Shown piece by piece: positions 1 through 64,000 of a stretch of 64,000 nt of DNA. The DNA comes from Candidatus Aminicenantes bacterium (lineage in GTDB: Bacteria; Acidobacteriota; Aminicenantia; Aminicenantales; JAFGBC01). Positions within the stretch are counted from its first letter, which is position 1; every line of letters starts with the position of its first letter. The notes under the pieces were generated by a model, which had not been told where the DNA came from, did no database searches, and was given only the letters and a program-made list of their open reading frames with translations. The position numbers and the translations under genes are program-made. Location: assembly GCA_963702005.1 (NCBI GenBank), contig OY969696.1, positions 2,016,001 to 2,080,000 on the forward strand, in the 5' to 3' direction.

Positions 1-907
1 TCTCCTTGAGGCCGCGGACGGATTCCTCCGAGGCCTTCTGACCGAGCCAGAAGATGGCCTTCTTGCGGAGCTCATGGTCCGATCCGTTCTTGGCGATATG
101 GAGCAGCTCCTCGACGGCCTCCCGGCTTCCGTTGAGGCTGAGGGCGAACACGACCTGCTCCCGGACTTCCTCGTCTCCGGATTTGGCCAGGATGGATTTG
201 AGGTCCGCAACCGTCCTGGGATCGTGGGACTCCCCGATCCAGAACACGGCGTTCTTGCGAACCTCGCTCCGGTAGGAGCCGAGAGCGACCGCCATCAAGA
301 AATCGTAAGCCTTGGGCGAGTCGTGGGCGCTGACGGCGAAGAGGGACGATTCTTGGACTTCGGCGCCGCCCGCCTCGAATTCCTTTTCGATGAAGTCTAA
401 GCTATCCTCGACCGGAACGTTTCCCAGCCAATAGACGGGAAGCGTCTTGAACTCGTAGGTCTCCTCGGGATCGATAAGTCGAAAGTCCTCGGCGCGCGGA
501 CGGTCCTTGGCCGTCGAACAAAGCGCCAGCAGCCCGGCCGGAGCTTTGCCGTCCTCGGTCTCCCAGCTTTCGCCCCGGCTCGAATGATCGAATTTAATCT
601 CGCCGCCGCGGTTGACGACTTCGAAGGGTCCGTCCGGGCCGTAACAGCCGTGATGCCTGATCTTGTGGCGGCTCGGGAACAGATAGGCGATGAAAAAGAA
701 ATCGCCCTGCTTCTTGGATTCGAAATCGGCGGCCGCGGATTCGACCTTAGTTTGAAGAGACCGGCCCGCCTGGTCCCAGGCCGAGACCTTCCCGGATAGG
801 AAGGAGGGAGCGGCCGTGGTTTGGGAAGCCGCTCCAGCCGTTAAAATAAGAAGAAGGGCCAGCCCGGCCGGGGCCGGCCCGAATTTAGCGCTGACGGAAG
901 TTTTCAT
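1..907 (-). CDS. HEAT-repeat protein with signal-like N-terminus (runs off the left window edge)
   Basis: Not in the ORF track; translated by hand from ATG at 907 with SD GGAGGGGG. Reads MKTSVSAKFG...LALLLILTAGAA... and has repeats VRKNAVFWIG, VREQVVFALS, LRKKAIFWLGQ like the neighbouring gene. Confidence 0.85.
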   Translation of the reverse strand, partial: MKTSVSAKFGPAPAGLALLLILTAGAASQTTAAPSFLSGKVSAWDQAGRSLQTKVESAAADFESKKQGDFFFIAYLFPSRHKIRHHGCYGPDGPFEVVNRGGEIKFDHSSRGESWETEDGKAPAGLLALCSTAKDRPRAEDFRLIDPEETYEFKTLPVYWLGNVPVEDSLDFIEKEFEAGGAEVQESSLFAVSAHDSPKAYDFLMAVALGSYRSEVRKNAVFWIGESHDPRTVADLKSILAKSGDEEVREQVVFALSLNGSREAVEELLHIAKNGSDHELRKKAIFWLGQKASEESVRGLKE

Positions 908-924
908 CGTTCCCCCTCCGCCCG

Positions 925-2244
925 TCACTTCTCGATGATCTCCTGGAGGAAGCGGATGGCCTCCTCGTTCTTGCTCTGGCCGAGCCAGAAGATGAACTGC
1001 TTCTTGAGCTCGAGGTTCTTCTCGGCCCGGGCGAGCTCGATCATCTTGCGGACGGTCGCGTCCGAGTTGAGCTGGCTCAGGGAGAAGATGATGTTTTTCT
1101 TGGCTTCGATATTCTCGGTCTTCTGATAGAGCTCGACCAGGAGGTCGAGCGTCTTGGGGTCCCTTCTCTGTCCGAGCCAGAAGACGGCCTTGCTCTGGGA
1201 GTCGGCGTCGCTTCCGTCCTTGGCGATGGCGATGAGCTTCTGGCGGGCCCGCTCGCCTTTCTGCTGGGAGAGGGCGAAGACGAGCTTTTCCCGGACCTCT
1301 TTGTCGGGCGTCTTGTCGTAGATCTCGATCAGGGCGTCCAGGGCTCGCGGATCGTTCTTCTGGCCGAGCCAGAAGACGGCCTTTTCCTGGGCGTTGGGGT
1401 CCTTGCCGTTCCGGGCGATCTCGAAGAGTTTGTCGGCCGCCTTGGGGCTCGGGCTCTGGCTGAAGGAGAAGATGAGCTTCTCGCGCAGGTCGGGGTCGTT
1501 GATCGTATCGTAGAGCTTGAGGAGCGCCTCGAAGCTCGCGGCATCCCTGCGCTGGCCCAGCCAGAAGATGGCCTGCTCGCGGACGTGCATCTCCGGATCT
1601 TTACCGGCGATCTCGGCCAGGAGGGCCGTCGCTTTCTCCGACGACTGCTGGCTGAGCACGAACAGGGCCTGCTCGCGGAGCTTGGGGCTCTTGCCGTTCC
1701 GGACGACCTTCTCCAGGGTCGGGAAGGCCTTCTCGGAGTCCATGTTGAGCATGGCGTTCAAGGCGACCAGCTTCATCTCCATCTCGGGATCGACGTCTTC
1801 TTGCTCGTCGCCGGCCGACTCCCGGATGTACTTCTTGAAGTCGGAAAGTCCGCTCTTAACGAGCTCCTCGGAGATGTCGACCCGTAGCGCCTCGGCGTCG
1901 TCGGCCCAGGAGCTCGCGGGGTAATTCTTGAGAAGCGCGTTGACCTGGTTGACGGCGTCCTGCATGACGCGGACCTGATCGTTGACCTTGGATTGGTTCT
2001 GGCTGTACTTGTACAGGCTGTAGGCCAGCCAGTAGTTGGCCTCGTCCGAGGCTTTATCGCCGTAGGAGCTCAGCAGCTCTTTGTAGGCCTTGACGGCCTG
2101 CTCCCATTGCTTCTCATAGATGAGCTTCTTGGCCTTCTCGAGCATGGCGGCCGTCTTGGTCTCTTCCTGCCGGGCGGCCAAGAAGGACGCCGGGATGAGG
2201 ACGAGGGCGGCTGCGATCACGATCGTTTTGATCCAATGTCTCAT
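925..2244 (-). CDS. Secreted TPR + HEAT-repeat protein
   Basis: Start MRHWIK at 2244 with SD GGAGG, signal peptide, TPR-like N-terminus, alternating REQAIFWLGQ / REKLIFSFSQ repeats. Confidence 0.88.
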   Translation of the reverse strand: MRHWIKTIVIAAALVLIPASFLAARQEETKTAAMLEKAKKLIYEKQWEQAVKAYKELLSSYGDKASDEANYWLAYSLYKYSQNQSKVNDQVRVMQDAVNQVNALLKNYPASSWADDAEALRVDISEELVKSGLSDFKKYIRESAGDEQEDVDPEMEMKLVALNAMLNMDSEKAFPTLEKVVRNGKSPKLREQALFVLSQQSSEKATALLAEIAGKDPEMHVREQAIFWLGQRRDAASFEALLKLYDTINDPDLREKLIFSFSQSPSPKAADKLFEIARNGKDPNAQEKAVFWLGQKNDPRALDALIEIYDKTPDKEVREKLVFALSQQKGERARQKLIAIAKDGSDADSQSKAVFWLGQRRDPKTLDLLVELYQKTENIEAKKNIIFSLSQLNSDATVRKMIELARAEKNLELKKQFIFWLGQSKNEEAIRFLQEIIEK

Positions 2245-2270
2245 GGTTGAACCTCCATTTGTGAAAATTG

Positions 2271-2990
2271 TCATATTTTATTCCAACGGCGGACCCGGGA
2301 CAGGACCTGCCGTCCGTTGATAACGTCTTTGAGGGCGGCCGGAGCCGTCGCGTCCCAGCCCTTGCTGTTGGCGATCTCGGTCAGGACGAGGCTCAGGTCG
2401 TCCAGAAGGTCGGCCAGCTGGGGATCCTTGCGGGCCAGGGCGTGTTTGAGGAGAAGGTTCTGGACGAGGAGCGCCTGGGCGGCCTCGCGGTCGGTCAGGA
2501 GATGATCTTTCCCTTCTTCCGCGGATCCGTTGTTGGAGTAGGCGGCAATAAGGGGCTCGACGTCCTCGAAATGACTGCCCAGGGCGCTCCGGATGGCCGC
2601 GGGGGATAGGATATCGGTCCGGGCCGCGCGGGCGTTCGGCGAAGATCCGGACGGGAGCCAATAGCGGCCCACCGCGATCCCCAGGATAAACAGAACCGCG
2701 AGCCCGGCCGCGGCATAAACCCAGCCGGGGAGGAAAAGCCGCCGGCTCCTAACTCCCCGGGCGGGTTCGAGTCCGGCATTGATCACGCGCCAGGACCGCT
2801 CCCAATCGGGCTCCGGGACGGGACCGGACGGCGCCCGGTCCAAGCGGCCCAGGGCCTCCCGGGTCAACTCCAGCTCTTCCCGGCAGGAGGCGCAACGGTC
2901 GAGGTGGGAATGGAGCTTCCGGCGGTCCCTGGCGGAGAGCTCGTCATACAATTCCAGGATAAGGTGTCGTTTGAATCGTCGGCAGGTCAT
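2271..2990 (-). CDS. zf-HC2 membrane anti-sigma factor
   Basis: MTCRRFK...HLDRCASC (HxxxCxxC), one TM helix, ATGA overlap with the sigma gene stop. Confidence 0.85.
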   Translation of the reverse strand: MTCRRFKRHLILELYDELSARDRRKLHSHLDRCASCREELELTREALGRLDRAPSGPVPEPDWERSWRVINAGLEPARGVRSRRLFLPGWVYAAAGLAVLFILGIAVGRYWLPSGSSPNARAARTDILSPAAIRSALGSHFEDVEPLIAAYSNNGSAEEGKDHLLTDREAAQALLVQNLLLKHALARKDPQLADLLDDLSLVLTEIANSKGWDATAPAALKDVINGRQVLSRVRRWNKI

Positions 2991-3553
2991 GATCGGTCCT
3001 CCATGGTTGTCGGCCGGAGCCGGACGCGGAGCGCGGCCACGGCCCGGAAGAGATGGGTCTTGACGCTCCCTTCCGTGCAGCGCAACTCCCGGGCGATTTC
3101 TCGGATGCTGAACTGGCGCTCGTGCCTGAGCAGGAAGACCATACGCTGCTTGGCCGAGAGGTCGTCGAGGGATCGCTCGATCCTCTCCCGCCATTCGTTG
3201 AGGAGCCGCGTCTCTTCCGGGTCGATGTCGGGGCCTTGGGCGGGCACGGAGCTTAAGGCGTCCTCTCCGGCCTCGGCCCGGCGGGCCTTGTGCCGCCGCA
3301 GGTAGTCGATGCTGGCATTGATCCCGATCCGGAACAGCCAGGCGGCGAAGCCGCTCTCCCGCTCGATCCGGTAGGAGGCCAGGTTCCGGAAGGCCTTGAG
3401 GAAGGTTTCCTGGAGGATGTCCTCGGCGTCCTCGGCGTTCTTCGTGTACTGGTAGGCCAGGCCGAAAATCCGCCTTTTATTCTGGTCGAAGAGCTCCCGC
3501 AGGGCCGCCTTGTTGCCCGCCTGGGCCGCCTGGATCAGGATCGTTTCGTCCAT
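2987..3553 (-). CDS. ECF RNA polymerase sigma factor
   Basis: DAEDILQETF, WLFRIGIN, region 4 IREIARELRCTEGSVKTHLFRA. Confidence 0.93.
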   Translation of the reverse strand: MDETILIQAAQAGNKAALRELFDQNKRRIFGLAYQYTKNAEDAEDILQETFLKAFRNLASYRIERESGFAAWLFRIGINASIDYLRRHKARRAEAGEDALSSVPAQGPDIDPEETRLLNEWRERIERSLDDLSAKQRMVFLLRHERQFSIREIARELRCTEGSVKTHLFRAVAALRVRLRPTTMEDRS

Positions 3554-3572
3554 GAAGTCGCTCTACCCATTG

Positions 3573-3601
3573 TAACGCAAACCAGGGGAGTCCGGTTGAC
3601 A
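3573..3601 (-). promoter_or_regulatory. Putative ECF-type autoregulatory promoter
   Basis: Minus strand TGTCAAC-N17-CGTTA, 20 nt upstream of the sigma ATG; fits the AAC...CGT ECF consensus. Confidence 0.6.
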
Positions 3602-3619
3602 GGAACACCCTAGACTCCA

Positions 3620-3649
3620 TTGACATTCTGGCGTCCCGCGTTTTATCAT
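3620..3649 (+). promoter_or_regulatory. Putative sigma70 promoter
   Basis: TTGACA-N18-TATCAT upstream of the SBBP gene. Confidence 0.5.
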
Positions 3650-3750
3650 CCCTGACAAAGGCGTAAGCCAAAATTGGCGCATAAATGCTCATTCTGCCAC
3701 CATGTCAGACAAGAGCTTTCTAAGATCTCTATCGTCAGGCGGAGGAATCG

Positions 3751-5862
3751 ATGAGAAAGCCGGCCTTGGTTTTAGGGTTTGTTTTAAGCGTGGCGCTGGT
3801 TTTTGCTTTCTCGGGAGAAACGACGAAAAGCGGCGCTCGGCTTACCCAGAAAAATATTAAACCTGATTGCGGGGCGATTCCCCTCTATTTTATTCCCAAC
3901 CGGGGCCAGGTTCACAAAGAAGCGCTCTTTTATGCCAGGACATCCGCGTATACCCTATGGCTGACCAAAGAGGGATTGGCGTTCGACACGGCCAGATTGG
4001 TGTTCTTGAACGCCGACAAGAATCCCAAACTCCTGCCCCTCGAGCCGACCGAGCACAGGGTAAATTATTTGATCGGGGACAGCCCGTCCCAATGGCGGAC
4101 GGACATTCCGACGTCGGCCGCCGCGATGTATGGAAACGTCTATAAGGACATCGACCTCAAAATCTATGGGGTCGAGAAACAGGTCGAATATGACTGGATT
4201 GTCAAACCGGGAGGAAAGCCTGAAGATATACGGTTCGCCTATCAAGATGTGAAACGGACCAGGATCGACGCAGATGGCGATTTGGTTGTCGAGAGCCAAA
4301 GGGGCGAGTTCAGACATCGCAAGCCAAGAAGCTATCAGGTGATTGGAGACAGACGGATCGATGTCGAGGTCGCCTTTGAATTCATTGAAAAAAATAAATA
4401 CGGTTTCGACGTCAAAGCCTATAATCCCGATTACGACTTGATCATCGACCCCCTGGTCCTGGCCTATTCCGGCTACCTGGGCGGATCCGGATGGGACGGG
4501 GCCAATGCCGTCGCTTTGGACGGGAGCGGAGCCGTCTATGTGACCGGCGGCACGGAAAGCGCCGATTTTCCCGTGAAGAACGCTTATAAAAAAAAATGGG
4601 GCGGCTATCTGGATGTCTTTGTCACGAAGTTTGCGCCGAGCGGAAATAGTCTTGTCTATTCCACATATTGGGGCGGGCCTTATAATGATGAGGCCGGCAC
4701 AGGCATCGCCGTGGACGGCAGCGGAGCCGTCTATGTCACGGGGGCTTCGGCTATTGCCGGAGAGGCTATCAGGAATTTCGCGCGGCGCCCTTATGATAAG
4801 AGCGCTTATCCTACCCATACATTTGTATTCAAGCTGTCTCCGGCCGGAAATAGTCTTGTCTATTCCACCACCTTGAGCGGCGAGTCCGACGTCGAGGCCT
4901 CGGGGATAGCCTTGGACGCCAACAAAGCCGCCTATATTACGGGGTACACGGACAGCTCCGATTTTCCCGTCAAGAATGCCTTACAAAAAAAATATAACGG
5001 CGGCTCTGATGCATTCGTGACGATGATAGCGCCGACCGGAAAAAGTCTGGTCTATTCCACCTTTCTGGGCGGGAAGAATTCGGACTTCGGATCCGGCATC
5101 GTCGTCGACGGCGGCGGCGCCGCTTACATCGTCGGCTATACGTACAGCGCCGATTTTCCCACCCTGAATGCCTATCAAAAAGCTTATCGAGGCGGCGCCG
5201 ATGCCTTCGTGACCAAGATAGCAGCGAACGGAACGAGCCTTGTCTATTCAACTTATCTGGGCGGCTCAAAGTGGGACGAGGGAAAAAGCATAGCCCTGTA
5301 CGGGAAGGGAGCGGCCTATGTGACCGGTAATACAAGCAGCGCGAACTTCCCCGTAATGAACGCCTGCCAGAAAATTCTCCGCGGCCCGCAAGATACATTT
5401 GTCGCCAAGTTATCGCCGGACGGAAAACGTCTTGTCTATTCCACGTACCTGGGCGGGTCCTCCTCTGATTTCAGCTCCGGTCTGGCCGTCGACGGCAACG
5501 GAGCGGCCTACACAACCGGATTCACGGGGAGCGCCGATTTCCCGTTAAAGAATCCCGTCCAGCCGGCCCGCGGAGGCAAGGAGGATGCCTTCGTGACGAA
5601 GCTTTCCCCCGACGGCAGGAATCTTGTTTATTCCACATACCTTGGAGGCGCCGACACGGAGACGGCTACCGGCATTGCCATGAACGGCCAAGGAGCCGTT
5701 TATATCACGGGGTACACTTACAGCGCCGATTTTCCTACGAAGAATGCCTTTCAAAAAATTTTTGGCGGCGGCGGGAGTGATGCATTTTTGGCAAAGCTCT
5801 CATTTGTCTTGCCCTCCGCCGCGGGGCGCCGGCTTCCCCGGAAGGCTCTTTATCCGCGCTAG
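3751..5862 (+). CDS. Secreted SBBP-repeat beta-propeller protein
   Basis: Signal peptide, N-terminal FIPNRGQ...LIIDP domain, repeats YSTYLGG...GIAVDGxGAxYVTGxTxSADFP. Confidence 0.9.
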   Translation: MRKPALVLGFVLSVALVFAFSGETTKSGARLTQKNIKPDCGAIPLYFIPNRGQVHKEALFYARTSAYTLWLTKEGLAFDTARLVFLNADKNPKLLPLEPTEHRVNYLIGDSPSQWRTDIPTSAAAMYGNVYKDIDLKIYGVEKQVEYDWIVKPGGKPEDIRFAYQDVKRTRIDADGDLVVESQRGEFRHRKPRSYQVIGDRRIDVEVAFEFIEKNKYGFDVKAYNPDYDLIIDPLVLAYSGYLGGSGWDGANAVALDGSGAVYVTGGTESADFPVKNAYKKKWGGYLDVFVTKFAPSGNSLVYSTYWGGPYNDEAGTGIAVDGSGAVYVTGASAIAGEAIRNFARRPYDKSAYPTHTFVFKLSPAGNSLVYSTTLSGESDVEASGIALDANKAAYITGYTDSSDFPVKNALQKKYNGGSDAFVTMIAPTGKSLVYSTFLGGKNSDFGSGIVVDGGGAAYIVGYTYSADFPTLNAYQKAYRGGADAFVTKIAANGTSLVYSTYLGGSKWDEGKSIALYGKGAAYVTGNTSSANFPVMNACQKILRGPQDTFVAKLSPDGKRLVYSTYLGGSSSDFSSGLAVDGNGAAYTTGFTGSADFPLKNPVQPARGGKEDAFVTKLSPDGRNLVYSTYLGGADTETATGIAMNGQGAVYITGYTYSADFPTKNAFQKIFGGGGSDAFLAKLSFVLPSAAGRRLPRKALYPR

Positions 5863-5869
5863 AGGGGGA

Positions 5870-8269
5870 ATGCCAAACCGTGTTCGATCCGGACGGCTCA
5901 TGGGCGCGATCGTCATGGCCGTCGCGGTCCTCGGGACAGCCGGGGCCGCGCTCCGGGCCGGCTTCTCATCCGCGGGCCCGGAATGGATCCCGGGGCGCTA
6001 TTTTCCGCGTTTCCCATCCACGAGCCGGATCGAAGTCCTCACGGTCAAGACCGATCTGGACAACCAGGCGCTCACCTGGAGAAAGAATTTCCGGATCGAC
6101 CAATCCTACGACACGATGATGGCGCTGACCCTGGCCGGGATGCAGGGGATCATCAACCGCGAGAAGCCGAGCCTGTACATCGACTGGATCGACTCGGCCA
6201 CGAACGACGCCAGCCATTTTTGGGTCGCATACCTGGAAAAGCAGGTCGAGGTCGTTCCGCTGGCCCTGGACGCGGCCAGCGCGATCGGCGACCTTCATGC
6301 CCGCCACAAATCCCTGTTTGCCGGCGCCGTCATTTATGATCCCCTGGTCCCGGACACGATCAACCTGGCGACCATGATCGCGGGACTGGAAGACCGGGTT
6401 ATGCTGGCGCCCGAGCAAATGGGGCTGCCGGGCATCCCGAGCTTCAGCTCGGTCAAGGACCTCAGACCGCTGGCCAAGAGTCAGGGATGGGATACGACCG
6501 AAACCGGAAAAACCAAGCTCTACCAATGGGTCTACGACAATCTTTGGTCCCGGCTCGAGCATCGGATCATCGGGATCATCAGCGGGGGGCCGCCGACATC
6601 GGGGAAGATCGCGGGCGCGACCGGCGACTACTATTATCCGCTCTGTCTCGCCTCGCGCGATTATTACACGGCCCTGAAGCTGTCGGCGCTCTACTTGGAT
6701 CCCAAAGACAAACGGCAGGGCGACCTGCTGGCCAAGTTCCTGGGAGACGCCCCGGCCCCGGCTCCGGTCAGCGGCTGCTATGCCAATGACGAGCTCCCGA
6801 CGACGGCCCTGATCTCCCGCTACGGCGGCTGGAACATGGCGCTCTCCTGGCCGAACGCCCCCCTCCAGGGGTACAACTTGACGGTCCTCTCCGGCGTCAG
6901 GCCCGCCCTGAAATGCTACAGCCCTGAGATCAGCCAGGACCGCATCCTGGCGACCTTGGGCCGAAAGCCGGTGGCGACCGTCTGGAACACGGACGGTGAC
7001 AATCTCGACTACCAGCTGGACCGGGGTTTTCAGGGCGGCCTCCACTGGGTCTGGGGGGATCTCCAGGGCCATCGCTTCGGCTGGACCAATAATCCGACTC
7101 TTGTCGACCTCGCGCCTCTCGTCTGGAACTACTACGTCGGCTCCCGGAAGGAGGTCCGTTTCGTCAGCGGGTACTCGGGCGCGGGCTACATGTACCCGTC
7201 GCTCATGACCAACGTTCAACTCGACGATTACCTGAAGCACGCCGCCGCCTATCTGTCACAAACAGGGGAGCGGGTCGTCTGGGCCGACCTGCACTACGGA
7301 TGGATTTGGGATCAAAGACTGGCGGGCCGTTACTATGGGAAGCTGGACCGAGCCGGCTATCTCGGCGCCTTCACCAGCGCCAGCGGACCTCGCTGGGGGC
7401 TTCCCTTCGTCTATGAAGGAGTCCCGGCGCCGGCCGCCGCTCCGGCCTATGTCATGGATTATACCAATGTCGACTGGATTATCCGCGACATCATGGCCAG
7501 GAAGCCCGACGAGGTCTTCGTCGACTTGAACGCCCTCTATTATTTGCTGAACCTGGATTGGGGACAGGTCGTCAAAGATCCCCAGGCCTTCGGCCAAGAC
7601 GCCTATCTCGTGCGCCACGGGAATCCGCAATGGGGCCTTGTCGTCTACGGCCCCCGCGCCGTCTTCCCCCCCGGGGATTATACGGTGGCTTTCAAGCTCA
7701 AGGTGCCCGCGACCTCAAGCCCGCAGGATATGGCCCAGATCTACGTCGGGCGATTAAGCGACAGCTGGCCGAATCCCGTCTGGGAGTGGATCGCACGTCG
7801 CTATCTGGCGCCGAACGATTTCAAGGCGCCGAACCGCTACCAGGAGTTCGCCCTGAATTTTCATTTGGCGAAACTGACGACCCAGATCGAATTCCGGGTC
7901 GACTATCGCGGGACCTCCACGGACCTCTATGTGGACTTCGTCCGCTGTCGGCGCCGGGGAAGCGCGGGACTTCCGGTCCTGGCGCCGGTTCTCATCAACC
8001 TGATGGCCCCGCCCGAACGTATGACGGATGTCCCGGCCTTCGCGGAGAAGTTCGAGAAAGCGGGCGGAATCACCCTGACGGCCGAGGAATTCATGGCCGT
8101 CCTTAACCCCAAGTATATGCTCAAGCTCGCCGAAAAATTGGCCGGGGCGCAAAACCCCGACGTTATCAAAGCCAAATCCCTGCTCGGCTCGGGGGATTTC
8201 CTGGGGAGCCTGCTGGCCTCGCGAAGCGCTTTAAGGACGACGGGTTTGGGACAGGAATCAATAAGATGA
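5870..8269 (+). CDS. GxGYxYP-domain secreted putative glycoside hydrolase
   Basis: SGAGYMYP motif, QGIINR and DGDNL motifs, signal-like N-terminus; ATG 5870 after AGAGGGGG. Confidence 0.75.
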   Translation: MPNRVRSGRLMGAIVMAVAVLGTAGAALRAGFSSAGPEWIPGRYFPRFPSTSRIEVLTVKTDLDNQALTWRKNFRIDQSYDTMMALTLAGMQGIINREKPSLYIDWIDSATNDASHFWVAYLEKQVEVVPLALDAASAIGDLHARHKSLFAGAVIYDPLVPDTINLATMIAGLEDRVMLAPEQMGLPGIPSFSSVKDLRPLAKSQGWDTTETGKTKLYQWVYDNLWSRLEHRIIGIISGGPPTSGKIAGATGDYYYPLCLASRDYYTALKLSALYLDPKDKRQGDLLAKFLGDAPAPAPVSGCYANDELPTTALISRYGGWNMALSWPNAPLQGYNLTVLSGVRPALKCYSPEISQDRILATLGRKPVATVWNTDGDNLDYQLDRGFQGGLHWVWGDLQGHRFGWTNNPTLVDLAPLVWNYYVGSRKEVRFVSGYSGAGYMYPSLMTNVQLDDYLKHAAAYLSQTGERVVWADLHYGWIWDQRLAGRYYGKLDRAGYLGAFTSASGPRWGLPFVYEGVPAPAAAPAYVMDYTNVDWIIRDIMARKPDEVFVDLNALYYLLNLDWGQVVKDPQAFGQDAYLVRHGNPQWGLVVYGPRAVFPPGDYTVAFKLKVPATSSPQDMAQIYVGRLSDSWPNPVWEWIARRYLAPNDFKAPNRYQEFALNFHLAKLTTQIEFRVDYRGTSTDLYVDFVRCRRRGSAGLPVLAPVLINLMAPPERMTDVPAFAEKFEKAGGITLTAEEFMAVLNPKYMLKLAEKLAGAQNPDVIKAKSLLGSGDFLGSLLASRSALRTTGLGQESIR

Positions 8270-8291
8270 TCGTTCGTCAGGAGCCCATGAT

Positions 8292-10163
8292 ATGATCAAC
8301 GAGAGCGCCCGAAAGACGGCCGCCCAGTGCCGTCACTACGCCATGTGCAAGATCGATTACTTGGGGACCGGCCTCTGCCCATCGGGCCCGGAGAGGCATT
8401 ATGTGGCCTTCTATCCCCAGGGGCGCATGGACCTGTACCGCGCCCTGGCCGAGAATCTCGTCCCCGTGACGGAAGCCCTGGTCGAGTCCGCCGACACCTG
8501 CACGCTGTGCGGCATTTGCGACAAGCAGTGCCATTTCGTGACGGGGATGCGGCCGGTCAAGGTGATGGAGGCTCTGAAGGACTACGTCCAAAAATACCTT
8601 GACGGGAAAAACCCCGTCCACAGGCCGAAAGAGGACGACGTCCTGAAGGGATTGAGGACCATCGTCGGGAAGGAATGGGCGACCAACGACCCGGCCATCC
8701 TCTTCACCTACGCCGACGACCCGTTCCCGCTGGCCGGCATTCAGATGCCGCGCTATGTCGTCCTGCCCGGCTCAAGGGATGAGGTCGCGGCCGTCGTGGC
8801 GCTGGCCGACCGGCTCGGAATCCCCTTCGCCATCCGCGGGAACGGCGGCAGCGTCTTCGGATTTGTCTTCAGCGACGGGATCGTCCTCGACATGAACCGG
8901 ATGAAGAAGATCGAATTCGACGCCGACAACTGGTGCGTCGCCGTCGAACCGGGCGTCACGTCGTTCGACCTCCAGGCGGAAGCCTACCGGCGCGGCTTCC
9001 GGGTGAACGCCGCCGAGCCGGCGGCCACGGTCTGCGGCAACATCGTCTGCACGGGGACGTTCTCGACCTGGTCCAACGTTTACGGCACGGCCGCCGACGG
9101 CTTCATCGACATGGAGTTCGTGGACAGGAAAGGCGGGATTTTCCGTCTCAACGATAAGAACGCGCCCAACGTGTTCGCCTTCGACCACGCCATGATCCCG
9201 TCTCCCGGCGTCTGCACCAAAGCCGTGGTCAAGCTGCACCCGGTCACGGAGGACGAGGAAGGGGTCCTCGTCCCCTTCGCCGATTTTGACGACGCCGTGA
9301 AATTCGCCCGCGATTTGAGCCGGCGCCGGATCGCATTGGCCCTGGCCGTTCTGGGGGGGCACTACATTTCGACCTTCATGTCGCCGTCCCGGGAGCTCTC
9401 CGAGAGAATCAAGCATGTCATGCCCGATGTCCTGGGCATCAAGTACCTTGTGTTTGCGGTCGCCGACGCTTACGGCCGCGAGGCGATCAGGAAGATGGCC
9501 GGGACGGTTATCGACGGCGGGCTGTTCCGGACGCTCATGCTCGGCCTGCCCCGGCTGGCGGACACGGAGCTCACGGCCGTCCTCCGCGCCTACGAAGGCA
9601 ACACGCCTCCCTATGAGATTCTCTGCAAGCCGGAGATGAGGTCCGTCGTTGAGGCCATGCTCCAGCCCTCGCCGGAGACGATCGCCGGGTCGGTCGACGA
9701 GGACCTCAGGGACTTCTATGCCCGGTTGTATGCCCGTCCCGAGATGACCGACATGGTCTGGCTCAACATGTTCCGGATCGTCAGCGCCCGGATGTCGAGG
9801 CCCAAGCACATGTTCGCTTTCCTGATCTACGTGCCTCTCGACAAGCTCGAAGTCATCCATCACATCATCGACGGGTTCGCCCGGATCGCCGACGCGCACG
9901 CGATCGAGCATGACTACGGCTTCCTGACGCCCATGGATTTCGGGAAGCGCGCCATTCTCGAATACGATTATTACATCGATCATACCGACCCGGCCGAAAA
10001 AAAGAAGATCGGGGATTCCATGACCGAGATCGGGCCTTGGCTGGACGGGTTGGCGGCCAAGACGAAGGGCGTCACCTCCCTCATGTACGTTTTTTCCCAG
10101 GGCTGCTCCCGGAAGGAGAATTTTCTTTACCGCGAGGCCCCTCCGGCCCGCCCACAACGATGA
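8292..10163 (+). CDS. FAD-binding (PCMH/VAO-type) oxidoreductase with N-terminal Fe-S motifs
   Basis: CRHYAMC...CP and CTLCGICDKQC, then VVLPGS, RGNGGS, GIVLDMNRM, VEPGV. Confidence 0.8.
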   Translation: MINESARKTAAQCRHYAMCKIDYLGTGLCPSGPERHYVAFYPQGRMDLYRALAENLVPVTEALVESADTCTLCGICDKQCHFVTGMRPVKVMEALKDYVQKYLDGKNPVHRPKEDDVLKGLRTIVGKEWATNDPAILFTYADDPFPLAGIQMPRYVVLPGSRDEVAAVVALADRLGIPFAIRGNGGSVFGFVFSDGIVLDMNRMKKIEFDADNWCVAVEPGVTSFDLQAEAYRRGFRVNAAEPAATVCGNIVCTGTFSTWSNVYGTAADGFIDMEFVDRKGGIFRLNDKNAPNVFAFDHAMIPSPGVCTKAVVKLHPVTEDEEGVLVPFADFDDAVKFARDLSRRRIALALAVLGGHYISTFMSPSRELSERIKHVMPDVLGIKYLVFAVADAYGREAIRKMAGTVIDGGLFRTLMLGLPRLADTELTAVLRAYEGNTPPYEILCKPEMRSVVEAMLQPSPETIAGSVDEDLRDFYARLYARPEMTDMVWLNMFRIVSARMSRPKHMFAFLIYVPLDKLEVIHHIIDGFARIADAHAIEHDYGFLTPMDFGKRAILEYDYYIDHTDPAEKKKIGDSMTEIGPWLDGLAAKTKGVTSLMYVFSQGCSRKENFLYREAPPARPQR

Positions 10164-11376
10164 CCGACAGGCGATTATCCCGGGCCGGACTCGAAAAAAA
10201 GCGGGCCGACCGGTCCACCCGGTTTTTCCTGACGGGAGGAACCGGCTTTCTGGGGAGCCACATCGCCGTCGAGCTCTTGAAAAGAGGCTACCGTGTCTGC
10301 ATCCTGGCCAGACCCGGCCAACGGGGGTCCGCCCGGGATCGGGTGGGGGAGCTCCTGGATTGGCTCGGCCTGCCCGCCGGCGGGCGACAAGGGCTCAGGG
10401 TCGTCGAGGGCGATATCACCCGGCCCGGCCTGGGGGTCGAGGCGGAGACCATGCGCGGGCTGCTTCAGGAGACCGATGAAATCATCCATTGCGCCTCCAA
10501 CACTTCCTTCTCGGAACGGAGAAGGGCCGAGCTGGAAGCGGTCAACGGCGAAGGGCTATCGTACGTCCTGGATTTTGCCCGGGAGAGCGGCGCCGGCTTC
10601 TTCCACCAGGTGAGCACGGCGTTCGTCGCCGGCAGGATCAGCGGGACCTGTCTTGAAGAACCGGTGACGGCCCGCGAATTCTGGAACGCTTATGAAGAGA
10701 CGAAGGGACGGGGCGAACAGATGGCGGCGCGGGCCTGCCGGGCCGCCGGGCTCGGGCTGACGATCTATCGGCCCTCCATCGTCTATGGAGATTCGCGGAC
10801 GGGACGCAGCCTCCTTTTCAACGCCGTCTATTACCCCGTGCGAACGGCCCTCTTCATCAAGGACCTCTATGAAAAGGACATCCGGGAGAGGGGCGGCAAG
10901 AAGGCCCAAGAGATGGGGGTGCGCATCGGGGCCGACGGCTCGACGCACCTCCCGTTGAGGATTGAGACGGCCCGCCGGGGCGGCATCAACCTGGTCCCCG
11001 TGGATTTCTTCACGGCCGCATTTCTGGCCCTCCTGGAGGGCGCGCCCGAGGGAGGGATCTTCCATATCGTCAACGGCGCCATGAAACGGATCGAGGACCT
11101 CATCGACTACAGCTGCCGCCTGTTCCGCATGACCGGGATCAGGGCCTGCGGGCCGGAAGAATTCGGGGAAGTCTCCATGAATGCGCTGGAGGCGCTTTAC
11201 GCTCATTACGTGGAGGCCTACGGACCTTACATGAGGGACACCCGGGTCTTCGATACGGCCAAATCCCGGCTCATCCTCGAGCCGAGGGGGTGGTCTGTCC
11301 GGAATTCGATTACGGTGTTTTCGCGCGGTGCATGAATTACGCCGTCGAAGCCGGCTGGGGCTCGCGGCTTTTTTGA
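10160..11376 (+). pseudogene. Extended SDR / fatty-acyl-reductase-like protein with a frameshift near the 3' end
   Basis: LTGGTGFLG, HCAS, YEETK, RPSIV. The open frame stops at 11335, but a more plausible C-terminus (VVCPEFDYGVFARCMNYAVEAGWG) lies in the shifted frame from the G5 run at 11286-11290 to TGA 11376. Confidence 0.7.
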
Positions 11377-11393
11377 GATGAGAAGCCGGGATA

Positions 11394-11424
11394 GAGCGCC
11401 GTTGGACGGCGCTCCGCTATTTTA
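11394..11424 (+). terminator. Possible intrinsic terminator
   Basis: GAGCGCCGT-TGG-ACGGCGCTC hairpin followed shortly by a T tract. Confidence 0.4.
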
Positions 11425-11476
11425 CAAAACGCCGCGAGCGGTATAAAATTCAAAAAACGAGAGAAAGACGCGAACG

Positions 11477-11989
11477 ATGGACAAGCCCGAGCCCATTCCC
11501 GACGATGCCGAGCGCCGGGTTTATGAAGTCCTCGACGCCCTGGACATCCGGTATGTCCGCTACGGTCACCCGCCCGTCTTCACCGTCGAGGAGGCGCGGG
11601 AGCACTGGAAAGACGTCCCGGGCGTCCACTGCAAGAACCTTTTTCTCCGCAACACCAAGGGGAACCGGCATTTCCTGGTCATCCTCGAAGCGTCCAAGCG
11701 GGCCGACCTCAAGGCCCTGAGCCTCAAACTCGGCACGGACAGGGTGAGCTTCGGATCCGACGAGCGTCTTCGCCGCTGTCTCGGCCTGACTCCCGGTTCG
11801 GTTTCTCCGTTCGGGCTCATCAACGACGCGAAAAAGGAGGTTGAGGTCGTCCTGGACGAAGACCTCAAGCAGGCAGATTCCGTCTGCTTCCACCCCAACG
11901 TCAACACGGCGACCTTAAATTTAAGCTACGCCGATTTCGAGCGTTTTCTCAGCTGGGCCGGCCACCCCATCCGCTATCTCAAGCTCTAA
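11477..11989 (+). CDS. YbaK/ProX-family aminoacyl-tRNA deacylase
   Basis: HPPVFTVEEA, CKNLFL, GSVSPFGLIND, FHPNVNTAT. Confidence 0.92.
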   Translation: MDKPEPIPDDAERRVYEVLDALDIRYVRYGHPPVFTVEEAREHWKDVPGVHCKNLFLRNTKGNRHFLVILEASKRADLKALSLKLGTDRVSFGSDERLRRCLGLTPGSVSPFGLINDAKKEVEVVLDEDLKQADSVCFHPNVNTATLNLSYADFERFLSWAGHPIRYLKL

Positions 11990-12079
11990 AATGCAGCCGT
12001 TCCTCGTCTTCACATTGTTCAATCCCCTTCGCGGGATTCCACGGACGTTAGTCCGTGGAGCTTCAGCTTCCCCTCCAAG

Positions 12080-12192
12080 TTGACCCGTTCGCCGACGCGA
12101 AGCCCCGCCCTTCAGGGCGGGGACGAGAAGCGTGGCTCAGGGTTAAACCTGATCAAGCCCCGGCATTCATGCCGGGGAGTCGAGGGTTTGAC
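12080..12192. repeat. Family B dispersed palindromic element, copy 1
   Basis: TTGACCCGTTCGCCGA...AAGCCCCGCCCTTCAGGGCGGGG...GGCTCAGGGTTA...AAGCCCCGG..CCGGGGAGTCGA..TTGAC; also at 33988, 38383 and 49540. Confidence 0.85.
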
Positions 12193-12280
12193 TTGGCTTA
12201 TATCGTATGTTAGTAATGAGCCATATTAAAAAATGATGCCGATGTGTTTTCCCAAGCGTCGCCACGTTAGGAGGCTGTCA

Positions 12281-13486
12281 ATGAAAAAGAGCGGAGGAGC
12301 CCTCCTAGCCGTGTTCCTTCTCATCCTGGCCGCGACGGCGTCTTTCGCCCAGCCGCTGCCGTCGGGGAAGCCCGAGGAGGTCGGGATGTCGTCGGCCCGG
12401 CTGGCCCGGGTCCATGACATCATCAAGGCCGCCGTCGCGAATAAAGATTTCCCGGGCGCCGTGCTCCTGGTCGCCCGCAGGGGGAAGGTCGTGCTCAGGG
12501 AAGCCTACGGCTTAAGCCAGCTCGTCCCCGAAGAGAAGCCTATGACGCCGGACCTGATCTTCGACCTCGCCTCGATCAGCAAGCCCGTATCCACGGCGAC
12601 TTCGATCATGATCCTGGTCGAGCAGGGCCGGATCCGGCTTTGGGACCGGGTCAATCTCTATGTCCCCGAGTTCGTTGCCTATATCCAGGAAGGCGGCATC
12701 CCGGGCGAGGACGCCCGGCTCTGGCATCTCCTGACACATACCTCGGGACTGCCGCCCTATACGGACGCGGCCGAGGTCGAGAAACTCTACGGGAAGCCCT
12801 GCCCGACCGAGACGCTGGTCCGGCATATCGCCCAGCTCCGCAAGACGGACCCGCCCGGGAAGACCTTCACCTACAGCTGCCTGGGCTATATTACCCTCGC
12901 CCATATCCTGAACAAGGTCACCGGGCAGACTCTGGCCGAGTTTGCCGCGGAGAACATCTTCCGGCCCTTGAAGATGGAGCATACCTTTTATAATCCGCCC
13001 GATAATTTCAGAGACCTCTGCGTCCCGACCCAGGTCGTGGAGGGATCAGTCCTCAAGGGAGTCGTCCACGATCCCCTGGCCAGGCTCCAGGGCGGGATTT
13101 CGGGAAACGCGGGCCTGTTTTCGACGGCGGACGACCTGGCCGTCTTCGGCCAGATGATGCTCGGCGGCGGCGAGTACAGGGGCGTCAGGATCCTCAGTCC
13201 GCTGGCCGTCGAGCGCATGACCGAAATATATCCCAAGGTCAGCTTATCGGGGCGGGGGCTGGGCTGGGACTTGGATTCGGACTACGCGACGAACGGCGGC
13301 GACCTGTTCGGACCGCAATCCTACGGCCATTCCGGCTACACCGGGACGTCGCTCTGGATCGATCCCGAGACCCAAACGACGGTCGTCTTCCTGACCAACC
13401 GGGCCCATCCCGACGATAAAGGCGATGTCATCGCCCTCCGCAGCAAGGTCGCCAACGTCGTGGCCGCCTCGATCATCCGGAAATAA
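12281..13486 (+). CDS. Serine hydrolase, beta-lactamase class C-like
   Basis: SD AGGAGG, signal peptide, FDLASISK (SxxK), LLTHTSGL, GHSGYTG. Confidence 0.9.
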   Translation: MKKSGGALLAVFLLILAATASFAQPLPSGKPEEVGMSSARLARVHDIIKAAVANKDFPGAVLLVARRGKVVLREAYGLSQLVPEEKPMTPDLIFDLASISKPVSTATSIMILVEQGRIRLWDRVNLYVPEFVAYIQEGGIPGEDARLWHLLTHTSGLPPYTDAAEVEKLYGKPCPTETLVRHIAQLRKTDPPGKTFTYSCLGYITLAHILNKVTGQTLAEFAAENIFRPLKMEHTFYNPPDNFRDLCVPTQVVEGSVLKGVVHDPLARLQGGISGNAGLFSTADDLAVFGQMMLGGGEYRGVRILSPLAVERMTEIYPKVSLSGRGLGWDLDSDYATNGGDLFGPQSYGHSGYTGTSLWIDPETQTTVVFLTNRAHPDDKGDVIALRSKVANVVAASIIRK

Positions 13487-13569
13487 GATCCAAGAGCCTG
13501 TCTCTGACGACTCCCCCACACAATCAAGCCAAAATTCGCTATAATGGCTTCGCCACCCGGGAGGGATCA

Positions 13570-15651
13570 GTGAAGCCTGTTTTCAACGCGCGTCGAAGGG
13601 TTCTCCTTTTTGTCTTGGCCTCCGCCGTCTTATCGCCTCTCCGCATCCCCTCATCGCCCCGGAGCAGGGATTCCGTTTCGCCCCCGGAGTACGAATTCGT
13701 CATGGCCGCTTCCTGGCTGACCATGAAGGACGGGGTCCGGCTTTCGGCGACGTTTTTCAAGCCGGTTCCCAGGTCTTCGGGGGAGCGGTTTCCGGTTCTG
13801 TTCGACTATTATCCCTACCGCAAGGACGAAGACCCGAGCAGCTTCAGCTTGTACACCTATTTCGCCCGCCGGGGGTACATCACGGCGACGGTCGATGTCC
13901 GGGGGACCGGCTCGTCGGAAGGGGCCGTGCCGGACAGGGAATATTCCGAACGGGAGCTCGATGACGGGCAGGAAGTCATCCGGCAATTATCGGAGATGCC
14001 GGAATCGAACGGCCGGGTGGGCATGTGGGGAAAATCCTGGGGCGGCTTCAACGCCATCCAAACGGCCATGCGAAGACCCGCCGCCTTGAAGGCCATCCTG
14101 GCCCTGGACGCTACCGATGATCTCTATGCCGAGGACGTTCATCACATGGATGGGGCCTTTCACTGCGACGAGTTCATGTCCTACATGGACAATGAGAACA
14201 TCCTGCCGCGGACGCCCGGCCTTCGGCTCGACGAAGATTATTTCAAAAACCGATTCGATCATTATCCCTGGTTTCTGACCTACGCCAAGGAGCAGGTCGA
14301 CGGAGAGTTCTGGCGCCGGAATTCGCTGCGCTGGCAATACGAGACAATCGCGGTCCCTTGTTATCTCATCGGCGGCCTTCTGGACGGATACCGGGACAGC
14401 CTTCCCCGCATGCTCGAGAACATGAAGGTTCCCGTCCGGGCCGTCCTCGGTCCCTGGAAGCACGACTGGCCCGACACCGGCGTTCCCGGGCCGAATTATG
14501 AATGGCGTTACGAGGCCGTCCGTTGGTGGGACCGCTGGCTCAAGGACAGGGACACGGGCATCCAAGAGGACCCGCGGTTCGTCTATTTTCTGCGGGCGGG
14601 ACACGGCCCGGACGCCGCCCTCCAGACAACCCCCGGCCGCTGGGTGGGCGGCGACTGGCCCGCGCGCGGCATGACCTGGAGGAAGCTCTATCCTTCCTGC
14701 GGCCGTCAGCTCGGGGATCGGCCCGGTCCGGCGGGCTTCGAAGACCTGAAATACGTCCCGAGCTACGGCTCGGCAACCGGCTTTTGGTGGGGGGAGCCGA
14801 CGGGAGATATCCGGCCCGACGATGCCGGGAGCCTCGTTTTCGATACGTCCCCTCTCAGGGATAAACTGGAGATCGCGGGATTTCCGACGTTCCGCCTTCG
14901 GGTCTCCGTCGATGCCCCCACGGCTCATTGGACGGCCCGCCTCGAAGATGTCCAGCCCGACGGGACGGTTTCGCTGGTGACGGGCAAGCTCATCAACGGA
15001 TCCCAGCGCCGCTCCCGCCTTCATCCCCAATCGCTCGTCCCGGGGGAAGAGTACGACCTGGAACTCGCGCTCCATTTCACGACCTGGACTTTTCAGCCAG
15101 GGCACCGGATCAGGCTGGCCGTTTCCAACGCCCAATGGCCCATGATCTGGCCGACTCCTTATCCGATGACCTCGCGGCTCGTCACCGGGGACGAACGAAC
15201 GCGCCTTGATCTTCCGGTGGCCCCGGCCGGGACGCCGACGGTCACGACCTTCCTGCCGCCCGAATCCCAGGAGGAACGGACGGATGCCCGCTATCTGGGA
15301 GGCGTCGCCTGGCCCGGCGGCTTTTCCGAATGGAAGAAGGACTTGTTGACTTCGAAGACGTCCCTGGAATGGAGAGGGTCCGGAGATTTCGAGATCGGAG
15401 GCCGCCGGTTCCACACCGAGGAACGCACCGTCTACGAAGCATCCGACACGGACCCCGCCCGGGCCTTCTTCAGGGGGGAGGCGAGCTGGAGTTTCGAGGA
15501 TGCGATCCGAAAAGCGACACTCCGTTCTGTAATCGAGGTCTCCTCCGATCCGAGCCGCTTCTTCGTGACCGTCACGCGCAGCGCCGAAGAAAACGGTCGT
15601 CTCCTCCGTAGCCGCGAATGGAAAGAGACCATTCCCCGGCTTTTCAATTAA
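13570..15651 (+). CDS. CocE/NonD-family hydrolase (peptidase S15)
   Basis: DGVRLSA, DVRGTGSSEG, GKSWGG nucleophile elbow, GPWKH, GHRIRLAVS. Confidence 0.9.
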   Translation: MKPVFNARRRVLLFVLASAVLSPLRIPSSPRSRDSVSPPEYEFVMAASWLTMKDGVRLSATFFKPVPRSSGERFPVLFDYYPYRKDEDPSSFSLYTYFARRGYITATVDVRGTGSSEGAVPDREYSERELDDGQEVIRQLSEMPESNGRVGMWGKSWGGFNAIQTAMRRPAALKAILALDATDDLYAEDVHHMDGAFHCDEFMSYMDNENILPRTPGLRLDEDYFKNRFDHYPWFLTYAKEQVDGEFWRRNSLRWQYETIAVPCYLIGGLLDGYRDSLPRMLENMKVPVRAVLGPWKHDWPDTGVPGPNYEWRYEAVRWWDRWLKDRDTGIQEDPRFVYFLRAGHGPDAALQTTPGRWVGGDWPARGMTWRKLYPSCGRQLGDRPGPAGFEDLKYVPSYGSATGFWWGEPTGDIRPDDAGSLVFDTSPLRDKLEIAGFPTFRLRVSVDAPTAHWTARLEDVQPDGTVSLVTGKLINGSQRRSRLHPQSLVPGEEYDLELALHFTTWTFQPGHRIRLAVSNAQWPMIWPTPYPMTSRLVTGDERTRLDLPVAPAGTPTVTTFLPPESQEERTDARYLGGVAWPGGFSEWKKDLLTSKTSLEWRGSGDFEIGGRRFHTEERTVYEASDTDPARAFFRGEASWSFEDAIRKATLRSVIEVSSDPSRFFVTVTRSAEENGRLLRSREWKETIPRLFN

Positions 15652-15729
15652 TCCCTATCTTGCTCTTCGGATGATTTGACTCCGCCCGGTTGAATTGATA
15701 TTCTTTAACATCGCGGGGACGGGACGGGC

Positions 15730-17709
15730 ATGAATATACGATGTTCGAAATGCGACTACGATAACCCTCCCGACACCCGTTTCTGCGGCGGCTGCGGGAC
15801 GAAGCTCGCCCGGCCGTCCTCGCCGCCTCCGGAGCCGATCCAAACCCAGACCCTGACCCTTCCGACGGGCCTCCAGGAGCTCCAGCTCGGAAGCCTGTTC
15901 GCCGGCCGCTACCTCGTCCTCGAGTCTCTGGGGCGGGGCGGCATGGGGCGGGTTTATCGCGTTCTGGACAAGAAGCTCGACGTCGAGGTCGCCCTCAAGC
16001 TCCTGCGGCCGGAGATCGCCGCCGACGAAGGGATCATCGAGCGCTTCAAGAACGAGCTCAAGCTGGCCCGGATGATCTCCCATCCCCATGTCTGCCGGAT
16101 GTACGACCTGAGCGAGGACCAGGGGACGCATTTCATCACCATGGAATACGTCCAGGGCGAGGACCTCAAAGCGACGGTCCGCCGGGTCGGCCCGCTGAGC
16201 CTGGGCAAAGCCCTGACCATCGCCAAACAGGTCTGCGAGGGGCTGGCGGCCGCCCACCGGCTGGACATCGTCCACCGCGACCTCAAGCCCCAGAATATCA
16301 TGCTCGACCGCACCGGCCAGGTTCGGATCATGGATTTCGGGATCTCGAGGTCGCTCCGGGCCAAGGGGGTAACGGCCGACGGGATGATGATCGGGACGCC
16401 CGAATACATCTCCCCGGAGCAGGCCGAAGGGAAAAAAATCGACGTCCGCACCGACATCTACGCCTTCGGCGCCATCCTGTTCGAAATGGTGACGGGGCAA
16501 GTCCCCTTCGACGGGGACACGACTCTCAGCATCATCCTCAAGCATAAGCTCGAGCCTCCTCCCGATCCCAGGAAGCTCAACCCCCGCTTGCCCAGGGAGG
16601 TCGGACAGGTCATCCTGAAATGCCTGGAGAAAGATCGGGAGCGGCGCTATCCGTCGGCCGACGCGCTTTACGCGGACCTGGTTCGTGCCGAAAGCCAACT
16701 CGAAGGGAAGGCCCCCGCGAAACCGGGCCGGACGGAGGGGAGCCGGAAACGGATTCCGGTTCCCGCCTTGATCCTGGGCGCCGCGGCCGTCATAATCGCC
16801 GGATTTTTTCTCATCAAGCCCTTCGGTCCGAAAAAGCCCGCGACCCAAGCCGCCGACGTCCGGCGACAGTCCCATGTCTCGGATCAGGCCACCGCTCCCG
16901 CCGTCCCGGTCTCCAAGCCGGCCGAGAAGTCCGAGGCCAGGGCTATACCCTCGCCTGAGCCCCCGCCCGCGCTCGGCACGGCGCCGGCGGCCGGCACCCT
17001 CGAGATCACCACGGTTCCGGCGGGCATCGGCGTTTTCTTGAATGGAAAGCTCGAAGGTCCGTCCCCTCTCAAGCGGAGCCTCGCGCCGGGGACATATGAG
17101 GTCCGGATCAAAAAACCGTCCGAATACAGGGAAGTCGTCGACAAAGTGACCGTCCGGGCCGGCGAATCCCTGCCCAAGCATTACATCCTTTCCCCCGTCT
17201 ACATCCTCGAAGTCCGGACCGACCCCCCCGGCGCCGATCTCCGTGTCGACGGAGTCCTGATGGGCAAGACGCCCGTCGAAGTCGACCTGCCCAGGAGCGC
17301 TATTCAATTCGGGCTCAAGCTCGGGAATGAATGGATCCCGGTCAGCGAGGCCCTCAAGATGCGGCCCGGCCGGAACCGCGTCGAGCGCGTCCTCCAACGG
17401 GTCCCGCAAACCGAGGCGGTCCCGGCGCCGTCCACGGCGCCGGTCAAGCCCCAGCCGGGCAAGGTCCGCATCAACGTCCTTCCTTACGCCGAAGTCTTTA
17501 TCGACGGCAAGTCGATCGGCGAGATCCCGCCCGTCAAGACTCTCGAACTCGCCGAGGGAACCTATGCCCTCAAGTTCGATTCCCCGCGGCTCAAAAAAAG
17601 CCTGACCATGAACTTGCCCGTCAAGCTGAACGATCGGATCGAGGTCCGAGTCAACATGGTTTCGGGAGATATGAAGGTCCTTCCCTGGAAAGAGGGAGCC
17701 GAGCCTTAA
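15730..17709 (+). CDS. Membrane Ser/Thr protein kinase with N-terminal zinc ribbon and C-terminal PEGA domains
   Basis: CSKC...CGGC; GRGGMG, VALK, HRDLKPQN, DFG, GTPEY; TM helix; PEGA-like repeats. Confidence 0.92.
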   Translation: MNIRCSKCDYDNPPDTRFCGGCGTKLARPSSPPPEPIQTQTLTLPTGLQELQLGSLFAGRYLVLESLGRGGMGRVYRVLDKKLDVEVALKLLRPEIAADEGIIERFKNELKLARMISHPHVCRMYDLSEDQGTHFITMEYVQGEDLKATVRRVGPLSLGKALTIAKQVCEGLAAAHRLDIVHRDLKPQNIMLDRTGQVRIMDFGISRSLRAKGVTADGMMIGTPEYISPEQAEGKKIDVRTDIYAFGAILFEMVTGQVPFDGDTTLSIILKHKLEPPPDPRKLNPRLPREVGQVILKCLEKDRERRYPSADALYADLVRAESQLEGKAPAKPGRTEGSRKRIPVPALILGAAAVIIAGFFLIKPFGPKKPATQAADVRRQSHVSDQATAPAVPVSKPAEKSEARAIPSPEPPPALGTAPAAGTLEITTVPAGIGVFLNGKLEGPSPLKRSLAPGTYEVRIKKPSEYREVVDKVTVRAGESLPKHYILSPVYILEVRTDPPGADLRVDGVLMGKTPVEVDLPRSAIQFGLKLGNEWIPVSEALKMRPGRNRVERVLQRVPQTEAVPAPSTAPVKPQPGKVRINVLPYAEVFIDGKSIGEIPPVKTLELAEGTYALKFDSPRLKKSLTMNLPVKLNDRIEVRVNMVSGDMKVLPWKEGAEP

Positions 17710-17733
17710 CCGCCGGTATCAGGAGGGGATGAG

Positions 17734-19521
17734 ATGATCGTCCGTTTCCGGAGAGCGGAATTCGGGGCCTGCCTTGCGCTGGGGCTCGTGGTCTTCTGGT
17801 GCGTCGCCGACGCCTTTCCCCGGGGAGGGCCGTCCGATCCGCAGGAGTCCCTGCTGTGGATCCAGGAGGGGAAGAGGCTCTACGAGAGCGGAGAGTACGA
17901 AGAAGCCGTCCTGAAACTCCTCGAAGGACTAAAGAAGGCCAAGGTTAAGGCCGAGGCGGCTGACGCCCGTTTCTACCTGTCATTGTCATACTACGCGCTG
18001 GGGCGAACCGACGACTGCCGGGACCAGCTCAATCAGCTTTTCGAGATCCAACCCCAGAGAGCGATCGATGAGCAGCTCTACGCCTCCGGCTATGTCGAGC
18101 TCTATAAAAAGGCCAGGGATGAGAAATTGCGCGGACAGCCGGCGGCGCCCGGCGCGCCCCGGGTCGCCGCCAAGGAAGCGCCCGTTAAGGCCGTCGGCCG
18201 GAAGAAGTTCCCCTGGCTTATCGTCGCCGGCGGCGCCGCGGCCGTCGGGGTCGCGGCCGTTTTCCTCCTGGGAAAAAAGACGTCTTCTCCGGCCTTGCCC
18301 CAAACCGGCTCGATCGCCATCGTCTCCACCCCCAAGAACGCCAAGGTCTTTTTGGACAACGCGGACACCGGCCAGCGATCGGACTGCACACTGACCAGCG
18401 TCAGCACCGGCAGTCATCCCCTGAGACTCGACCTGGAGGACTACGGGAGGTGGGAGGGGAGCGTCACGGTCGTAGGCGGCCAGACGGCCCAAGTCAACGT
18501 CGTGCTGGGTCCGTTCATCTATGACTTCGTCAAGGGTTGGGGCGGGGCGGGCTCGGGGAATGGCCAGTTCCAAGCGCCGATCGGGATCTGTGTCCAATCC
18601 AGCGGAGAGGTTCTTGTCTCCGATACCGAAAACAATCGCGTCCAGAGGTTCACGGCCGATGGTTCCTACCAGGCCAAATGGGGAAGCAAGGGCACGGCCA
18701 ACGGCGAGCTCAATTTTCCGCGGGGAGTCGCGGTCGACTCGTCCGGATCTATCTACGTCGTCGATTCCGAGAACGGCCGCGTCCAGAAGTTCAACGCAAA
18801 CGGCGGTTACCTCGCGAAGTGGGGGGACCAGGGAACCGGGTCCGGCCAGTTCCAGTATCCGGTGGGCATCGCGATCGACAACTCGGGAAGGGTCTATATC
18901 GCCGATAGCCTCAATAACCGCGTCCAGGTCTTCCGGACCGACGGGTCCTTCGTTGCTTCCTGGGGGAGCCAAGGGAGCGGGGACGGCCAGTTCTACCATC
19001 CCAAGGGTGTCGCCGTCGATAAGGACGGATACATCTATGTCAGCGACGCTTACAACAATCGCGTCCAGAAATTCAACTCGTCCGGGGCGTTCCAGCTCAA
19101 GTGGGGTGTCGGGGGCGGGGGAGACGGCCAGTTCAACGAACCCTGGGGCATCGCGACCGACCGCTATGGATACGTCTTCGTCGCCGACACCAACAACCAT
19201 CGGATTCAGAAGTTCACCCCGGCCGGGGCTTTCGTCATACGCTGGGGTCAGCAGGGCGTCGAGATGCGTACCTTCAACCAGCCCAAGGGCATCGTCTGCG
19301 ATGGCTCGGACAACGTTTACGTCCTCGACACCGGGAACGCCCGCGTCCAGAAGTACAAGATTTCGGTCCAGGTGACGGGAGGGTCGGCCTCCATCCAAAA
19401 CGCGGGGCCGCTGCCGCCGCCGTCCGCGCTTCGGCCGGGCGGTCCGGGCAGGCTGAATCCCGGACGGCCGAGCGCCGTTCCCAGGCTTCCTTCGGGGAAG
19501 CGCAACAAGATCCGAGATTGA
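17734..19521 (+). CDS. TPR-PEGA-NHL repeat protein
   Basis: N-terminal TPR, hydrophobic segment, PEGA (STPKNAKVFLD), six NHL repeats GQFxxPxGIAVD...NNRVQKF. Confidence 0.88.
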   Translation: MIVRFRRAEFGACLALGLVVFWCVADAFPRGGPSDPQESLLWIQEGKRLYESGEYEEAVLKLLEGLKKAKVKAEAADARFYLSLSYYALGRTDDCRDQLNQLFEIQPQRAIDEQLYASGYVELYKKARDEKLRGQPAAPGAPRVAAKEAPVKAVGRKKFPWLIVAGGAAAVGVAAVFLLGKKTSSPALPQTGSIAIVSTPKNAKVFLDNADTGQRSDCTLTSVSTGSHPLRLDLEDYGRWEGSVTVVGGQTAQVNVVLGPFIYDFVKGWGGAGSGNGQFQAPIGICVQSSGEVLVSDTENNRVQRFTADGSYQAKWGSKGTANGELNFPRGVAVDSSGSIYVVDSENGRVQKFNANGGYLAKWGDQGTGSGQFQYPVGIAIDNSGRVYIADSLNNRVQVFRTDGSFVASWGSQGSGDGQFYHPKGVAVDKDGYIYVSDAYNNRVQKFNSSGAFQLKWGVGGGGDGQFNEPWGIATDRYGYVFVADTNNHRIQKFTPAGAFVIRWGQQGVEMRTFNQPKGIVCDGSDNVYVLDTGNARVQKYKISVQVTGGSASIQNAGPLPPPSALRPGGPGRLNPGRPSAVPRLPSGKRNKIRD

Positions 19522-19543
19522 AATCCGGACGAGGAGGTCCCTT

Positions 19544-20794
19544 ATGATGCGCTCGCTGACGCTCGAAGGCGCTCGGCTGCGCCGCTTCTGGAGTTTTTTC
19601 GCCGGCGCCGGAATGATGACGGCGTCCTGGATGACCATCCGCCACTTTTTCAACGCCAATTTTCCCGAGTCCATCTTCAAGGGCGCCTTCTGCGACATTT
19701 CGACCTTCTTCAACTGCGACAGCTCGGCCTATTCGTCGATCGCCCAAGTCCGGGGCGTCCCCTTGGGCTATTTCGGGCTCATCAGCGGAGCCCTGGTCGT
19801 CATCGGCGCCCTGTTCCCCTCCCGGGCTTTCGAGCGGACGAACAAGTCGCTGGCCCTGGCCAACGCGCTCGGCGTCGTCGGCTTGTTCTCTTATTCCGTG
19901 TTTGTTCTCAAGAGCCTCTGCCTCCTCTGCAGCGGCTATTACCTTTTCTCGCTCCTGAGCTTCGGCCTGTTCTGGAAGTACGGACAGCGGGACGATCATG
20001 AATCGCAGATCCGGTCGTTCTTCGGGTTCTCCTTCAAGCACGCGCTCGTTTTCGGCCTGATCCTCCTGGCCGGCGCCTACGGCTTCCGGCAGTACACGGC
20101 GGTCCGGAAGGACGCCCAGTTGGGCGGGATCGCGACCCGCGTCGTCAAGCAATATTACGGGCTGGCCCAGGTTGCGAACCCGAGCCTCGTCTCGCCGTTC
20201 TGGACGGCCCGGGCGACCGAGCGCTTCGAGGACGCGCCGATCCGGGTCGTCGAGTACGCCGATTTCCGCTGTTCCGACTGCCTGTTCCTCTACCAACAGC
20301 TCAAGCGCCTCAAGCGGGAATACAAGGGGAAGATCAACATCGCCTTCCAGTTCTTCCCCCTCGAGGCCAAGTGCAATACGGTCGTCGACAAGAATCTGCA
20401 TCCCGGCGCCTGCGACCTGTCCTTCATGGCGGCGGCCGATCCGTCCAAGTTTGAGGCCATCCATGATGAGATCTTCGAGAATTTCCAGAAGGCCAAGACG
20501 CCCGAATGGCGTGCGGCGTTGGCGAAGAAGTACGGCGTCGGGGCGGCCCTGACCGACCCGGCCGTCCAGGACCTGGTCCGCCGCATCATTGAGACGGGCG
20601 CCGAGTACGAGAAGACCTCGGACAAATACGCCCACGGGATTCGCTCGACTCCAACCCTGATCATCAACAACCGGATGATCATCGGAACGCTGCCCTACGC
20701 CCATCTCAAAGCCATCTTCAAGTCCCTCCTCAGCGAAGGCGGAAAGCCGGGCGAGCAGAAATTCATCGAGAACTGGGTCGACCTCAAGAAATAA
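19544..20794 (+). CDS. VKOR-DsbA/thioredoxin fusion (disulfide formation)
   Basis: VKOR loop CDISTFFNC and CLLC; DsbA-like EYADFRCSDC, FFPL and STPT (cis-Pro). Confidence 0.85.
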   Translation: MMRSLTLEGARLRRFWSFFAGAGMMTASWMTIRHFFNANFPESIFKGAFCDISTFFNCDSSAYSSIAQVRGVPLGYFGLISGALVVIGALFPSRAFERTNKSLALANALGVVGLFSYSVFVLKSLCLLCSGYYLFSLLSFGLFWKYGQRDDHESQIRSFFGFSFKHALVFGLILLAGAYGFRQYTAVRKDAQLGGIATRVVKQYYGLAQVANPSLVSPFWTARATERFEDAPIRVVEYADFRCSDCLFLYQQLKRLKREYKGKINIAFQFFPLEAKCNTVVDKNLHPGACDLSFMAAADPSKFEAIHDEIFENFQKAKTPEWRAALAKKYGVGAALTDPAVQDLVRRIIETGAEYEKTSDKYAHGIRSTPTLIINNRMIIGTLPYAHLKAIFKSLLSEGGKPGEQKFIENWVDLKK

Positions 20795-20828
20795 TCAACG
20801 CTCCCCTGGCCTTCCTGAACCGGATTCC

Positions 20829-20857
20829 TTGACAAATTCCGCGTCAAAATTTATTCT
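20829..20857 (+). promoter_or_regulatory. Putative sigma70 promoter
   Basis: TTGACA-N17-TATTCT. Confidence 0.55.
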
Positions 20858-20873
20858 GATTCAGTACCGTTCA

Positions 20874-21821
20874 ATGGGGAAATCGATACAAAAGGCTCTC
20901 TGCTCACAAGCGATAGCCGCAGCGTCGCTTGTGAGCTTCCTTTGGTTCGGTTTCGCCTTTACCGGTCCTCCAAGCGCTCGGAAGGCCCGCGGAGCGGCCG
21001 CTAAATTCCAAACAACGCAAAATCCCAAGGGCGTTGATCTCGACGTTCTTCTCGGGAAAACGGCCGACTATTGCCGGAAGCTCGAGATGTCCATTTTGTA
21101 TTTCGTCTGCCTCGAGGAGATCCAGGAGACGATCGACCCGACCCTTGACGTTTTGAAGGCGAACTATTTTTTTGGCGCAAATGATTGGCGCTGGGCCCTG
21201 GGCGATTGGGTTACAGCCTCCCGACAGCCGAAAAAGATCAAGAACTCCTATTTATACGACTATCAATGCGTCCGCTCAGGCCAGGCTATCCGCGAGACGC
21301 GGACCCTTCTCAAAGAGAACGGGAAAAAGATGAACGTCCCGAACGCGGCCCTCAAGACATCCATCGTCGTCTACGGCACGGTTTTGATGGGGCCGGTGGG
21401 GCTGCTGGGGGAACGTTTCCAGCCCCATTATGATTTCTCCGTCATCGGCCAGGACAAGATCGGGAAGCGTCCGGTCGTCGTCGTTGACGCCAAGCCCAAG
21501 CCGGACGCGCCGGAAACCACGAACCTATACGGAAAGGCCTGGATCGACCCGGCCACGGCCGATATCCTCAAAATCGAATGGAGCGAGAGCCGGGTCGGCC
21601 GCCGCGAAATATTCGATCAACGGGGAGAACGCTACAAGCGGAAGCCTCGCCTGACGATTCTCTCCGAATTCCGCACCGAGAAGAACGGCATCCGTTTTCC
21701 CACGAGCCTATTCATCGAGGAAGCCTATCTCAACGAAAAAGGCAAGGCCTTTGTCCGGTCCAAGACGGAGGTCGTCTACAAGGATTTCAGGTTCTTCACG
21801 GTCGAAGTGGAATATCGATAG
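20874..21821 (+). CDS. Hypothetical secreted beta-rich protein
   Basis: Long ORF with signal-like N-terminus, GKAWID motif and C-terminal YKDFRFFTVEV. The track start at 20829 coincides with the -35 box, so ATG 20874 is preferred. Confidence 0.7.
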   Translation: MGKSIQKALCSQAIAAASLVSFLWFGFAFTGPPSARKARGAAAKFQTTQNPKGVDLDVLLGKTADYCRKLEMSILYFVCLEEIQETIDPTLDVLKANYFFGANDWRWALGDWVTASRQPKKIKNSYLYDYQCVRSGQAIRETRTLLKENGKKMNVPNAALKTSIVVYGTVLMGPVGLLGERFQPHYDFSVIGQDKIGKRPVVVVDAKPKPDAPETTNLYGKAWIDPATADILKIEWSESRVGRREIFDQRGERYKRKPRLTILSEFRTEKNGIRFPTSLFIEEAYLNEKGKAFVRSKTEVVYKDFRFFTVEVEYR

Positions 21822-21845
21822 AAGCAGCCGGGATCAAGAGGGGAG

Positions 21846-21919
21846 TGGCTGGGAAGCAAGGATTCGAACCTTGATCGCATGATCCAGAGTCATGAGTCCT
21901 ACCATTGGACGACTTCCCA
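21846..21919 (-). tRNA. tRNA-Gln(CUG)
   Basis: Reverse complement TGGGAAG...CATGA-CT-CTG-GA-TCATG...GGTTCGAATCC...CTTCCCAGCCA; cloverleaf with encoded CCA. Confidence 0.95.
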
Positions 21920-21967
21920 GCACGGGCCGTTATCATACAAAAAAAGCCGCCGCTTTTCAAGCCAGCC

Positions 21968-22018
21968 GGGGTCAAACCTACACTTTGTCACAAAGTGTAA
22001 AAGTGTAGGTTTGACCCC
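21968..22018. repeat. Family C REP-like palindrome
   Basis: GGGGTCAAACCTACACTTT...AAAGTGTAGGTTTGACCCC; second copy at 57901-57975. Confidence 0.85.
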
Positions 22019-22079
22019 CAATCTTTTCCTCATGTCCCCACAATTCCGGGCACATGTCTTCAAGTCGCGGCCGGCCTGT

Positions 22080-22108
22080 TTGACACTCGGAGGGCGGGGT
22101 GATAATAT
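22080..22108 (+). promoter_or_regulatory. Putative sigma70 promoter
   Basis: TTGACA-N17-TAATAT. Confidence 0.55.
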
Positions 22109-22127
22109 GGCTGACTCGTAAATCCCG

Positions 22128-23159
22128 ATGGCCAAAAAGCACTGGGTCCGGTTCGGCATCATCTTCTTCCTGACCGTCGTCTTCCTGTTCTTCTTCTTCC
22201 GGAGCGTCAAGTGGGGGGAGGTCCTGCGCTACATCACGGACATCAACGTCCCGTTCTTCGTCTTGTCGATCGTCCTCGTCCCCGTTCACCTCTTCACCCG
22301 GGGCTACCGCTGGAAGTACCTCCTCATCCACGAGAAGCCGAACGTCCGCGTCTACAACCTGTTCGCCGCTAACGCCGTCGGCTTCACCGTCAACCTCATC
22401 TTTCCGGGCCGGCTGGGTGAGCTCGTCAAGCCGCTCTACCTGGCCAAGAAGGAGAACCTTCGCAAGGGATTCTGCCTGGGAACGGTGGTCGTCGAGCGGA
22501 CTTTCGACATCTTCACCATGTGCGCCCTGCTCGGCGCCTTCATGCTGGCCCGCCCCCTGTTCGTCAAGATCCTAGCCGTGGACAGGGAGGCGGCCTCCCA
22601 CCTGACCCTGTGGGGCGTCATCGGGGTCGCCTTCGCCACAGTCCTCCTCCTCCTGACCCTGTCCCTCTATTTTTTCAAGGATCGGACCCTCCGCGTCATC
22701 ACGGCAGTCCTCCGGCCCCTGCCCGAGCACTGGTCGAGCAAGGTCCTCGAGCTCATTGGGGAATTCATCGAAGGCCTGAGTTTCTTCCGTTCCCCGGGCA
22801 GTATGCTCATGTACGGCCTGATGTCCTTCGCCGTCTGGCTGGGCATCATCTTCTACTACTGGATCTTCTTCCTGGCCTATAAGCAGCACGTTCCCTATTT
22901 CTTCCTGATCCCCTACTGCTTCCTGGTCATGGTCGGGGCCTCGATCCCGACCCCGGGCATGGCGGGAGGATACGACTGGTTCAGCAAGCTCGGGATGATC
23001 TCCATCCTTCGGATCAACCCCAACTTGGCCGTGGCCATGACCTCCGTCGTCCACGTGATCCAGCTCGTGGTGACATGCCTGGTCGGCTATGCTATATTAT
23101 GGAGCGAAGGTTTATCCCTCTTTCAGCTCAAGCGACTGGGAGAGAGTGAATCCCCATGA
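22128..23159 (+). CDS. Lysylphosphatidylglycerol-synthase TM-domain (UPF0104 flippase-like) protein
   Basis: Multi-TM; [30 protein letters not shown]. Confidence 0.88.
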
Positions 23160-23611
23160 GGTGCCCATTCTGCGGTTTCCTGGAGAGCAAGGTCATCGAT
23201 TCCCGGGAAAGCAAAAAGGGTTTGTCCGTCCGGCGGCGCCGGGAGTGCCTCTCCTGTCAGCGCCGGTTCACGACCTACGAAAAGATCGAAGAGCTTCCTT
23301 ATATGGTCGTCAAGAAGGACGGCAGCCGTCAGCCCTTCGACAGCCAGAAGCTCCTCAAGGGGATGATGAAAGCCTGCGAAAAGCGGCCCATCCCGATCTC
23401 CCGCCTGGAGGAAATCGTGGAGGAGCTGGAGACCAAGCTCCAGGAGCGGCCCGAGAAAGAGATGACGGCCTCCGACATCGGCCAGTACGTCATGGAGCGG
23501 CTCAAGTCCCTGGACAAGGTCGCCTACGTCCGGTTCGCCTCGGTCTACCGGGAGTTCAAGGACGTCATGGAGTTCAAGCAGGAACTGGAGCATCTCCTGA
23601 AGGAACGCTGA
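23156..23611 (+). CDS. nrdR: Transcriptional repressor NrdR
   Basis: [29 protein letters not shown] cone, [10 protein letters not shown]. Confidence 0.97.
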
Positions 23612-23630
23612 CCGCCGCCGGAGAGGGCCC

Positions 23631-24071
23631 ATGGTCAGGAGAATCAAGCCGGTCTCCCGAGCCCTCAGGGCAGAGACCCGCGTCCGCCGCCGAGGGGCGG
23701 AGTCCCAAGCCGGCGAGGGGGAAGTCCTGCGGCTGTTCGAGGCCTGGGGCCCCAACCTGGACATCAGCGGGACGGAGGATGAGGTTGTCGTCAAGACCGA
23801 ACTCCCCGGGGTCCCCGGGCGGGACGTCGAGGTCATCCTGCGCGGGAACCGCCTCGAGATCCGGGGCGTCAAGCGGGAAACGGCCCTGCCGGCCGGCGCC
23901 CGCTTCCTCCGCCTGGAGCGGGCCTACGGACGTTTCCGGCGGGTCGTCGTCCTTCCGGCGGCCGTCGTCCCCGAGCGGGCCAGGGCCTGTCTCGAAAACG
24001 GAGTCCTGACCGTCCGCCTGCGGAGGCGGAAGGCCGGAGAATCCGGCCGCGGGCCGCGCCGGCCGGGCTGA
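23631..24071 (+). CDS. Hsp20/alpha-crystallin small heat-shock protein
   Basis: ELPGV, ERAYGRFRR, ACLENGVLTVRL. Confidence 0.85.
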   Translation: MVRRIKPVSRALRAETRVRRRGAESQAGEGEVLRLFEAWGPNLDISGTEDEVVVKTELPGVPGRDVEVILRGNRLEIRGVKRETALPAGARFLRLERAYGRFRRVVVLPAAVVPERARACLENGVLTVRLRRRKAGESGRGPRRPG

Positions 24072-24091
24072 GAACAAACGCCAAGAGGTTT

Positions 24092-26511
<2,420 letters not shown>

Positions 26512-26515
<4 letters not shown>

Positions 26516-27354
26516 GGCAGGGTTCCCTCGAAGACGATTTCGGCCGGGCCGGTCTGGAGGACCTGGTCTTCGGTCCATTCCACGATGAGCTGACCCAGGA
26601 TCGTCCGGACCGCGATCTTCCGGTCCGTTAAGCCCCTGAGCATCGAGGCGACGGCGGCCGCGCAGGCCCCGGTCCCCGAGGCCATGGTTTCCCCGACGCC
26701 GCGCTCCCAGAACAGGACCTCGATCTCGCTCCGGTTCAGGACATGGATGAATTCGATGTTGGTCCGTTTGGGGAAGAAGGGATGGGACTCGATTTCGCTC
26801 CCGATCTGGTGCCATTCGATCCGGTTCGGGTAGCGGTCGACGAACAGGGCGCAGTGGGGGTTCCCCATCGAGAGCACCGTGACCGGATAGGCTTTTTGGC
26901 CGATCGTTAAGGGGTAGTCGACGATCCGTTCGTGGACGGCGCCGTCGTCGAAAGGAATATCGGACGACGCGAAACGGGGCCGGCCCATCTCGGTCCGGAC
27001 TTCATAGTATGTTCCCTCGGACCTGATGAGCTCGCAAGTCCGATCCCCGGCCGTAGTCAGGAACCGGATCCGGGGCGGCGCGATCGTCCCGGCCCGGAAT
27101 AAGGAGGCTGCCGCGCAGCGCAGCCCGTTTCCCGAGATCTCGGCTTCGGTCCCGTTGGCGTTGAAGATCCGGAACCGGACTCGTCCGGCCGCCGCGTCCT
27201 CGACATCGATCAGGAGGAGGCCGTCGGCCCCGACGCCCGTATGGCGGTCGCAGACCTTCTGCACGAAGTCCCCGATCGATCCCTCGGCGGGCCGATTCCG
27301 CTGATCGAAGACGACGAAGTCGTTGCCGAGGCCGTGGAGCTTGCTGAATTTCAT
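26512..27354 (-). CDS. dapF: Diaminopimelate epimerase-like protein (both catalytic Cys replaced by Ser)
   Basis: KLHGLGNDF, GVGADG, SGNGLRC, MGNPH, WERGVGETMASGTG. Confidence 0.85.
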
Positions 27355-28853
27355 CCGGGGATTCGCAGGGTGACGATGCTTTCTTGGACGTCCCCATCCT
27401 GTTCGCGGTGGATGAGGAGCATCAGGGGGTCGCCGGGCCGGGCCTGCTTGAGGGCGGCTTCGAGATCCTGGATCCGGCTCGCCTTGCGGCGGTTGATCTC
27501 GAGGATGACGTCTCCGGCCGCAAGCCCCTTGCGCTCGGCCTCGCTGTAGGGGCGGACTTCGCTGATGAGAAGGCCTTCCTGGACGCGAAGCCCGCCGCGC
27601 CGGGCCAGGTTCGGGGTCAGGGCGTTCACCGAGATCCCGATGTCCTTGCCCGATTCGACCGCGGACGGGTTCTTTTCCTCAGGCTCGAGCTCGGTTATGA
27701 CGGCGGTCGTCGTCCGCTCCTTCTCGTCGCGGATGTACTTGATCTCGACCTTGGAACCGGGTTCCATGTCGGCGATCTTGAAGCGAAGGTCGTTGGAGTT
27801 TTCGACCGGCTGGCCGTTGACGGCCACGATGACGTCGTAGCGCTTAAGGCCCGCCTTGTCGGCCGGCCCGTCCGTTTCGACCGTGTTGATCAGGACGCCC
27901 TTGCTGGACTTCAGGTTGAGGCTCTTGCGGGAGTCGTCGCTAACGGCGGTGATCCTCACGCCCAGGTACCCCCGGACGACCCGGCCCTTGTCCTTGAGCT
28001 GGGAGACGACCCTCTTGGCCAGGTTGGAGGGGATGGCGAACCCGATCCCGATGTTCCCGCCGGTCGGGGACAGGATGTTGCTGTTGATGCCGACGACCTC
28101 GCCCTTGAGGTTGACGAGGGGGCCGCCGCTGTTCCCCCGGTTGATGGCGGCGTCGGTTTGGATGTAGTCCTGATAGTCGGGGACGTTCAGGCCCGATCCT
28201 CCGAGCTGTCGGCCCTTGGCGCTGACGATGCCGGCCGTCACGGTGTGCTCCATGCCGAGCGGGTTGCCGATGGCCACGACCCATTCCCCGACCTTGAGCT
28301 GGGAGGAGTCGCCGAGCTCGGCGGCGGGGAAATCCTTGCCCTCGATCTTGATCAGGGCCAGGTCCGACTTGGGGTCGGTCCCGACGATCTTAGCCGTGTA
28401 ATCTTCGCCCTGGACCGATGTCGCCGTGACCTTGGTCGCGTTCTCGACGATATGGTTATTGGTGATGATGTATCCGTCGGGCGAGATGAAGAAGCCCGTC
28501 CCCTGAGCGTAGCTCTTATATTCCCGATTGCGGTTCTGGGGCGTCCCGAAGAAGCGGTCCCAGAAGTCGTCGAAGGGCGATTCATCGAAGAACCCCGTCT
28601 CGGGGGCCTTCTCCATTTTCTCGGAGACGATTTTGAGGACGGCCGGGCCGACCTTTTCCGAAATCCTGACGAAGTCCAGGTCGGGCTTGACCTGGGGGGC
28701 CGAGGCGTAGAGGTTGCCGGACAGGGCCGACGGCTTATCCGGAACGCCGGCGCCGGCCGGGGCGTTCTTGCCGGGGTGATAGAGAAAGAGATAGCCGGCG
28801 ACGATGATCCCCAGCAGGAAGCTGCCCAGGGAGAACCAGACGATCTTTTTCAT
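27351..28853 (-). CDS. degP: Do/DegP-family serine protease with two PDZ domains
   Basis: GTGFFIS, TNNH, DLALIK, QTDAAINRGNSGGPL; start MKKIVWF with SD GGAGG. Confidence 0.93.
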   Translation of the reverse strand: MKKIVWFSLGSFLLGIIVAGYLFLYHPGKNAPAGAGVPDKPSALSGNLYASAPQVKPDLDFVRISEKVGPAVLKIVSEKMEKAPETGFFDESPFDDFWDRFFGTPQNRNREYKSYAQGTGFFISPDGYIITNNHIVENATKVTATSVQGEDYTAKIVGTDPKSDLALIKIEGKDFPAAELGDSSQLKVGEWVVAIGNPLGMEHTVTAGIVSAKGRQLGGSGLNVPDYQDYIQTDAAINRGNSGGPLVNLKGEVVGINSNILSPTGGNIGIGFAIPSNLAKRVVSQLKDKGRVVRGYLGVRITAVSDDSRKSLNLKSSKGVLINTVETDGPADKAGLKRYDVIVAVNGQPVENSNDLRFKIADMEPGSKVEIKYIRDEKERTTTAVITELEPEEKNPSAVESGKDIGISVNALTPNLARRGGLRVQEGLLISEVRPYSEAERKGLAAGDVILEINRRKASRIQDLEAALKQARPGDPLMLLIHREQDGDVQESIVTLRIPG

Positions 28854-28978
28854 AACAAAGCCTCCAAATGAAGATTCACACGATAGCACAGTCCGTAACT
28901 TATTTCAAACGATCGGAGAACCCGAAAAAGTTGCATTCGAGCTCCCGGGAAGGGTATGATCGAGCCGCCCGGCAAACC

Positions 28979-29587
28979 ATGACAATAGGGAAGCGGCGCG
29001 GGATTTTGATCGTCCTCGAGGGGATCGACGGGACGGGGAAGTCCACCCAGGCCGCCCTCCTGGCCGAAAAGCTCAGGGGACTGGGGGTGAAGACATCCGT
29101 CTTCCGGGAGCCGACCGACGGCGTCTGGGGCCGCAAAATCAGGGAGAAGGCCAAAAAAGCCGGTTCCTTGACGGCCGAGGAGGAGCTGGACCTTTTTCTC
29201 CGAGACCGGAGGGACAACGTCGAGAAAAACATCAAGCCGGCCCTGGAGCGGGGAGAGACCGTCATCCTGGACCGCTATTACTTTTCGACCATCGCCTACC
29301 AGAGCGCCAAGGGGCTGGATGCCGGGCGCATCCGGCGCCTCAACGAGGAGTTCGCCCCGCCGCCCGACCTGGTTTTCATCCTCGACCTCGACCCGGAGAG
29401 CGGGCTGGGACGGATCCGGGAGCGGGGGGCGCGGGACGAGCTTTTCGAGCGGGAGGATTATCTCCGGAAGGTCCGGGCCGTCTTCAGGAGTTTCCGGGGG
29501 CGCCGCTTCATCCGCATCGACGCCTCGAGACCGATCGAGGCCGTCCACGAGAAGATCGCAAAGCTCGTTCTGGATAGATTGGGCTGA
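28979..29587 (+). CDS. tmk: Thymidylate kinase
   Basis: EGIDGTGKST, REP, LDRY, AYQ. Confidence 0.95.
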   Translation: MTIGKRRGILIVLEGIDGTGKSTQAALLAEKLRGLGVKTSVFREPTDGVWGRKIREKAKKAGSLTAEEELDLFLRDRRDNVEKNIKPALERGETVILDRYYFSTIAYQSAKGLDAGRIRRLNEEFAPPPDLVFILDLDPESGLGRIRERGARDELFEREDYLRKVRAVFRSFRGRRFIRIDASRPIEAVHEKIAKLVLDRLG

Positions 29588-29605
29588 TTCTGCTATCCTA
29601 ACTCC

Positions 29606-32020
29606 ATGGCCGGCGAGAATGGAGCCGACGGGAAGAAGCTCGTCCTTGTCATAAAGATCCGCAAGCTCAACAAGCGCAAGCTGTTCAAGATCGCGTTCCT
29701 GGCCGCGTTTTTACTGGCCGCCTGCGGCCTGGGCGCGCTGGTCGGGCTCTACATGGGCGCCCGCCGCGATCTGCCCGACGTCGAAGAGCTCGAGCGATTC
29801 CAACCCAAGATCATCACCAGCATCTTGGCCGACGACGGCACGGTCGTCAAGGAGTTCGCCGAGGAGCGCCGGGTCGTCATCCCCTACGAGAAGATCCCCG
29901 ACCTCCTCAAGAAGGCCATCATCGCCACCGAGGACCCGCGCTTCGAGCGGCACAAGGGCATCGATTACCGGGGCATCCTGCGGGCCGTCAAGGAGAACCT
30001 CAAGCTCAGCCGGCGGGGCCGGCTGGAGGGCGGCAGCACCATCACCCAGCAGCTGGCCCGGGAATATTTCCTCTATCCCCAGCAGGTCCTGTCCCGCAAG
30101 CTCAAGGAATGGCTCCTGGCCCTGCGCATCGAGAAACGATACACCAAGCAAAAAATCCTGGAGATGTACTGCAATAAGTTCTTTCTCGGCCACGGCGCCT
30201 GCGGAGTCGAGGCGGCCGCCAATCTCTTCTTCGGGAAGAGCGTCGGAGAGCTGAACCTCGAGGAGTGCGCCATGATCGCGGGCATCTTTCGGGGCCCTTC
30301 GATCTACTCGCCCTACACGAACTACGACTCGACTTTACGCCGCCGCAACCACGTCCTGACCCGGATGGCCGAGGAGGGTTATATCAGCAAAGCCCAAGCC
30401 GAAGCGGCCAAGAGCCGTCCCATGACGGTCCTCCCCCTGCGCCGGGACGAGTCGGATTTCGGCGCCTACTTCTTCGAGGAGGTCCGCAAATATCTCGAGA
30501 AGAACTACGGAAGCAACGCCCTCTATCGGGCCGGGCTCAAGGTCTACACGACGTTCAACCCGCGCTACCAGGAGCTCGCCGAGAAGGCCCTCAACAAGGG
30601 CTTGCGCGACATGGACAAGAAAAAGGGCTGGCGGAACGATAAAAAGAATCTTCTCGCCGAGGGAAAGGCCGACCTCGAAAAGATCTGGCTCCCCGGCTGG
30701 CGCGTCCCGGCCCTTCAACCCGGTGAGCTCACCGAAGCCGTCGTCCTGGCCGCATCCCGCAAAGAGGCGACGCTCAGGATCAAAGACTACCTGGGCAGGA
30801 TGAAAAACACCGACATCCAATGGACCAGGGCGGGCGCCCTCGACACCCTCATCAAACGGGGGGATGTCGTCCTGGTCTCGGTCAAGAGCGTCGACGAAGA
30901 CAAAAAGGAGGCCGAGGTGTCTCTCGACCAGGAACCGCAGGTCGAGGGGGGGTTCCTGGCCGTTGATCCGCTGACCGGCCAGATCAAGGCCATGGTCGGC
31001 GGCTATTCCTTCAAGCGGAGCCAGTTCAACCGGGCCACGCAAGCCCTCCGCCAGACCGGATCGGCCATCAAGCCCGTCCTCTACACGGCCGCCCTGGAGA
31101 ACGGGTTCACGCCGGCGAGCATCATCCAGGACTGGCCGGTCAATTTTGAGGATAAATGGACGGGCGAGCCCTGGACGCCTCCCAACTACGACGGCAAGTA
31201 TAAGGGCGCCGTCACCCTGCGCCGGGGTCTCGAGGAATCGCGGAACGTCGTAACGGCCAGGCTCCTCGAGTATATCTCCCCCCAAGTCGGCGTTCAGTAC
31301 TGCAGGAAGTTCGGGATCACCTCGAACGTCTATCCCTATATGTCCCTGGCTTTGGGCGCCTTCGAAGTCACCTTGGCCGAGCTCGTTTCGGCTTTCACGA
31401 CCTTCCCCAACAAAGGGGTCCGGATCAAGCCGTACTTTATAACCCGGGTCGAGGACAAGGACGGGAACGTCCTCGAGGAAGCCCGGGTCGAATCCGAGGA
31501 AGTCGTTTCGCCCCAGACGGCCTACATGATGACGAGCCTCCTCCAGGGCGTTGTCCAGCGCGGGACGGCCGCCGCGGCCAGCTTCCTGGAGAAGCCCTTA
31601 GGCGGCAAGACGGGGACGACGAACAAATTCACCGACGCCTGGTTTATCGGGTTCTCGCCCTCGCTCTGCGCCGGCGTCTGGGTCGGCTACGACACGCAGA
31701 TCACGCTGGGCAACCGCCAATCGGGCGCGGTGGCCGCTCTTCCGATCTGGATCGACTTTTTCAAGAACCTGATCGACGACGAAAAAAAGAAGGCCAAGGA
31801 GGCGGGCGTCGAGGTCCCGCTCGAGGAATTCGAGGTCCCGCCCAACTTGACCTTCGTCGAGATCGATCGCAAGACCGGTCTCCTGGCGACGCCCTTTTGC
31901 CTATTCCCGCTCAAAGAAGTCTTCGTTCCGGGGACCGAACCGATCCGCTTCTGCTCCCACCTGGACCACATGATGTCCCTGGACTACTACTCCGTGGAAA
32001 AGGCCGAAGAGGAACACTGA
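29606..32020 (+). CDS. mrcA: Class A penicillin-binding protein 1A
   Basis: EDPRF, GGSTITQQL, RKLKE; transpeptidase SAIK, SRN, KTGT. Confidence 0.93.
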   Translation: MAGENGADGKKLVLVIKIRKLNKRKLFKIAFLAAFLLAACGLGALVGLYMGARRDLPDVEELERFQPKIITSILADDGTVVKEFAEERRVVIPYEKIPDLLKKAIIATEDPRFERHKGIDYRGILRAVKENLKLSRRGRLEGGSTITQQLAREYFLYPQQVLSRKLKEWLLALRIEKRYTKQKILEMYCNKFFLGHGACGVEAAANLFFGKSVGELNLEECAMIAGIFRGPSIYSPYTNYDSTLRRRNHVLTRMAEEGYISKAQAEAAKSRPMTVLPLRRDESDFGAYFFEEVRKYLEKNYGSNALYRAGLKVYTTFNPRYQELAEKALNKGLRDMDKKKGWRNDKKNLLAEGKADLEKIWLPGWRVPALQPGELTEAVVLAASRKEATLRIKDYLGRMKNTDIQWTRAGALDTLIKRGDVVLVSVKSVDEDKKEAEVSLDQEPQVEGGFLAVDPLTGQIKAMVGGYSFKRSQFNRATQALRQTGSAIKPVLYTAALENGFTPASIIQDWPVNFEDKWTGEPWTPPNYDGKYKGAVTLRRGLEESRNVVTARLLEYISPQVGVQYCRKFGITSNVYPYMSLALGAFEVTLAELVSAFTTFPNKGVRIKPYFITRVEDKDGNVLEEARVESEEVVSPQTAYMMTSLLQGVVQRGTAAAASFLEKPLGGKTGTTNKFTDAWFIGFSPSLCAGVWVGYDTQITLGNRQSGAVAALPIWIDFFKNLIDDEKKKAKEAGVEVPLEEFEVPPNLTFVEIDRKTGLLATPFCLFPLKEVFVPGTEPIRFCSHLDHMMSLDYYSVEKAEEEH

Positions 32021-32057
32021 CGAGCGGCGCCGTCCGCCGCGCCGGATTTATTCTTCC

Positions 32058-33719
32058 TTATTTCTTGCGGACCCCCCCCGAAGGGTGCGAACCCGAAGAC
32101 CCGTGCGAGGAAGACGACCCCCGCGAGGAGGAGGGCGATGACCTCGTCCCCGACGACCGCGAACTCGACGACCGGGGCGAGGAGTAGCTCCTGGTGGAGC
32201 CGCGGGATGACGGCCCTTCGCCCGTGATCGATCTATAGATCCGGCTCAGGAAGGAGCCGGAATCGCCGCTCGATTCGCGGTCGAAATAGCGGCGGAGCGT
32301 GATATCGGGCGAGGAGTCGAATCTGCGGATCCTTCGTTCCCCGGGCTGCAGCGATGGAGCGTCGAGGCCGATTCCCCTGAGATCACGTCCGGGGAATTCG
32401 CTCGGCTCGCGGAGAAGGCCGCCCTCCCGGAACTCGCGCGGGACGAGGCGCTCGGCGCTTTCGTCCTTGCGAAGGAGGAACCGGTTTCCGTCCAGGGGGT
32501 CCGCCCTCAGAGAGCCGGGGCCGGGCCGGACAGTCGGCGCCTGGGCGCCCAAGCGGATATCGCCGACGTCGCGAAGGGCGTCATGAGACAGGGCGACTTT
32601 CGAGACGTCCTTGGCTTTGAGCTGGTCCTTGCGGACGACGGTCATCACCCGCGAGTCGTGAGGATAATGGTGATCGTTCCAGTGATCGTAGAAGACGTTG
32701 CCCATCATAACGCAAGGATAGCCCCAGTAGGACAGCGGCGCCCAGCCGAAATAATAATCATCCCACCACCAATCGACCCACGCCGGACCCCAATAGGCCA
32801 TCGGGATCCAATACCAGCCGAGGCCCATATTCCAACCCCAGCGGCCGTAATGATGGGTGGCCCAACCCCAAGGCTCATAGGGCACCCAGGTCCAGCCGCA
32901 GAGGGGGAGCCAGGTCCAGCTTCCGTTGTGATAGGGATACCAGCCGGCGTCGAGGCCCCTCGGCGCCCAGACCCAGCCGTAGGGCTCGACCTGGTTCCAG
33001 TCGCCGTAAGAGTCCAGCTCGCCCTCGAAATCCTCGAGCTCGTTGGGAAGGCGACGCTCGGCGATGACGGTCTTCAGCTTCGCCTCCCGGGCCTCGTTCC
33101 AATCGTCGAACGCGTCCGCGGCCGTGGCCATGAAAGAGGCCGGCTTGGACGCGATCCGTCCCTGCGAGGCGGCGAGCTTCTGCTCGCCCTTGACCAGGAC
33201 CGAGCCTTCCTCCCCGGAAGCCTCGACGACGCCCCGGAAGACGAGGATTTCGCTCTCGGCGTTCTCCTTGACGTCGAGACGGTAGAGGCCGTTATCGAGG
33301 ATGTAGAAAGTGGCGTCGGCCGTTTGAAGCTCGACGGCCCTTTCCTTGCGCAGGTCCCGGACGTTGATGTAGATGCTCCCCGTCCAGAGCCGAAGCTTGG
33401 TGCGGTCCGTGCCCTTCTTGGGAAACTCGACGAAATCGATCTTGGTATTCTTGTCGAGCCTGAGGTAGCTCCGGTCGCCCAAATAAACTTCGGCGCGCCC
33501 GTCGGTCGTGCCCAGGCGGTCGCCCTCGCCGATCGGCGTATTGACGACGCCTTCCTCATAGGCGAGGTCGGAGGCCCTCTGGATGTAGCTCGTTCCTTCG
33601 GTATGGTTGAGCCTGGCGACCGAAGCGTTCGTGTAATTCGTGTCCTCGGCCCGGGCCGGGACAGCCAACGCGGCTAAAAGGACGAGAAGGAATCCCGCGC
33701 CTATCATCGCTTTTTTCAT
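32058..33719 (-). CDS. Secreted FecR-like + DUF6600 (Trp/Pro-rich) protein
   Basis: GDRLGTTDGRAEV; YGWVWAP, WYPY, EPWGWATHHYGRW, WGPAWV; Ser/Arg-rich tail. Confidence 0.8.
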   Translation of the reverse strand: MKKAMIGAGFLLVLLAALAVPARAEDTNYTNASVARLNHTEGTSYIQRASDLAYEEGVVNTPIGEGDRLGTTDGRAEVYLGDRSYLRLDKNTKIDFVEFPKKGTDRTKLRLWTGSIYINVRDLRKERAVELQTADATFYILDNGLYRLDVKENAESEILVFRGVVEASGEEGSVLVKGEQKLAASQGRIASKPASFMATAADAFDDWNEAREAKLKTVIAERRLPNELEDFEGELDSYGDWNQVEPYGWVWAPRGLDAGWYPYHNGSWTWLPLCGWTWVPYEPWGWATHHYGRWGWNMGLGWYWIPMAYWGPAWVDWWWDDYYFGWAPLSYWGYPCVMMGNVFYDHWNDHHYPHDSRVMTVVRKDQLKAKDVSKVALSHDALRDVGDIRLGAQAPTVRPGPGSLRADPLDGNRFLLRKDESAERLVPREFREGGLLREPSEFPGRDLRGIGLDAPSLQPGERRIRRFDSSPDITLRRYFDRESSGDSGSFLSRIYRSITGEGPSSRGSTRSYSSPRSSSSRSSGTRSSPSSSRGSSSSHGSSGSHPSGGVRKK

Positions 33720-33891
33720 GGCCGTTTACTCCTTTTGGGGAAGAAATTAGCTTTTTCCCGGGTGACTCCCACCTTCAATTTAGCAAGAATTATGCCATTT
33801 ATCCAGCCTGATCTGGGCCGGCGGCCGGGGAAAACCTGTCCGCTTTTGATGACACCTGGAACCGGCAGGGGCCTTACAAACCCAACCTTGC

Positions 33892-33980
33892 AGCACTCAG
33901 ACTAAGCCGAAAACGGCTTAGTCTGGGTACTGCGAAACGCCTGCACTCATACTAAGCCGTTTCCGGCTTAGTATGGGTGT
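33892..33980. repeat. Tandem GCACTCA-type hairpins abutting family B copy 2
   Basis: GCACTCAGACTAAGCCG-AAAA-CGGCTTAGTCTGGGTAC and GCACTCATACTAAGCCG-TTTC-CGGCTTAGTATGGGTGT. Confidence 0.75.
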
Positions 33981-33987
33981 CGAGGGG

Positions 33988-34108
33988 TTGACCCGTTCGC
34001 CGAGGCTCAGGGTTACCCCTATACAAGCCCCGGCGCTTCGTCTGTACTCATGGAGGCGTGCTAACGGCCATGAGTGCCGTCTGATGGCCGGGGTGTCGAG
34101 GGGTTGAC
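33988..34108. repeat. Family B element, copy 2
   Basis: Same ends as copy 1; first inner hairpin absent; second hairpin loop carries a nested ACTCATGG...CCATGAGT stem. Confidence 0.85.
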
Positions 34109-34173
34109 AACCTTCCCGGGTCAACGATATGTTCAGGGCGTGGCAATTCGATCGAAAAACGGAGGATGCGTTT

Positions 34174-35742
34174 ATGATTAAAAGGAAAATTCTCGTCCTC
34201 GGTCCGGCTGTCGTATCTCTGCTTTTATTTGGATTTTCGTCCGTCCTGCTCGCCGAGGTTCGGCTGCCCGCCGTTATCGGCGATCACATGGTCGTCCAGC
34301 GGGAAAAGCCCTTTTCGATCTGGGGTTGGGCCGGCCGGGGAGAGACGGTCACGGTCCTTTTCGCGGGCCGGGAAGCCAAGATCCGAGCGGATGCCGACGG
34401 CGCCTGGCGCGTCAGCCTGGATTCTCTCCAGCCGGGGATCGGGCCGCTCGATATGATCGTTCGGGGGGAGCGGGGTTCGGAGAAGGTCGTCCGCGACATC
34501 CTGGTCGGCGAAGTCTGGCTGTGCTCGGGCCAATCCAACATGGAATGGCCGCTCTGGGCGCTCCAGAGCCCGGTCCCCGAACTCTTGAGGGCCAATGACC
34601 CCAGCCTGAGGCTTTTCCTTGTTCCCAAGCGGACTTCCGATCGGCCCGAGCCCGATGTCGTCGCCGGCTGGACTCCCTGCACGCCCGAAACAGCCGGGCC
34701 GTTCTCGGCGGTCGCTTATTATTTCGGCCTCGAGCTCAGGAAAGCGCTGGGCGTGCCGGTGGGATTGATCGAGTCGGCCTGGGGCGGAACGGCCATCGAG
34801 CCCTGGACGCCTCCGGCCGGGTTCGAGGCCGTTCCCGAAGTCACACCCATCTTGACCGGGCTCGCGGACAAGACCGCCGAATACAAGAAGAGCCTCGCGC
34901 GCGCCCTTCCCGTTTGGGACGGCTGGGTCCGCGAGAGCCGAAAAGCGATCGCGGCGAATTCCGAGCTTCCCCGCAGACCCGCACCGCTCGTTCACCCCCT
35001 CGACGACCCCCAGGCTCCGACCGCCCTCTATAACGGCATGATCCATCCCCTCGTCAATTTCGCGATCCGCGGCGCGATCTGGTACCAGGGGGAAAGCAAC
35101 CGGAACGATTGCCTGCTCTACGAAAAGAAAATGGAAGCCCTCATCCGGGGCTGGCGCGAGGTCTGGAAGCTCGGCGATTTGCCGTTCGGTTATGTTCAGC
35201 TCGCTCCGTATAACTACCCCTATGACCGGGAGATTCCGAACGGCGACGTCCCGGACTTCTTCCGCCTGCCCCTCATTTGGGAAGCCCAAGTGAATACCCT
35301 TCGTCTCCCCAACACGGGGATGGCTATCGTGACCGACATCACCGACCTCAACGATATCCACCCGCGCGACAAGAAGGATGTCGGAGCGCGGCTCGCGCTC
35401 TGGGCTCGCGCCAAGGTCTACGGAGAGACCGGCCTCGTCTATTCCGGGCCGCTGTTCAGATCCATGACGGTCGAAGTGGACAAAGCGCGGATTTCCTTTG
35501 ATCACACGGGCGGCGGGCTGATCGCGAATGACGGCCAGCCGCTGAAATGGTTCGAGATCGCGGGGGAGGATGGGATTTTATATAAAGCCGAAGCTGAAAT
35601 TTCCGGCGATACGGTGATTGTTCGGAGTCCGCGGGTTGCGGTCCCGGTCGCGGTCCGGTTCGGCTGGCATCAACTCGCCGTTCCCAACCTGGCCAATAAA
35701 GAAGGGCTGCCGGCCTCGCCCTTCCGGACCGACCGCTGGTGA
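34174..35742 (+). CDS. Sialate O-acetylesterase (SGNH/SASA) family protein
   Basis: GEVWLCSGQSNM, WGGT, WYQGESN, DIHP, GLPASPFRTD. Confidence 0.92.
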   Translation: MIKRKILVLGPAVVSLLLFGFSSVLLAEVRLPAVIGDHMVVQREKPFSIWGWAGRGETVTVLFAGREAKIRADADGAWRVSLDSLQPGIGPLDMIVRGERGSEKVVRDILVGEVWLCSGQSNMEWPLWALQSPVPELLRANDPSLRLFLVPKRTSDRPEPDVVAGWTPCTPETAGPFSAVAYYFGLELRKALGVPVGLIESAWGGTAIEPWTPPAGFEAVPEVTPILTGLADKTAEYKKSLARALPVWDGWVRESRKAIAANSELPRRPAPLVHPLDDPQAPTALYNGMIHPLVNFAIRGAIWYQGESNRNDCLLYEKKMEALIRGWREVWKLGDLPFGYVQLAPYNYPYDREIPNGDVPDFFRLPLIWEAQVNTLRLPNTGMAIVTDITDLNDIHPRDKKDVGARLALWARAKVYGETGLVYSGPLFRSMTVEVDKARISFDHTGGGLIANDGQPLKWFEIAGEDGILYKAEAEISGDTVIVRSPRVAVPVAVRFGWHQLAVPNLANKEGLPASPFRTDRW

Positions 35743-35746
35743 TGTA

Positions 35747-38281
35747 TCAATCGCGGCGCGGGCGTCCTTCGTTCCAGACGATGTCGCCCGTCTCGAGGCT
35801 CCAGTCATTTCCGAACCAGCCGATCGCCCGGACGCCGTCGGGCCCGGAGCGCAGGGTTTCCGCCGTGAAAAGCAAGAGGTCGGGGAAACCGGCCCCGGAG
35901 ATGAAATACTGGCCGGGCGAAGCCGCGACCCAGCCCGCCCGTCCGGTCCAGGACACGACACCCACCGAAGCGACATCGCTTCCGGGCCGCGGCCAGACGA
36001 AATAGGCCGCCAGGTCGGAGCCGGTATAGCGCCTCTTTCCGGCTCGCGCCCATCCGCTATGGACTTCAACGGGACACCCGGCCAGAAGCTTCGGCCAGGC
36101 GGCGTTCGTGTCGGCGTTTCCGTAGAGGATGACGCTCCGGTCCATGAATCGGGCCGGGTCGAACGCCGTGTCGGGCAGAACCTCGATGCCCGCGTTGCCG
36201 CGGACCCAGAACATCTCGGCGTCGAACCGCGCCTTCCCGAAAGCGCGGGCGTCCTCGGCTGCGTCGCCACGCGTTCCGTAGACAAAGACGAAGCCGTGGC
36301 GGAAAGCGTCCTTGAAGCCGCCGGAACGGCGCGGGCCTTTCAAGGCCGGGTCGGGCGGCCCGGCGGCCAGCCAGCCTTTCTCGCCGCGCTCCAAGAAGAT
36401 GCTGGTCGTTCCCGGCGCCGGCGTAGCCTCAACGCGCGAGCCGTCGAGTTCAATCGTGACCGCGCCGCCCGCGGCGATGGACGGAACGTCGATCGCCAGC
36501 CTTGCGACGTTTTCCGTCGTTCCCTTGAATGTCTTCCCTGCCTCGTCTTTTTCGACCGCGACCTTACTGTATTCGAGGGGGCGCGTCTGAGCCAGAATTT
36601 CAATCCAGCGCGAGCGCGACGAGATCCCCGGGTTGGCGGTCACGAATTCGACCTTCCTCGCCTCGGCGTCCGACGGCCGGATCCGGTCTTTGAGGAATTC
36701 GAAAAGGGGCGGCCAGTCGACGCACTCGTTCCCCCACCAATGGCCTGCCCCCGGCCGCTCGTAATAGCTGAAGTCGGGGTGAAACGTCCCCAGAAGCTCG
36801 CGCATGAACCGGGCCTCGTCAACGGGCACATTGTCGTCCTGGTCGCCGTGGAGGATGTAGACGCCGTAGTGGAGGAAATTGCGGGCGAGGGCCGTTGTTT
36901 CGCTTGGATTGTTCGCCCTGGCCAGCATGCGCTCGACCGGCGACGGGTCTTTGTAAACGACTCCGCCGCCGTAGGATGTGAAACTTCGCCAGCCGGCGCT
37001 CGGCGCGATGGCCGCCCAGAGGCCGGGGACCGTCGCCCCAACCTGCCATGTGCCGTGGCCGCCCATGGAGTGACCGGTCAGATAGGTGCGGGCCGGGTCG
37101 GTCCCGAAAAGCCGGGAGGCTTCGGCCAGGACTTCGAGGGCGTCGAGGCGGCCCCAATCTTCCCAGTCGAATCCGTACGGACGCCGGTTCGTCGGCGCCA
37201 CGACATAGGCCCAATCCTTAGGCTTGTAGGCGCGCGCTTGGTTGATGGCATCGACTCCGGCACCGTGAAGGGACAGGATGAGGGCGGGTTTTGTCTCCGT
37301 CCGCGTCCCACCGCTCGCGAGCATGGGCGCCACGGCAAAGAGCTGGACGCTGCCGTCGATGCCGCTTACGAAGGTACGCGTGTGATGCGCTGCGGGCGAG
37401 AGAGCTTTGAGCTCGATCGTGAGCGGCGGGGTCTCGACGGTCCTGCGGCCGGCGCGGACTCGTGCCCTGATATCGATCGGGATCGTTCCCTCGACGGACG
37501 GCGCGTCGAGGGACAAGGGGACTGCCAGCTTCTGTGTCATGAAAGGAGCGATGGATACGTCCAGTCCGGCCCGGCTATCGCGTCCCGCCGTGCGATAAAG
37601 GACCACGATTTTATCGAGCCTTTCACCCGTCGCATTGACCAGGCGGAGGCCCGCCCAGAACGGCCCTTTTTCTCCGAGGACGAGGTCCGGGAGCGTCATG
37701 TCCCGGTCGGTGAAAAAAACCTCGGCCGGCGGCTCGAAAAGCCGGCCGCGGAAGCGCCCGCGCTCGCCCTTGAAGAGGAGCTCGTTACGGCCCTTGATGA
37801 GCCGGACCGGGTGGCGGACCCAATCCGCGCCGTATTTCTCGCCGCCGCGAGGTTCGCCGTTGATGCGGGCGACATAATATCCGGAGGCCTCGAGAATCAT
37901 GGTTCTGGGCCGCTCGGAATCGATCACTATGAAGAGGGCGCCGCCCGAAAGGGCGGGATTATCGATCCAGCCGTCGGCGCCGGATTCGACAACGGCCCAG
38001 CTTTGCGGCTGGCCCTGGTCGTTCGCGCCGATGACGAGTCCCTCGCGCGGCGCGGCCATGGTCCCTGCGGCGAGTTGCCAGGCGAGGAGGTCGGATGGGA
38101 TCGCCGAGCGTCCGAAACGGCCGATGGGACCGACGGCCAATCCTTTCGTCAAGCCGATCTCTTTGGCCGTGCCCGTCAGAGTAAGTATAGGCGCCGGCGT
38201 TTCGATGGCCATTCCGGCAGCGGCCAGAAACACGCAACAGGCGAGCAGACAAGCTTTCCGACGACGGGAAAATCGTATCAT
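35747..38281 (-). CDS. Secreted alpha/beta-hydrolase (esterase / peptidase S9-like)
   Basis: LSLHGAG, GHSMGG, HGDQDDNVP, GAGHWW. Confidence 0.82.
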   Translation of the reverse strand: MIRFSRRRKACLLACCVFLAAAGMAIETPAPILTLTGTAKEIGLTKGLAVGPIGRFGRSAIPSDLLAWQLAAGTMAAPREGLVIGANDQGQPQSWAVVESGADGWIDNPALSGGALFIVIDSERPRTMILEASGYYVARINGEPRGGEKYGADWVRHPVRLIKGRNELLFKGERGRFRGRLFEPPAEVFFTDRDMTLPDLVLGEKGPFWAGLRLVNATGERLDKIVVLYRTAGRDSRAGLDVSIAPFMTQKLAVPLSLDAPSVEGTIPIDIRARVRAGRRTVETPPLTIELKALSPAAHHTRTFVSGIDGSVQLFAVAPMLASGGTRTETKPALILSLHGAGVDAINQARAYKPKDWAYVVAPTNRRPYGFDWEDWGRLDALEVLAEASRLFGTDPARTYLTGHSMGGHGTWQVGATVPGLWAAIAPSAGWRSFTSYGGGVVYKDPSPVERMLARANNPSETTALARNFLHYGVYILHGDQDDNVPVDEARFMRELLGTFHPDFSYYERPGAGHWWGNECVDWPPLFEFLKDRIRPSDAEARKVEFVTANPGISSRSRWIEILAQTRPLEYSKVAVEKDEAGKTFKGTTENVARLAIDVPSIAAGGAVTIELDGSRVEATPAPGTTSIFLERGEKGWLAAGPPDPALKGPRRSGGFKDAFRHGFVFVYGTRGDAAEDARAFGKARFDAEMFWVRGNAGIEVLPDTAFDPARFMDRSVILYGNADTNAAWPKLLAGCPVEVHSGWARAGKRRYTGSDLAAYFVWPRPGSDVASVGVVSWTGRAGWVAASPGQYFISGAGFPDLLLFTAETLRSGPDGVRAIGWFGNDWSLETGDIVWNEGRPRRD

Positions 38282-38382
38282 GGGATTTCCTTTCGATGAT
38301 CATAGCGCCGGCTCCCGGGCCCGGTCAAGGTCTATCCGGCGCGTTTTCCTGGGATGCCTGATCAATCAAACGGATCCCTCGG

Positions 38383-38494
38383 TTGACCCGTTCGCCGACG
38401 CCAAGCCCCGCCTTTCAAGGCGGGGATGAGAGCGAGGCTCAGGGTTAATCATTAATAAGCCCCGGCCTTCAGGCCGGGGAGTCGATGATTTGAC
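38383..38494. repeat. Family B element, copy 3
   Basis: Same architecture as copy 1. Confidence 0.85.
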
Positions 38495-38518
38495 ACCGCC
38501 AGGTTTTCTACTTACTAT
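38490..38518 (+). promoter_or_regulatory. Sigma70 promoter whose -35 is the end of the family B element
   Basis: TTGACA-N17-TACTAT, 21 nt before ATG 38540. Confidence 0.65.
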
Positions 38519-38539
38519 TCAAATAGGGGAGAAGGTCTC

Positions 38540-39328
38540 ATGAAAAAAAGCGAAGTCTTTCTGGTTGGACTCGCGGTTTGGGCCCTTGCTCAAGCCGTTC
38601 CCGCTCAAGACAAGAATCTCGCCCTGCTCAACGAATACTCGATACTCTCCGGCCATATCGAAAAAGCCAAAACGGCTTTCCAGAGGAATAATCTGACTAA
38701 ATGCGAACAAGAAGTCCTCTTCTGCCTCGAGAGGCTGGCGGAGCACCACGAGGCCCATTTCCTGCAGTCGCAGATTCTCTACAAGAGGGCCGAGTTCGAG
38801 AAAGCGCTCGAGCACATTCAGGCGGCCGAAGAGGGGTATCTCAAGATGACCGAGGCGGCCGCCGTGCTTGAACAGCAGAAGATGAAGGAGCAGATGGACA
38901 GCGTGGGCATCCTGATCGACGATGCCCGCGAAGCGGCGGCGGCCGAGGATGCGGCCAATAAAAGAGGATCCTGCGCGGTCGAAAGATACGGCAAGGCCGC
39001 CCAGGACGCTAAGAATAAGCTAAGCAAAGAAGAGAGGCTGGACGAAACGGGCCGGGCCAAGGAGATCTCTCCAATTCCGCCCAATTACCTCTATTTTCAT
39101 GGAAACTGCCTCTTCCGGCTCAAGCGGCGGCCGGAAGCAGAAGCCCAATACCTGCTGGCCATAAAAGCCGATCCGCGCTGTGGCGAGGCCTACAACAACT
39201 TGATCAACCTCCTGTTCATGGAGAAGCGGCTGGACGAAGCCCGCACTTACCTATCCCAGGCCGAGGCCTATGAGGCCGTTATCAATCCCGGTTTGAAAAA
39301 GGCCGTGTTGGAGAAAGCCGGAAAATAA
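38540..39328 (+). CDS. Secreted TPR protein
   Basis: Signal peptide; TPR-like helices EAHFLQSQILY, YFHGNCLF, EAYNNL. Confidence 0.8.
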   Translation: MKKSEVFLVGLAVWALAQAVPAQDKNLALLNEYSILSGHIEKAKTAFQRNNLTKCEQEVLFCLERLAEHHEAHFLQSQILYKRAEFEKALEHIQAAEEGYLKMTEAAAVLEQQKMKEQMDSVGILIDDAREAAAAEDAANKRGSCAVERYGKAAQDAKNKLSKEERLDETGRAKEISPIPPNYLYFHGNCLFRLKRRPEAEAQYLLAIKADPRCGEAYNNLINLLFMEKRLDEARTYLSQAEAYEAVINPGLKKAVLEKAGK

Positions 39329-39592
39329 TAAAGGCTGGGAACGGCTATCGATGAGGACGAAATCCCCCTTCCGTCCCGCCGCCGCGTAGAGTTGCGATAA
39401 GTTCCGGACGCGGGGAACAGAGCGGCCCTATTCGTAGCGAAGGTCTCGCTTGCGGCGGCCGAAGCTTTCCGCTATTATGGAGCGCTTGAAGTCATCGACA
39501 ATCTTGGGAAGGCTGATTTCAGCTAGGCGACGAAGCGCCATTGATATGCTGCCCGCCAAGATTAAGTAAAAAAGATGAAGAGGAGACAGACC

Positions 39593-40429
39593 GTGAAAAA
39601 GACATTGATCGTTCTGATGAGCGTTTTGTTTCTCTTGCTGGCGACGGGCGTCTTCGCCCAGCAGCCGGATAACCCCGGCTATAAGGACCACCCGCTTTTC
39701 CCCACGCGCATGCCGGAATACCGCATCGCGAACTGCAAGGTCGAGGATTTCGGGGTCTACGAATTCTTCGCGACGAAGGGCCCCAAGACCCCGGTCGAAG
39801 GCAAATTCACCTTCATCACCTACGCGTTCACCGGACAACGGACCAACGAACCCAGCGGTCTTGCCGTTGTCCGGAACTACGAGAACGCCATCCAGAAGGC
39901 GGGGGGCATCATCCTCCAGATTGTGCCGGAGCGGTGGGTGAACGGGAAGATCGTCAAGAATGGCCAGGAAGCGTGGGTGCAGATCGAGAAGGGGAACGGG
40001 ACGATCTGGCTGCGGATCGTTGAGAAGAAAGCGATGGAGCAATATATCGAAGCGGACGCGGCGGCCTTGGGCAACGACATCAGGGCCACAGGCCACGCGG
40101 CGGTCTACGGCATCTATTTCGATACCGGCAAGTCCGCCATCAAACCCGAGTCGGCCCAGGCCATCGGGGAGATCGCCAAGCTCCTGACAGCCGACCCGGG
40201 CCTCAAGGTCTATGTGGTGGGGCACACGGACAACGTGGGCGGCGTGGACAGCAACATCAAGCTCTCCCAAGACCGGGCTGAAGCCGTCCTCCAGGCGCTC
40301 GTCCGCGACCACGGCATCGCCCCTGACCGTCTGAGAGCCTCCGGGTGCGGCCCGTTTGCGCCAGTTGCGTCCAACGACAGCGAGGAGGGCCGGGCCAAGA
40401 ACCGCCGGGTCGAACTGGTCAAGCAATAA
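39593..40429 (+). CDS. OmpA-family peptidoglycan-binding protein
   Basis: GTG start with SD AGGAG; IYFDTGKS, VGHTD, LSQDRA, KNRRVELV. Confidence 0.9.
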   Translation: MKKTLIVLMSVLFLLLATGVFAQQPDNPGYKDHPLFPTRMPEYRIANCKVEDFGVYEFFATKGPKTPVEGKFTFITYAFTGQRTNEPSGLAVVRNYENAIQKAGGIILQIVPERWVNGKIVKNGQEAWVQIEKGNGTIWLRIVEKKAMEQYIEADAAALGNDIRATGHAAVYGIYFDTGKSAIKPESAQAIGEIAKLLTADPGLKVYVVGHTDNVGGVDSNIKLSQDRAEAVLQALVRDHGIAPDRLRASGCGPFAPVASNDSEEGRAKNRRVELVKQ

Positions 40430-40478
40430 GACCGGAAGATGTCCGGCCAATCTAGCCCGAATGGGTCGGCCGCATAGA

Positions 40479-41504
40479 TCAGATAGGCCAAAACATTCGG
40501 AATTGCCCGACGATCGGCTTGAGCTCGGACTGGAGTTCGGGAGACGGAGCGGCCGGGATTCGCGGTCGCGGCGCCCGCTCGCTGAGCTGCCGGAGGACGG
40601 CTCGCACGCCTTCCTTCAATCCTTTCCCGTTGTAGCCGCCTTCGAGGACCAGGGCCAGCCTTCCGCCGCAGCATTCCCGGGCGATATCCATAAGCTCGGC
40701 GGTCAAAGCGCCGAATCCGTCCGCCGTGACCTCCATCCCGCCCAGCGGATCCCCGCCGTAGATGTCGAATCCGGCCGACACGATTATGAATTCTGGCTTG
40801 TAGATCAGCGCGGCCGGCTTGAGAATCGTCCTGTAGATGTGGAGATAATCCGCGTCGCCCTTGCCCGCCCCGAGCGGGACGTTGAGCGTATATCCTTCGC
40901 CCGGCCCTTGGCCGATCTCGCGCCAATGGCCGCTCCCGGGATAGAGCGGGAATTGGTGGGTCGAGAAGTAAAAGACCTTGTCCGTGGCGTAGAAGGACTT
41001 CTGCGTTCCGTTCCCGTGATGGAGGTCCCAGTCCACGATGAGAATTCGCTTCAAGCCGTGGTCTTCGATGAGCGAGCAGGCGCCGACGGCCGCGCTGTTG
41101 AACAGGCAGAAACCCATGGCCCGGTCCGCCTCGGCATGGTGCCCCGGCGGGCGGACCAGCGCGAAGGCGTTGCCGACGTCTCCCCGCATGACGGTCCCTA
41201 AGGCCTCGATGAAGCCGCCCGCGGCCAGAAATGCCGCCCGGGCCGAGCCGGGAGAGGTTTCCGTATCCTCGTCCAGCGCGACCCGTTCCTTCCCCTCCGT
41301 GTCCCTGATGAGCTTGATGTGGCGTGCCGTGTGGATCCGGGCGATCTCTTCGTCGCGAGCCGGCCGAGCCGGGATTTCGATATAAGCGCCCGGCTCCTCG
41401 TCGAGCATGTCATAGATGACCTCTAGCCGCATCGGGGACTCGACATGGAAATCGCCCGGCTTATGATCGAGGTAGCGGACGTCCCGAACGATCCCCGTCT
41501 TCAT
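40479..41504 (-). CDS. Histone deacetylase-family (class II-like) amidohydrolase
   Basis: True start MKTGIVRD at 41504 (ATGA overlap); RPPGHHA, GFCLFN, DWDLHHGNGTQ, SAGFD, LEGGY. Confidence 0.93.
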   Translation of the reverse strand: MKTGIVRDVRYLDHKPGDFHVESPMRLEVIYDMLDEEPGAYIEIPARPARDEEIARIHTARHIKLIRDTEGKERVALDEDTETSPGSARAAFLAAGGFIEALGTVMRGDVGNAFALVRPPGHHAEADRAMGFCLFNSAAVGACSLIEDHGLKRILIVDWDLHHGNGTQKSFYATDKVFYFSTHQFPLYPGSGHWREIGQGPGEGYTLNVPLGAGKGDADYLHIYRTILKPAALIYKPEFIIVSAGFDIYGGDPLGGMEVTADGFGALTAELMDIARECCGGRLALVLEGGYNGKGLKEGVRAVLRQLSERAPRPRIPAAPSPELQSELKPIVGQFRMFWPI

Positions 41505-42973
41505 GTCTTGCGTCTCCCGAGGCGGAGGCGCAGAAAAACCCGGGCCATGACGGCGTAGCGCCGCACGTCGCCCAAGGATCGCATGTTCTTGAGAACGCGC
41601 GGGATCTTGCGGGCGATCGAGATCCGGCCTCCGCCCAAGGACCAGCGGAAGAGGAGCTCGCTGACCTGGGCCCAGGACAGCTTGTCGATGAAGAGCGGGA
41701 CGTCGCCCTGGGCCGCGGGCAACGTGATAATGCGCCGGTCGTGCCGTCTGGCCCAGCTGAAATCCCGCGGAAGCACGCCCAGGTCCTTGGCGGTCCGCTC
41801 CAGGGGCGTTCCGGGATAGACGTGGAGGATGGCCACGGTCGCCTCGACTCGGCCATTGTACGCCTCGACGATCTTGATCGTCTCCCGGGCTTCTTCCCAG
41901 GTCTCGGTCGGGTGGCTGAAGATGAAGAAGGCGTTGGGGATGATCCCCAGCTCCTCGCACCAGCGGACCAGGTTGTGGAAATCGGCGATATCGATCTTTT
42001 TCCCGATGACCTGATTCCGGACCCGTTCGGAGCCCGCCTCGAGCCCGAAGGAAAGGTGGAAGAGCCCGGCCCGTTTCATCTTGGCCAGCAGGGGCTTGTC
42101 GATGAGGTCGAGACGGGCCTCGCAGCGCCATCGGATGTCGAGCTTGCGCTCCACAATAAGGTCGCAGATCCGCCCGACCCGCTTGGGGTCGGCGTTGAAG
42201 GTGTCGTCGTAGAAGAAAACGACCTTGGCGCCGTAGCGGCGGACGAGGCTTTCGATCTCGTCGACGACGTTCTCGGGCGAGCGCATCCGGACGCGGCGCC
42301 CCCAGTTGATGGGCGTCGCGCAGAAATTGCAGATAAAGGGGCAGCCGCGGCTGGTCATGATATTGACGGCCGGGAGCGGTCCTTGGCCGGGGACGTCGAT
42401 GACGAAGTTGTATTTCTCGAAGGGGACGAGGTGGAAGGCCGGAAAGGGGAGAGTGTCCAGGTCTTTGATGGGGGGGCGGGCCGGCGCCGCGACGAGCCGG
42501 CCCTCGACCCTCAGAACACAGCCGGGGACGGTGGCGGCCCTTGCCGGGTCGAGGTTTCCCTCCCATGCCCGGCAGAGTTCGGCCATGGTCCGCTCGCCCT
42601 CGCCCCGGACGACGAGGTCCAGCTCGGGGATGTGGACGAGGGTGTCCTCCGCGGCCATCGAAGCGTGGGGACCGCCCAGGACGGTCAGGGCCTTGGGCCG
42701 GGTCTTCTTGGCCAGGCGGATGAGCTTGAAGCTTTGGAAGCGGTTCTCGGTCGTCGAGGTCACGCCGATGATGTCGGGCTCGAAGCGGCGGATGGCCCGC
42801 GCGATCGCTCGCCGGCTCAGGCCGAGGACGTCGGCCGGGACGATCTCGACCTCGACGCCCTCCTTCTCGAGGACCGCCGCGATGGATAGAATCCCCAGCG
42901 GCGGCATGCTCGAGCCCCGCGACCAGCGCTCGGCGAAGTAGCCGCCGGGCGGGACGAACAGCTGGACTTTCAC
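41501..42973 (-). CDS. Cobalamin-binding radical SAM protein
   Basis: PPLGI, VLGGPHAS, GEGE (B12 domain); SRGCPFICNFC; YDDTF; PGT. Confidence 0.92.
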   Translation of the reverse strand: MKVQLFVPPGGYFAERWSRGSSMPPLGILSIAAVLEKEGVEVEIVPADVLGLSRRAIARAIRRFEPDIIGVTSTTENRFQSFKLIRLAKKTRPKALTVLGGPHASMAAEDTLVHIPELDLVVRGEGERTMAELCRAWEGNLDPARAATVPGCVLRVEGRLVAAPARPPIKDLDTLPFPAFHLVPFEKYNFVIDVPGQGPLPAVNIMTSRGCPFICNFCATPINWGRRVRMRSPENVVDEIESLVRRYGAKVVFFYDDTFNADPKRVGRICDLIVERKLDIRWRCEARLDLIDKPLLAKMKRAGLFHLSFGLEAGSERVRNQVIGKKIDIADFHNLVRWCEELGIIPNAFFIFSHPTETWEEARETIKIVEAYNGRVEATVAILHVYPGTPLERTAKDLGVLPRDFSWARRHDRRIITLPAAQGDVPLFIDKLSWAQVSELLFRWSLGGGRISIARKIPRVLKNMRSLGDVRRYAVMARVFLRLRLGRRKT

Positions 42974-45900
42974 GGCGCTTCTCGTCCGGGCGGAGCTTCG
43001 GGGCCGCCCTCTTTTCGATCGAGCTTGACCGAGTAGATGCTGGTAATGTTGGGCTCGGCCATGGTCGTCCCGTAGATGAAGTCTGCGACCTCCATCGTCT
43101 TGAAGTTGTGGGTGACGATGATGAACTGGGTCTCCTTCTTGATCGTCTTCATCAACTCCAGGAAGCGGCCCAGGTTGACCTCGTCCAGGGCGGCGTCGAC
43201 CTCGTCCAGGATGCAGAAGGGCGTCGGTTTGTAGCGGAACAGGGCGAACAAGAAGGCCAGGCTGGTCAGCGTCTTTTCGCCGCCCGAAAGGAGGGCCAGG
43301 TTCTGGACCTTCTTGCCCGGCGGCTGGACGACGATCTCGACCCCGCTCTCGAGCGGCGTCTCGGGCTCGCTCAGCTTAACCTCGGCCGTGCCTCCCTTGA
43401 AAAGAATGGCGAAGATGTCCTGGAAATTCTTGTTGACGGCCTCGATGGCCTTGAGAAACTGGGAGCGGCTCTCGTCGTCGATCTTGCGGATGGCCTCCTG
43501 AGTCGTGTCGATGGACTGGCGGAGGTCGTTCCTCTGCTGGGTGAGGAAGTCGTAGCGCTCCTTCTGGGCCTGGTATTCCTCTTCGGCCATCAGGTTGACG
43601 GCCTTGAAGCGCTGGAGGTCTTCGCGGGCCTCATCGAGCCGGCTCTCGACGTCCTGGTCGGAGAGGTCCTCGCCCTGGGGCTCGAGCTTGATCTCCATCA
43701 GGGTCTTCTTGAGCTCCTGCCAGCAGCTTTCCTCGAGGTTGATCCGGTCACGCTCGGTTTCGGCCTTGCCGACCTCCCAGCGGACCCGCTCCTCCTTGAG
43801 GACCTCGAGGTCCTCCCTGGCCTTGGCGATCCGGCGCTCCTTTTCCTCGATCCCGCTCCGGAGCTCGTGGAGCCGCGCTTCGTCGCTCCCCAGCTCCTTC
43901 TCCTTGAGGCCGCGCTCGTCCTCGAGGGCTTTGATCCGGTGCGCCAGCTCGTCGATGCCGGCGCGGAGCCCGGCTTCTTCCCGGTCGCAGCTCCGGATCT
44001 CGTCCTCCAGGGAGCGGACCTTGGCCTGGGCCGCCTCGCGCCGCTGAGCGAGACTCCGGGCCTGCTGGCGGGCATTGGCGATTCTTTCTTCGAGAAGATC
44101 CCGGCCGGCTTTGAGTTCGATATGTTCCTGCCATTTTCGGCTGACCGCGTCCATGAAACCGGCCAGGTCCCGTTCGGCGGACTCGAGGCGGCTCTTGATC
44201 TCGGCCTCCACGGCCTCGGCCTCCCGGAGCCGGAGTCCCAATCCTTCACGGCGCCGGCCGAGCTCATCCTTATCGCGATGCTGGACCTCGTATTCTTTGC
44301 CGAGGATATCGAGGGCGTTCCCGATCTTGTCCTTCTCGGCGCGGCCGAACTCGAGTTCCTTGCCGATCTCCGCCATCCGCCGCTCGTCCTCGGTCTTTAA
44401 AGCCGTCTCGCTCTCGAGTTCCCGACCGACTTTCTCGACGGAGCCGAGGATTTCTCGGCGGGCGGTCACGAGGGGCAGGATTTCGAGGTCGTGGCCCGCG
44501 ATCCTGTCCTCGCAGGCTTTGATCTCGCGGGCGAGCATCACCAGGCCCTCACCGCGCTGGCCCGCTTTGACCAAACCCGAAGCCAGGACGATGTCGCCTT
44601 GCAGGGTCGCGAAGTTCAAATCCGGGTAGCGGCTCCAAAGCCGGACGGCCGCGGCCAAGTCGGAGACGATGACCGCCTCGGGCAGACGATCGAAAGCCTC
44701 GGAGGCGCGCGGGCCGGGCCGGACCTTGGACTTGAGGAATCCCAGGACCTCGGGTTCGCTGAGAGGGGGAGGAGGCGCCGTTTTGGCCTCGGCCGGGACG
44801 AGGAGGAAATTCCCGCGAATGGCTTCGCCGGTCAATGCGGCCAGGAAATCCTGGGCCGGAATGAGCAGGGCACGCGATTCTTCCTTCCAGAAGAGGTCCA
44901 CCAGCGGCGCGTGGGCGTCGTCGGCTTGGATGAGATAGGCCAAGATCCCGCGCGAGCCGGGGAGGGGAGGGGCGGCGTTCGTCTCCCGCTCCTTGGCTTC
45001 GAGCGTCGAGAGAGCCTGGAAGTGGAACGAGGCTTCCTCGCGCTTGGACCTGAGGGCGGCCAGCTCCCGCCCGAGCGATTCGGCCTTGGCTTCGCTCTCC
45101 GCCGCCGCGGTCCGGAGCTCGCCGATCCGCGTCTCTCTCGTTTCGATCCCGCGCTTGAGATCGCCGAGGGCGGCCTCGTCCCGTCCGAGTTTCTCCTCCT
45201 GGAGCGCCAGGAGCTTGCGCTGGGCCGCGACCTGGGCCCGATGCTTTTCCTCCTGCCGGAGGATGAATTCCCATTCCTTGTCCAGGCGGAGCGACTCGTT
45301 CCGGCTCTCGGTCAGCACGGACACCCGCTGAAGGTGATGCCCGCGCAGGTCCTCGATCTCTCTCTCGAGAGCCGGGATTCGCTCCTTGGCGCCCTGGCTT
45401 TCGGATCCGGCCCGCTCGACCTCGCCGTGCTTCTCGGCCAGGGTTCGGGCGAGCTCTTCGAGGCCGCTGTCGTTCTCCGCGATCTCTTTTTCCAGGACGG
45501 CCAGCTCCCGCCCGAATTCCTCCAGGCCGGCGGCGGACTTCCGTTTTTCCTCTTCGAAGAAGTCGATGCGCCGGGTGTCCTTTTCGCGGTCGGATTCGAT
45601 CTTGACCGTCTGGGACTTCAGCCCGTAGAGGTGCTCCTGCCGGGATTTGATGACCTGCTCGAGATCCCAAACATCCTTGCGCCGGGAGGCGATTTCCTTT
45701 TCGATCTCGTGGATGAGCCCGACCAGGTCCCGCTCCCGATTCAGGGATTTGTTGAAACGGCCCGTCACCTCCTCGAGGCTGGCTTCGACCTGGCGGACCC
45801 GGCGCTGGAAATGGATTCCGGTCAGCTCGCGGATCTTTTCCCGGAGCTTCCGGTAGCGGTTGGCGGCCGAAGCCTGGCGCTGGAGGGAGTTTTTGGCCTT

Positions 45901-46488
45901 CTCGACCTCGGCGACGATGTCCTCGAGCCGGAGGAGATTCTGCTCGCTCAACTCGAGTTTGCTTTCGGCCTGCTTGCGTTTGTCCTTGTAGAAAGCCGTG
46001 CCCGCCGCCTCCTCGAGAAGCAGCCGCTTTTCCTGGGGCTTGGAAGTGACGAACAAGCCGATCGCGCCCTGCTCGATGACGTAGTAATCTTTCTCGGCGA
46101 CGTCCCGCTTCCAGAGCGTGTCCTGAATGTCCTTGAGCCGGGCGACCTTGCCGTTGAGGCGGTACTCGCTGTCGCCCGACCGGAAGACGCGGTGGTTGAT
46201 GGTGAGCTCCTCGTCGGTCCCCGCGTCCCCCAGGATCAGGGTGACGTCGGCCATGCCCAGGGGAGGGCGCTTGGCGTTTCCGTTGAAGATGATGTCGTCG
46301 ACCTTGTCGGCCCGGACGGCCTTCATCCGCTGGCCGCCCAAGGCCCAGAGGGTCGAATCGATGATGTTGGACTTGCCCGTCCCGTTGGGGCCGACGATGG
46401 CCGTGATCCCGGGGTGGAAGACGACCTTGGTCCTTTCCCCGAAGGACTTAAAGCCCTGGATTTCGATGCGTTTGATGAGCATGGCCAT
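42970..46488 (-). CDS. smc: Chromosome segregation protein SMC
   Basis: GFKSF, GPNGTGKSN, long coiled coils with central hinge, LSGGEK, ILDEVDAALD. Confidence 0.95.
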   Translation of the reverse strand: MAMLIKRIEIQGFKSFGERTKVVFHPGITAIVGPNGTGKSNIIDSTLWALGGQRMKAVRADKVDDIIFNGNAKRPPLGMADVTLILGDAGTDEELTINHRVFRSGDSEYRLNGKVARLKDIQDTLWKRDVAEKDYYVIEQGAIGLFVTSKPQEKRLLLEEAAGTAFYKDKRKQAESKLELSEQNLLRLEDIVAEVEKAKNSLQRQASAANRYRKLREKIRELTGIHFQRRVRQVEASLEEVTGRFNKSLNRERDLVGLIHEIEKEIASRRKDVWDLEQVIKSRQEHLYGLKSQTVKIESDREKDTRRIDFFEEEKRKSAAGLEEFGRELAVLEKEIAENDSGLEELARTLAEKHGEVERAGSESQGAKERIPALEREIEDLRGHHLQRVSVLTESRNESLRLDKEWEFILRQEEKHRAQVAAQRKLLALQEEKLGRDEAALGDLKRGIETRETRIGELRTAAAESEAKAESLGRELAALRSKREEASFHFQALSTLEAKERETNAAPPLPGSRGILAYLIQADDAHAPLVDLFWKEESRALLIPAQDFLAALTGEAIRGNFLLVPAEAKTAPPPPLSEPEVLGFLKSKVRPGPRASEAFDRLPEAVIVSDLAAAVRLWSRYPDLNFATLQGDIVLASGLVKAGQRGEGLVMLAREIKACEDRIAGHDLEILPLVTARREILGSVEKVGRELESETALKTEDERRMAEIGKELEFGRAEKDKIGNALDILGKEYEVQHRDKDELGRRREGLGLRLREAEAVEAEIKSRLESAERDLAGFMDAVSRKWQEHIELKAGRDLLEERIANARQQARSLAQRREAAQAKVRSLEDEIRSCDREEAGLRAGIDELAHRIKALEDERGLKEKELGSDEARLHELRSGIEEKERRIAKAREDLEVLKEERVRWEVGKAETERDRINLEESCWQELKKTLMEIKLEPQGEDLSDQDVESRLDEAREDLQRFKAVNLMAEEEYQAQKERYDFLTQQRNDLRQSIDTTQEAIRKIDDESRSQFLKAIEAVNKNFQDIFAILFKGGTAEVKLSEPETPLESGVEIVVQPPGKKVQNLALLSGGEKTLTSLAFLFALFRYKPTPFCILDEVDAALDEVNLGRFLELMKTIKKETQFIIVTHNFKTMEVADFIYGTTMAEPNITSIYSVKLDRKEGGPEAPPGREAP

Positions 46489-46499
46489 GGGTAAAAAAA

Positions 46500-46572
46500 A
46501 GCCAGCGGGGGGGCTCGAACCCTCGACCTGCTGATTACGAATCAGCCGCTCTACCGACTGAGCTACGCTGGC
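46500..46572 (-). tRNA. tRNA-Thr(CGU)
   Basis: Reverse complement GCCAGCGTAGCTCAGTCGGTAGAGC-GGCTGA-TT-CGT-AA-TCAGC...GGTTCGAGCCC...CGCTGGC; CCA not encoded. Confidence 0.95.
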
Positions 46573-46631
46573 CCAGCCAAGATTCTACATACCCCGGCCC
46601 CTAAAATCAATATCGGGGAATTTGGGAGACG

Positions 46632-46757
46632 TGAACGAGATTTGGGGACATGTGCCGATTTTCTTAAATCGGTAACGTGTCCCCAAATCTCAATGGAGGA
46701 ATTCCGGGGACACGTAACTTATTTCAAGAGAAATAAGCAACATGTCCCCGGAATTCC
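46632..46757. repeat. Family A REP-like doublet, copy 1
   Basis: 53-bp core TGAACGAGATTTGGGGACATGTGCCGATTTTCTTAAATCGGTAACGTGTCCCC plus an inverted variant hairpin at 46698-46757. Confidence 0.88.
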
Positions 46758-46826
46758 GCCGGCATAAAGGATGGGAGAATTTGCCGATCTATACTAAAAT
46801 AGATAGGTATCTTGAGGAGGTTAGGA

Positions 46827-48032
46827 ATGGCTATTCGAAGGTTGGTTTTCTCTTTCCTGGGGCTGGCGATCCTGGCGGCGGCCGCGCCCGCTCAAGACGT
46901 GAACCTGCTCGCTCTCGGCGAGGGGACGCTCCCGGTCGTCGAGCCCGCCACCTATTCAAGCTGGCCGGTCGTATACATGCTCGATGACGAAGCGGGCTCC
47001 GGCTGGGCTTGCGAGGAAGGGAAGATCGGGCCGAGCGTTTTTGTCTTTGAAATACAGGGATTGGCGACCCTGAACGCGTTTGAGTTCGACACCGCTGAGA
47101 TCGACGGCGAAAGCCGGGGAGCCAAGGACGTCACGGTCGAAGTGTCCCCGACCTCGAAAGACTCGGGATTCCAGAAAGTCCTTCAGGCGACACTGGCCGA
47201 TCAGCAGGACGGGCAGCGCTTCGCCGCCCAAGTTAAAACGGCAGGCCGCTTTGTGAGGTTGACGATCCACAACAACCACGGTGACGGAAGCTGGACCGAG
47301 CTCATGAGCTTCCGCGGTTACGGCCCCCGGCCGCAGCCGTCCGGCGCGAGCGTCAACATCAGCGGCGCCTACCACACGAATTACAATGACTTCCACCTCC
47401 GCCAGCAAGGGACCGCGCTCACCGGGTGCTATGAGTGGAGCGAGGGTGTCTTTGAGGGTACGGTCGAGGGACGCGTCATGAAGCTGACCTGGGTTCAGTC
47501 CAACGGCCGCGGCCCGGCCGTGTTCGTCTTCGCCCCCGACGGCCTGAGCTTCCAGGGCTATTGGTGGCGCGATACCGACAAGGGCAAGCGGCCGGACGGC
47601 GACTGGAACGGCACCCGGTTCAGCGAACAGGTCGGCCAATGCCCGCACTGGTCGGGTTCGGTTTCCGGCGAGCTCCGCAAAGACCTGGCAGCGTCCGGCC
47701 GCGCGCGCCTCTACGGCATCCTATTCGACATAGACTCGGCCAAGATCCGGGCCGAGTCCTACCCGACGCTCGACGAGGTCGTCAAGCTCCTCGGCAGCGA
47801 GCCTTCCTGGAAGCTGACGATCGAAGGCCACACCGATTCGTCCGGAAGCCCGGCCCACAACCAGACCCTTTCCGAACAGCGCGCGCAGTCCGTCAAGGAC
47901 TACCTGGTGTCCAAGGGAGTCGCCGTCGGCCGGCTTTCCACGGCGGGTTTCGGACAAACGAAGCCCGTCGCCGGCAACGAAACCGAGCTGGGCAGGGCCC
48001 AGAACCGACGGGTGGAGCTGGTCCGAAACTGA
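46827..48032 (+). CDS. Discoidin (F5/8-type)-like + OmpA-domain protein
   Basis: SD GAGGAGG, signal peptide, GRFVRLTIHNNHG, ILFDIDSA, IEGHTD, NRRVELV. Confidence 0.85.
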   Translation: MAIRRLVFSFLGLAILAAAAPAQDVNLLALGEGTLPVVEPATYSSWPVVYMLDDEAGSGWACEEGKIGPSVFVFEIQGLATLNAFEFDTAEIDGESRGAKDVTVEVSPTSKDSGFQKVLQATLADQQDGQRFAAQVKTAGRFVRLTIHNNHGDGSWTELMSFRGYGPRPQPSGASVNISGAYHTNYNDFHLRQQGTALTGCYEWSEGVFEGTVEGRVMKLTWVQSNGRGPAVFVFAPDGLSFQGYWWRDTDKGKRPDGDWNGTRFSEQVGQCPHWSGSVSGELRKDLAASGRARLYGILFDIDSAKIRAESYPTLDEVVKLLGSEPSWKLTIEGHTDSSGSPAHNQTLSEQRAQSVKDYLVSKGVAVGRLSTAGFGQTKPVAGNETELGRAQNRRVELVRN

Positions 48033-48051
48033 CTACCGAATTCGGGGAACA

Positions 48052-48110
48052 TGAACGAGATTTGGGGACATGTGCCGATTTTCTTAAATCGGTAACGTGT
48101 CCCCAAATCT
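48052..48110. repeat. Family A element, copy 2
   Basis: Identical 53-bp core; overlaps the 3' end of the VanZ-like gene. Confidence 0.88.
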
Positions 48111-49463
48111 GGGGGCGAAGGCCCAGAGGGCCGCAATTCCGATAAAGCCCAGTCCGAGCAGAACCCAGGCCAGGTTCTCGTTCAAATAGTTATGAGGCGT
48201 GAAGGCGACCGTGCTGACGTAGGCGAACGAAATCCCCTCGGCCTTTGATTCGACCGCGCGCCGAGTTGCTTCGTCCCAGCCGTATCCCGTGGCCCGGAGC
48301 GTCTCGGGGAAATATTTTTCGAGGAGCCTATTCTCCTTACAGGCCGCCACGATCGCTTTGTCCCTCTCGTCCCGGGACCCTTCCGTCCGCCGGCGGTCCA
48401 GCATCTGGTCACGGCGCAGAACATGGGCCTTGAACTCCTGGAGGAACGGGTAGAAGAGTCTGGGATATACATTCAGGAACTCGATATAGTTGCGGCCCTC
48501 CCATTCCTTGAGGATCGGGGCGTACTCGGCGGCCTTGGCCCGGTCGGTCCGACTGATTTCGCGCTTCGTCATACGCGAATGGAAAGTTCCGACTTCAGGG
48601 TCCTTGTATCGGTACTTGAACTCGAACACGTTCTCTTCGTTCCGGAGGAAGGACAAGGCCGGAACGGCCTGAATCAACTTCTCGACCCGGCGCGGCGTCG
48701 CCGATATCAAGAGGCCGAGGCAGACGAGGTTCGCGGCCAGAAGGACGCAGACCCGGCGCAGGGTTCGGGCCCGGACCCGCTCTCCTATCAGGACGGGCGC
48801 GATCCCTTTCCAGATCCCGACCTGGATCAGGACCGAAGCGAGGGCGTTGACTCCGACGTCGCGGATGTCGATGTAGCGGCGGGGCATCAGCCATTGGAGG
48901 AATTCGTCGAAGAATCCGACCAGACAGCCGACGAGGCAGGCGGCCGGGTAAATCGTCCAATCGCGGGTCGAAAAACTCAGGGCGATGAACAGGGCGATTC
49001 CCAGCAATCCGTACTCTATGAAATGGACGCTTTCTTCGGGGTTCGCCCTGAGCTGATAGGTAAAATATAAATAGAAGCCGGCTACGGCCGCCGTCCAGAC
49101 GTAGTTCGAGACCTTGTGGATTTTCCGGTCGAAGATGAGATAGGTAAGAACAAGGGCCAGGGCGGCGACGACGGCGAAGACCACGCCCGTCCCGAATATG
49201 GCCCGCCCCCACCGCTTCGAGACGAAGAACTGGATGGCGCGCGCCGTGGGGACGAACAGGAAGATGGCGAGAGCGCAGAGGGCCGCCAGGACCCAGGCGG
49301 CGGGCCGGGTGATGTGGATCTCGATTCCGCGTTTGCTGATCTTCAAGGCCGGCGTCCTCCCTTCGTTTCGGCCGGAAATCGCCTTCCGATCCGATGGACG
49401 CCCAGGCCCGGATTTTTTTCTCACACGGGACTCCGGTCTCGCCCCCTGAGCTTTCTGTTCCAT
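48084..49463 (-). CDS. VanZ-like membrane protein
   Basis: HFIEYGLLG, DEFLQWLMPRRYIDIRDVGVN; several TM helices; start uncertain (ATG 49463 chosen). Confidence 0.78.
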   Translation of the reverse strand: MEQKAQGARPESRVRKKSGPGRPSDRKAISGRNEGRTPALKISKRGIEIHITRPAAWVLAALCALAIFLFVPTARAIQFFVSKRWGRAIFGTGVVFAVVAALALVLTYLIFDRKIHKVSNYVWTAAVAGFYLYFTYQLRANPEESVHFIEYGLLGIALFIALSFSTRDWTIYPAACLVGCLVGFFDEFLQWLMPRRYIDIRDVGVNALASVLIQVGIWKGIAPVLIGERVRARTLRRVCVLLAANLVCLGLLISATPRRVEKLIQAVPALSFLRNEENVFEFKYRYKDPEVGTFHSRMTKREISRTDRAKAAEYAPILKEWEGRNYIEFLNVYPRLFYPFLQEFKAHVLRRDQMLDRRRTEGSRDERDKAIVAACKENRLLEKYFPETLRATGYGWDEATRRAVESKAEGISFAYVSTVAFTPHNYLNENLAWVLLGLGFIGIAALWAFAPRFGDTLPI

Positions 49464-49496
49464 GCGGCCTAGTATATAATAAGAAAGGAATCCGAG

Positions 49497-49524
49497 GGAA
49501 TATCTTCCGATTCCGGGTGTAATA
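49497..49524 (+). promoter_or_regulatory. Putative ECF promoter GGAATA-N16-GTA
   Basis: Same motif and spacing recur at 51492-51519. Confidence 0.6.
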
Positions 49525-49539
49525 GGCATGGGAGCTCCG

Positions 49540-49689
49540 ATGACCCGTTCGCTGACCCCAAACCCCGCCTCTCAACACTCACTCGCCAGAAGCGGCTCAT
49601 GAGTGCACTTCGGGGCGGGGATGAGATGCAAGGCTCAGGGTCATCCGCGAACAAGCCCCGGCCTGAAGGCCAGGGAGTCGGCGGAGTGA
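49540..49689. repeat. Family B element, copy 4, at the sigma start codon
   Basis: ATGACCCGTTCG...GGCTCAGGGTCAT...AAGCCCCGG..GGGAGTCG..GTGA with a nested CACTCA...TGAGTG stem. Confidence 0.8.
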
Positions 49690-50261
49690 ATGAGCCGGAA
49701 CGTCTGGAGGAACGGAGACTCGTCGCCCAAGCCCGGAAGGGAGATATGACAGCTTTCGAAACCCTGGTCAAAACCCATCAGCGGCTCATCTATGCCATCT
49801 GCCTGCGGATGACGGGGGCCCATCAGACGGCCGACGACCTTGCCCAGGAGACCTTCGTCAAGGCCTACTTCGCCCTGTCCGGTTTCAAGGAGGGCATGAG
49901 TTTCGTCGCCTGGCTGCGGACGATCGCCGTCAACAACTCCCTCAACTATCTTCGGCTGCGGAAGAAGGAGGTCTCGCTCGACGCCTTGGGCCTGGAAGCC
50001 CCCAAGGCCGACCCCGTCCCGGCCCGCGTCCGGGCGGACGAGCCGGCCGACGCCGTCGTGCGCCGTCAGGCCGAGCAGAAGTTCCGGGAGGCCGTCGAGG
50101 CCCTCCCGCCGGAGCAGAAGTCCGTGTTCGTGCTCCGCTTCTACGAGAACCAGGACTACGGCGAGATCGCCCGCGCCCTGGGTCTCTCTCCCGGCACCGT
50201 CATGTCGCGGCTGAGCCGGGCCCGGCAGAAGATCCGGTCCCTGATGACCGGGTACTTGTGA
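49686..50261 (+). CDS. ECF RNA polymerase sigma factor
   Basis: ADDLAQETF, WLRTIAVN, YGEIARALGLSPGTVMSRLSRAR; GTG start with SD GGGAG. Confidence 0.92.
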   Translation: MNEPERLEERRLVAQARKGDMTAFETLVKTHQRLIYAICLRMTGAHQTADDLAQETFVKAYFALSGFKEGMSFVAWLRTIAVNNSLNYLRLRKKEVSLDALGLEAPKADPVPARVRADEPADAVVRRQAEQKFREAVEALPPEQKSVFVLRFYENQDYGEIARALGLSPGTVMSRLSRARQKIRSLMTGYL

Positions 50262-50272
50262 TGGAGGCGCCG

Positions 50273-51268
50273 ATGAGACACGCGAAATGGAACGACCTCC
50301 TGAACGGCTACTTTGACAAACAGCTCAGCCCGCGCCTCGCCGCCAAGGTCGAGAAGCACCTGGCCGGCTGCCGCGCCTGCGCCGAAGAACTGGCCGCCCT
50401 CCGGAAACTCGAGACGTTCGCGACCGTCCTTCCCCCCATGCCCGACGACGAAGCCTACTGGTCCGCTTTCCCGGACCGGGTCAAGGCCAGGATCGTTCAG
50501 GCTCAAGCCTCCGGGGCTCCCCGCAAGGAGGCCGATATGTTTAACGATTCCTTCTTTAAACCGACCCGCGATATCAAACTCAAGGCCGTCGTTTTCCCGC
50601 TTTCGGTGGCGGCCCACGCCATCCTGGCCCTGTTCCTGATCATCGCCCCGCTGCTGAAGACGGGGCAGATGCCGGAGATTCAGATTTACAGCGCGTTCTT
50701 AGCGCCGCCGCCCGCTCCGCCTCCGCCTCCGCCGCCGCCTGCCAAGAAGCGGACCAGCTCGCAGGCGCGGACGCGGATCAAACCCGTCCAGGCCCAGTCG
50801 ACGGCGACCCCGGGCCGGCTGGTCGCCCCGGTCGAAGTCCCTCAGGAGATCGCCGAAGAGCAGGTCTCCGACCTGGGCGTCGAAGGCGGCGTTGAGGGCG
50901 GGGTCGAGGGTGGCGTTGTCGGCGGCGTCCTGGGCGGGGTCGTGGGCGGCGTCCTGGGCGGGGTCGTGGGCGAGGTCGAGGCCCCGATCCGAGCCGTGGG
51001 CGAAATCAAGCCGCCCAGGCTCATCAAGCAAGTCCCGCCGGTCTATCCCGAGATCGCGCGTCAAGCGCGGGTCGAGGGGATCGTCATTCTCGAGGCCGTG
51101 ACCGACATCTACGGCCGGGTTATCCACTGGAAGGTCCTGCGCTCGATTCCGCTCCTGGACCAGGCGGCCATCGACGCCGTCAAGCAGTGGGTCTACGAGC
51201 CGATGATCATCAACGGCAAGCCGCGCGGAGTCATCTTCACTTTGACCGTCACATTCCAACTGAAGTAG
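50273..51268 (+). CDS. zf-HC2 anti-sigma domain fused to a TonB-like protein (TM, Pro-rich linker, TonB C-terminal domain)
   Basis: HLAGCRAC; SVAAH TM motif; poly-Pro; GGV(E/V/L) repeats; PVYPEIARQARVEG...LDQAAIDAVKQW. Confidence 0.85.
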   Translation: MRHAKWNDLLNGYFDKQLSPRLAAKVEKHLAGCRACAEELAALRKLETFATVLPPMPDDEAYWSAFPDRVKARIVQAQASGAPRKEADMFNDSFFKPTRDIKLKAVVFPLSVAAHAILALFLIIAPLLKTGQMPEIQIYSAFLAPPPAPPPPPPPPAKKRTSSQARTRIKPVQAQSTATPGRLVAPVEVPQEIAEEQVSDLGVEGGVEGGVEGGVVGGVLGGVVGGVLGGVVGEVEAPIRAVGEIKPPRLIKQVPPVYPEIARQARVEGIVILEAVTDIYGRVIHWKVLRSIPLLDQAAIDAVKQWVYEPMIINGKPRGVIFTLTVTFQLK

Positions 51269-51310
51269 ACTTCCCTAATTCCTCTTATGTAGAACGGAAA
51301 TCGGGGGACA

Positions 51311-51480
51311 TGAACGAGATTTGGGGACATGTGCCGATTTTCTTAAATCGGTAACGTGTCCCCGAATCTCTCCCAAATCTTGCAGAATCCTTTTTGGAAT
51401 TCCAGGGACACGATACCAAATCAAGAGATTTGGTTCATGTCCCCGGAATTCCTTGTGTCCCCGAATCTTATTGTGCCCCC
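51311..51480. repeat. Family A doublet, copy 3
   Basis: Identical 53-bp core, inverted variant hairpin at 51396-51452, trailing TGTCCCC half-motifs. Confidence 0.88.
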
Positions 51481-51491
51481 GCATCTGACCT

Positions 51492-51519
51492 GGAATAAAC
51501 CTCCTTTTGTCTTGTATGA
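51492..51519 (+). promoter_or_regulatory. Putative ECF promoter GGAATA-N16-GTA
   Basis: Matches the motif upstream of the sigma gene. Confidence 0.6.
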
Positions 51520-51571
51520 CTAGTGGAGGCCGCGGGAACGGTCCTCCGGAGTTCGACGAAAGGAGGCGAAC

Positions 51572-52309
51572 ATGTTCAAAGAATGCTTCTTCGAGCGCGA
51601 GGCGAACATCGCCCGAAAAGCCCTCGTCCTTCCGATGTCTTTGGCGATCCACGCCGCCCTTCTGGCCGCCCTTATCGTCGCGCCCTTGATCAGATCAGGA
51701 GCGCTGCCGGCCGTCCCCGATGCCATCGATCTGATCATAGCCCCGCCTCCGCACCCCTCTCCGCCGCCGGCCAGAAAGGGTCCCGGCCGCGCCGTGCGCT
51801 CCAAGATCAAGCCCGTCCTGGCACGACCCTTGTCCGCGGCGGGACGCCTCATCGCGCCCGTCGACATTCCCCGGGACATCGCGGATGCGGCCCTACCCGA
51901 CTTCGTCGAGGGAGACGGGATTGACACCGGCGTGGATTGGGGATTCGGCGACGGCAACACGAACGTCAAGATGGTGGGCGTCATGGGCGACGTCATCGAG
52001 AAGATCGCGAACGAGACCGTCGCTCCCGTCCTGGCCGCGGGGGAAATCAGACGGCCCAAGCTCCTCAAACAAGTCCCGCCGGTCTACCCCGAAATAGCCC
52101 GGCTGGCCCGCGTCGCGGGGGATGTTTTAATCGAGGCCCAGACCGACATCTACGGCCGGGTCGTCCGGTGGAGGATCCTCCGCTCCATCTCGCTCCTCGA
52201 TCAAGCGGCCGTCGACGCCGTCCGGCAGTGGGTCTATGAGCCGATGGTCCTCAACGGAAAGCCGCGCGGAGTCATTTTCAACGTGACCGTCCGCTTCGAG
52301 CTGAAGTGA
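51572..52309 (+). CDS. TonB-family energy transducer-like protein (paralog of the preceding gene's C-terminal part)
   Basis: SD AGGAGG; SLAIH TM motif; PVYPEIARLARVAG...WVYEPMVLNGKPRGVIF. Confidence 0.88.
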   Translation: MFKECFFEREANIARKALVLPMSLAIHAALLAALIVAPLIRSGALPAVPDAIDLIIAPPPHPSPPPARKGPGRAVRSKIKPVLARPLSAAGRLIAPVDIPRDIADAALPDFVEGDGIDTGVDWGFGDGNTNVKMVGVMGDVIEKIANETVAPVLAAGEIRRPKLLKQVPPVYPEIARLARVAGDVLIEAQTDIYGRVVRWRILRSISLLDQAAVDAVRQWVYEPMVLNGKPRGVIFNVTVRFELK

Positions 52310-52351
52310 GACCTGGAATTCGGGGGGCATGATCCGGGCTCTTTGGGGACA

Positions 52352-52436
52352 TGAACGAGATTTGGGGACATGTGCCGATTTTCTTAAATCGGTAACGTGT
52401 CCCCAAATCTCGCATGAGATTCGGTAACGTGTCCCC
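52352..52436. repeat. Family A element, copy 4
   Basis: Identical 53-bp core plus a partial TCGGTAACGTGTCCCC. Confidence 0.88.
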
Positions 52437-52492
52437 TGAATTCTCTATGTAACGTATAATGTTATAATGTCCGCAACAAGGAGAAACCTAAC

Positions 52493-54233
52493 ATGATTAG
52501 AAAAACGCTCTCCGTATGGATGTTTTTAGCCGGCGCCCTCACGGCTGCTATCATAACCGTCGGGCCGGTCCTGGCGACTTCGTCTCAGCAGGCGGCCGGC
52601 TCCGAGCAAGCCGCTCCCGAAGGCGTCCCCGCGCGGGGCGAGATCATCGCCAAGAGCGCGATCAAGTCGGTCACTATCTTTCCCGAGCGGGCCACCGTCC
52701 TGAGGGAAGCCGAGCTCAAGCTTGACCCCGCCGTCAAGGCCGTCGTCTTCGAGGGACTGCCGGCGACCCTCATTCCCAGCTCGCTCCGCGTCACTGGAAA
52801 GGGGACTGCCGCCGTCAAGCTATTGGGCCTGGAGGTTGCCTCGATGTACCTCGAGTCGGCGCTCCTCCCCGAGATCAAGAAGGTCCAGGCCGAGATCGAC
52901 GCCGCGGAACTGGAATTAGCGAAGACGACGAACGCCCTCGAGGTCATCGACACGCAGGAGAAGTTTTTGAAGTCGATCGAGGCCTCGAGCTCGTCCAAAG
53001 CCTCCCAGGACATCGGGGCAGGCCGGGTCGATCCGGCCGCCTGGGAGCGAGTCGTCGATTTCCTCGGAGCGAAGCTCCTGGCCGTGAAGCAGGCGCGCCT
53101 GGGCGAGACCGTCAAGCAAAAGGAGCAAAAGGCCAAGCTCGATGCCCTCAAGAAAAAACTGGCGTCGATGATGCCCCAGCGGCCCCAGGAAGGCCGGAAG
53201 GTCACGGTCTTCGTCGAGACGGCCCAGACCGGGGCGTTCACGATGGCGCTGTCGTACACGGTGATCGAGGCCCGCTGGCAGCCGCTTTATACGCTACGGG
53301 CTTTGCCCGATTCCGGGGAGGCCGAGCTGGCCACGACAGCGCTCATCAGCCAGCGCAGCGGCGAGAACTGGACCGGGGTCAAGACCCTCCTTTCGACCTC
53401 GTCGCCGGTGCTCGAAGCCCAGCCCTCGGACCTCGAACCCTGGTATCTCGACATCTACGTTCCGCGGCGGGCCAAGTTTGAAGCCAAGCCCCAAGAAGTC
53501 GTGGGCGGCGTCGTGGGAGGAGTCGTGGGCGGCATCGAGAGCGCTAAAGAAATGCCGGTACCCCCGTCCGTGCCGCTCAGGGAAGCCGAGCTTCCCTCGG
53601 CCGCAGTCCTCGAATCGGGACTTCACCTCAACTTCGAGATCGCGCGGCCCGTCGACATCCCGAGCGACGGGACCCCGCACAAGGTCCCGATCGACGTCCA
53701 GCGGCTTAAGGCTGCCTACGACTACATCGCGATCCCCAAGCTGCAAGAAGCGGCCTATCTGCGGGGAAGCGTCAAGAACACGCTGGCCTACCCGGTCCTT
53801 CCCGGCCAGGCCGACCTGTTCATCCTCCAGGACTTCGTCGGGTCGACGAACCTCGGCCCGGTCGCGATGGGGGAGGAGGCCAAGACTTTCTTCGGCGAGG
53901 ACGGGCAGATCAAGGTCAAGTACGACGAGGTCAAGCGGGAGAAGAGCGGCCCGGGCTTCCTGGGCAAGACCGAGAAGCTCAGGATCGTCGCCCGGATCAC
54001 GGTCCAGAACCTTCGCAAAGAGGCGGCCGCGGTCGAGGTCCATGATCAGCTTCCGGTCAGCCGGAACGACAAGATCGAAGTCAAGGATGTAGCGCTAGCG
54101 CCCGCCCCCGCTAAGTAAGGATGAGAAGGGAATTCTGGTCTGGACGCTTAGCCTGGCGCCTCAGGAAAAGAAGGAAATCCTGATCGATTTCACGGTCGAA
54201 TATCCGAAGGACGCGCTCGTGACCGGCTTCTAA
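52493..54233 (+). pseudogene. DUF4140/DUF4139 (MuiA-like) protein, frameshifted near the C-terminus
   Basis: SVTIFPERATV, QRSGENW, IPSDG, DQLPVS. Premature TAA at 54116-54118; a family-type tail KDEKGILVWTLSLAPQEKKEILIDFTVEYP continues in the shifted frame to TAA 54233. Confidence 0.8.
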
Positions 54234-54244
54234 AGCGCTGAAGC

Positions 54245-54738
54245 TAAAGGGGTTGTCGCCCGCCGGCAACCCCGGCCGGCGGGGAGGGGGCCCAGTCCGG
54301 GTCGGCGCCGAAACCCCGAGCGCGCCTTTCCACCGTCAGCCGATCAAGTAAGGGGGTGATCCCCCGGGCGGGTGGGCAATTAACCCCCTCCGAGAGTCGA
54401 GGGGAGGAAAAATCATCACGAAAATCATCCAAGGCGGTGATTGCCAGACGCCTCCGCCCGCCTTATTATGACAACCGAAGTGGGCAACATGACGAACGCA
54501 GCCGAATGTGATCGTCAGGGAGTAGGAGGCAACCTCTCCGCCGGGTGGGTCGGCGCGGAGTCGGCTCGGTCCGTGAAGGGCCTTTGGACGGGCAGAGCCT
54601 CCGCCGCGCCGCCCCTCTCGTGGTTCCGCTTCTCAACTTTGAGCCAGATACCCAATCTTTACTAACCCTCCTTCCAAGGCCCCCTCAAGAAGGGAGCGGT
54701 CCCCGGGCTGGAAAGCAGACCGGGGACCGCATTTTTTT
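54245..54738 (+). ncRNA. Candidate large structured non-coding RNA, class not recognised
   Basis: No credible ORF; at least ten stems found by eye, several using G-U pairs, with GNRA-like loop sequences on the + strand; ends in a terminator. Confidence 0.55.
54696..54738 (+). terminator. Intrinsic terminator
   Basis: GCGGTCCCCGG...CCGGGGACCGC 11-bp stem followed by ATTTTTTT. Confidence 0.75.
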
Positions 54739-54746
54739 CCCGGGAC

Positions 54747-54881
54747 ATAATTCTGGGGACACACGACTTAATTCATCCCTAAAATCTTCCCTATCGCCGC
54801 CGAATTAAGTCGTGTGTCCCCAGAATTATTTACTTGAGTTAGGGCTGAATTAAGTCGTGTGTCCCCAGAATTATTTACTTG
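54747..54881. repeat. GGGGACAC-type REP-like cluster related to family A
   Basis: Arm ATAATTCTGGGGACACACGACTTAATTC at 54747-54774; its reverse complement occurs twice within 35-bp direct repeats at 54802-54836 and 54847-54881. Confidence 0.8.
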
Positions 54882-55822
54882 GCGCCTTTGAAGGAGATGC
54901 TGACCTTATTGCGGCCCTGCCACTTGCTGTGAAGCATGAGCTGTTCAGCCCGGGTGACCAGGCTCTCGATTGTGTCTTCCCTGCGAGCCAAGGTCGCGCC
55001 CATCGAAACGGTGCAGGAGATGAACTCCGTCTCGACCGAGATATGGGACTGGCTGATGAGGAGCCGCAACTTGTTGGCGACCATGTCGAGCTTGGCTTCG
55101 GTGATGTTGAGGACGGAGACCAAAAACTCCTCCTTGTCCCAGCGTCCGGCGGCGTCGAAAAAGCGGACATTGCTGGCCAGGGTCTTGGCGATCATCCGCA
55201 GGACGCGGTCGCCGACCTCGCGGCCGTGGCGATCGTTGATAGCGGTCAGGTGGTCGACGTCGATGAAGAGGACGCCGAAGGGGAGTTTGTAGCGCTGCAT
55301 CTCGGTCAGGCGGGAATGGAGATGGACCTCGAGGAACTGACGGTTGGCGACTCCCGTCCCGCGATCGAGGAGGGACATCCGCTCGAGCTCATGGAGATTC
55401 TGGGGCATCAGGATGCGCGGCGAATAGTCGACGAAGACCTGGCCGCAGCCGGCCGGCTTGCCCGCCGCGTCGACGACGGGAAAGGCGCTGATCTGGACGG
55501 GGAGCCGGTAGCCTTCTTTATGGAGGATGTAGACCGTTTCCCGGAAGACCGCTCCCGACTGGATGGCCCGGTCGGCCGGACAGAATTCCCTGCACTGGAC
55601 GACGCCCCTATCGTCGACGTGGACCAGGACCTTGTCCGAGCAATGTTTGCCCATGACCTCGGAGGCCGGGTAGCCCGAGATGATCTCGGCGCCCTTGTTC
55701 CAGAAGACGATCCTTTTATCCCTGTCCAGGAAATAGACGCCGTTGTCCAAACTGTTGAACAGGATTTCGCAGAAGTCCGGATTGAAGCCGTTTAGGAGCT
55801 CGCTGAAAAGATGCTCGCTCAA
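54875..55822 (-). CDS. PAS + degenerate GGDEF-domain protein
   Basis: PAS WNKGAEIISGY; DRGTGVANR, IDVDHL, INDRHG..VGD; active-site position reads RWDKEEF. Confidence 0.85.
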   Translation of the reverse strand: MSEHLFSELLNGFNPDFCEILFNSLDNGVYFLDRDKRIVFWNKGAEIISGYPASEVMGKHCSDKVLVHVDDRGVVQCREFCPADRAIQSGAVFRETVYILHKEGYRLPVQISAFPVVDAAGKPAGCGQVFVDYSPRILMPQNLHELERMSLLDRGTGVANRQFLEVHLHSRLTEMQRYKLPFGVLFIDVDHLTAINDRHGREVGDRVLRMIAKTLASNVRFFDAAGRWDKEEFLVSVLNITEAKLDMVANKLRLLISQSHISVETEFISCTVSMGATLARREDTIESLVTRAEQLMLHSKWQGRNKVSISFKGAK

Positions 55823-55960
55823 ACGATACCCCTCACTTATATTATAATCCTACGTTCCTTATAGCAAAGAAAGTCCCGTATTGTCAATTCTATGGTTGTT
55901 GAGGGACAGCTGAGCCCGTCTAAGCGTGTTAAAGGAGGCCGGATTCCGAGTCAGCGAGCG

Positions 55961-55989
55961 TTGACTTCTTCCTAACAGGGTGTTATGTA
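55961..55989 (+). promoter_or_regulatory. Putative sigma70 promoter
   Basis: TTGACT-N17-TATGTA with an upstream TG. Confidence 0.45.
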
Positions 55990-56016
55990 TAGCCTATTAG
56001 GACGGGGAGGAGCGGC

Positions 56017-57087
56017 ATGGATAGACGCATCATCGGGGTCAGGCTGAAGCGCGTTCGCGAAGAAACCGGTCTGAGCCAAGGGGCCTTCGCCCGCCGTCTC
56101 AGCCTGTCGGGCGAGTACATCTCGCTCCTCGAGGCCGGCAAGCGCACGCCTTCGTTCGCGACCTTGAACCGGATCGCCGCCTTCCTCCACAAGGACATCT
56201 CGATCTTCTTCGAGGAGAAGGAGAACGCCTTCCTGCTCCTCCTCCGCGGCGAGGGCCTCGACGACCGCTCCAAGGCAGAGCTTATGCGCTTCCGCCGCTA
56301 CTGCGAGGAGTACCTCAAGCTCGAGGAGATCACGGGCCGCCGCCTCCCGCTCGCCCCCTACTACGCCCCGATCGCGGCCGACCGGATGGCCGACGAGGAG
56401 CGCCGCCGCCTCGGGCTGGGCGACGAGCCCATCCGCGACATCTTCGGCTTGATGGAGATGAACGGCTGCCGCGTCCTGCGCCAGCCCCTGCCCCAGGAGT
56501 GCAAGGTCTCGGGCGCCTTCATCTTCCTCGAGGCGCGCCAGGCCGGCTTCGCCCTCATCAACGCCGGCCAGAGCGCGGGGCGGCAGGCCTTCAGCGCCGC
56601 CCACGAATACTGCCACTACCTCCGGGACCGCGGAGACGGTCCGGTCATCGAGAACCCCGACGTCTTCATCGACGAGCTCGTCTCCCTCTACCCGCCCCGC
56701 GAGCAATACGCCCAGCAGTTCGCGGCCCGCTTCCTGATGCCGCCGGCCAAGGTCCGCGAGATCGTCGACAAGGACATCGCCGGGAAACGCCCCTCCTACG
56801 AGGACGTCCTCTATCTCAAGCGCTATTTCGGGGTCAGCGCGGTCGCCATGCTCCGGACGCTCCGCGACATGGGATACTTAAGCAAACAGCAGTTTGAACA
56901 GCACTATAAAGCGGATCACGACCGCCGCGAGAAAGAGCTGTTCGGGACGTCGGCCGAGGAAGGCGCGAGCGCGCGAACCGGAGTCTTGGGCCTGTCCCGG
57001 AGGCGCGCCGTCGTCTCGGACCGCTTCAGGCTGCTGGCCCAGGAAGCCCTTAAAAGGTCCGCGCCCGCCAAGAACGCCAAGGGATGA
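56017..57087 (+). CDS. XRE HTH + ImmA/IrrE (peptidase M78) fusion
   Basis: GLSQ..FA..ISLLEAGKRTPS; RQAFSAAHEYCH (HExxH); FAARFLMP; FGVS. Confidence 0.9.
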   Translation: MDRRIIGVRLKRVREETGLSQGAFARRLSLSGEYISLLEAGKRTPSFATLNRIAAFLHKDISIFFEEKENAFLLLLRGEGLDDRSKAELMRFRRYCEEYLKLEEITGRRLPLAPYYAPIAADRMADEERRRLGLGDEPIRDIFGLMEMNGCRVLRQPLPQECKVSGAFIFLEARQAGFALINAGQSAGRQAFSAAHEYCHYLRDRGDGPVIENPDVFIDELVSLYPPREQYAQQFAARFLMPPAKVREIVDKDIAGKRPSYEDVLYLKRYFGVSAVAMLRTLRDMGYLSKQQFEQHYKADHDRREKELFGTSAEEGASARTGVLGLSRRRAVVSDRFRLLAQEALKRSAPAKNAKG

Positions 57088-57105
57088 AAGGGAAAGGAGA
57101 AGGCC

Positions 57106-57891
57106 ATGCCCTTTGATCCCTGGAAGGACATCAACGAAAAGATCCTGGCCTGCCGGAAGCTCCCGACCCCGAAGGCGAGGATCGATTGCTTGGAAAAGCT
57201 TTTCGGTAAGATCCGGGACGGCATGGTCGCCCAGGTCCTGGGCGAGGAGTACGAGGCCGCCGGCGACATCCCCCAGGCCAAGAAATATTACAAGCTGGCC
57301 GAGGAGATGTTCCCCCTCCAGGACTATAAGGACAAGGCCAGGCGGTCGTTGGGGCGCCTCGAGAGCATTCCGATCGGCGCCTCGCCCCGCGCCGAGGACG
57401 ACGGGGATCGGGCGGCCGGCCCGTTCACCCTCAACCTGGCCGAATTCGACCCGGCTAAAACTTTGATCGTCGTCGGCTGCACCAAGACCAAGGCCTGGGA
57501 GTCGTCGCCGTCCGCGCCCGACTTCATCCCGGCACGCTATGCCTATAAGGGCCAGGGGTTCGTCCAGTTTCTTATCTGGGCCGAAAGCCCGACGATTCAG
57601 TTCGAGAAAAGGGGATTCCGCTGGGTCATTTTAAGCGCGAAATACGGGTTCCTCGAGCCCTGGCATCCGATCGCGAACTATGATATTTCGATGGATGACG
57701 CCGAGATGGCGGTCAACGTCGGGACCCTCAAAGCCCAGGCCCGCCAGAGGCGGCTCTGGAAGTCCGGGCAGGCCAAAGCGAAGTCCGTCCTGCTCGTCGA
57801 CTTCAAGACGATCCTCTGCGTCAACTGTCCCAAGGCTTACCTCGAACGGATCCAGGCCGTGTTCCGCGACGCCAAGGTCATAAGCGTCTAA
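57106..57891 (+). CDS. TPR-like + DUF6884-like protein
   Basis: IVVGCTKTK, PARYAYKG, WVILSAKYGFL, IANYD. Confidence 0.7.
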   Translation: MPFDPWKDINEKILACRKLPTPKARIDCLEKLFGKIRDGMVAQVLGEEYEAAGDIPQAKKYYKLAEEMFPLQDYKDKARRSLGRLESIPIGASPRAEDDGDRAAGPFTLNLAEFDPAKTLIVVGCTKTKAWESSPSAPDFIPARYAYKGQGFVQFLIWAESPTIQFEKRGFRWVILSAKYGFLEPWHPIANYDISMDDAEMAVNVGTLKAQARQRRLWKSGQAKAKSVLLVDFKTILCVNCPKAYLERIQAVFRDAKVISV

Positions 57892-57900
57892 ACTAAAGCC

Positions 57901-57975
57901 GGGGTCAAACCTACACTTTATCACTTTGTGCAATTTGGTTTTTTGCACTTTTTGACAAAGTGTAGGTTTGACCCC
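57901..57975. repeat. Family C palindrome, copy 2
   Basis: Same 19-bp arms as 21968-22018 with a longer internal stem-loop. Confidence 0.85.
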
Positions 57976-58091
57976 GATCCCTTATACCCCTTGAGATAGA
58001 CGTTTGCCTTGCGGAGATCCCCGCCGTATGAAGCAATATCCGTCCAGGTCGTCTCGCCGGATCCGATGAAGCTCTGGCCGGGCGCCGCCTG

Positions 58092-58745
58092 TCACACCGG
58101 CGGCGGAGGCGGCTGCTTTCCGGGAGCTCGTACTCGCGAATGGGGCGGCCCGGCGAGCCAGACGGCCAGGAGTTCGCCGGTGATCTTCAATCCGACCAGG
58201 GCGGCCAGCCCGCCCATGGGATTGGGTCCGGACCGCGCGACCAGCGGCGCCAGCATGCACGCCGCGAAGAGCAGGAAGGCCCAAGCCCCGCCATGGAGCT
58301 GAAGCGGCAAGCGCGGCCGACGGCCGATGATGCCGAAGGTCACGAGCTCCCGCCCGAGATGGAAAAGATGGGAGGCGAGGATGACCAGGAGGGCGAGCCG
58401 GACCTCGACGCAGAGGCGGCCGACCCGGGCGAAGCCGTCGCCGATCGCGGCCTCCAACGATTCGTACGGCCCGAAAACGAGAAGGGCGAAGAAGCCGAAG
58501 AAGATCATAAAGACGAACTCGAAGAAAAATGTGCCTTTGAGGGCGAGTTTGTTCGGGGCGCAAACGACGCGGACGGCGTCCTCCAGCAGATAAACGATGC
58601 CTTCCAGGATGAAGAGGAGGACGACCGCGTTCTTGTCCCAGTCTTGGGCCAGGACGCCGTAAAGGACGATGCCGTTGGCCGCCAAGACGGCGACGGTCCG
58701 GGAGATGCGGTCCCAGAGGGACCCGGGGGCGTGGCTCAGCGGCAC
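58092..58745 (-). CDS. Hypothetical membrane protein (DUF6498-like)
   Basis: ANGIVLYGVLAQDWD..VVLLFILE; multiple TM segments. Confidence 0.65.
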   Translation of the reverse strand: MPLSHAPGSLWDRISRTVAVLAANGIVLYGVLAQDWDKNAVVLLFILEGIVYLLEDAVRVVCAPNKLALKGTFFFEFVFMIFFGFFALLVFGPYESLEAAIGDGFARVGRLCVEVRLALLVILASHLFHLGRELVTFGIIGRRPRLPLQLHGGAWAFLLFAACMLAPLVARSGPNPMGGLAALVGLKITGELLAVWLAGPPHSRVRAPGKQPPPPPV

Positions 58746-59021
58746 CTCCGGCTCATTAATCGGACCCGAGTTTAAACTTCACTATGAAAGCGTCATCGGC
58801 GAGACACGCGCAGATTAAAATGATTATTTTCATAAACTAAAATTTTTTATCCCTAAACAATGCTATTTTATAGTCCCGGATTTTGTCAACTGAAAAAGCA
58901 CCCAGGCGGCGAAGGCGATTGAATACAATATTCACGCTGCCTTGACAGGGTTTGACCTCCTCTTGACATTCGGAACGCCGAGACTTATTAGTATTCATGA
59001 ACGACAATAGGGGAGGACACC

Positions 59022-60920
59022 ATGAGACATGTCAGGTATCTGGCTTTTTTTTTGATTTTCATCGCTGCCCTTGTCCTAACGGCCGGCCCCGTCTCCGTCA
59101 ACTCAAACGCCTCCAAAGCCTCGGTCGCCGCTCCCTTCTGGGCCCAAACGGCCGGACCGTACGGAGGCGTCGTCCGCTGCTTTCTCCGCCGCCCGGACGA
59201 CACGATCTTTGCCCTGACCGAAACCGGCGGAGTCTTCCGTTCGTTTGACCACGGCGCCTCCTGGACTCATTGCGATATCCCCGGGTCGAATCCCTGGCTC
59301 CGCTGCGGGATCGTCGCCCGCAACGGGGACGTTCTCGTCGCGACGCTGTATTCCGGCCTGTACCGCTCCGCGAACAGCGGCGATACCTGGACCCGAGTCT
59401 TCCGCGGCTCGGCTACGAAAGGTTTCTTGCCGGATGCCATGGTCGTCGATTCGAAGAAGTGGATCTATCTGTTCGAGCGTCATGGGATCTACGTCAGCAA
59501 GGACCACGGAGGGACTTGGGCCAAGGTCCGGAAACCCATCAGAGATGACTATGCCGTCATGGCGGCGGCCGCCAATTGGCGCGGCCAGCTGTTCGCCGCG
59601 GCCGGGCCCGAGGGGGTCTATCGCTCCGACGATGACGGGCTGACCTGGACTGCCGTCAATGCGGGCTTGACGTCGCGCTGGACATATTCACTGCTCGTCG
59701 ACCCCGGAAATTATGTGTTCGCCGGGGGAGGGGATGGGATATATCGGTCGGTCAATAACGGCGCGTCCTGGTCCAAGGTCATGTCGTTTCCCTCGGACGT
59801 GACCTATGCGCCTAAGGTTGAATCGCTGTTCATGGGCTTTAAAAGCTACTTCTACGCCGGGACGTTCCGGGCGGGTGTCTACCTATCCAAGGACCGGGGA
59901 GCCACCTGGGCTCAAATCAACGTCGGCCTGCGCGACCTGTGGGTCCATTGCGTCCTGTCCGATTCCAAGGGCAATGTCTTTGCCGGCACGAACGGCGGCG
60001 CCGGCATCTACCGTTCGACTGAGTCCTCCCCGAAATGGGCGCCGTCCAATACCGGTCTGGCCAATACCCAGGTCACCGCCCTGGCCGCCGACCCGTCCGG
60101 CCATCTCTTTGCCGGGACGGATTATACCTGGTACGGCGGCGGCATGTTCCGCTCGACGGACGCGGGAGCGCATTGGAAGACCAGTGGCCTGGCCGATAAA
60201 GAGGTCAATTGCATCGCCGTCAGCCGCTCGGGCCATATCTTCGTCGGCACCACGGAAGACGGCCTATTCCGGTCCACGAACCAGGGCTTGGCCTGGAAGG
60301 CGATCAACGCCGGCTTGCCGGAAAGGTACATCGTAGACTTGGCGATCAACGCCTCCGGACAGATCTTCGCCGGACTCGCCTCCGAAGGGGTTTATTGCTC
60401 GAGCGACGACGGCGCGAGCTGGACGCCCGTCAACTTCGGCCTGACCGACAAGAAGATCGGGAAGCTGGCCGTCGCTCCGAACGGCGACCTTTTCGTCTCG
60501 ACGAATAACGGCGTCTTTCGCTCGACCGACAACGGCGGGAGTTGGACCTGCAAGGGGCTGCAAAATCAAGCCGTTTTTTCCCTGCTGGCCAAGGCCGGCG
60601 GGCTGATTTTCGCGGGAACCAACTTGAGCGGCATCTTCGTTTCGAGCGATAACGGCGAAACTTGGCACTTCCGGGGCCTGAAGGGCAGAGCCCTGAGTTC
60701 TCTGGCCGTCAATTCGGCCGGCCATGTCTTCGCCGCCGATTGGGGAGGGGCGGACGATGTCGGCGTTTTCAAAACCGTCAACAACGGCGTCTCCTGGATA
60801 AAAATCACGTCCGGACTGACGAACAAAAACGTCAGCTCCATCGTGGTTTCTCCCGACGGCTATCTCTACGCCGCGACAAACGGCGCCGGCGTCTTCCGCA
60901 GCACCTCCAAGGTGGATTAA
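59022..60920 (+). CDS. Secreted BNR/Asp-box (two-propeller) repeat protein
   Basis: SD GGAGG, signal peptide, more than ten G(V/L)(F/Y)RSxDxGxxW repeats. Confidence 0.9.
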   Translation: MRHVRYLAFFLIFIAALVLTAGPVSVNSNASKASVAAPFWAQTAGPYGGVVRCFLRRPDDTIFALTETGGVFRSFDHGASWTHCDIPGSNPWLRCGIVARNGDVLVATLYSGLYRSANSGDTWTRVFRGSATKGFLPDAMVVDSKKWIYLFERHGIYVSKDHGGTWAKVRKPIRDDYAVMAAAANWRGQLFAAAGPEGVYRSDDDGLTWTAVNAGLTSRWTYSLLVDPGNYVFAGGGDGIYRSVNNGASWSKVMSFPSDVTYAPKVESLFMGFKSYFYAGTFRAGVYLSKDRGATWAQINVGLRDLWVHCVLSDSKGNVFAGTNGGAGIYRSTESSPKWAPSNTGLANTQVTALAADPSGHLFAGTDYTWYGGGMFRSTDAGAHWKTSGLADKEVNCIAVSRSGHIFVGTTEDGLFRSTNQGLAWKAINAGLPERYIVDLAINASGQIFAGLASEGVYCSSDDGASWTPVNFGLTDKKIGKLAVAPNGDLFVSTNNGVFRSTDNGGSWTCKGLQNQAVFSLLAKAGGLIFAGTNLSGIFVSSDNGETWHFRGLKGRALSSLAVNSAGHVFAADWGGADDVGVFKTVNNGVSWIKITSGLTNKNVSSIVVSPDGYLYAATNGAGVFRSTSKVD

Positions 60921-60990
60921 GAAATATTTTGACCCCGATCGATTTGACCCCGATCGACCCGGCGTGCTACATTTTAGTAAAAGGAAACCT

Positions 60991-63006
60991 ATGAAAAAAG
61001 CGGTCGCTGTCTGCTTTCTTTTCCTCGGAGGAGCGCTGCTGATCGCGAGCTCTCAATCGGGCGCGGGCTCAACCCCGAGAACGCCCAATCCCGATCCCGC
61101 TCAAGCCGCCCCCGTCTGGCAGTCCGTCGGTCCCGCCGGAGGCTGGATCAGGGCGCTCGTCAATAATCCCAAGAACTCGCGCGAGCTCTACGCCGCCGCC
61201 GACAGCTACCCCTGCCAGATCTTCGAGTCTTCGAACGCGGGGTCGACCTGGACGCGGATCGGCCTGGTCCAGAGCTATCTCAACGGTTTCATCATCCATC
61301 CCTCGAACCCGAACATCTTCTACGGACTCGGCTACGCCTCCCTCTTCAAATCCAAGGATCAAGGCCGGACCTTCACGGAAATTGCGCTCCCCGACCCCAA
61401 GCTGATAAGGCTGGACGGCAATATCTCGATCAGCCCGCGCAAGCCCGAGACGATCTATGTCGCGGGGTCCTACAAGTACAACGACAGCGGCCGGAAATAC
61501 TGTCTGGCCGTCTACCGGTCCAAAGACGGCGGCCTGACCTGGACGGTCCACAAGCTCGAGCCCGTTTCGGACTACGCGTCCTTTCCGCGGGTCGCGGCCA
61601 GCCCGGCCCGCGCCGGCCTCGTCTTCGCCTCCGGATCCTACCACAAGGGCAACCAGTCTTTTTACCGGGTCTACAAATCCGCCGACGGCGGAAACAATTG
61701 GACGGGCGTCACCGGCCCCATCATCAATCAACCCTATGACCTGCTCCTCCATCCTACCGACCCCAACAAGGTCTACGTCTCCACTAGCGGGTACGTTTTC
61801 CGGAGCTCGGACGGCGGCAAGACCTGGGCCAAGCAGGCCGCTCCGAATTACATGTTCGCGGAATTCCTGGCTATGGATTCGACCAATCCCCAAGTCCTCT
61901 ATGCGGGAGGGAATTTGACGGTCTACAAGAGCACGGACGGGGGCGTCCGCTGGACTGCTTCCAAGACCAATTCCGGGCTCTTCGGCGCCTGCACCGGGAT
62001 GCTCGTGGACGGCGGCTCCGTTTATTTCGCGTCCTCGGTCGGCATTTTCAAGAGCGCGAACGGCGGGGCCACCTGGAAGCCCAGCCACGCCGGGATGAAG
62101 GCCTCGAGCGTTCCGGCCCTGGCCCTGGCCGCCGCGTCCCCTAAATCCGTTTACGCGGAAGCCCAGAACTATGCCTGCTTCAAGAGCGCGAACGCCGGCG
62201 GCAGCTGGATCAAGCTGGGCAATTTCGCGGGATGCGGGCAGATCCTGAAAATCGTCAGCCACCCGACGGCCGCGAACACGGTTTATCTCCTGAAAGGCGG
62301 CTGAGGAGGCTACATCGTCTACAGGTCTGTAGACGGAGGGAAGACGGTCAAGAGCCTCTGGAGCCCGAGTCACTTCATCAACGACCTTGCCGTCGACCGG
62401 AAGAATCCGAATCTGCTGGCCGCGGCCGGCCAAGTCTACCAAAGCGGCGTGTCCTCGATGGCCGTCTTTCTGTCCTCGAACGGAGGGACCGCCTGGACGA
62501 CGGTCCGGGTCGTCTCACAAAATAACAGTTGCGCCTACGCGATCGCCAGGGACCCGGCGAATCCCAACACCCTTTATGTCGGGGGGAACTCCGGCAGTTG
62601 GCAGGCCCTCCTCTGCAAGAGCACGAACGGGGGCGCGTCCTGGACCGACATCACGAAGGGCATCCGGGGCACGATCTTGGACCTCGCCGTCGATCCGGTT
62701 TCTCCCCAGACCGTCTATGCCGTGACCTGGGGCTATGTCTGGAAGAGCCAGGACGGAGGAGGGAGCTGGACGGAAACCTCGGTCGGGCCGGCTAAGCGCT
62801 TGATCATCAACCCCAACAACCCGAACGAGCTCTTCGTCGGGACCGGATATAGCGGCGTTTATTACAGCGCAGATCAAGGGGCCACCTGGCAGGATTTCAG
62901 CGCGGACATGGACATCAAACACATCCAATGCCTGGCCATGGATCCCGCGGCCCGGATCCTCTACGCGGGCACCACCGGCGGCGGGATCGTCAAGAGGAGC
63001 TTCTAG
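60991..63006 (+). CDS. Secreted BNR/Asp-box beta-propeller protein, putative selenoprotein (UGA at 62302-62304 = Sec438, 671 aa)
   Basis: Track ORFs 60964-62304 and 62449-63006 share a frame. The 144 nt between them are open and encode a further BNR repeat (GGYIVYRSVDGGKT...INDLAVDRKNPN). A SECIS-like hairpin follows the UGA. Confidence 0.8.
62302..62336 (+). promoter_or_regulatory. Bacterial SECIS-like element
   Basis: TGA + 11 nt + CGTCTACA-GGTC-TGTAGACG (stem-loop 62316-62335); apex AGGUCU as in E. coli fdhF. Confidence 0.78.
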
Positions 63007-63137
63007 TTGTAGTTTTTGGGGTCAATGTTTGACCCCGAATTCGATGAGACGCCGGACGCGCCGGCGGCGTCTCTCCCCTTGACGGGCCCTTCCCAGGCAT
63101 TCATCTCCAATTACTCTTTAGAGAGGGCGGGGGGCAT

Positions 63138-64000
63138 ATGATGCGGATACCGAAGTCATCTTTAGACGCGCCCCGTAAAGTACTTGGCCGGCTTAAGAAA
63201 GGGGCCCTGTTTCCCGCTGCGGCCCCTTTGTCGGAGATGCCCAAAGATTATTCCGCCCTCCTTGAGGATCTAAAAGATCGCATTTGCGAAGCTAGGATAC
63301 GGACAGCCCTATCGGCCAATGCCGCCCTGCTTCTGCTCTATTGGGATTTGGGGAAAATGATCCTCAGCCGTCAGACTTCGGAAGGTTGGGGGGCTAAGGT
63401 CGTCGACCGCCTTTCCGTCGACCTCCGCCAAGCCTTCCCCAATATGCGGGGGCTCTCGCCCCGGAACCTGAAGTATATGCGGGCGTTTGCCGCCGCTTGG
63501 CCTGACCGGGCAATTGTGCAAGAGGCCCTTGCACAAATTCCTTGGTATCACAACATCGCGCTCTTGGAGAAATTAGCCTCAGCGGATGATCGCCTCTGGT
63601 ATGCTCGAAAGACGCTCGAGCAGTGCTGGTCTCACGATATTCTCGTGATACAAATCCAGAAACAGATCCACGCCCGCCAAGGCAAAGCGGTCACGAACTT
63701 CCCCTCTACGCTCCCGCCTGCCCAGTCTGACATGGCTGCACAAGTTTTCAAGGATCCCTATCTCTTCGACTTCCTCGGCATGGCCGATACTCGGCGCGAG
63801 CGCGAAGTCGAACAAGCCCTTGTGGACCATATACAGCGCTTCCTGCTCGAGATGGGGAGGGGCTTCGCCTTCGTCGGCCGCCAGGTTCTTTTAGAAGTCG
63901 GCGACACCGATTTTCTCATTGATCTCCTCTTCTACCATATCAATCTCCGCCGCTATGTCGTCGTCGAGCTTAAGGCCGGCCCTTTCGACCCAGCCTTTCT
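63138..64000 (+). CDS. YhcG/DUF1016 PD-(D/E)XK nuclease-domain protein (runs off the right window edge)
   Basis: Not in the ORF track; hand translation gives LYWDLG, GWGAKVVDRLSVDL, GLSPRNLKYMR, KDPYLFDFL, FLLEMGRGFAFVGRQ, IDLLFY, VVVELK. Alternative start at 63237. Confidence 0.9.
   Translation, partial: MMRIPKSSLDAPRKVLGRLKKGALFPAAAPLSEMPKDYSALLEDLKDRICEARIRTALSANAALLLLYWDLGKMILSRQTSEGWGAKVVDRLSVDLRQAFPNMRGLSPRNLKYMRAFAAAWPDRAIVQEALAQIPWYHNIALLEKLASADDRLWYARKTLEQCWSHDILVIQIQKQIHARQGKAVTNFPSTLPPAQSDMAAQVFKDPYLFDFLGMADTRREREVEQALVDHIQRFLLEMGRGFAFVGRQVLLEVGDTDFLIDLLFYHINLRRYVVVELKAGPFDPAF

Follow-up and report, generated by a model that had tools for sequence, protein, structure and literature searches.

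A predicted heptad-bearing promoter and short non-coding RNA in a structured intergenic region of a Candidatus Aminicenantes bacterium

Structure and boundaries of the region

Does the densely structured stretch at positions 54245-54738 of the window (the whole stretch of DNA analysed, 64,000 nucleotides) encode one large, ornate RNA of about 490 nt, as a preliminary description had proposed? Our analysis leans, with modest confidence, towards a composite of three parts: the 3' flank of a DUF4139 gene, a promoter region, and a transcript of about 260 nt. The earlier proposal would thus survive in that part of the region is probably non-coding RNA, but not in the form of a single 490-nt molecule.

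All stems named in that description were present where it had placed them, as seen in the sequence and in the inverted-repeat listing. On the + strand these are the hairpin GGGGTTGTCG/CGGCAACCCC (54249-54273), which is mutually exclusive with the inverted repeat CCCGCCGGC/GCCGGCGGG (54259-54283); the stems GGGGG-TGAT-CCCCC (54352-54365), TGACGA/TCGTCA (54490-54517) and GGAG..CAA..CTCC (54518-54539); and a branched arm, the two sides of which (54542-54574 and 54588-54620) are 76% complementary. GGGCGG/CCGCCC, CCCCTC/GAGGGG, AATCATC/GGTGATT and CCTTC/GAAGG were likewise confirmed. The dense structure was also borne out by folding, as the + strand of 54245-54738 reached a minimum free energy of -233.5 kcal/mol compared to -210.5 +/- 7.4 for shuffled sequences (z -3.13; 0 of 100 shuffles as good). 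The − strand gave a z of only -1.63, with 5 of 100 shuffles as good, in keeping with the view that the + strand is the meaningful one. When the halves were folded separately, z was -3.22 for the 3' half (54474-54738) and -2.02 for the 5' half (54245-54473). The region had further been called free of open reading frames. Its non-coding character holds, but the literal statement does not: mechanical + strand frames of 51, 74 and 87 amino acids overlap the region, and they are unconserved in relatives.

The region closes, as had been noted, with an intrinsic terminator (54696-54738, + strand only), an inverted repeat with an 11-bp GC stem and a run of seven T's at 54732-54738. The outer stem pairs 54696-54706 with 54720-54730 around an inner 3-bp stem and a 5-nt loop, and the arms 54696-54710 and 54716-54730 are 93% complementary. 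A simple terminator scan found none in the region, presumably because the 11-bp stem encloses 13 bases, which exceeds the 8-base loop limit of the scan. The terminator is kept in the orthologs, where one two-sided change (U:A to C:G) has occurred.

With the Rfam 15 covariance models, no match to RNase P, tmRNA, SRP, cobalamin or group II RNAs was obtained in the region, in agreement with the preliminary description; at gathering score the whole window yielded only two tRNAs, both outside the region. Lowering the threshold to E <= 10 gave 13 weak matches within 54100-54900, all far below gathering and all to microRNA and other small-RNA models, most of them falling on the repeat downstream or on the hairpin of the terminator. 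A suspected resemblance to raiA-motif RNA had to be abandoned, as raiA was matched neither at gathering score nor when hits up to E = 10 were admitted; the likeness goes no further than that of a large intergenic bacterial candidate RNA.

The upstream gene encodes a protein with DUF4140 (Pfam 2.3e-18) and DUF4139 (1e-45) domains, and it occupies 52493-54233 on the + strand in the open reading frame list. It is broken in the assembly by one extra base near 54116, so that its last 38 codons lie in the +1 frame, up to the TAA at 54231-54233; related-strain contigs have one base fewer at 54116, and the ortholog in locus L005 is intact. The two mutually exclusive GC-rich hairpins (54249-54283, + strand) lie directly 3' of the stop codon, carry no U-run, and are the 3' flank of the DUF4139 mRNA. 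Syntenic orthologs have different GC-rich hairpins at this place. We read positions 54234 to about 54320 as the presumptive GC-rich 3' flank of this gene. Because no strong terminator follows the gene, transcriptional read-through is possible, in which case the 5' half of the region may be a 3' UTR rather than a discrete RNA.

On the other side, three copies of a 28-nt palindromic, REP-like repeat (54747-54881 in the repeat listing) lie between the terminator and a convergent PAS-GGDEF gene, outside the RNA. The repeat occurs genome-wide in 89 copies in 53 clusters, and in Rfam the cluster produced spurious microRNA-model matches only.

The promoter, the predicted transcript and their copies

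The middle of the region contains a predicted sigma-70-type promoter (54441-54469, + strand), with a -35 box TTGCCA (54441-54446), a 17-bp spacer and a -10 box TATTAT (54464-54469). It agrees with the consensus at 10 of 12 positions in a promoter scan (TTGACA/TATAAT, 16-18 bp apart) that detected 2 sites compared to 0.4 +/- 0.6 in shuffles. TTG..A and TAT..T are invariant in all seven related copies (three in this genome and four syntenic orthologs), and the spacer is always 17 bp although its sequence varies; in a related strain, the -35 box is TTGTCA. A promoter so conserved in mid-region argues against a single 490-nt RNA.

Three heptads adjoin this promoter on the + strand: AATCATC (54411-54417), AATCATC (54423-54429) and GGTGATT (54436-54442). 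Their spacing is AATCATC-N5-AATCATC-N6-GGTGATT, the final two T's open the -35 box, and all three are invariant in four of four copies, save one base in L003. Positions 54321-54410 (+), the upstream part of a triplicated core of about 255 bp (copies 85% identical in alignments), hold the GGGGG-TGAT-CCCCC and CCCCTC/GAGGGG hairpins followed by an A-run, and are read as an upstream promoter region. The segment 54321-54470 would thus be the promoter region, with a core made of the three heptads adjoining TTGCCA and of TATTAT 17 bp further on.

A transcription start is predicted near 54475-54477. Transcription would start near 54475 and end at the terminator, giving a predicted non-coding RNA of about 260 nt (about 54475-54738). 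Alignments and folds delimit a conserved 5' part (54474-54541, +), and within its first 70 nt or so lies the hairpin GGGAGUAGG-AGGCAA-CCUCUCC (54518-54539). In the best-conserved 30 nt (CGUCAGGGAGUAGGAGGCAACCUCUCCGCC), four positions vary across five distinct sequences. The branched GC-rich arm, an inverted repeat, and the TGGTTC/GAGCCA hairpin follow (54542-54657, +). About 115 nt of this part (54543-54657) are missing in the orthologs L005, L087, L099 and L122, the paralogs share it to about 54585, and a related-strain contig covers it gap-free. The transcript of the ortholog that was folded has a z of -3.14, compared to -3.22 in the window. Changes in the helices within the transcript are one-sided (wobble-type), some of those in TGACGA/TCGTCA are breaking, and across the five distinct sequences the change in the terminator is the only two-sided one in any helix. 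The idea that the GGA-rich leader serves as a CsrA sponge was rejected, as no PF02599 protein was found in this genome (94% complete) while the controls were found.

Just 5' of the terminator, CCCTCCTTCCAAGG (54666-54679, +) copies the 3' tail of 16S rRNA; set against the tail of this genome (..CACCTCCTTTCAAG..), the two agree over CCTCCTTTCAAG except at one position. In the orthologs and the related strain the 12-mer of the 16S tail is exact, and the related-strain contigs show C>T at 54674. The transcript would present CCCUCCUUCCAAGG, a near-copy of the anti-Shine-Dalgarno tail, and its most likely action, like that of C-rich small RNAs, would be to base-pair with mRNAs at their Shine-Dalgarno regions. 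Taken alone, this mimicry of the anti-Shine-Dalgarno sequence is a tentative proposal.

A candidate small-RNA family, R2, which also copies the 16S tail, was detected in 66 of the 101 genomes of the same order. Its members consist of a helix GCAGCCU/AGGUUGU, an invariant loop CUCAUCCAAGG, a helix GGGAGAGG/CCUCUCCC and a single-stranded CCCUCCUUUCA, followed in most members by a terminator. None of the six small-RNA loci scanned had an Rfam match, and a literature search by topic returned no relevant description of small RNAs in Aminicenantes. The first alignment, A5 (MAFFT), misaligned the 5' strands, and the RNAalifold consensus was therefore poor; in the re-cut alignment A6, the first helix is 93.5% paired, and its covariation score was reached by 13 of 500 shuffles. 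The family and the window RNA are alike in having a heptad-type promoter, a GGGAG...CCUCUCC hairpin then GCC, a segment CCCUCCUU(U/C)CAA, and a terminator. By eye, the window has GGGAG..CCUCUCC at 54518-54539, the CCCUCCUUUCA segment at 54666-54679 (one mismatch) and the terminator, and 14 nt of its conserved 5' part, AGGGAGTAGGAGGC, are identical to a stretch of the R2 small RNA in this genome. Missing from the window RNA are the family's first helix and its invariant loop CUCAUCCAAGG; the sole TCATCCAAGGC of the region (54425-54435) lies inside the promoter element and not in the predicted transcript. The R2 covariance model scored 8.9 bits (E 1.1) on the window, over 54359-54480, outside the predicted transcript, and the R2 profile HMM (nhmmer) found nothing in the window at E <= 10 but did detect the copy elsewhere in this genome (E 1.8e-5). 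The window RNA is at most a diverged paralog of the family.

This genome has three copies of the core of about 255 bp, which consists of the promoter and the first 100 or so transcribed bases. The two paralogs (G000:C1:3159721-3159975, + strand, and G000:C1:3165846-3166055, − strand; 85% identity each) precede genes for secreted proteins, an NHL-repeat protein and a BNR-type protein. Three copies at 85% identity over about 210-255 bp, followed by unrelated sequences, are what is expected of promoter reuse. In the paralogs the stretch matching 54474-54541 is the leader of the secreted-protein genes and no terminator is present; in the paralog L002, where the core belongs to a divergent promoter region, the leader does not outdo shuffled sequences in folding (z -1.23), and both copies look like plain leaders. 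The window copy and the syntenic copies of the sister lineages, on the other hand, have a + strand terminator downstream. Promoter and leader may thus have been copied twice more to serve two secreted-protein genes. To judge by its distribution, the syntenic copy looks like the older one, because the sister genome has that copy alone. Among 16 related loci, Rfam at gathering score revealed one tRNA and no other known RNA family.

These copies could also be taken to mean that the window holds a relic of a duplicated promoter-leader cassette, the working copies being the two before the secreted-protein genes, so that the window promoter fires but its terminated transcript has no function. The three copies do precede unrelated sequences, covariation within the transcript was not detected, the orthologs do without 115 nt of it, and the small-RNA models fail to recognise the window RNA. 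However, the promoter, the 5' part, the 16S-tail copy and the terminator are all kept in the syntenic sister loci at about 79% identity, the terminator stem of the sister lineages carries its compensated change, the 30 nt of the best-conserved segment are nearly fixed, and the copy in question is the one that looks older. We regard a functionless relic as rather unlikely and retain the composite reading, in which the transcript is a non-coding RNA.

The three-heptad element and the remaining readings

To describe the heptads beyond this locus, a model of heptads plus promoter (R1) was built on an alignment of 35 instances, the window sequence included. It matched 97 of the 101 genomes of the same order (E <= 0.01), with 1-19 matches per genome and 11 in this one, and the matches listed were nearly all full length. 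The window sequence 54411-54469 scored 63.6 bits, being itself among the 35 instances used to build the model, and it conforms to the class pattern AATCAYC-N5/6-AATCAYC-N6-GGTGATT in adjoining the -35 box and in being followed by a -10 box after 21-22 nt.

For the geometry, 53 instances were reduced to 25 non-redundant ones. Among these, the hexamer starting 22 nt after GGTGATT is the best match to TATAAT, with a mean of 2.92 of 6 positions compared to 0.9-2.4 at other offsets; A at position 2 together with T at position 6 occurs in 48% at offset 22, in 28% at offset 21 and in at most 16% elsewhere, and a TG stands 2-3 nt upstream of the offset-22 hexamer in 36%. Five instances of Bacteroidales type have TTTG at +25 to +28 instead of a -10 box. 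The -7 box of Bacteroidetes promoters is TAnnTTTG, with which this placement agrees. The exact heptad patterns are also found between genes in Bacteroidales, other MAGs and metagenome contigs, always oriented toward the downstream gene. A phylum-wide search for the exact pattern matched only 3 of 401 genomes because that sample was spread across a large phylum. A link to a mobile element at TTGAC was rejected, as the repeat in the speE promoter differs in sequence and has TTGAC on either side, a duplication not seen at the heptads. A homolog of a Bacteroidales small protein was sought in this genome by tblastn and not found (best E 0.77), and sequence-word searches that covered titles and the beginnings of abstracts produced no published description of the motif.

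As the heptads stand at an equal distance from -10 boxes or from the TTTG boxes of Bacteroidales, the element, to judge by its sequences, most likely acts on DNA. As an upstream promoter element, it would be bound by a putative factor, either as an operator or as an activator site, and about 5-15 promoters per genome of the order probably form the regulon that it marks. In this genome, heptad promoters precede genes for c-di-GMP signalling, a pilus-type ATPase, receiver-domain proteins and secreted proteins. In other genomes, the first helix of the conserved small RNA begins 8-12 nt after the predicted -10 box, which supports the predicted starts as an independent check. The preliminary description had treated AATCATC/GGTGATT as an RNA stem; its fixed distance to the promoter boxes, which holds throughout the order and also in further phyla, marks it instead as a probable upstream promoter element.

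Could the element nevertheless work as RNA, as a hairpin whose loop repeats the 5' arm and allows two alternative pairings, serving as a cis-regulatory switch or a protein-binding site in transcripts from further upstream, with the match to promoter boxes being secondary? Complementarity between the bases beside heptad 1 and those beside heptad 3 was seen in 57-69% of the 35 instances; 21 cells have changed on both sides compared to 13.0 +/- 2.8, a number reached by 2 of 500 column shuffles, and the covariation score of these flanks was reached by 1 of 500. The flank pairs covary between lineages (CCC/GGG, CU/AG, UUC/GAG or GGG, GCGGG/CCCGU), there is one double change within Bacteroidales, G-U pairs occur on the + strand only, and a U-G pair inside the stem is conserved in 30 of 35 instances. 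Some AT-rich loci have a good -10 box just upstream (in L108, TATAAT lies 5 nt before the element), and the c-di-GMP signalling genes downstream are of a kind often controlled by riboswitches. This covariation agrees with a hairpin, yet pyrimidine-rich flanks and shared ancestry could also yield such a signal; by our own estimate, pyrimidine-rich flanks alone predict about 75% standard pairs, more than the fraction observed. Moreover, no change in heptad 1 or 2 has a compensating counterpart in heptad 3, which does not vary, in most lineages conservation starts exactly at the element, and the fixed distances extend to -10, extended-TG and Bacteroidetes-type TTTG boxes, with the first helix of the small RNA right after the predicted start sites. 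We consider an RNA-level element unlikely, and action at the DNA level is preferred.

A single non-coding RNA spanning 54245-54738, whether as its own transcript or cut from the DUF4139 3' UTR, would make AATCATC/GGTGATT and GGGCGG/CCGCCC real helices. The folding of the entire + strand (z -3.13) is consistent with such a molecule, as are the lack of a strong terminator between the DUF4139 stop and 54696, which makes read-through plausible, the conservation of 54321-54410 in paralogs and orthologs alike, and the complementary extensions beside heptads 1 and 3 in many lineages. Against it stand the conserved promoter in mid-region, the heptads at a fixed distance from the -10 or -7 box appropriate to the phylum, the L002 core in its divergent promoter region, and the modest folding of the 5' half alone. 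The syntenic orthologs have nothing that corresponds to GGGCGG/CCGCCC or GGGGG/CCCCC, and they lack the branched arm as well. This reading is very unlikely. Lastly, a small protein from the ATG at 54489 (MTNAAECDRQGVGGNLSA...; 58 amino acids in the window, 19 in orthologs) was rejected as extremely improbable, since, despite an in-frame ATG in four of five distinct copies (shifted by one codon in L002) and a few third-position changes (AAC/AAT, CAG/CAA, GGA/GGG, TGT/TGC), no start (L003 has none), length (19 to 58 amino acids) or substitution pattern is conserved, differences being mostly non-synonymous and multi-base, synonymous sites in the best-conserved 30 nt being as fixed as others, and a clear Shine-Dalgarno sequence being absent.

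Relation to known systems and significance

In class II activator-dependent promoters and at the Pho box, the activator or operator site abuts or overlaps the -35 box. The heptads resemble these in being repeated words at a fixed position overlapping the -35 box, at several promoters per genome and oriented toward the gene. They differ in that there are three 7-bp words, two direct and one inverted, 12 and 13 bp apart, and in that the arrangement recurs in different phyla, also before a Bacteroidetes-type -7 box.

DapZ and MicL are small RNAs, intergenic or embedded in 3' UTRs, each transcribed from a promoter of its own and ended by a Rho-independent terminator. The window transcript is like them in its predicted promoter 3' of a same-strand gene that lacks a strong terminator and in its short, terminated form. 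Unlike them, it has its promoter in the intergenic spacer and not in coding sequence, and its promoter-leader also drives two protein genes. RsaE/RoxS and the UCCC-motif RNAs of Staphylococcus are C-rich and pair with Shine-Dalgarno regions. The window RNA shares with them CCUCC-type motifs, CCUCUCC and CCCUCCUUCCAAGG; in contrast, it has neither sequence or structural homology to them nor an Rfam match, and its motif, instead of being a short C-run, extends over 12 nt copied from the rRNA tail.

The triplicated core, finally, recalls promoter reuse by putative mobile promoters (Mob Genet Elements 2012, PMC3575422); the likeness lies in upstream regions 85% similar before unrelated sequences in one genome, and the differences lie in there being three copies only, with no terminal repeats or target duplications seen.

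At its most ambitious, our interpretation would be that the window RNA and the R2 family are anti-Shine-Dalgarno decoys made from cross-phylum heptad promoters, forming an undescribed global circuit that links motility and c-di-GMP genes with translation; this is a long shot. In its boldest form, a single factor would recognise the heptads in DNA (AATCAYC...AARGG) as well as the near-identical RNA loop CUCAUCCAAGG, and the small RNA would titrate that factor, by analogy with the titration of RNA polymerase by 6S RNA.

In place of a large ornate RNA, the locus would have an ordinary architecture of promoter, short RNA and terminator. What emerged along the way is of more use than the initial observation: a probable heptad regulon in 97 of 101 genomes of an uncultured order and a candidate small-RNA family in 66 of 101. 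They provide handles for the study of regulation in a lineage known from metagenomes only, namely bait DNA for pull-down experiments, a covariance model and a set of predicted transcription starts.

The intergenic region and its predicted promoter

The region described preliminarily as one structured RNA of about 490 nt (54245-54738) lies in the gap (54234-54875) between a plus-strand DUF4140/DUF4139 gene and a PAS-GGDEF gene that converges on it from the minus strand. Every stem named in that description is present in the window sequence. Against shuffles, the whole candidate gave a folding z of −3.13 on the plus strand (0/100 shuffles as good) and −1.63 on the minus strand, with −3.22 for the 3′ half (54474-54738) and −2.02 for the 5′ half. 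The observation was real, and its interpretation was right only in part: instead, the locus is probably a heptad-type promoter driving a short non-coding RNA, the start and transcript being predicted from sequence. In Rfam 15, the candidate had no match at gathering score, and searches up to E = 10 gave only weak matches, to models of microRNAs and other small RNAs and far below gathering; most of them fell on a downstream repeat or the terminator hairpin. As none of these was relevant, a suggested resemblance to raiA-motif RNA was not borne out and the idea was dropped.

The promoter in the middle of the candidate, TTGCCA-17-TATTAT (54441-54469), is a sigma-70 match (10/12). Its strongly constrained positions, TTG..A and TAT..T, are unchanged in all seven copies; the spacer is variable in sequence and 17 bp long in every one of them, and the −35 of a related strain is TTGTCA. 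Three heptads, AATCATC, AATCATC and GGTGATT (54411-54442), abut the −35 box. From the fixed promoter geometry, the AATCATC/GGTGATT pairing, previously taken for a stem, is read as a widespread promoter element.

Near 54116 (..GCT AAG T AAG GAT..; 54110-54120), a single additional base in the DUF4139 gene shifts the reading frame of its final 38 codons. The orthologous gene in L005 is intact and the base is missing in related-strain contigs from two runs; the insertion reflects either misassembly or a frameshift specific to the strain. A 28-nt palindrome, GAATTAAGTCGTGTGTCCCCAGAATTAT, occurs three times at 54747-54881 and looks like a REP-type dispersed element. Genome-wide, 89 copies (≤3 mismatches) occur in 53 clusters, the window cluster being the largest, and sister lineages carry a related repeat at the equivalent position.

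The heptad element across genomes

Scanning for the exact pattern AATCATC-N-AATCATC-N-GGTGATT gave 74 stretches among contigs representing one genome per species and 54 among metagenome contigs. Judged from their flanks, about 12 of the former and about 40 of the latter fall into related intergenic groups; the remainder lie in coding sequence or match by chance, and most of these are spaced differently. By flank reading, most of the instances in Aminicenantes MAGs precede a receiver-domain gene, those in Bacteroidales a gene for a 71-81-aa protein beside a LuxR-type regulator, and those in other lineages PAS sensor genes. Filtering of 53 instances left 25 that were non-redundant, and in these TATAAT was matched best by the hexamer that begins 22 nt past the element (mean 2.92); A2 and T6 are present in 48% at offset 22 plus 28% at offset 21, and TG lies 2-3 nt upstream of the offset-22 hexamer in 36%. 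In the Bacteroidales instances, TTTG at +25 to +28 replaces the TATAAT-type hexamer, which fits the Bacteroidetes −7 box.

Because a phylum-appropriate promoter box sits at one fixed distance, the element is likely to act at the DNA level, next to the −35 box. An RNA hairpin would instead be favoured by the triplets adjoining heptads 1 and 3, which pair in 57-69% of 35 instances and covary above shuffles (two-sided changed cells reached by 2/500, the covariation score by 1/500). However, the flanks are pyrimidine-rich on both sides, which alone is sufficient for mostly standard pairs; heptad 3 does not vary, no change in heptad 1 or 2 is compensated, and the fixed geometry between heptads and promoter boxes also speaks against a hairpin.

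A covariance model of the element and promoter (R1), built from 35 instances, matched 97 of the 101 genomes of the order (E ≤ 0.01; 1-19 per genome), with 11 matches in the source genome at the same threshold. Genes after heptad promoters in the source genome encode PAS/HD-GYP, receiver/TonB_C, MshEN/T2SSE ATPase and secreted proteins, and include coaD; among the best 28 loci from other genomes, a receiver-domain gene was next in at least 16, coaD in 2 and a small RNA in 5. The best-conserved target across the order, L140:38-1600 (G000:C1:2213034-2214599, minus strand), combines a receiver domain at its N-terminus with TonB_C at its C-terminus, which is uncommon. Another heptad-type promoter (G000:C1:3023853-3024434, minus strand) precedes a gene for a ~120-aa protein that resembles, by eye, roadblock/LC7 (MglB-like) proteins. 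The 71-81-aa protein (..IKIKGHLDQKWEDWFDGM..) is encoded directly downstream of the heptads in four of the examined Bacteroidales-type loci (L012:434-646, L086, L095 and L107), adjoining the LuxR-type regulator gene in L012 and L086; it had no Pfam match, and tblastn found no homolog in the source genome.

The predicted transcript and a candidate small-RNA family

The predicted transcript would extend from about 54475 to the terminator (54696-54738), about 260 nt, and about 150 nt in orthologs, with CGUCAGGGAGUAGGAGGCAACCUCUCCGCC as its best-conserved part. Where the window has CCCUCCUUCCAAGG preceding the terminator, the orthologs and the related strain carry CCUCCUUUCAAG, which is exactly the 16S rRNA 3′ tail of the source genome. 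The ORFs of the candidate region are not conserved in relatives, and the only five distinct sequences available revealed no covariation inside the predicted transcript. The syntenic locus, with ~79% identity, was found in another genome of the genus (G001) and four metagenome contigs in the order DUF4139 gene, core (promoter plus first ~100 transcribed bases), terminator and convergent PAS-GGDEF gene. There, ~115 nt corresponding to the branched arm (54543-54657) are missing, the GGGGG/CCCCC and GGGCGG/CCGCCC pairings are not kept, and the terminator is retained, one U:A pair of its stem being replaced on both sides by C:G.

In other genomes of the order, a candidate RNA of ~130 nt lies downstream of the heptad-type promoter. 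It comprises a first helix (GCAGCCU/AGGUUGU), an invariant loop (CUCAUCCAAGG), a hairpin (GGGAGAGG/CCUCUCCC), a single-stranded segment (CCCUCCUUUCA) and, in most members, a terminator, and it carries a copy of the 16S rRNA 3′ tail. The first helix is 93.5% paired, with one pair changed on both sides, and two compensated pairs were seen by eye in the L168 member. This candidate family, with no Rfam match in six loci scanned, is represented by loci L151, L157, L162, L167, L168 and L178-L185; its covariance model (R2) matches 66 of the 101 order genomes (E ≤ 0.001), and the source genome's copy is at G000:C1:1782339-1782453 (minus strand; R2 E 1.4e-4).

The window RNA and that copy are identical over 14 nt, and both have a CCUCUCC hairpin and a 16S-tail segment. 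From these common motifs, the window RNA appears to work like the family, yet membership is unsupported: R2 gave 8.9 bits on the window (E 1.1, not significant) at 54359-54480, the upstream half of the core rather than the predicted transcript, and an nhmmer search of the window for the family found nothing. The non-significant R2 match is a hint that a small-RNA gene, once rearranged, may have given rise to the core. An 11-mer in the window promoter element, TCATCCAAGGC (54425-54435), equals the family's invariant loop exactly (e.g. L184:1483-1585), and the loop generally resembles the heptad 2 consensus with its spacer; chance, shared ancestry or shared recognition could each account for this likeness.

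Reuse of the promoter and leader

The core (54321-54576, ~255 bp) occurs in three copies with 85% identity in the 4.31-Mb genome. The two further copies sit upstream of, and are oriented toward, an NHL-repeat protein gene and a BNR-type protein gene, and each product begins with a signal-peptide-like stretch. The promoter and leader of the window locus are reused ahead of two other genes, a parallel to the promoter reuse described in PMC3575422.
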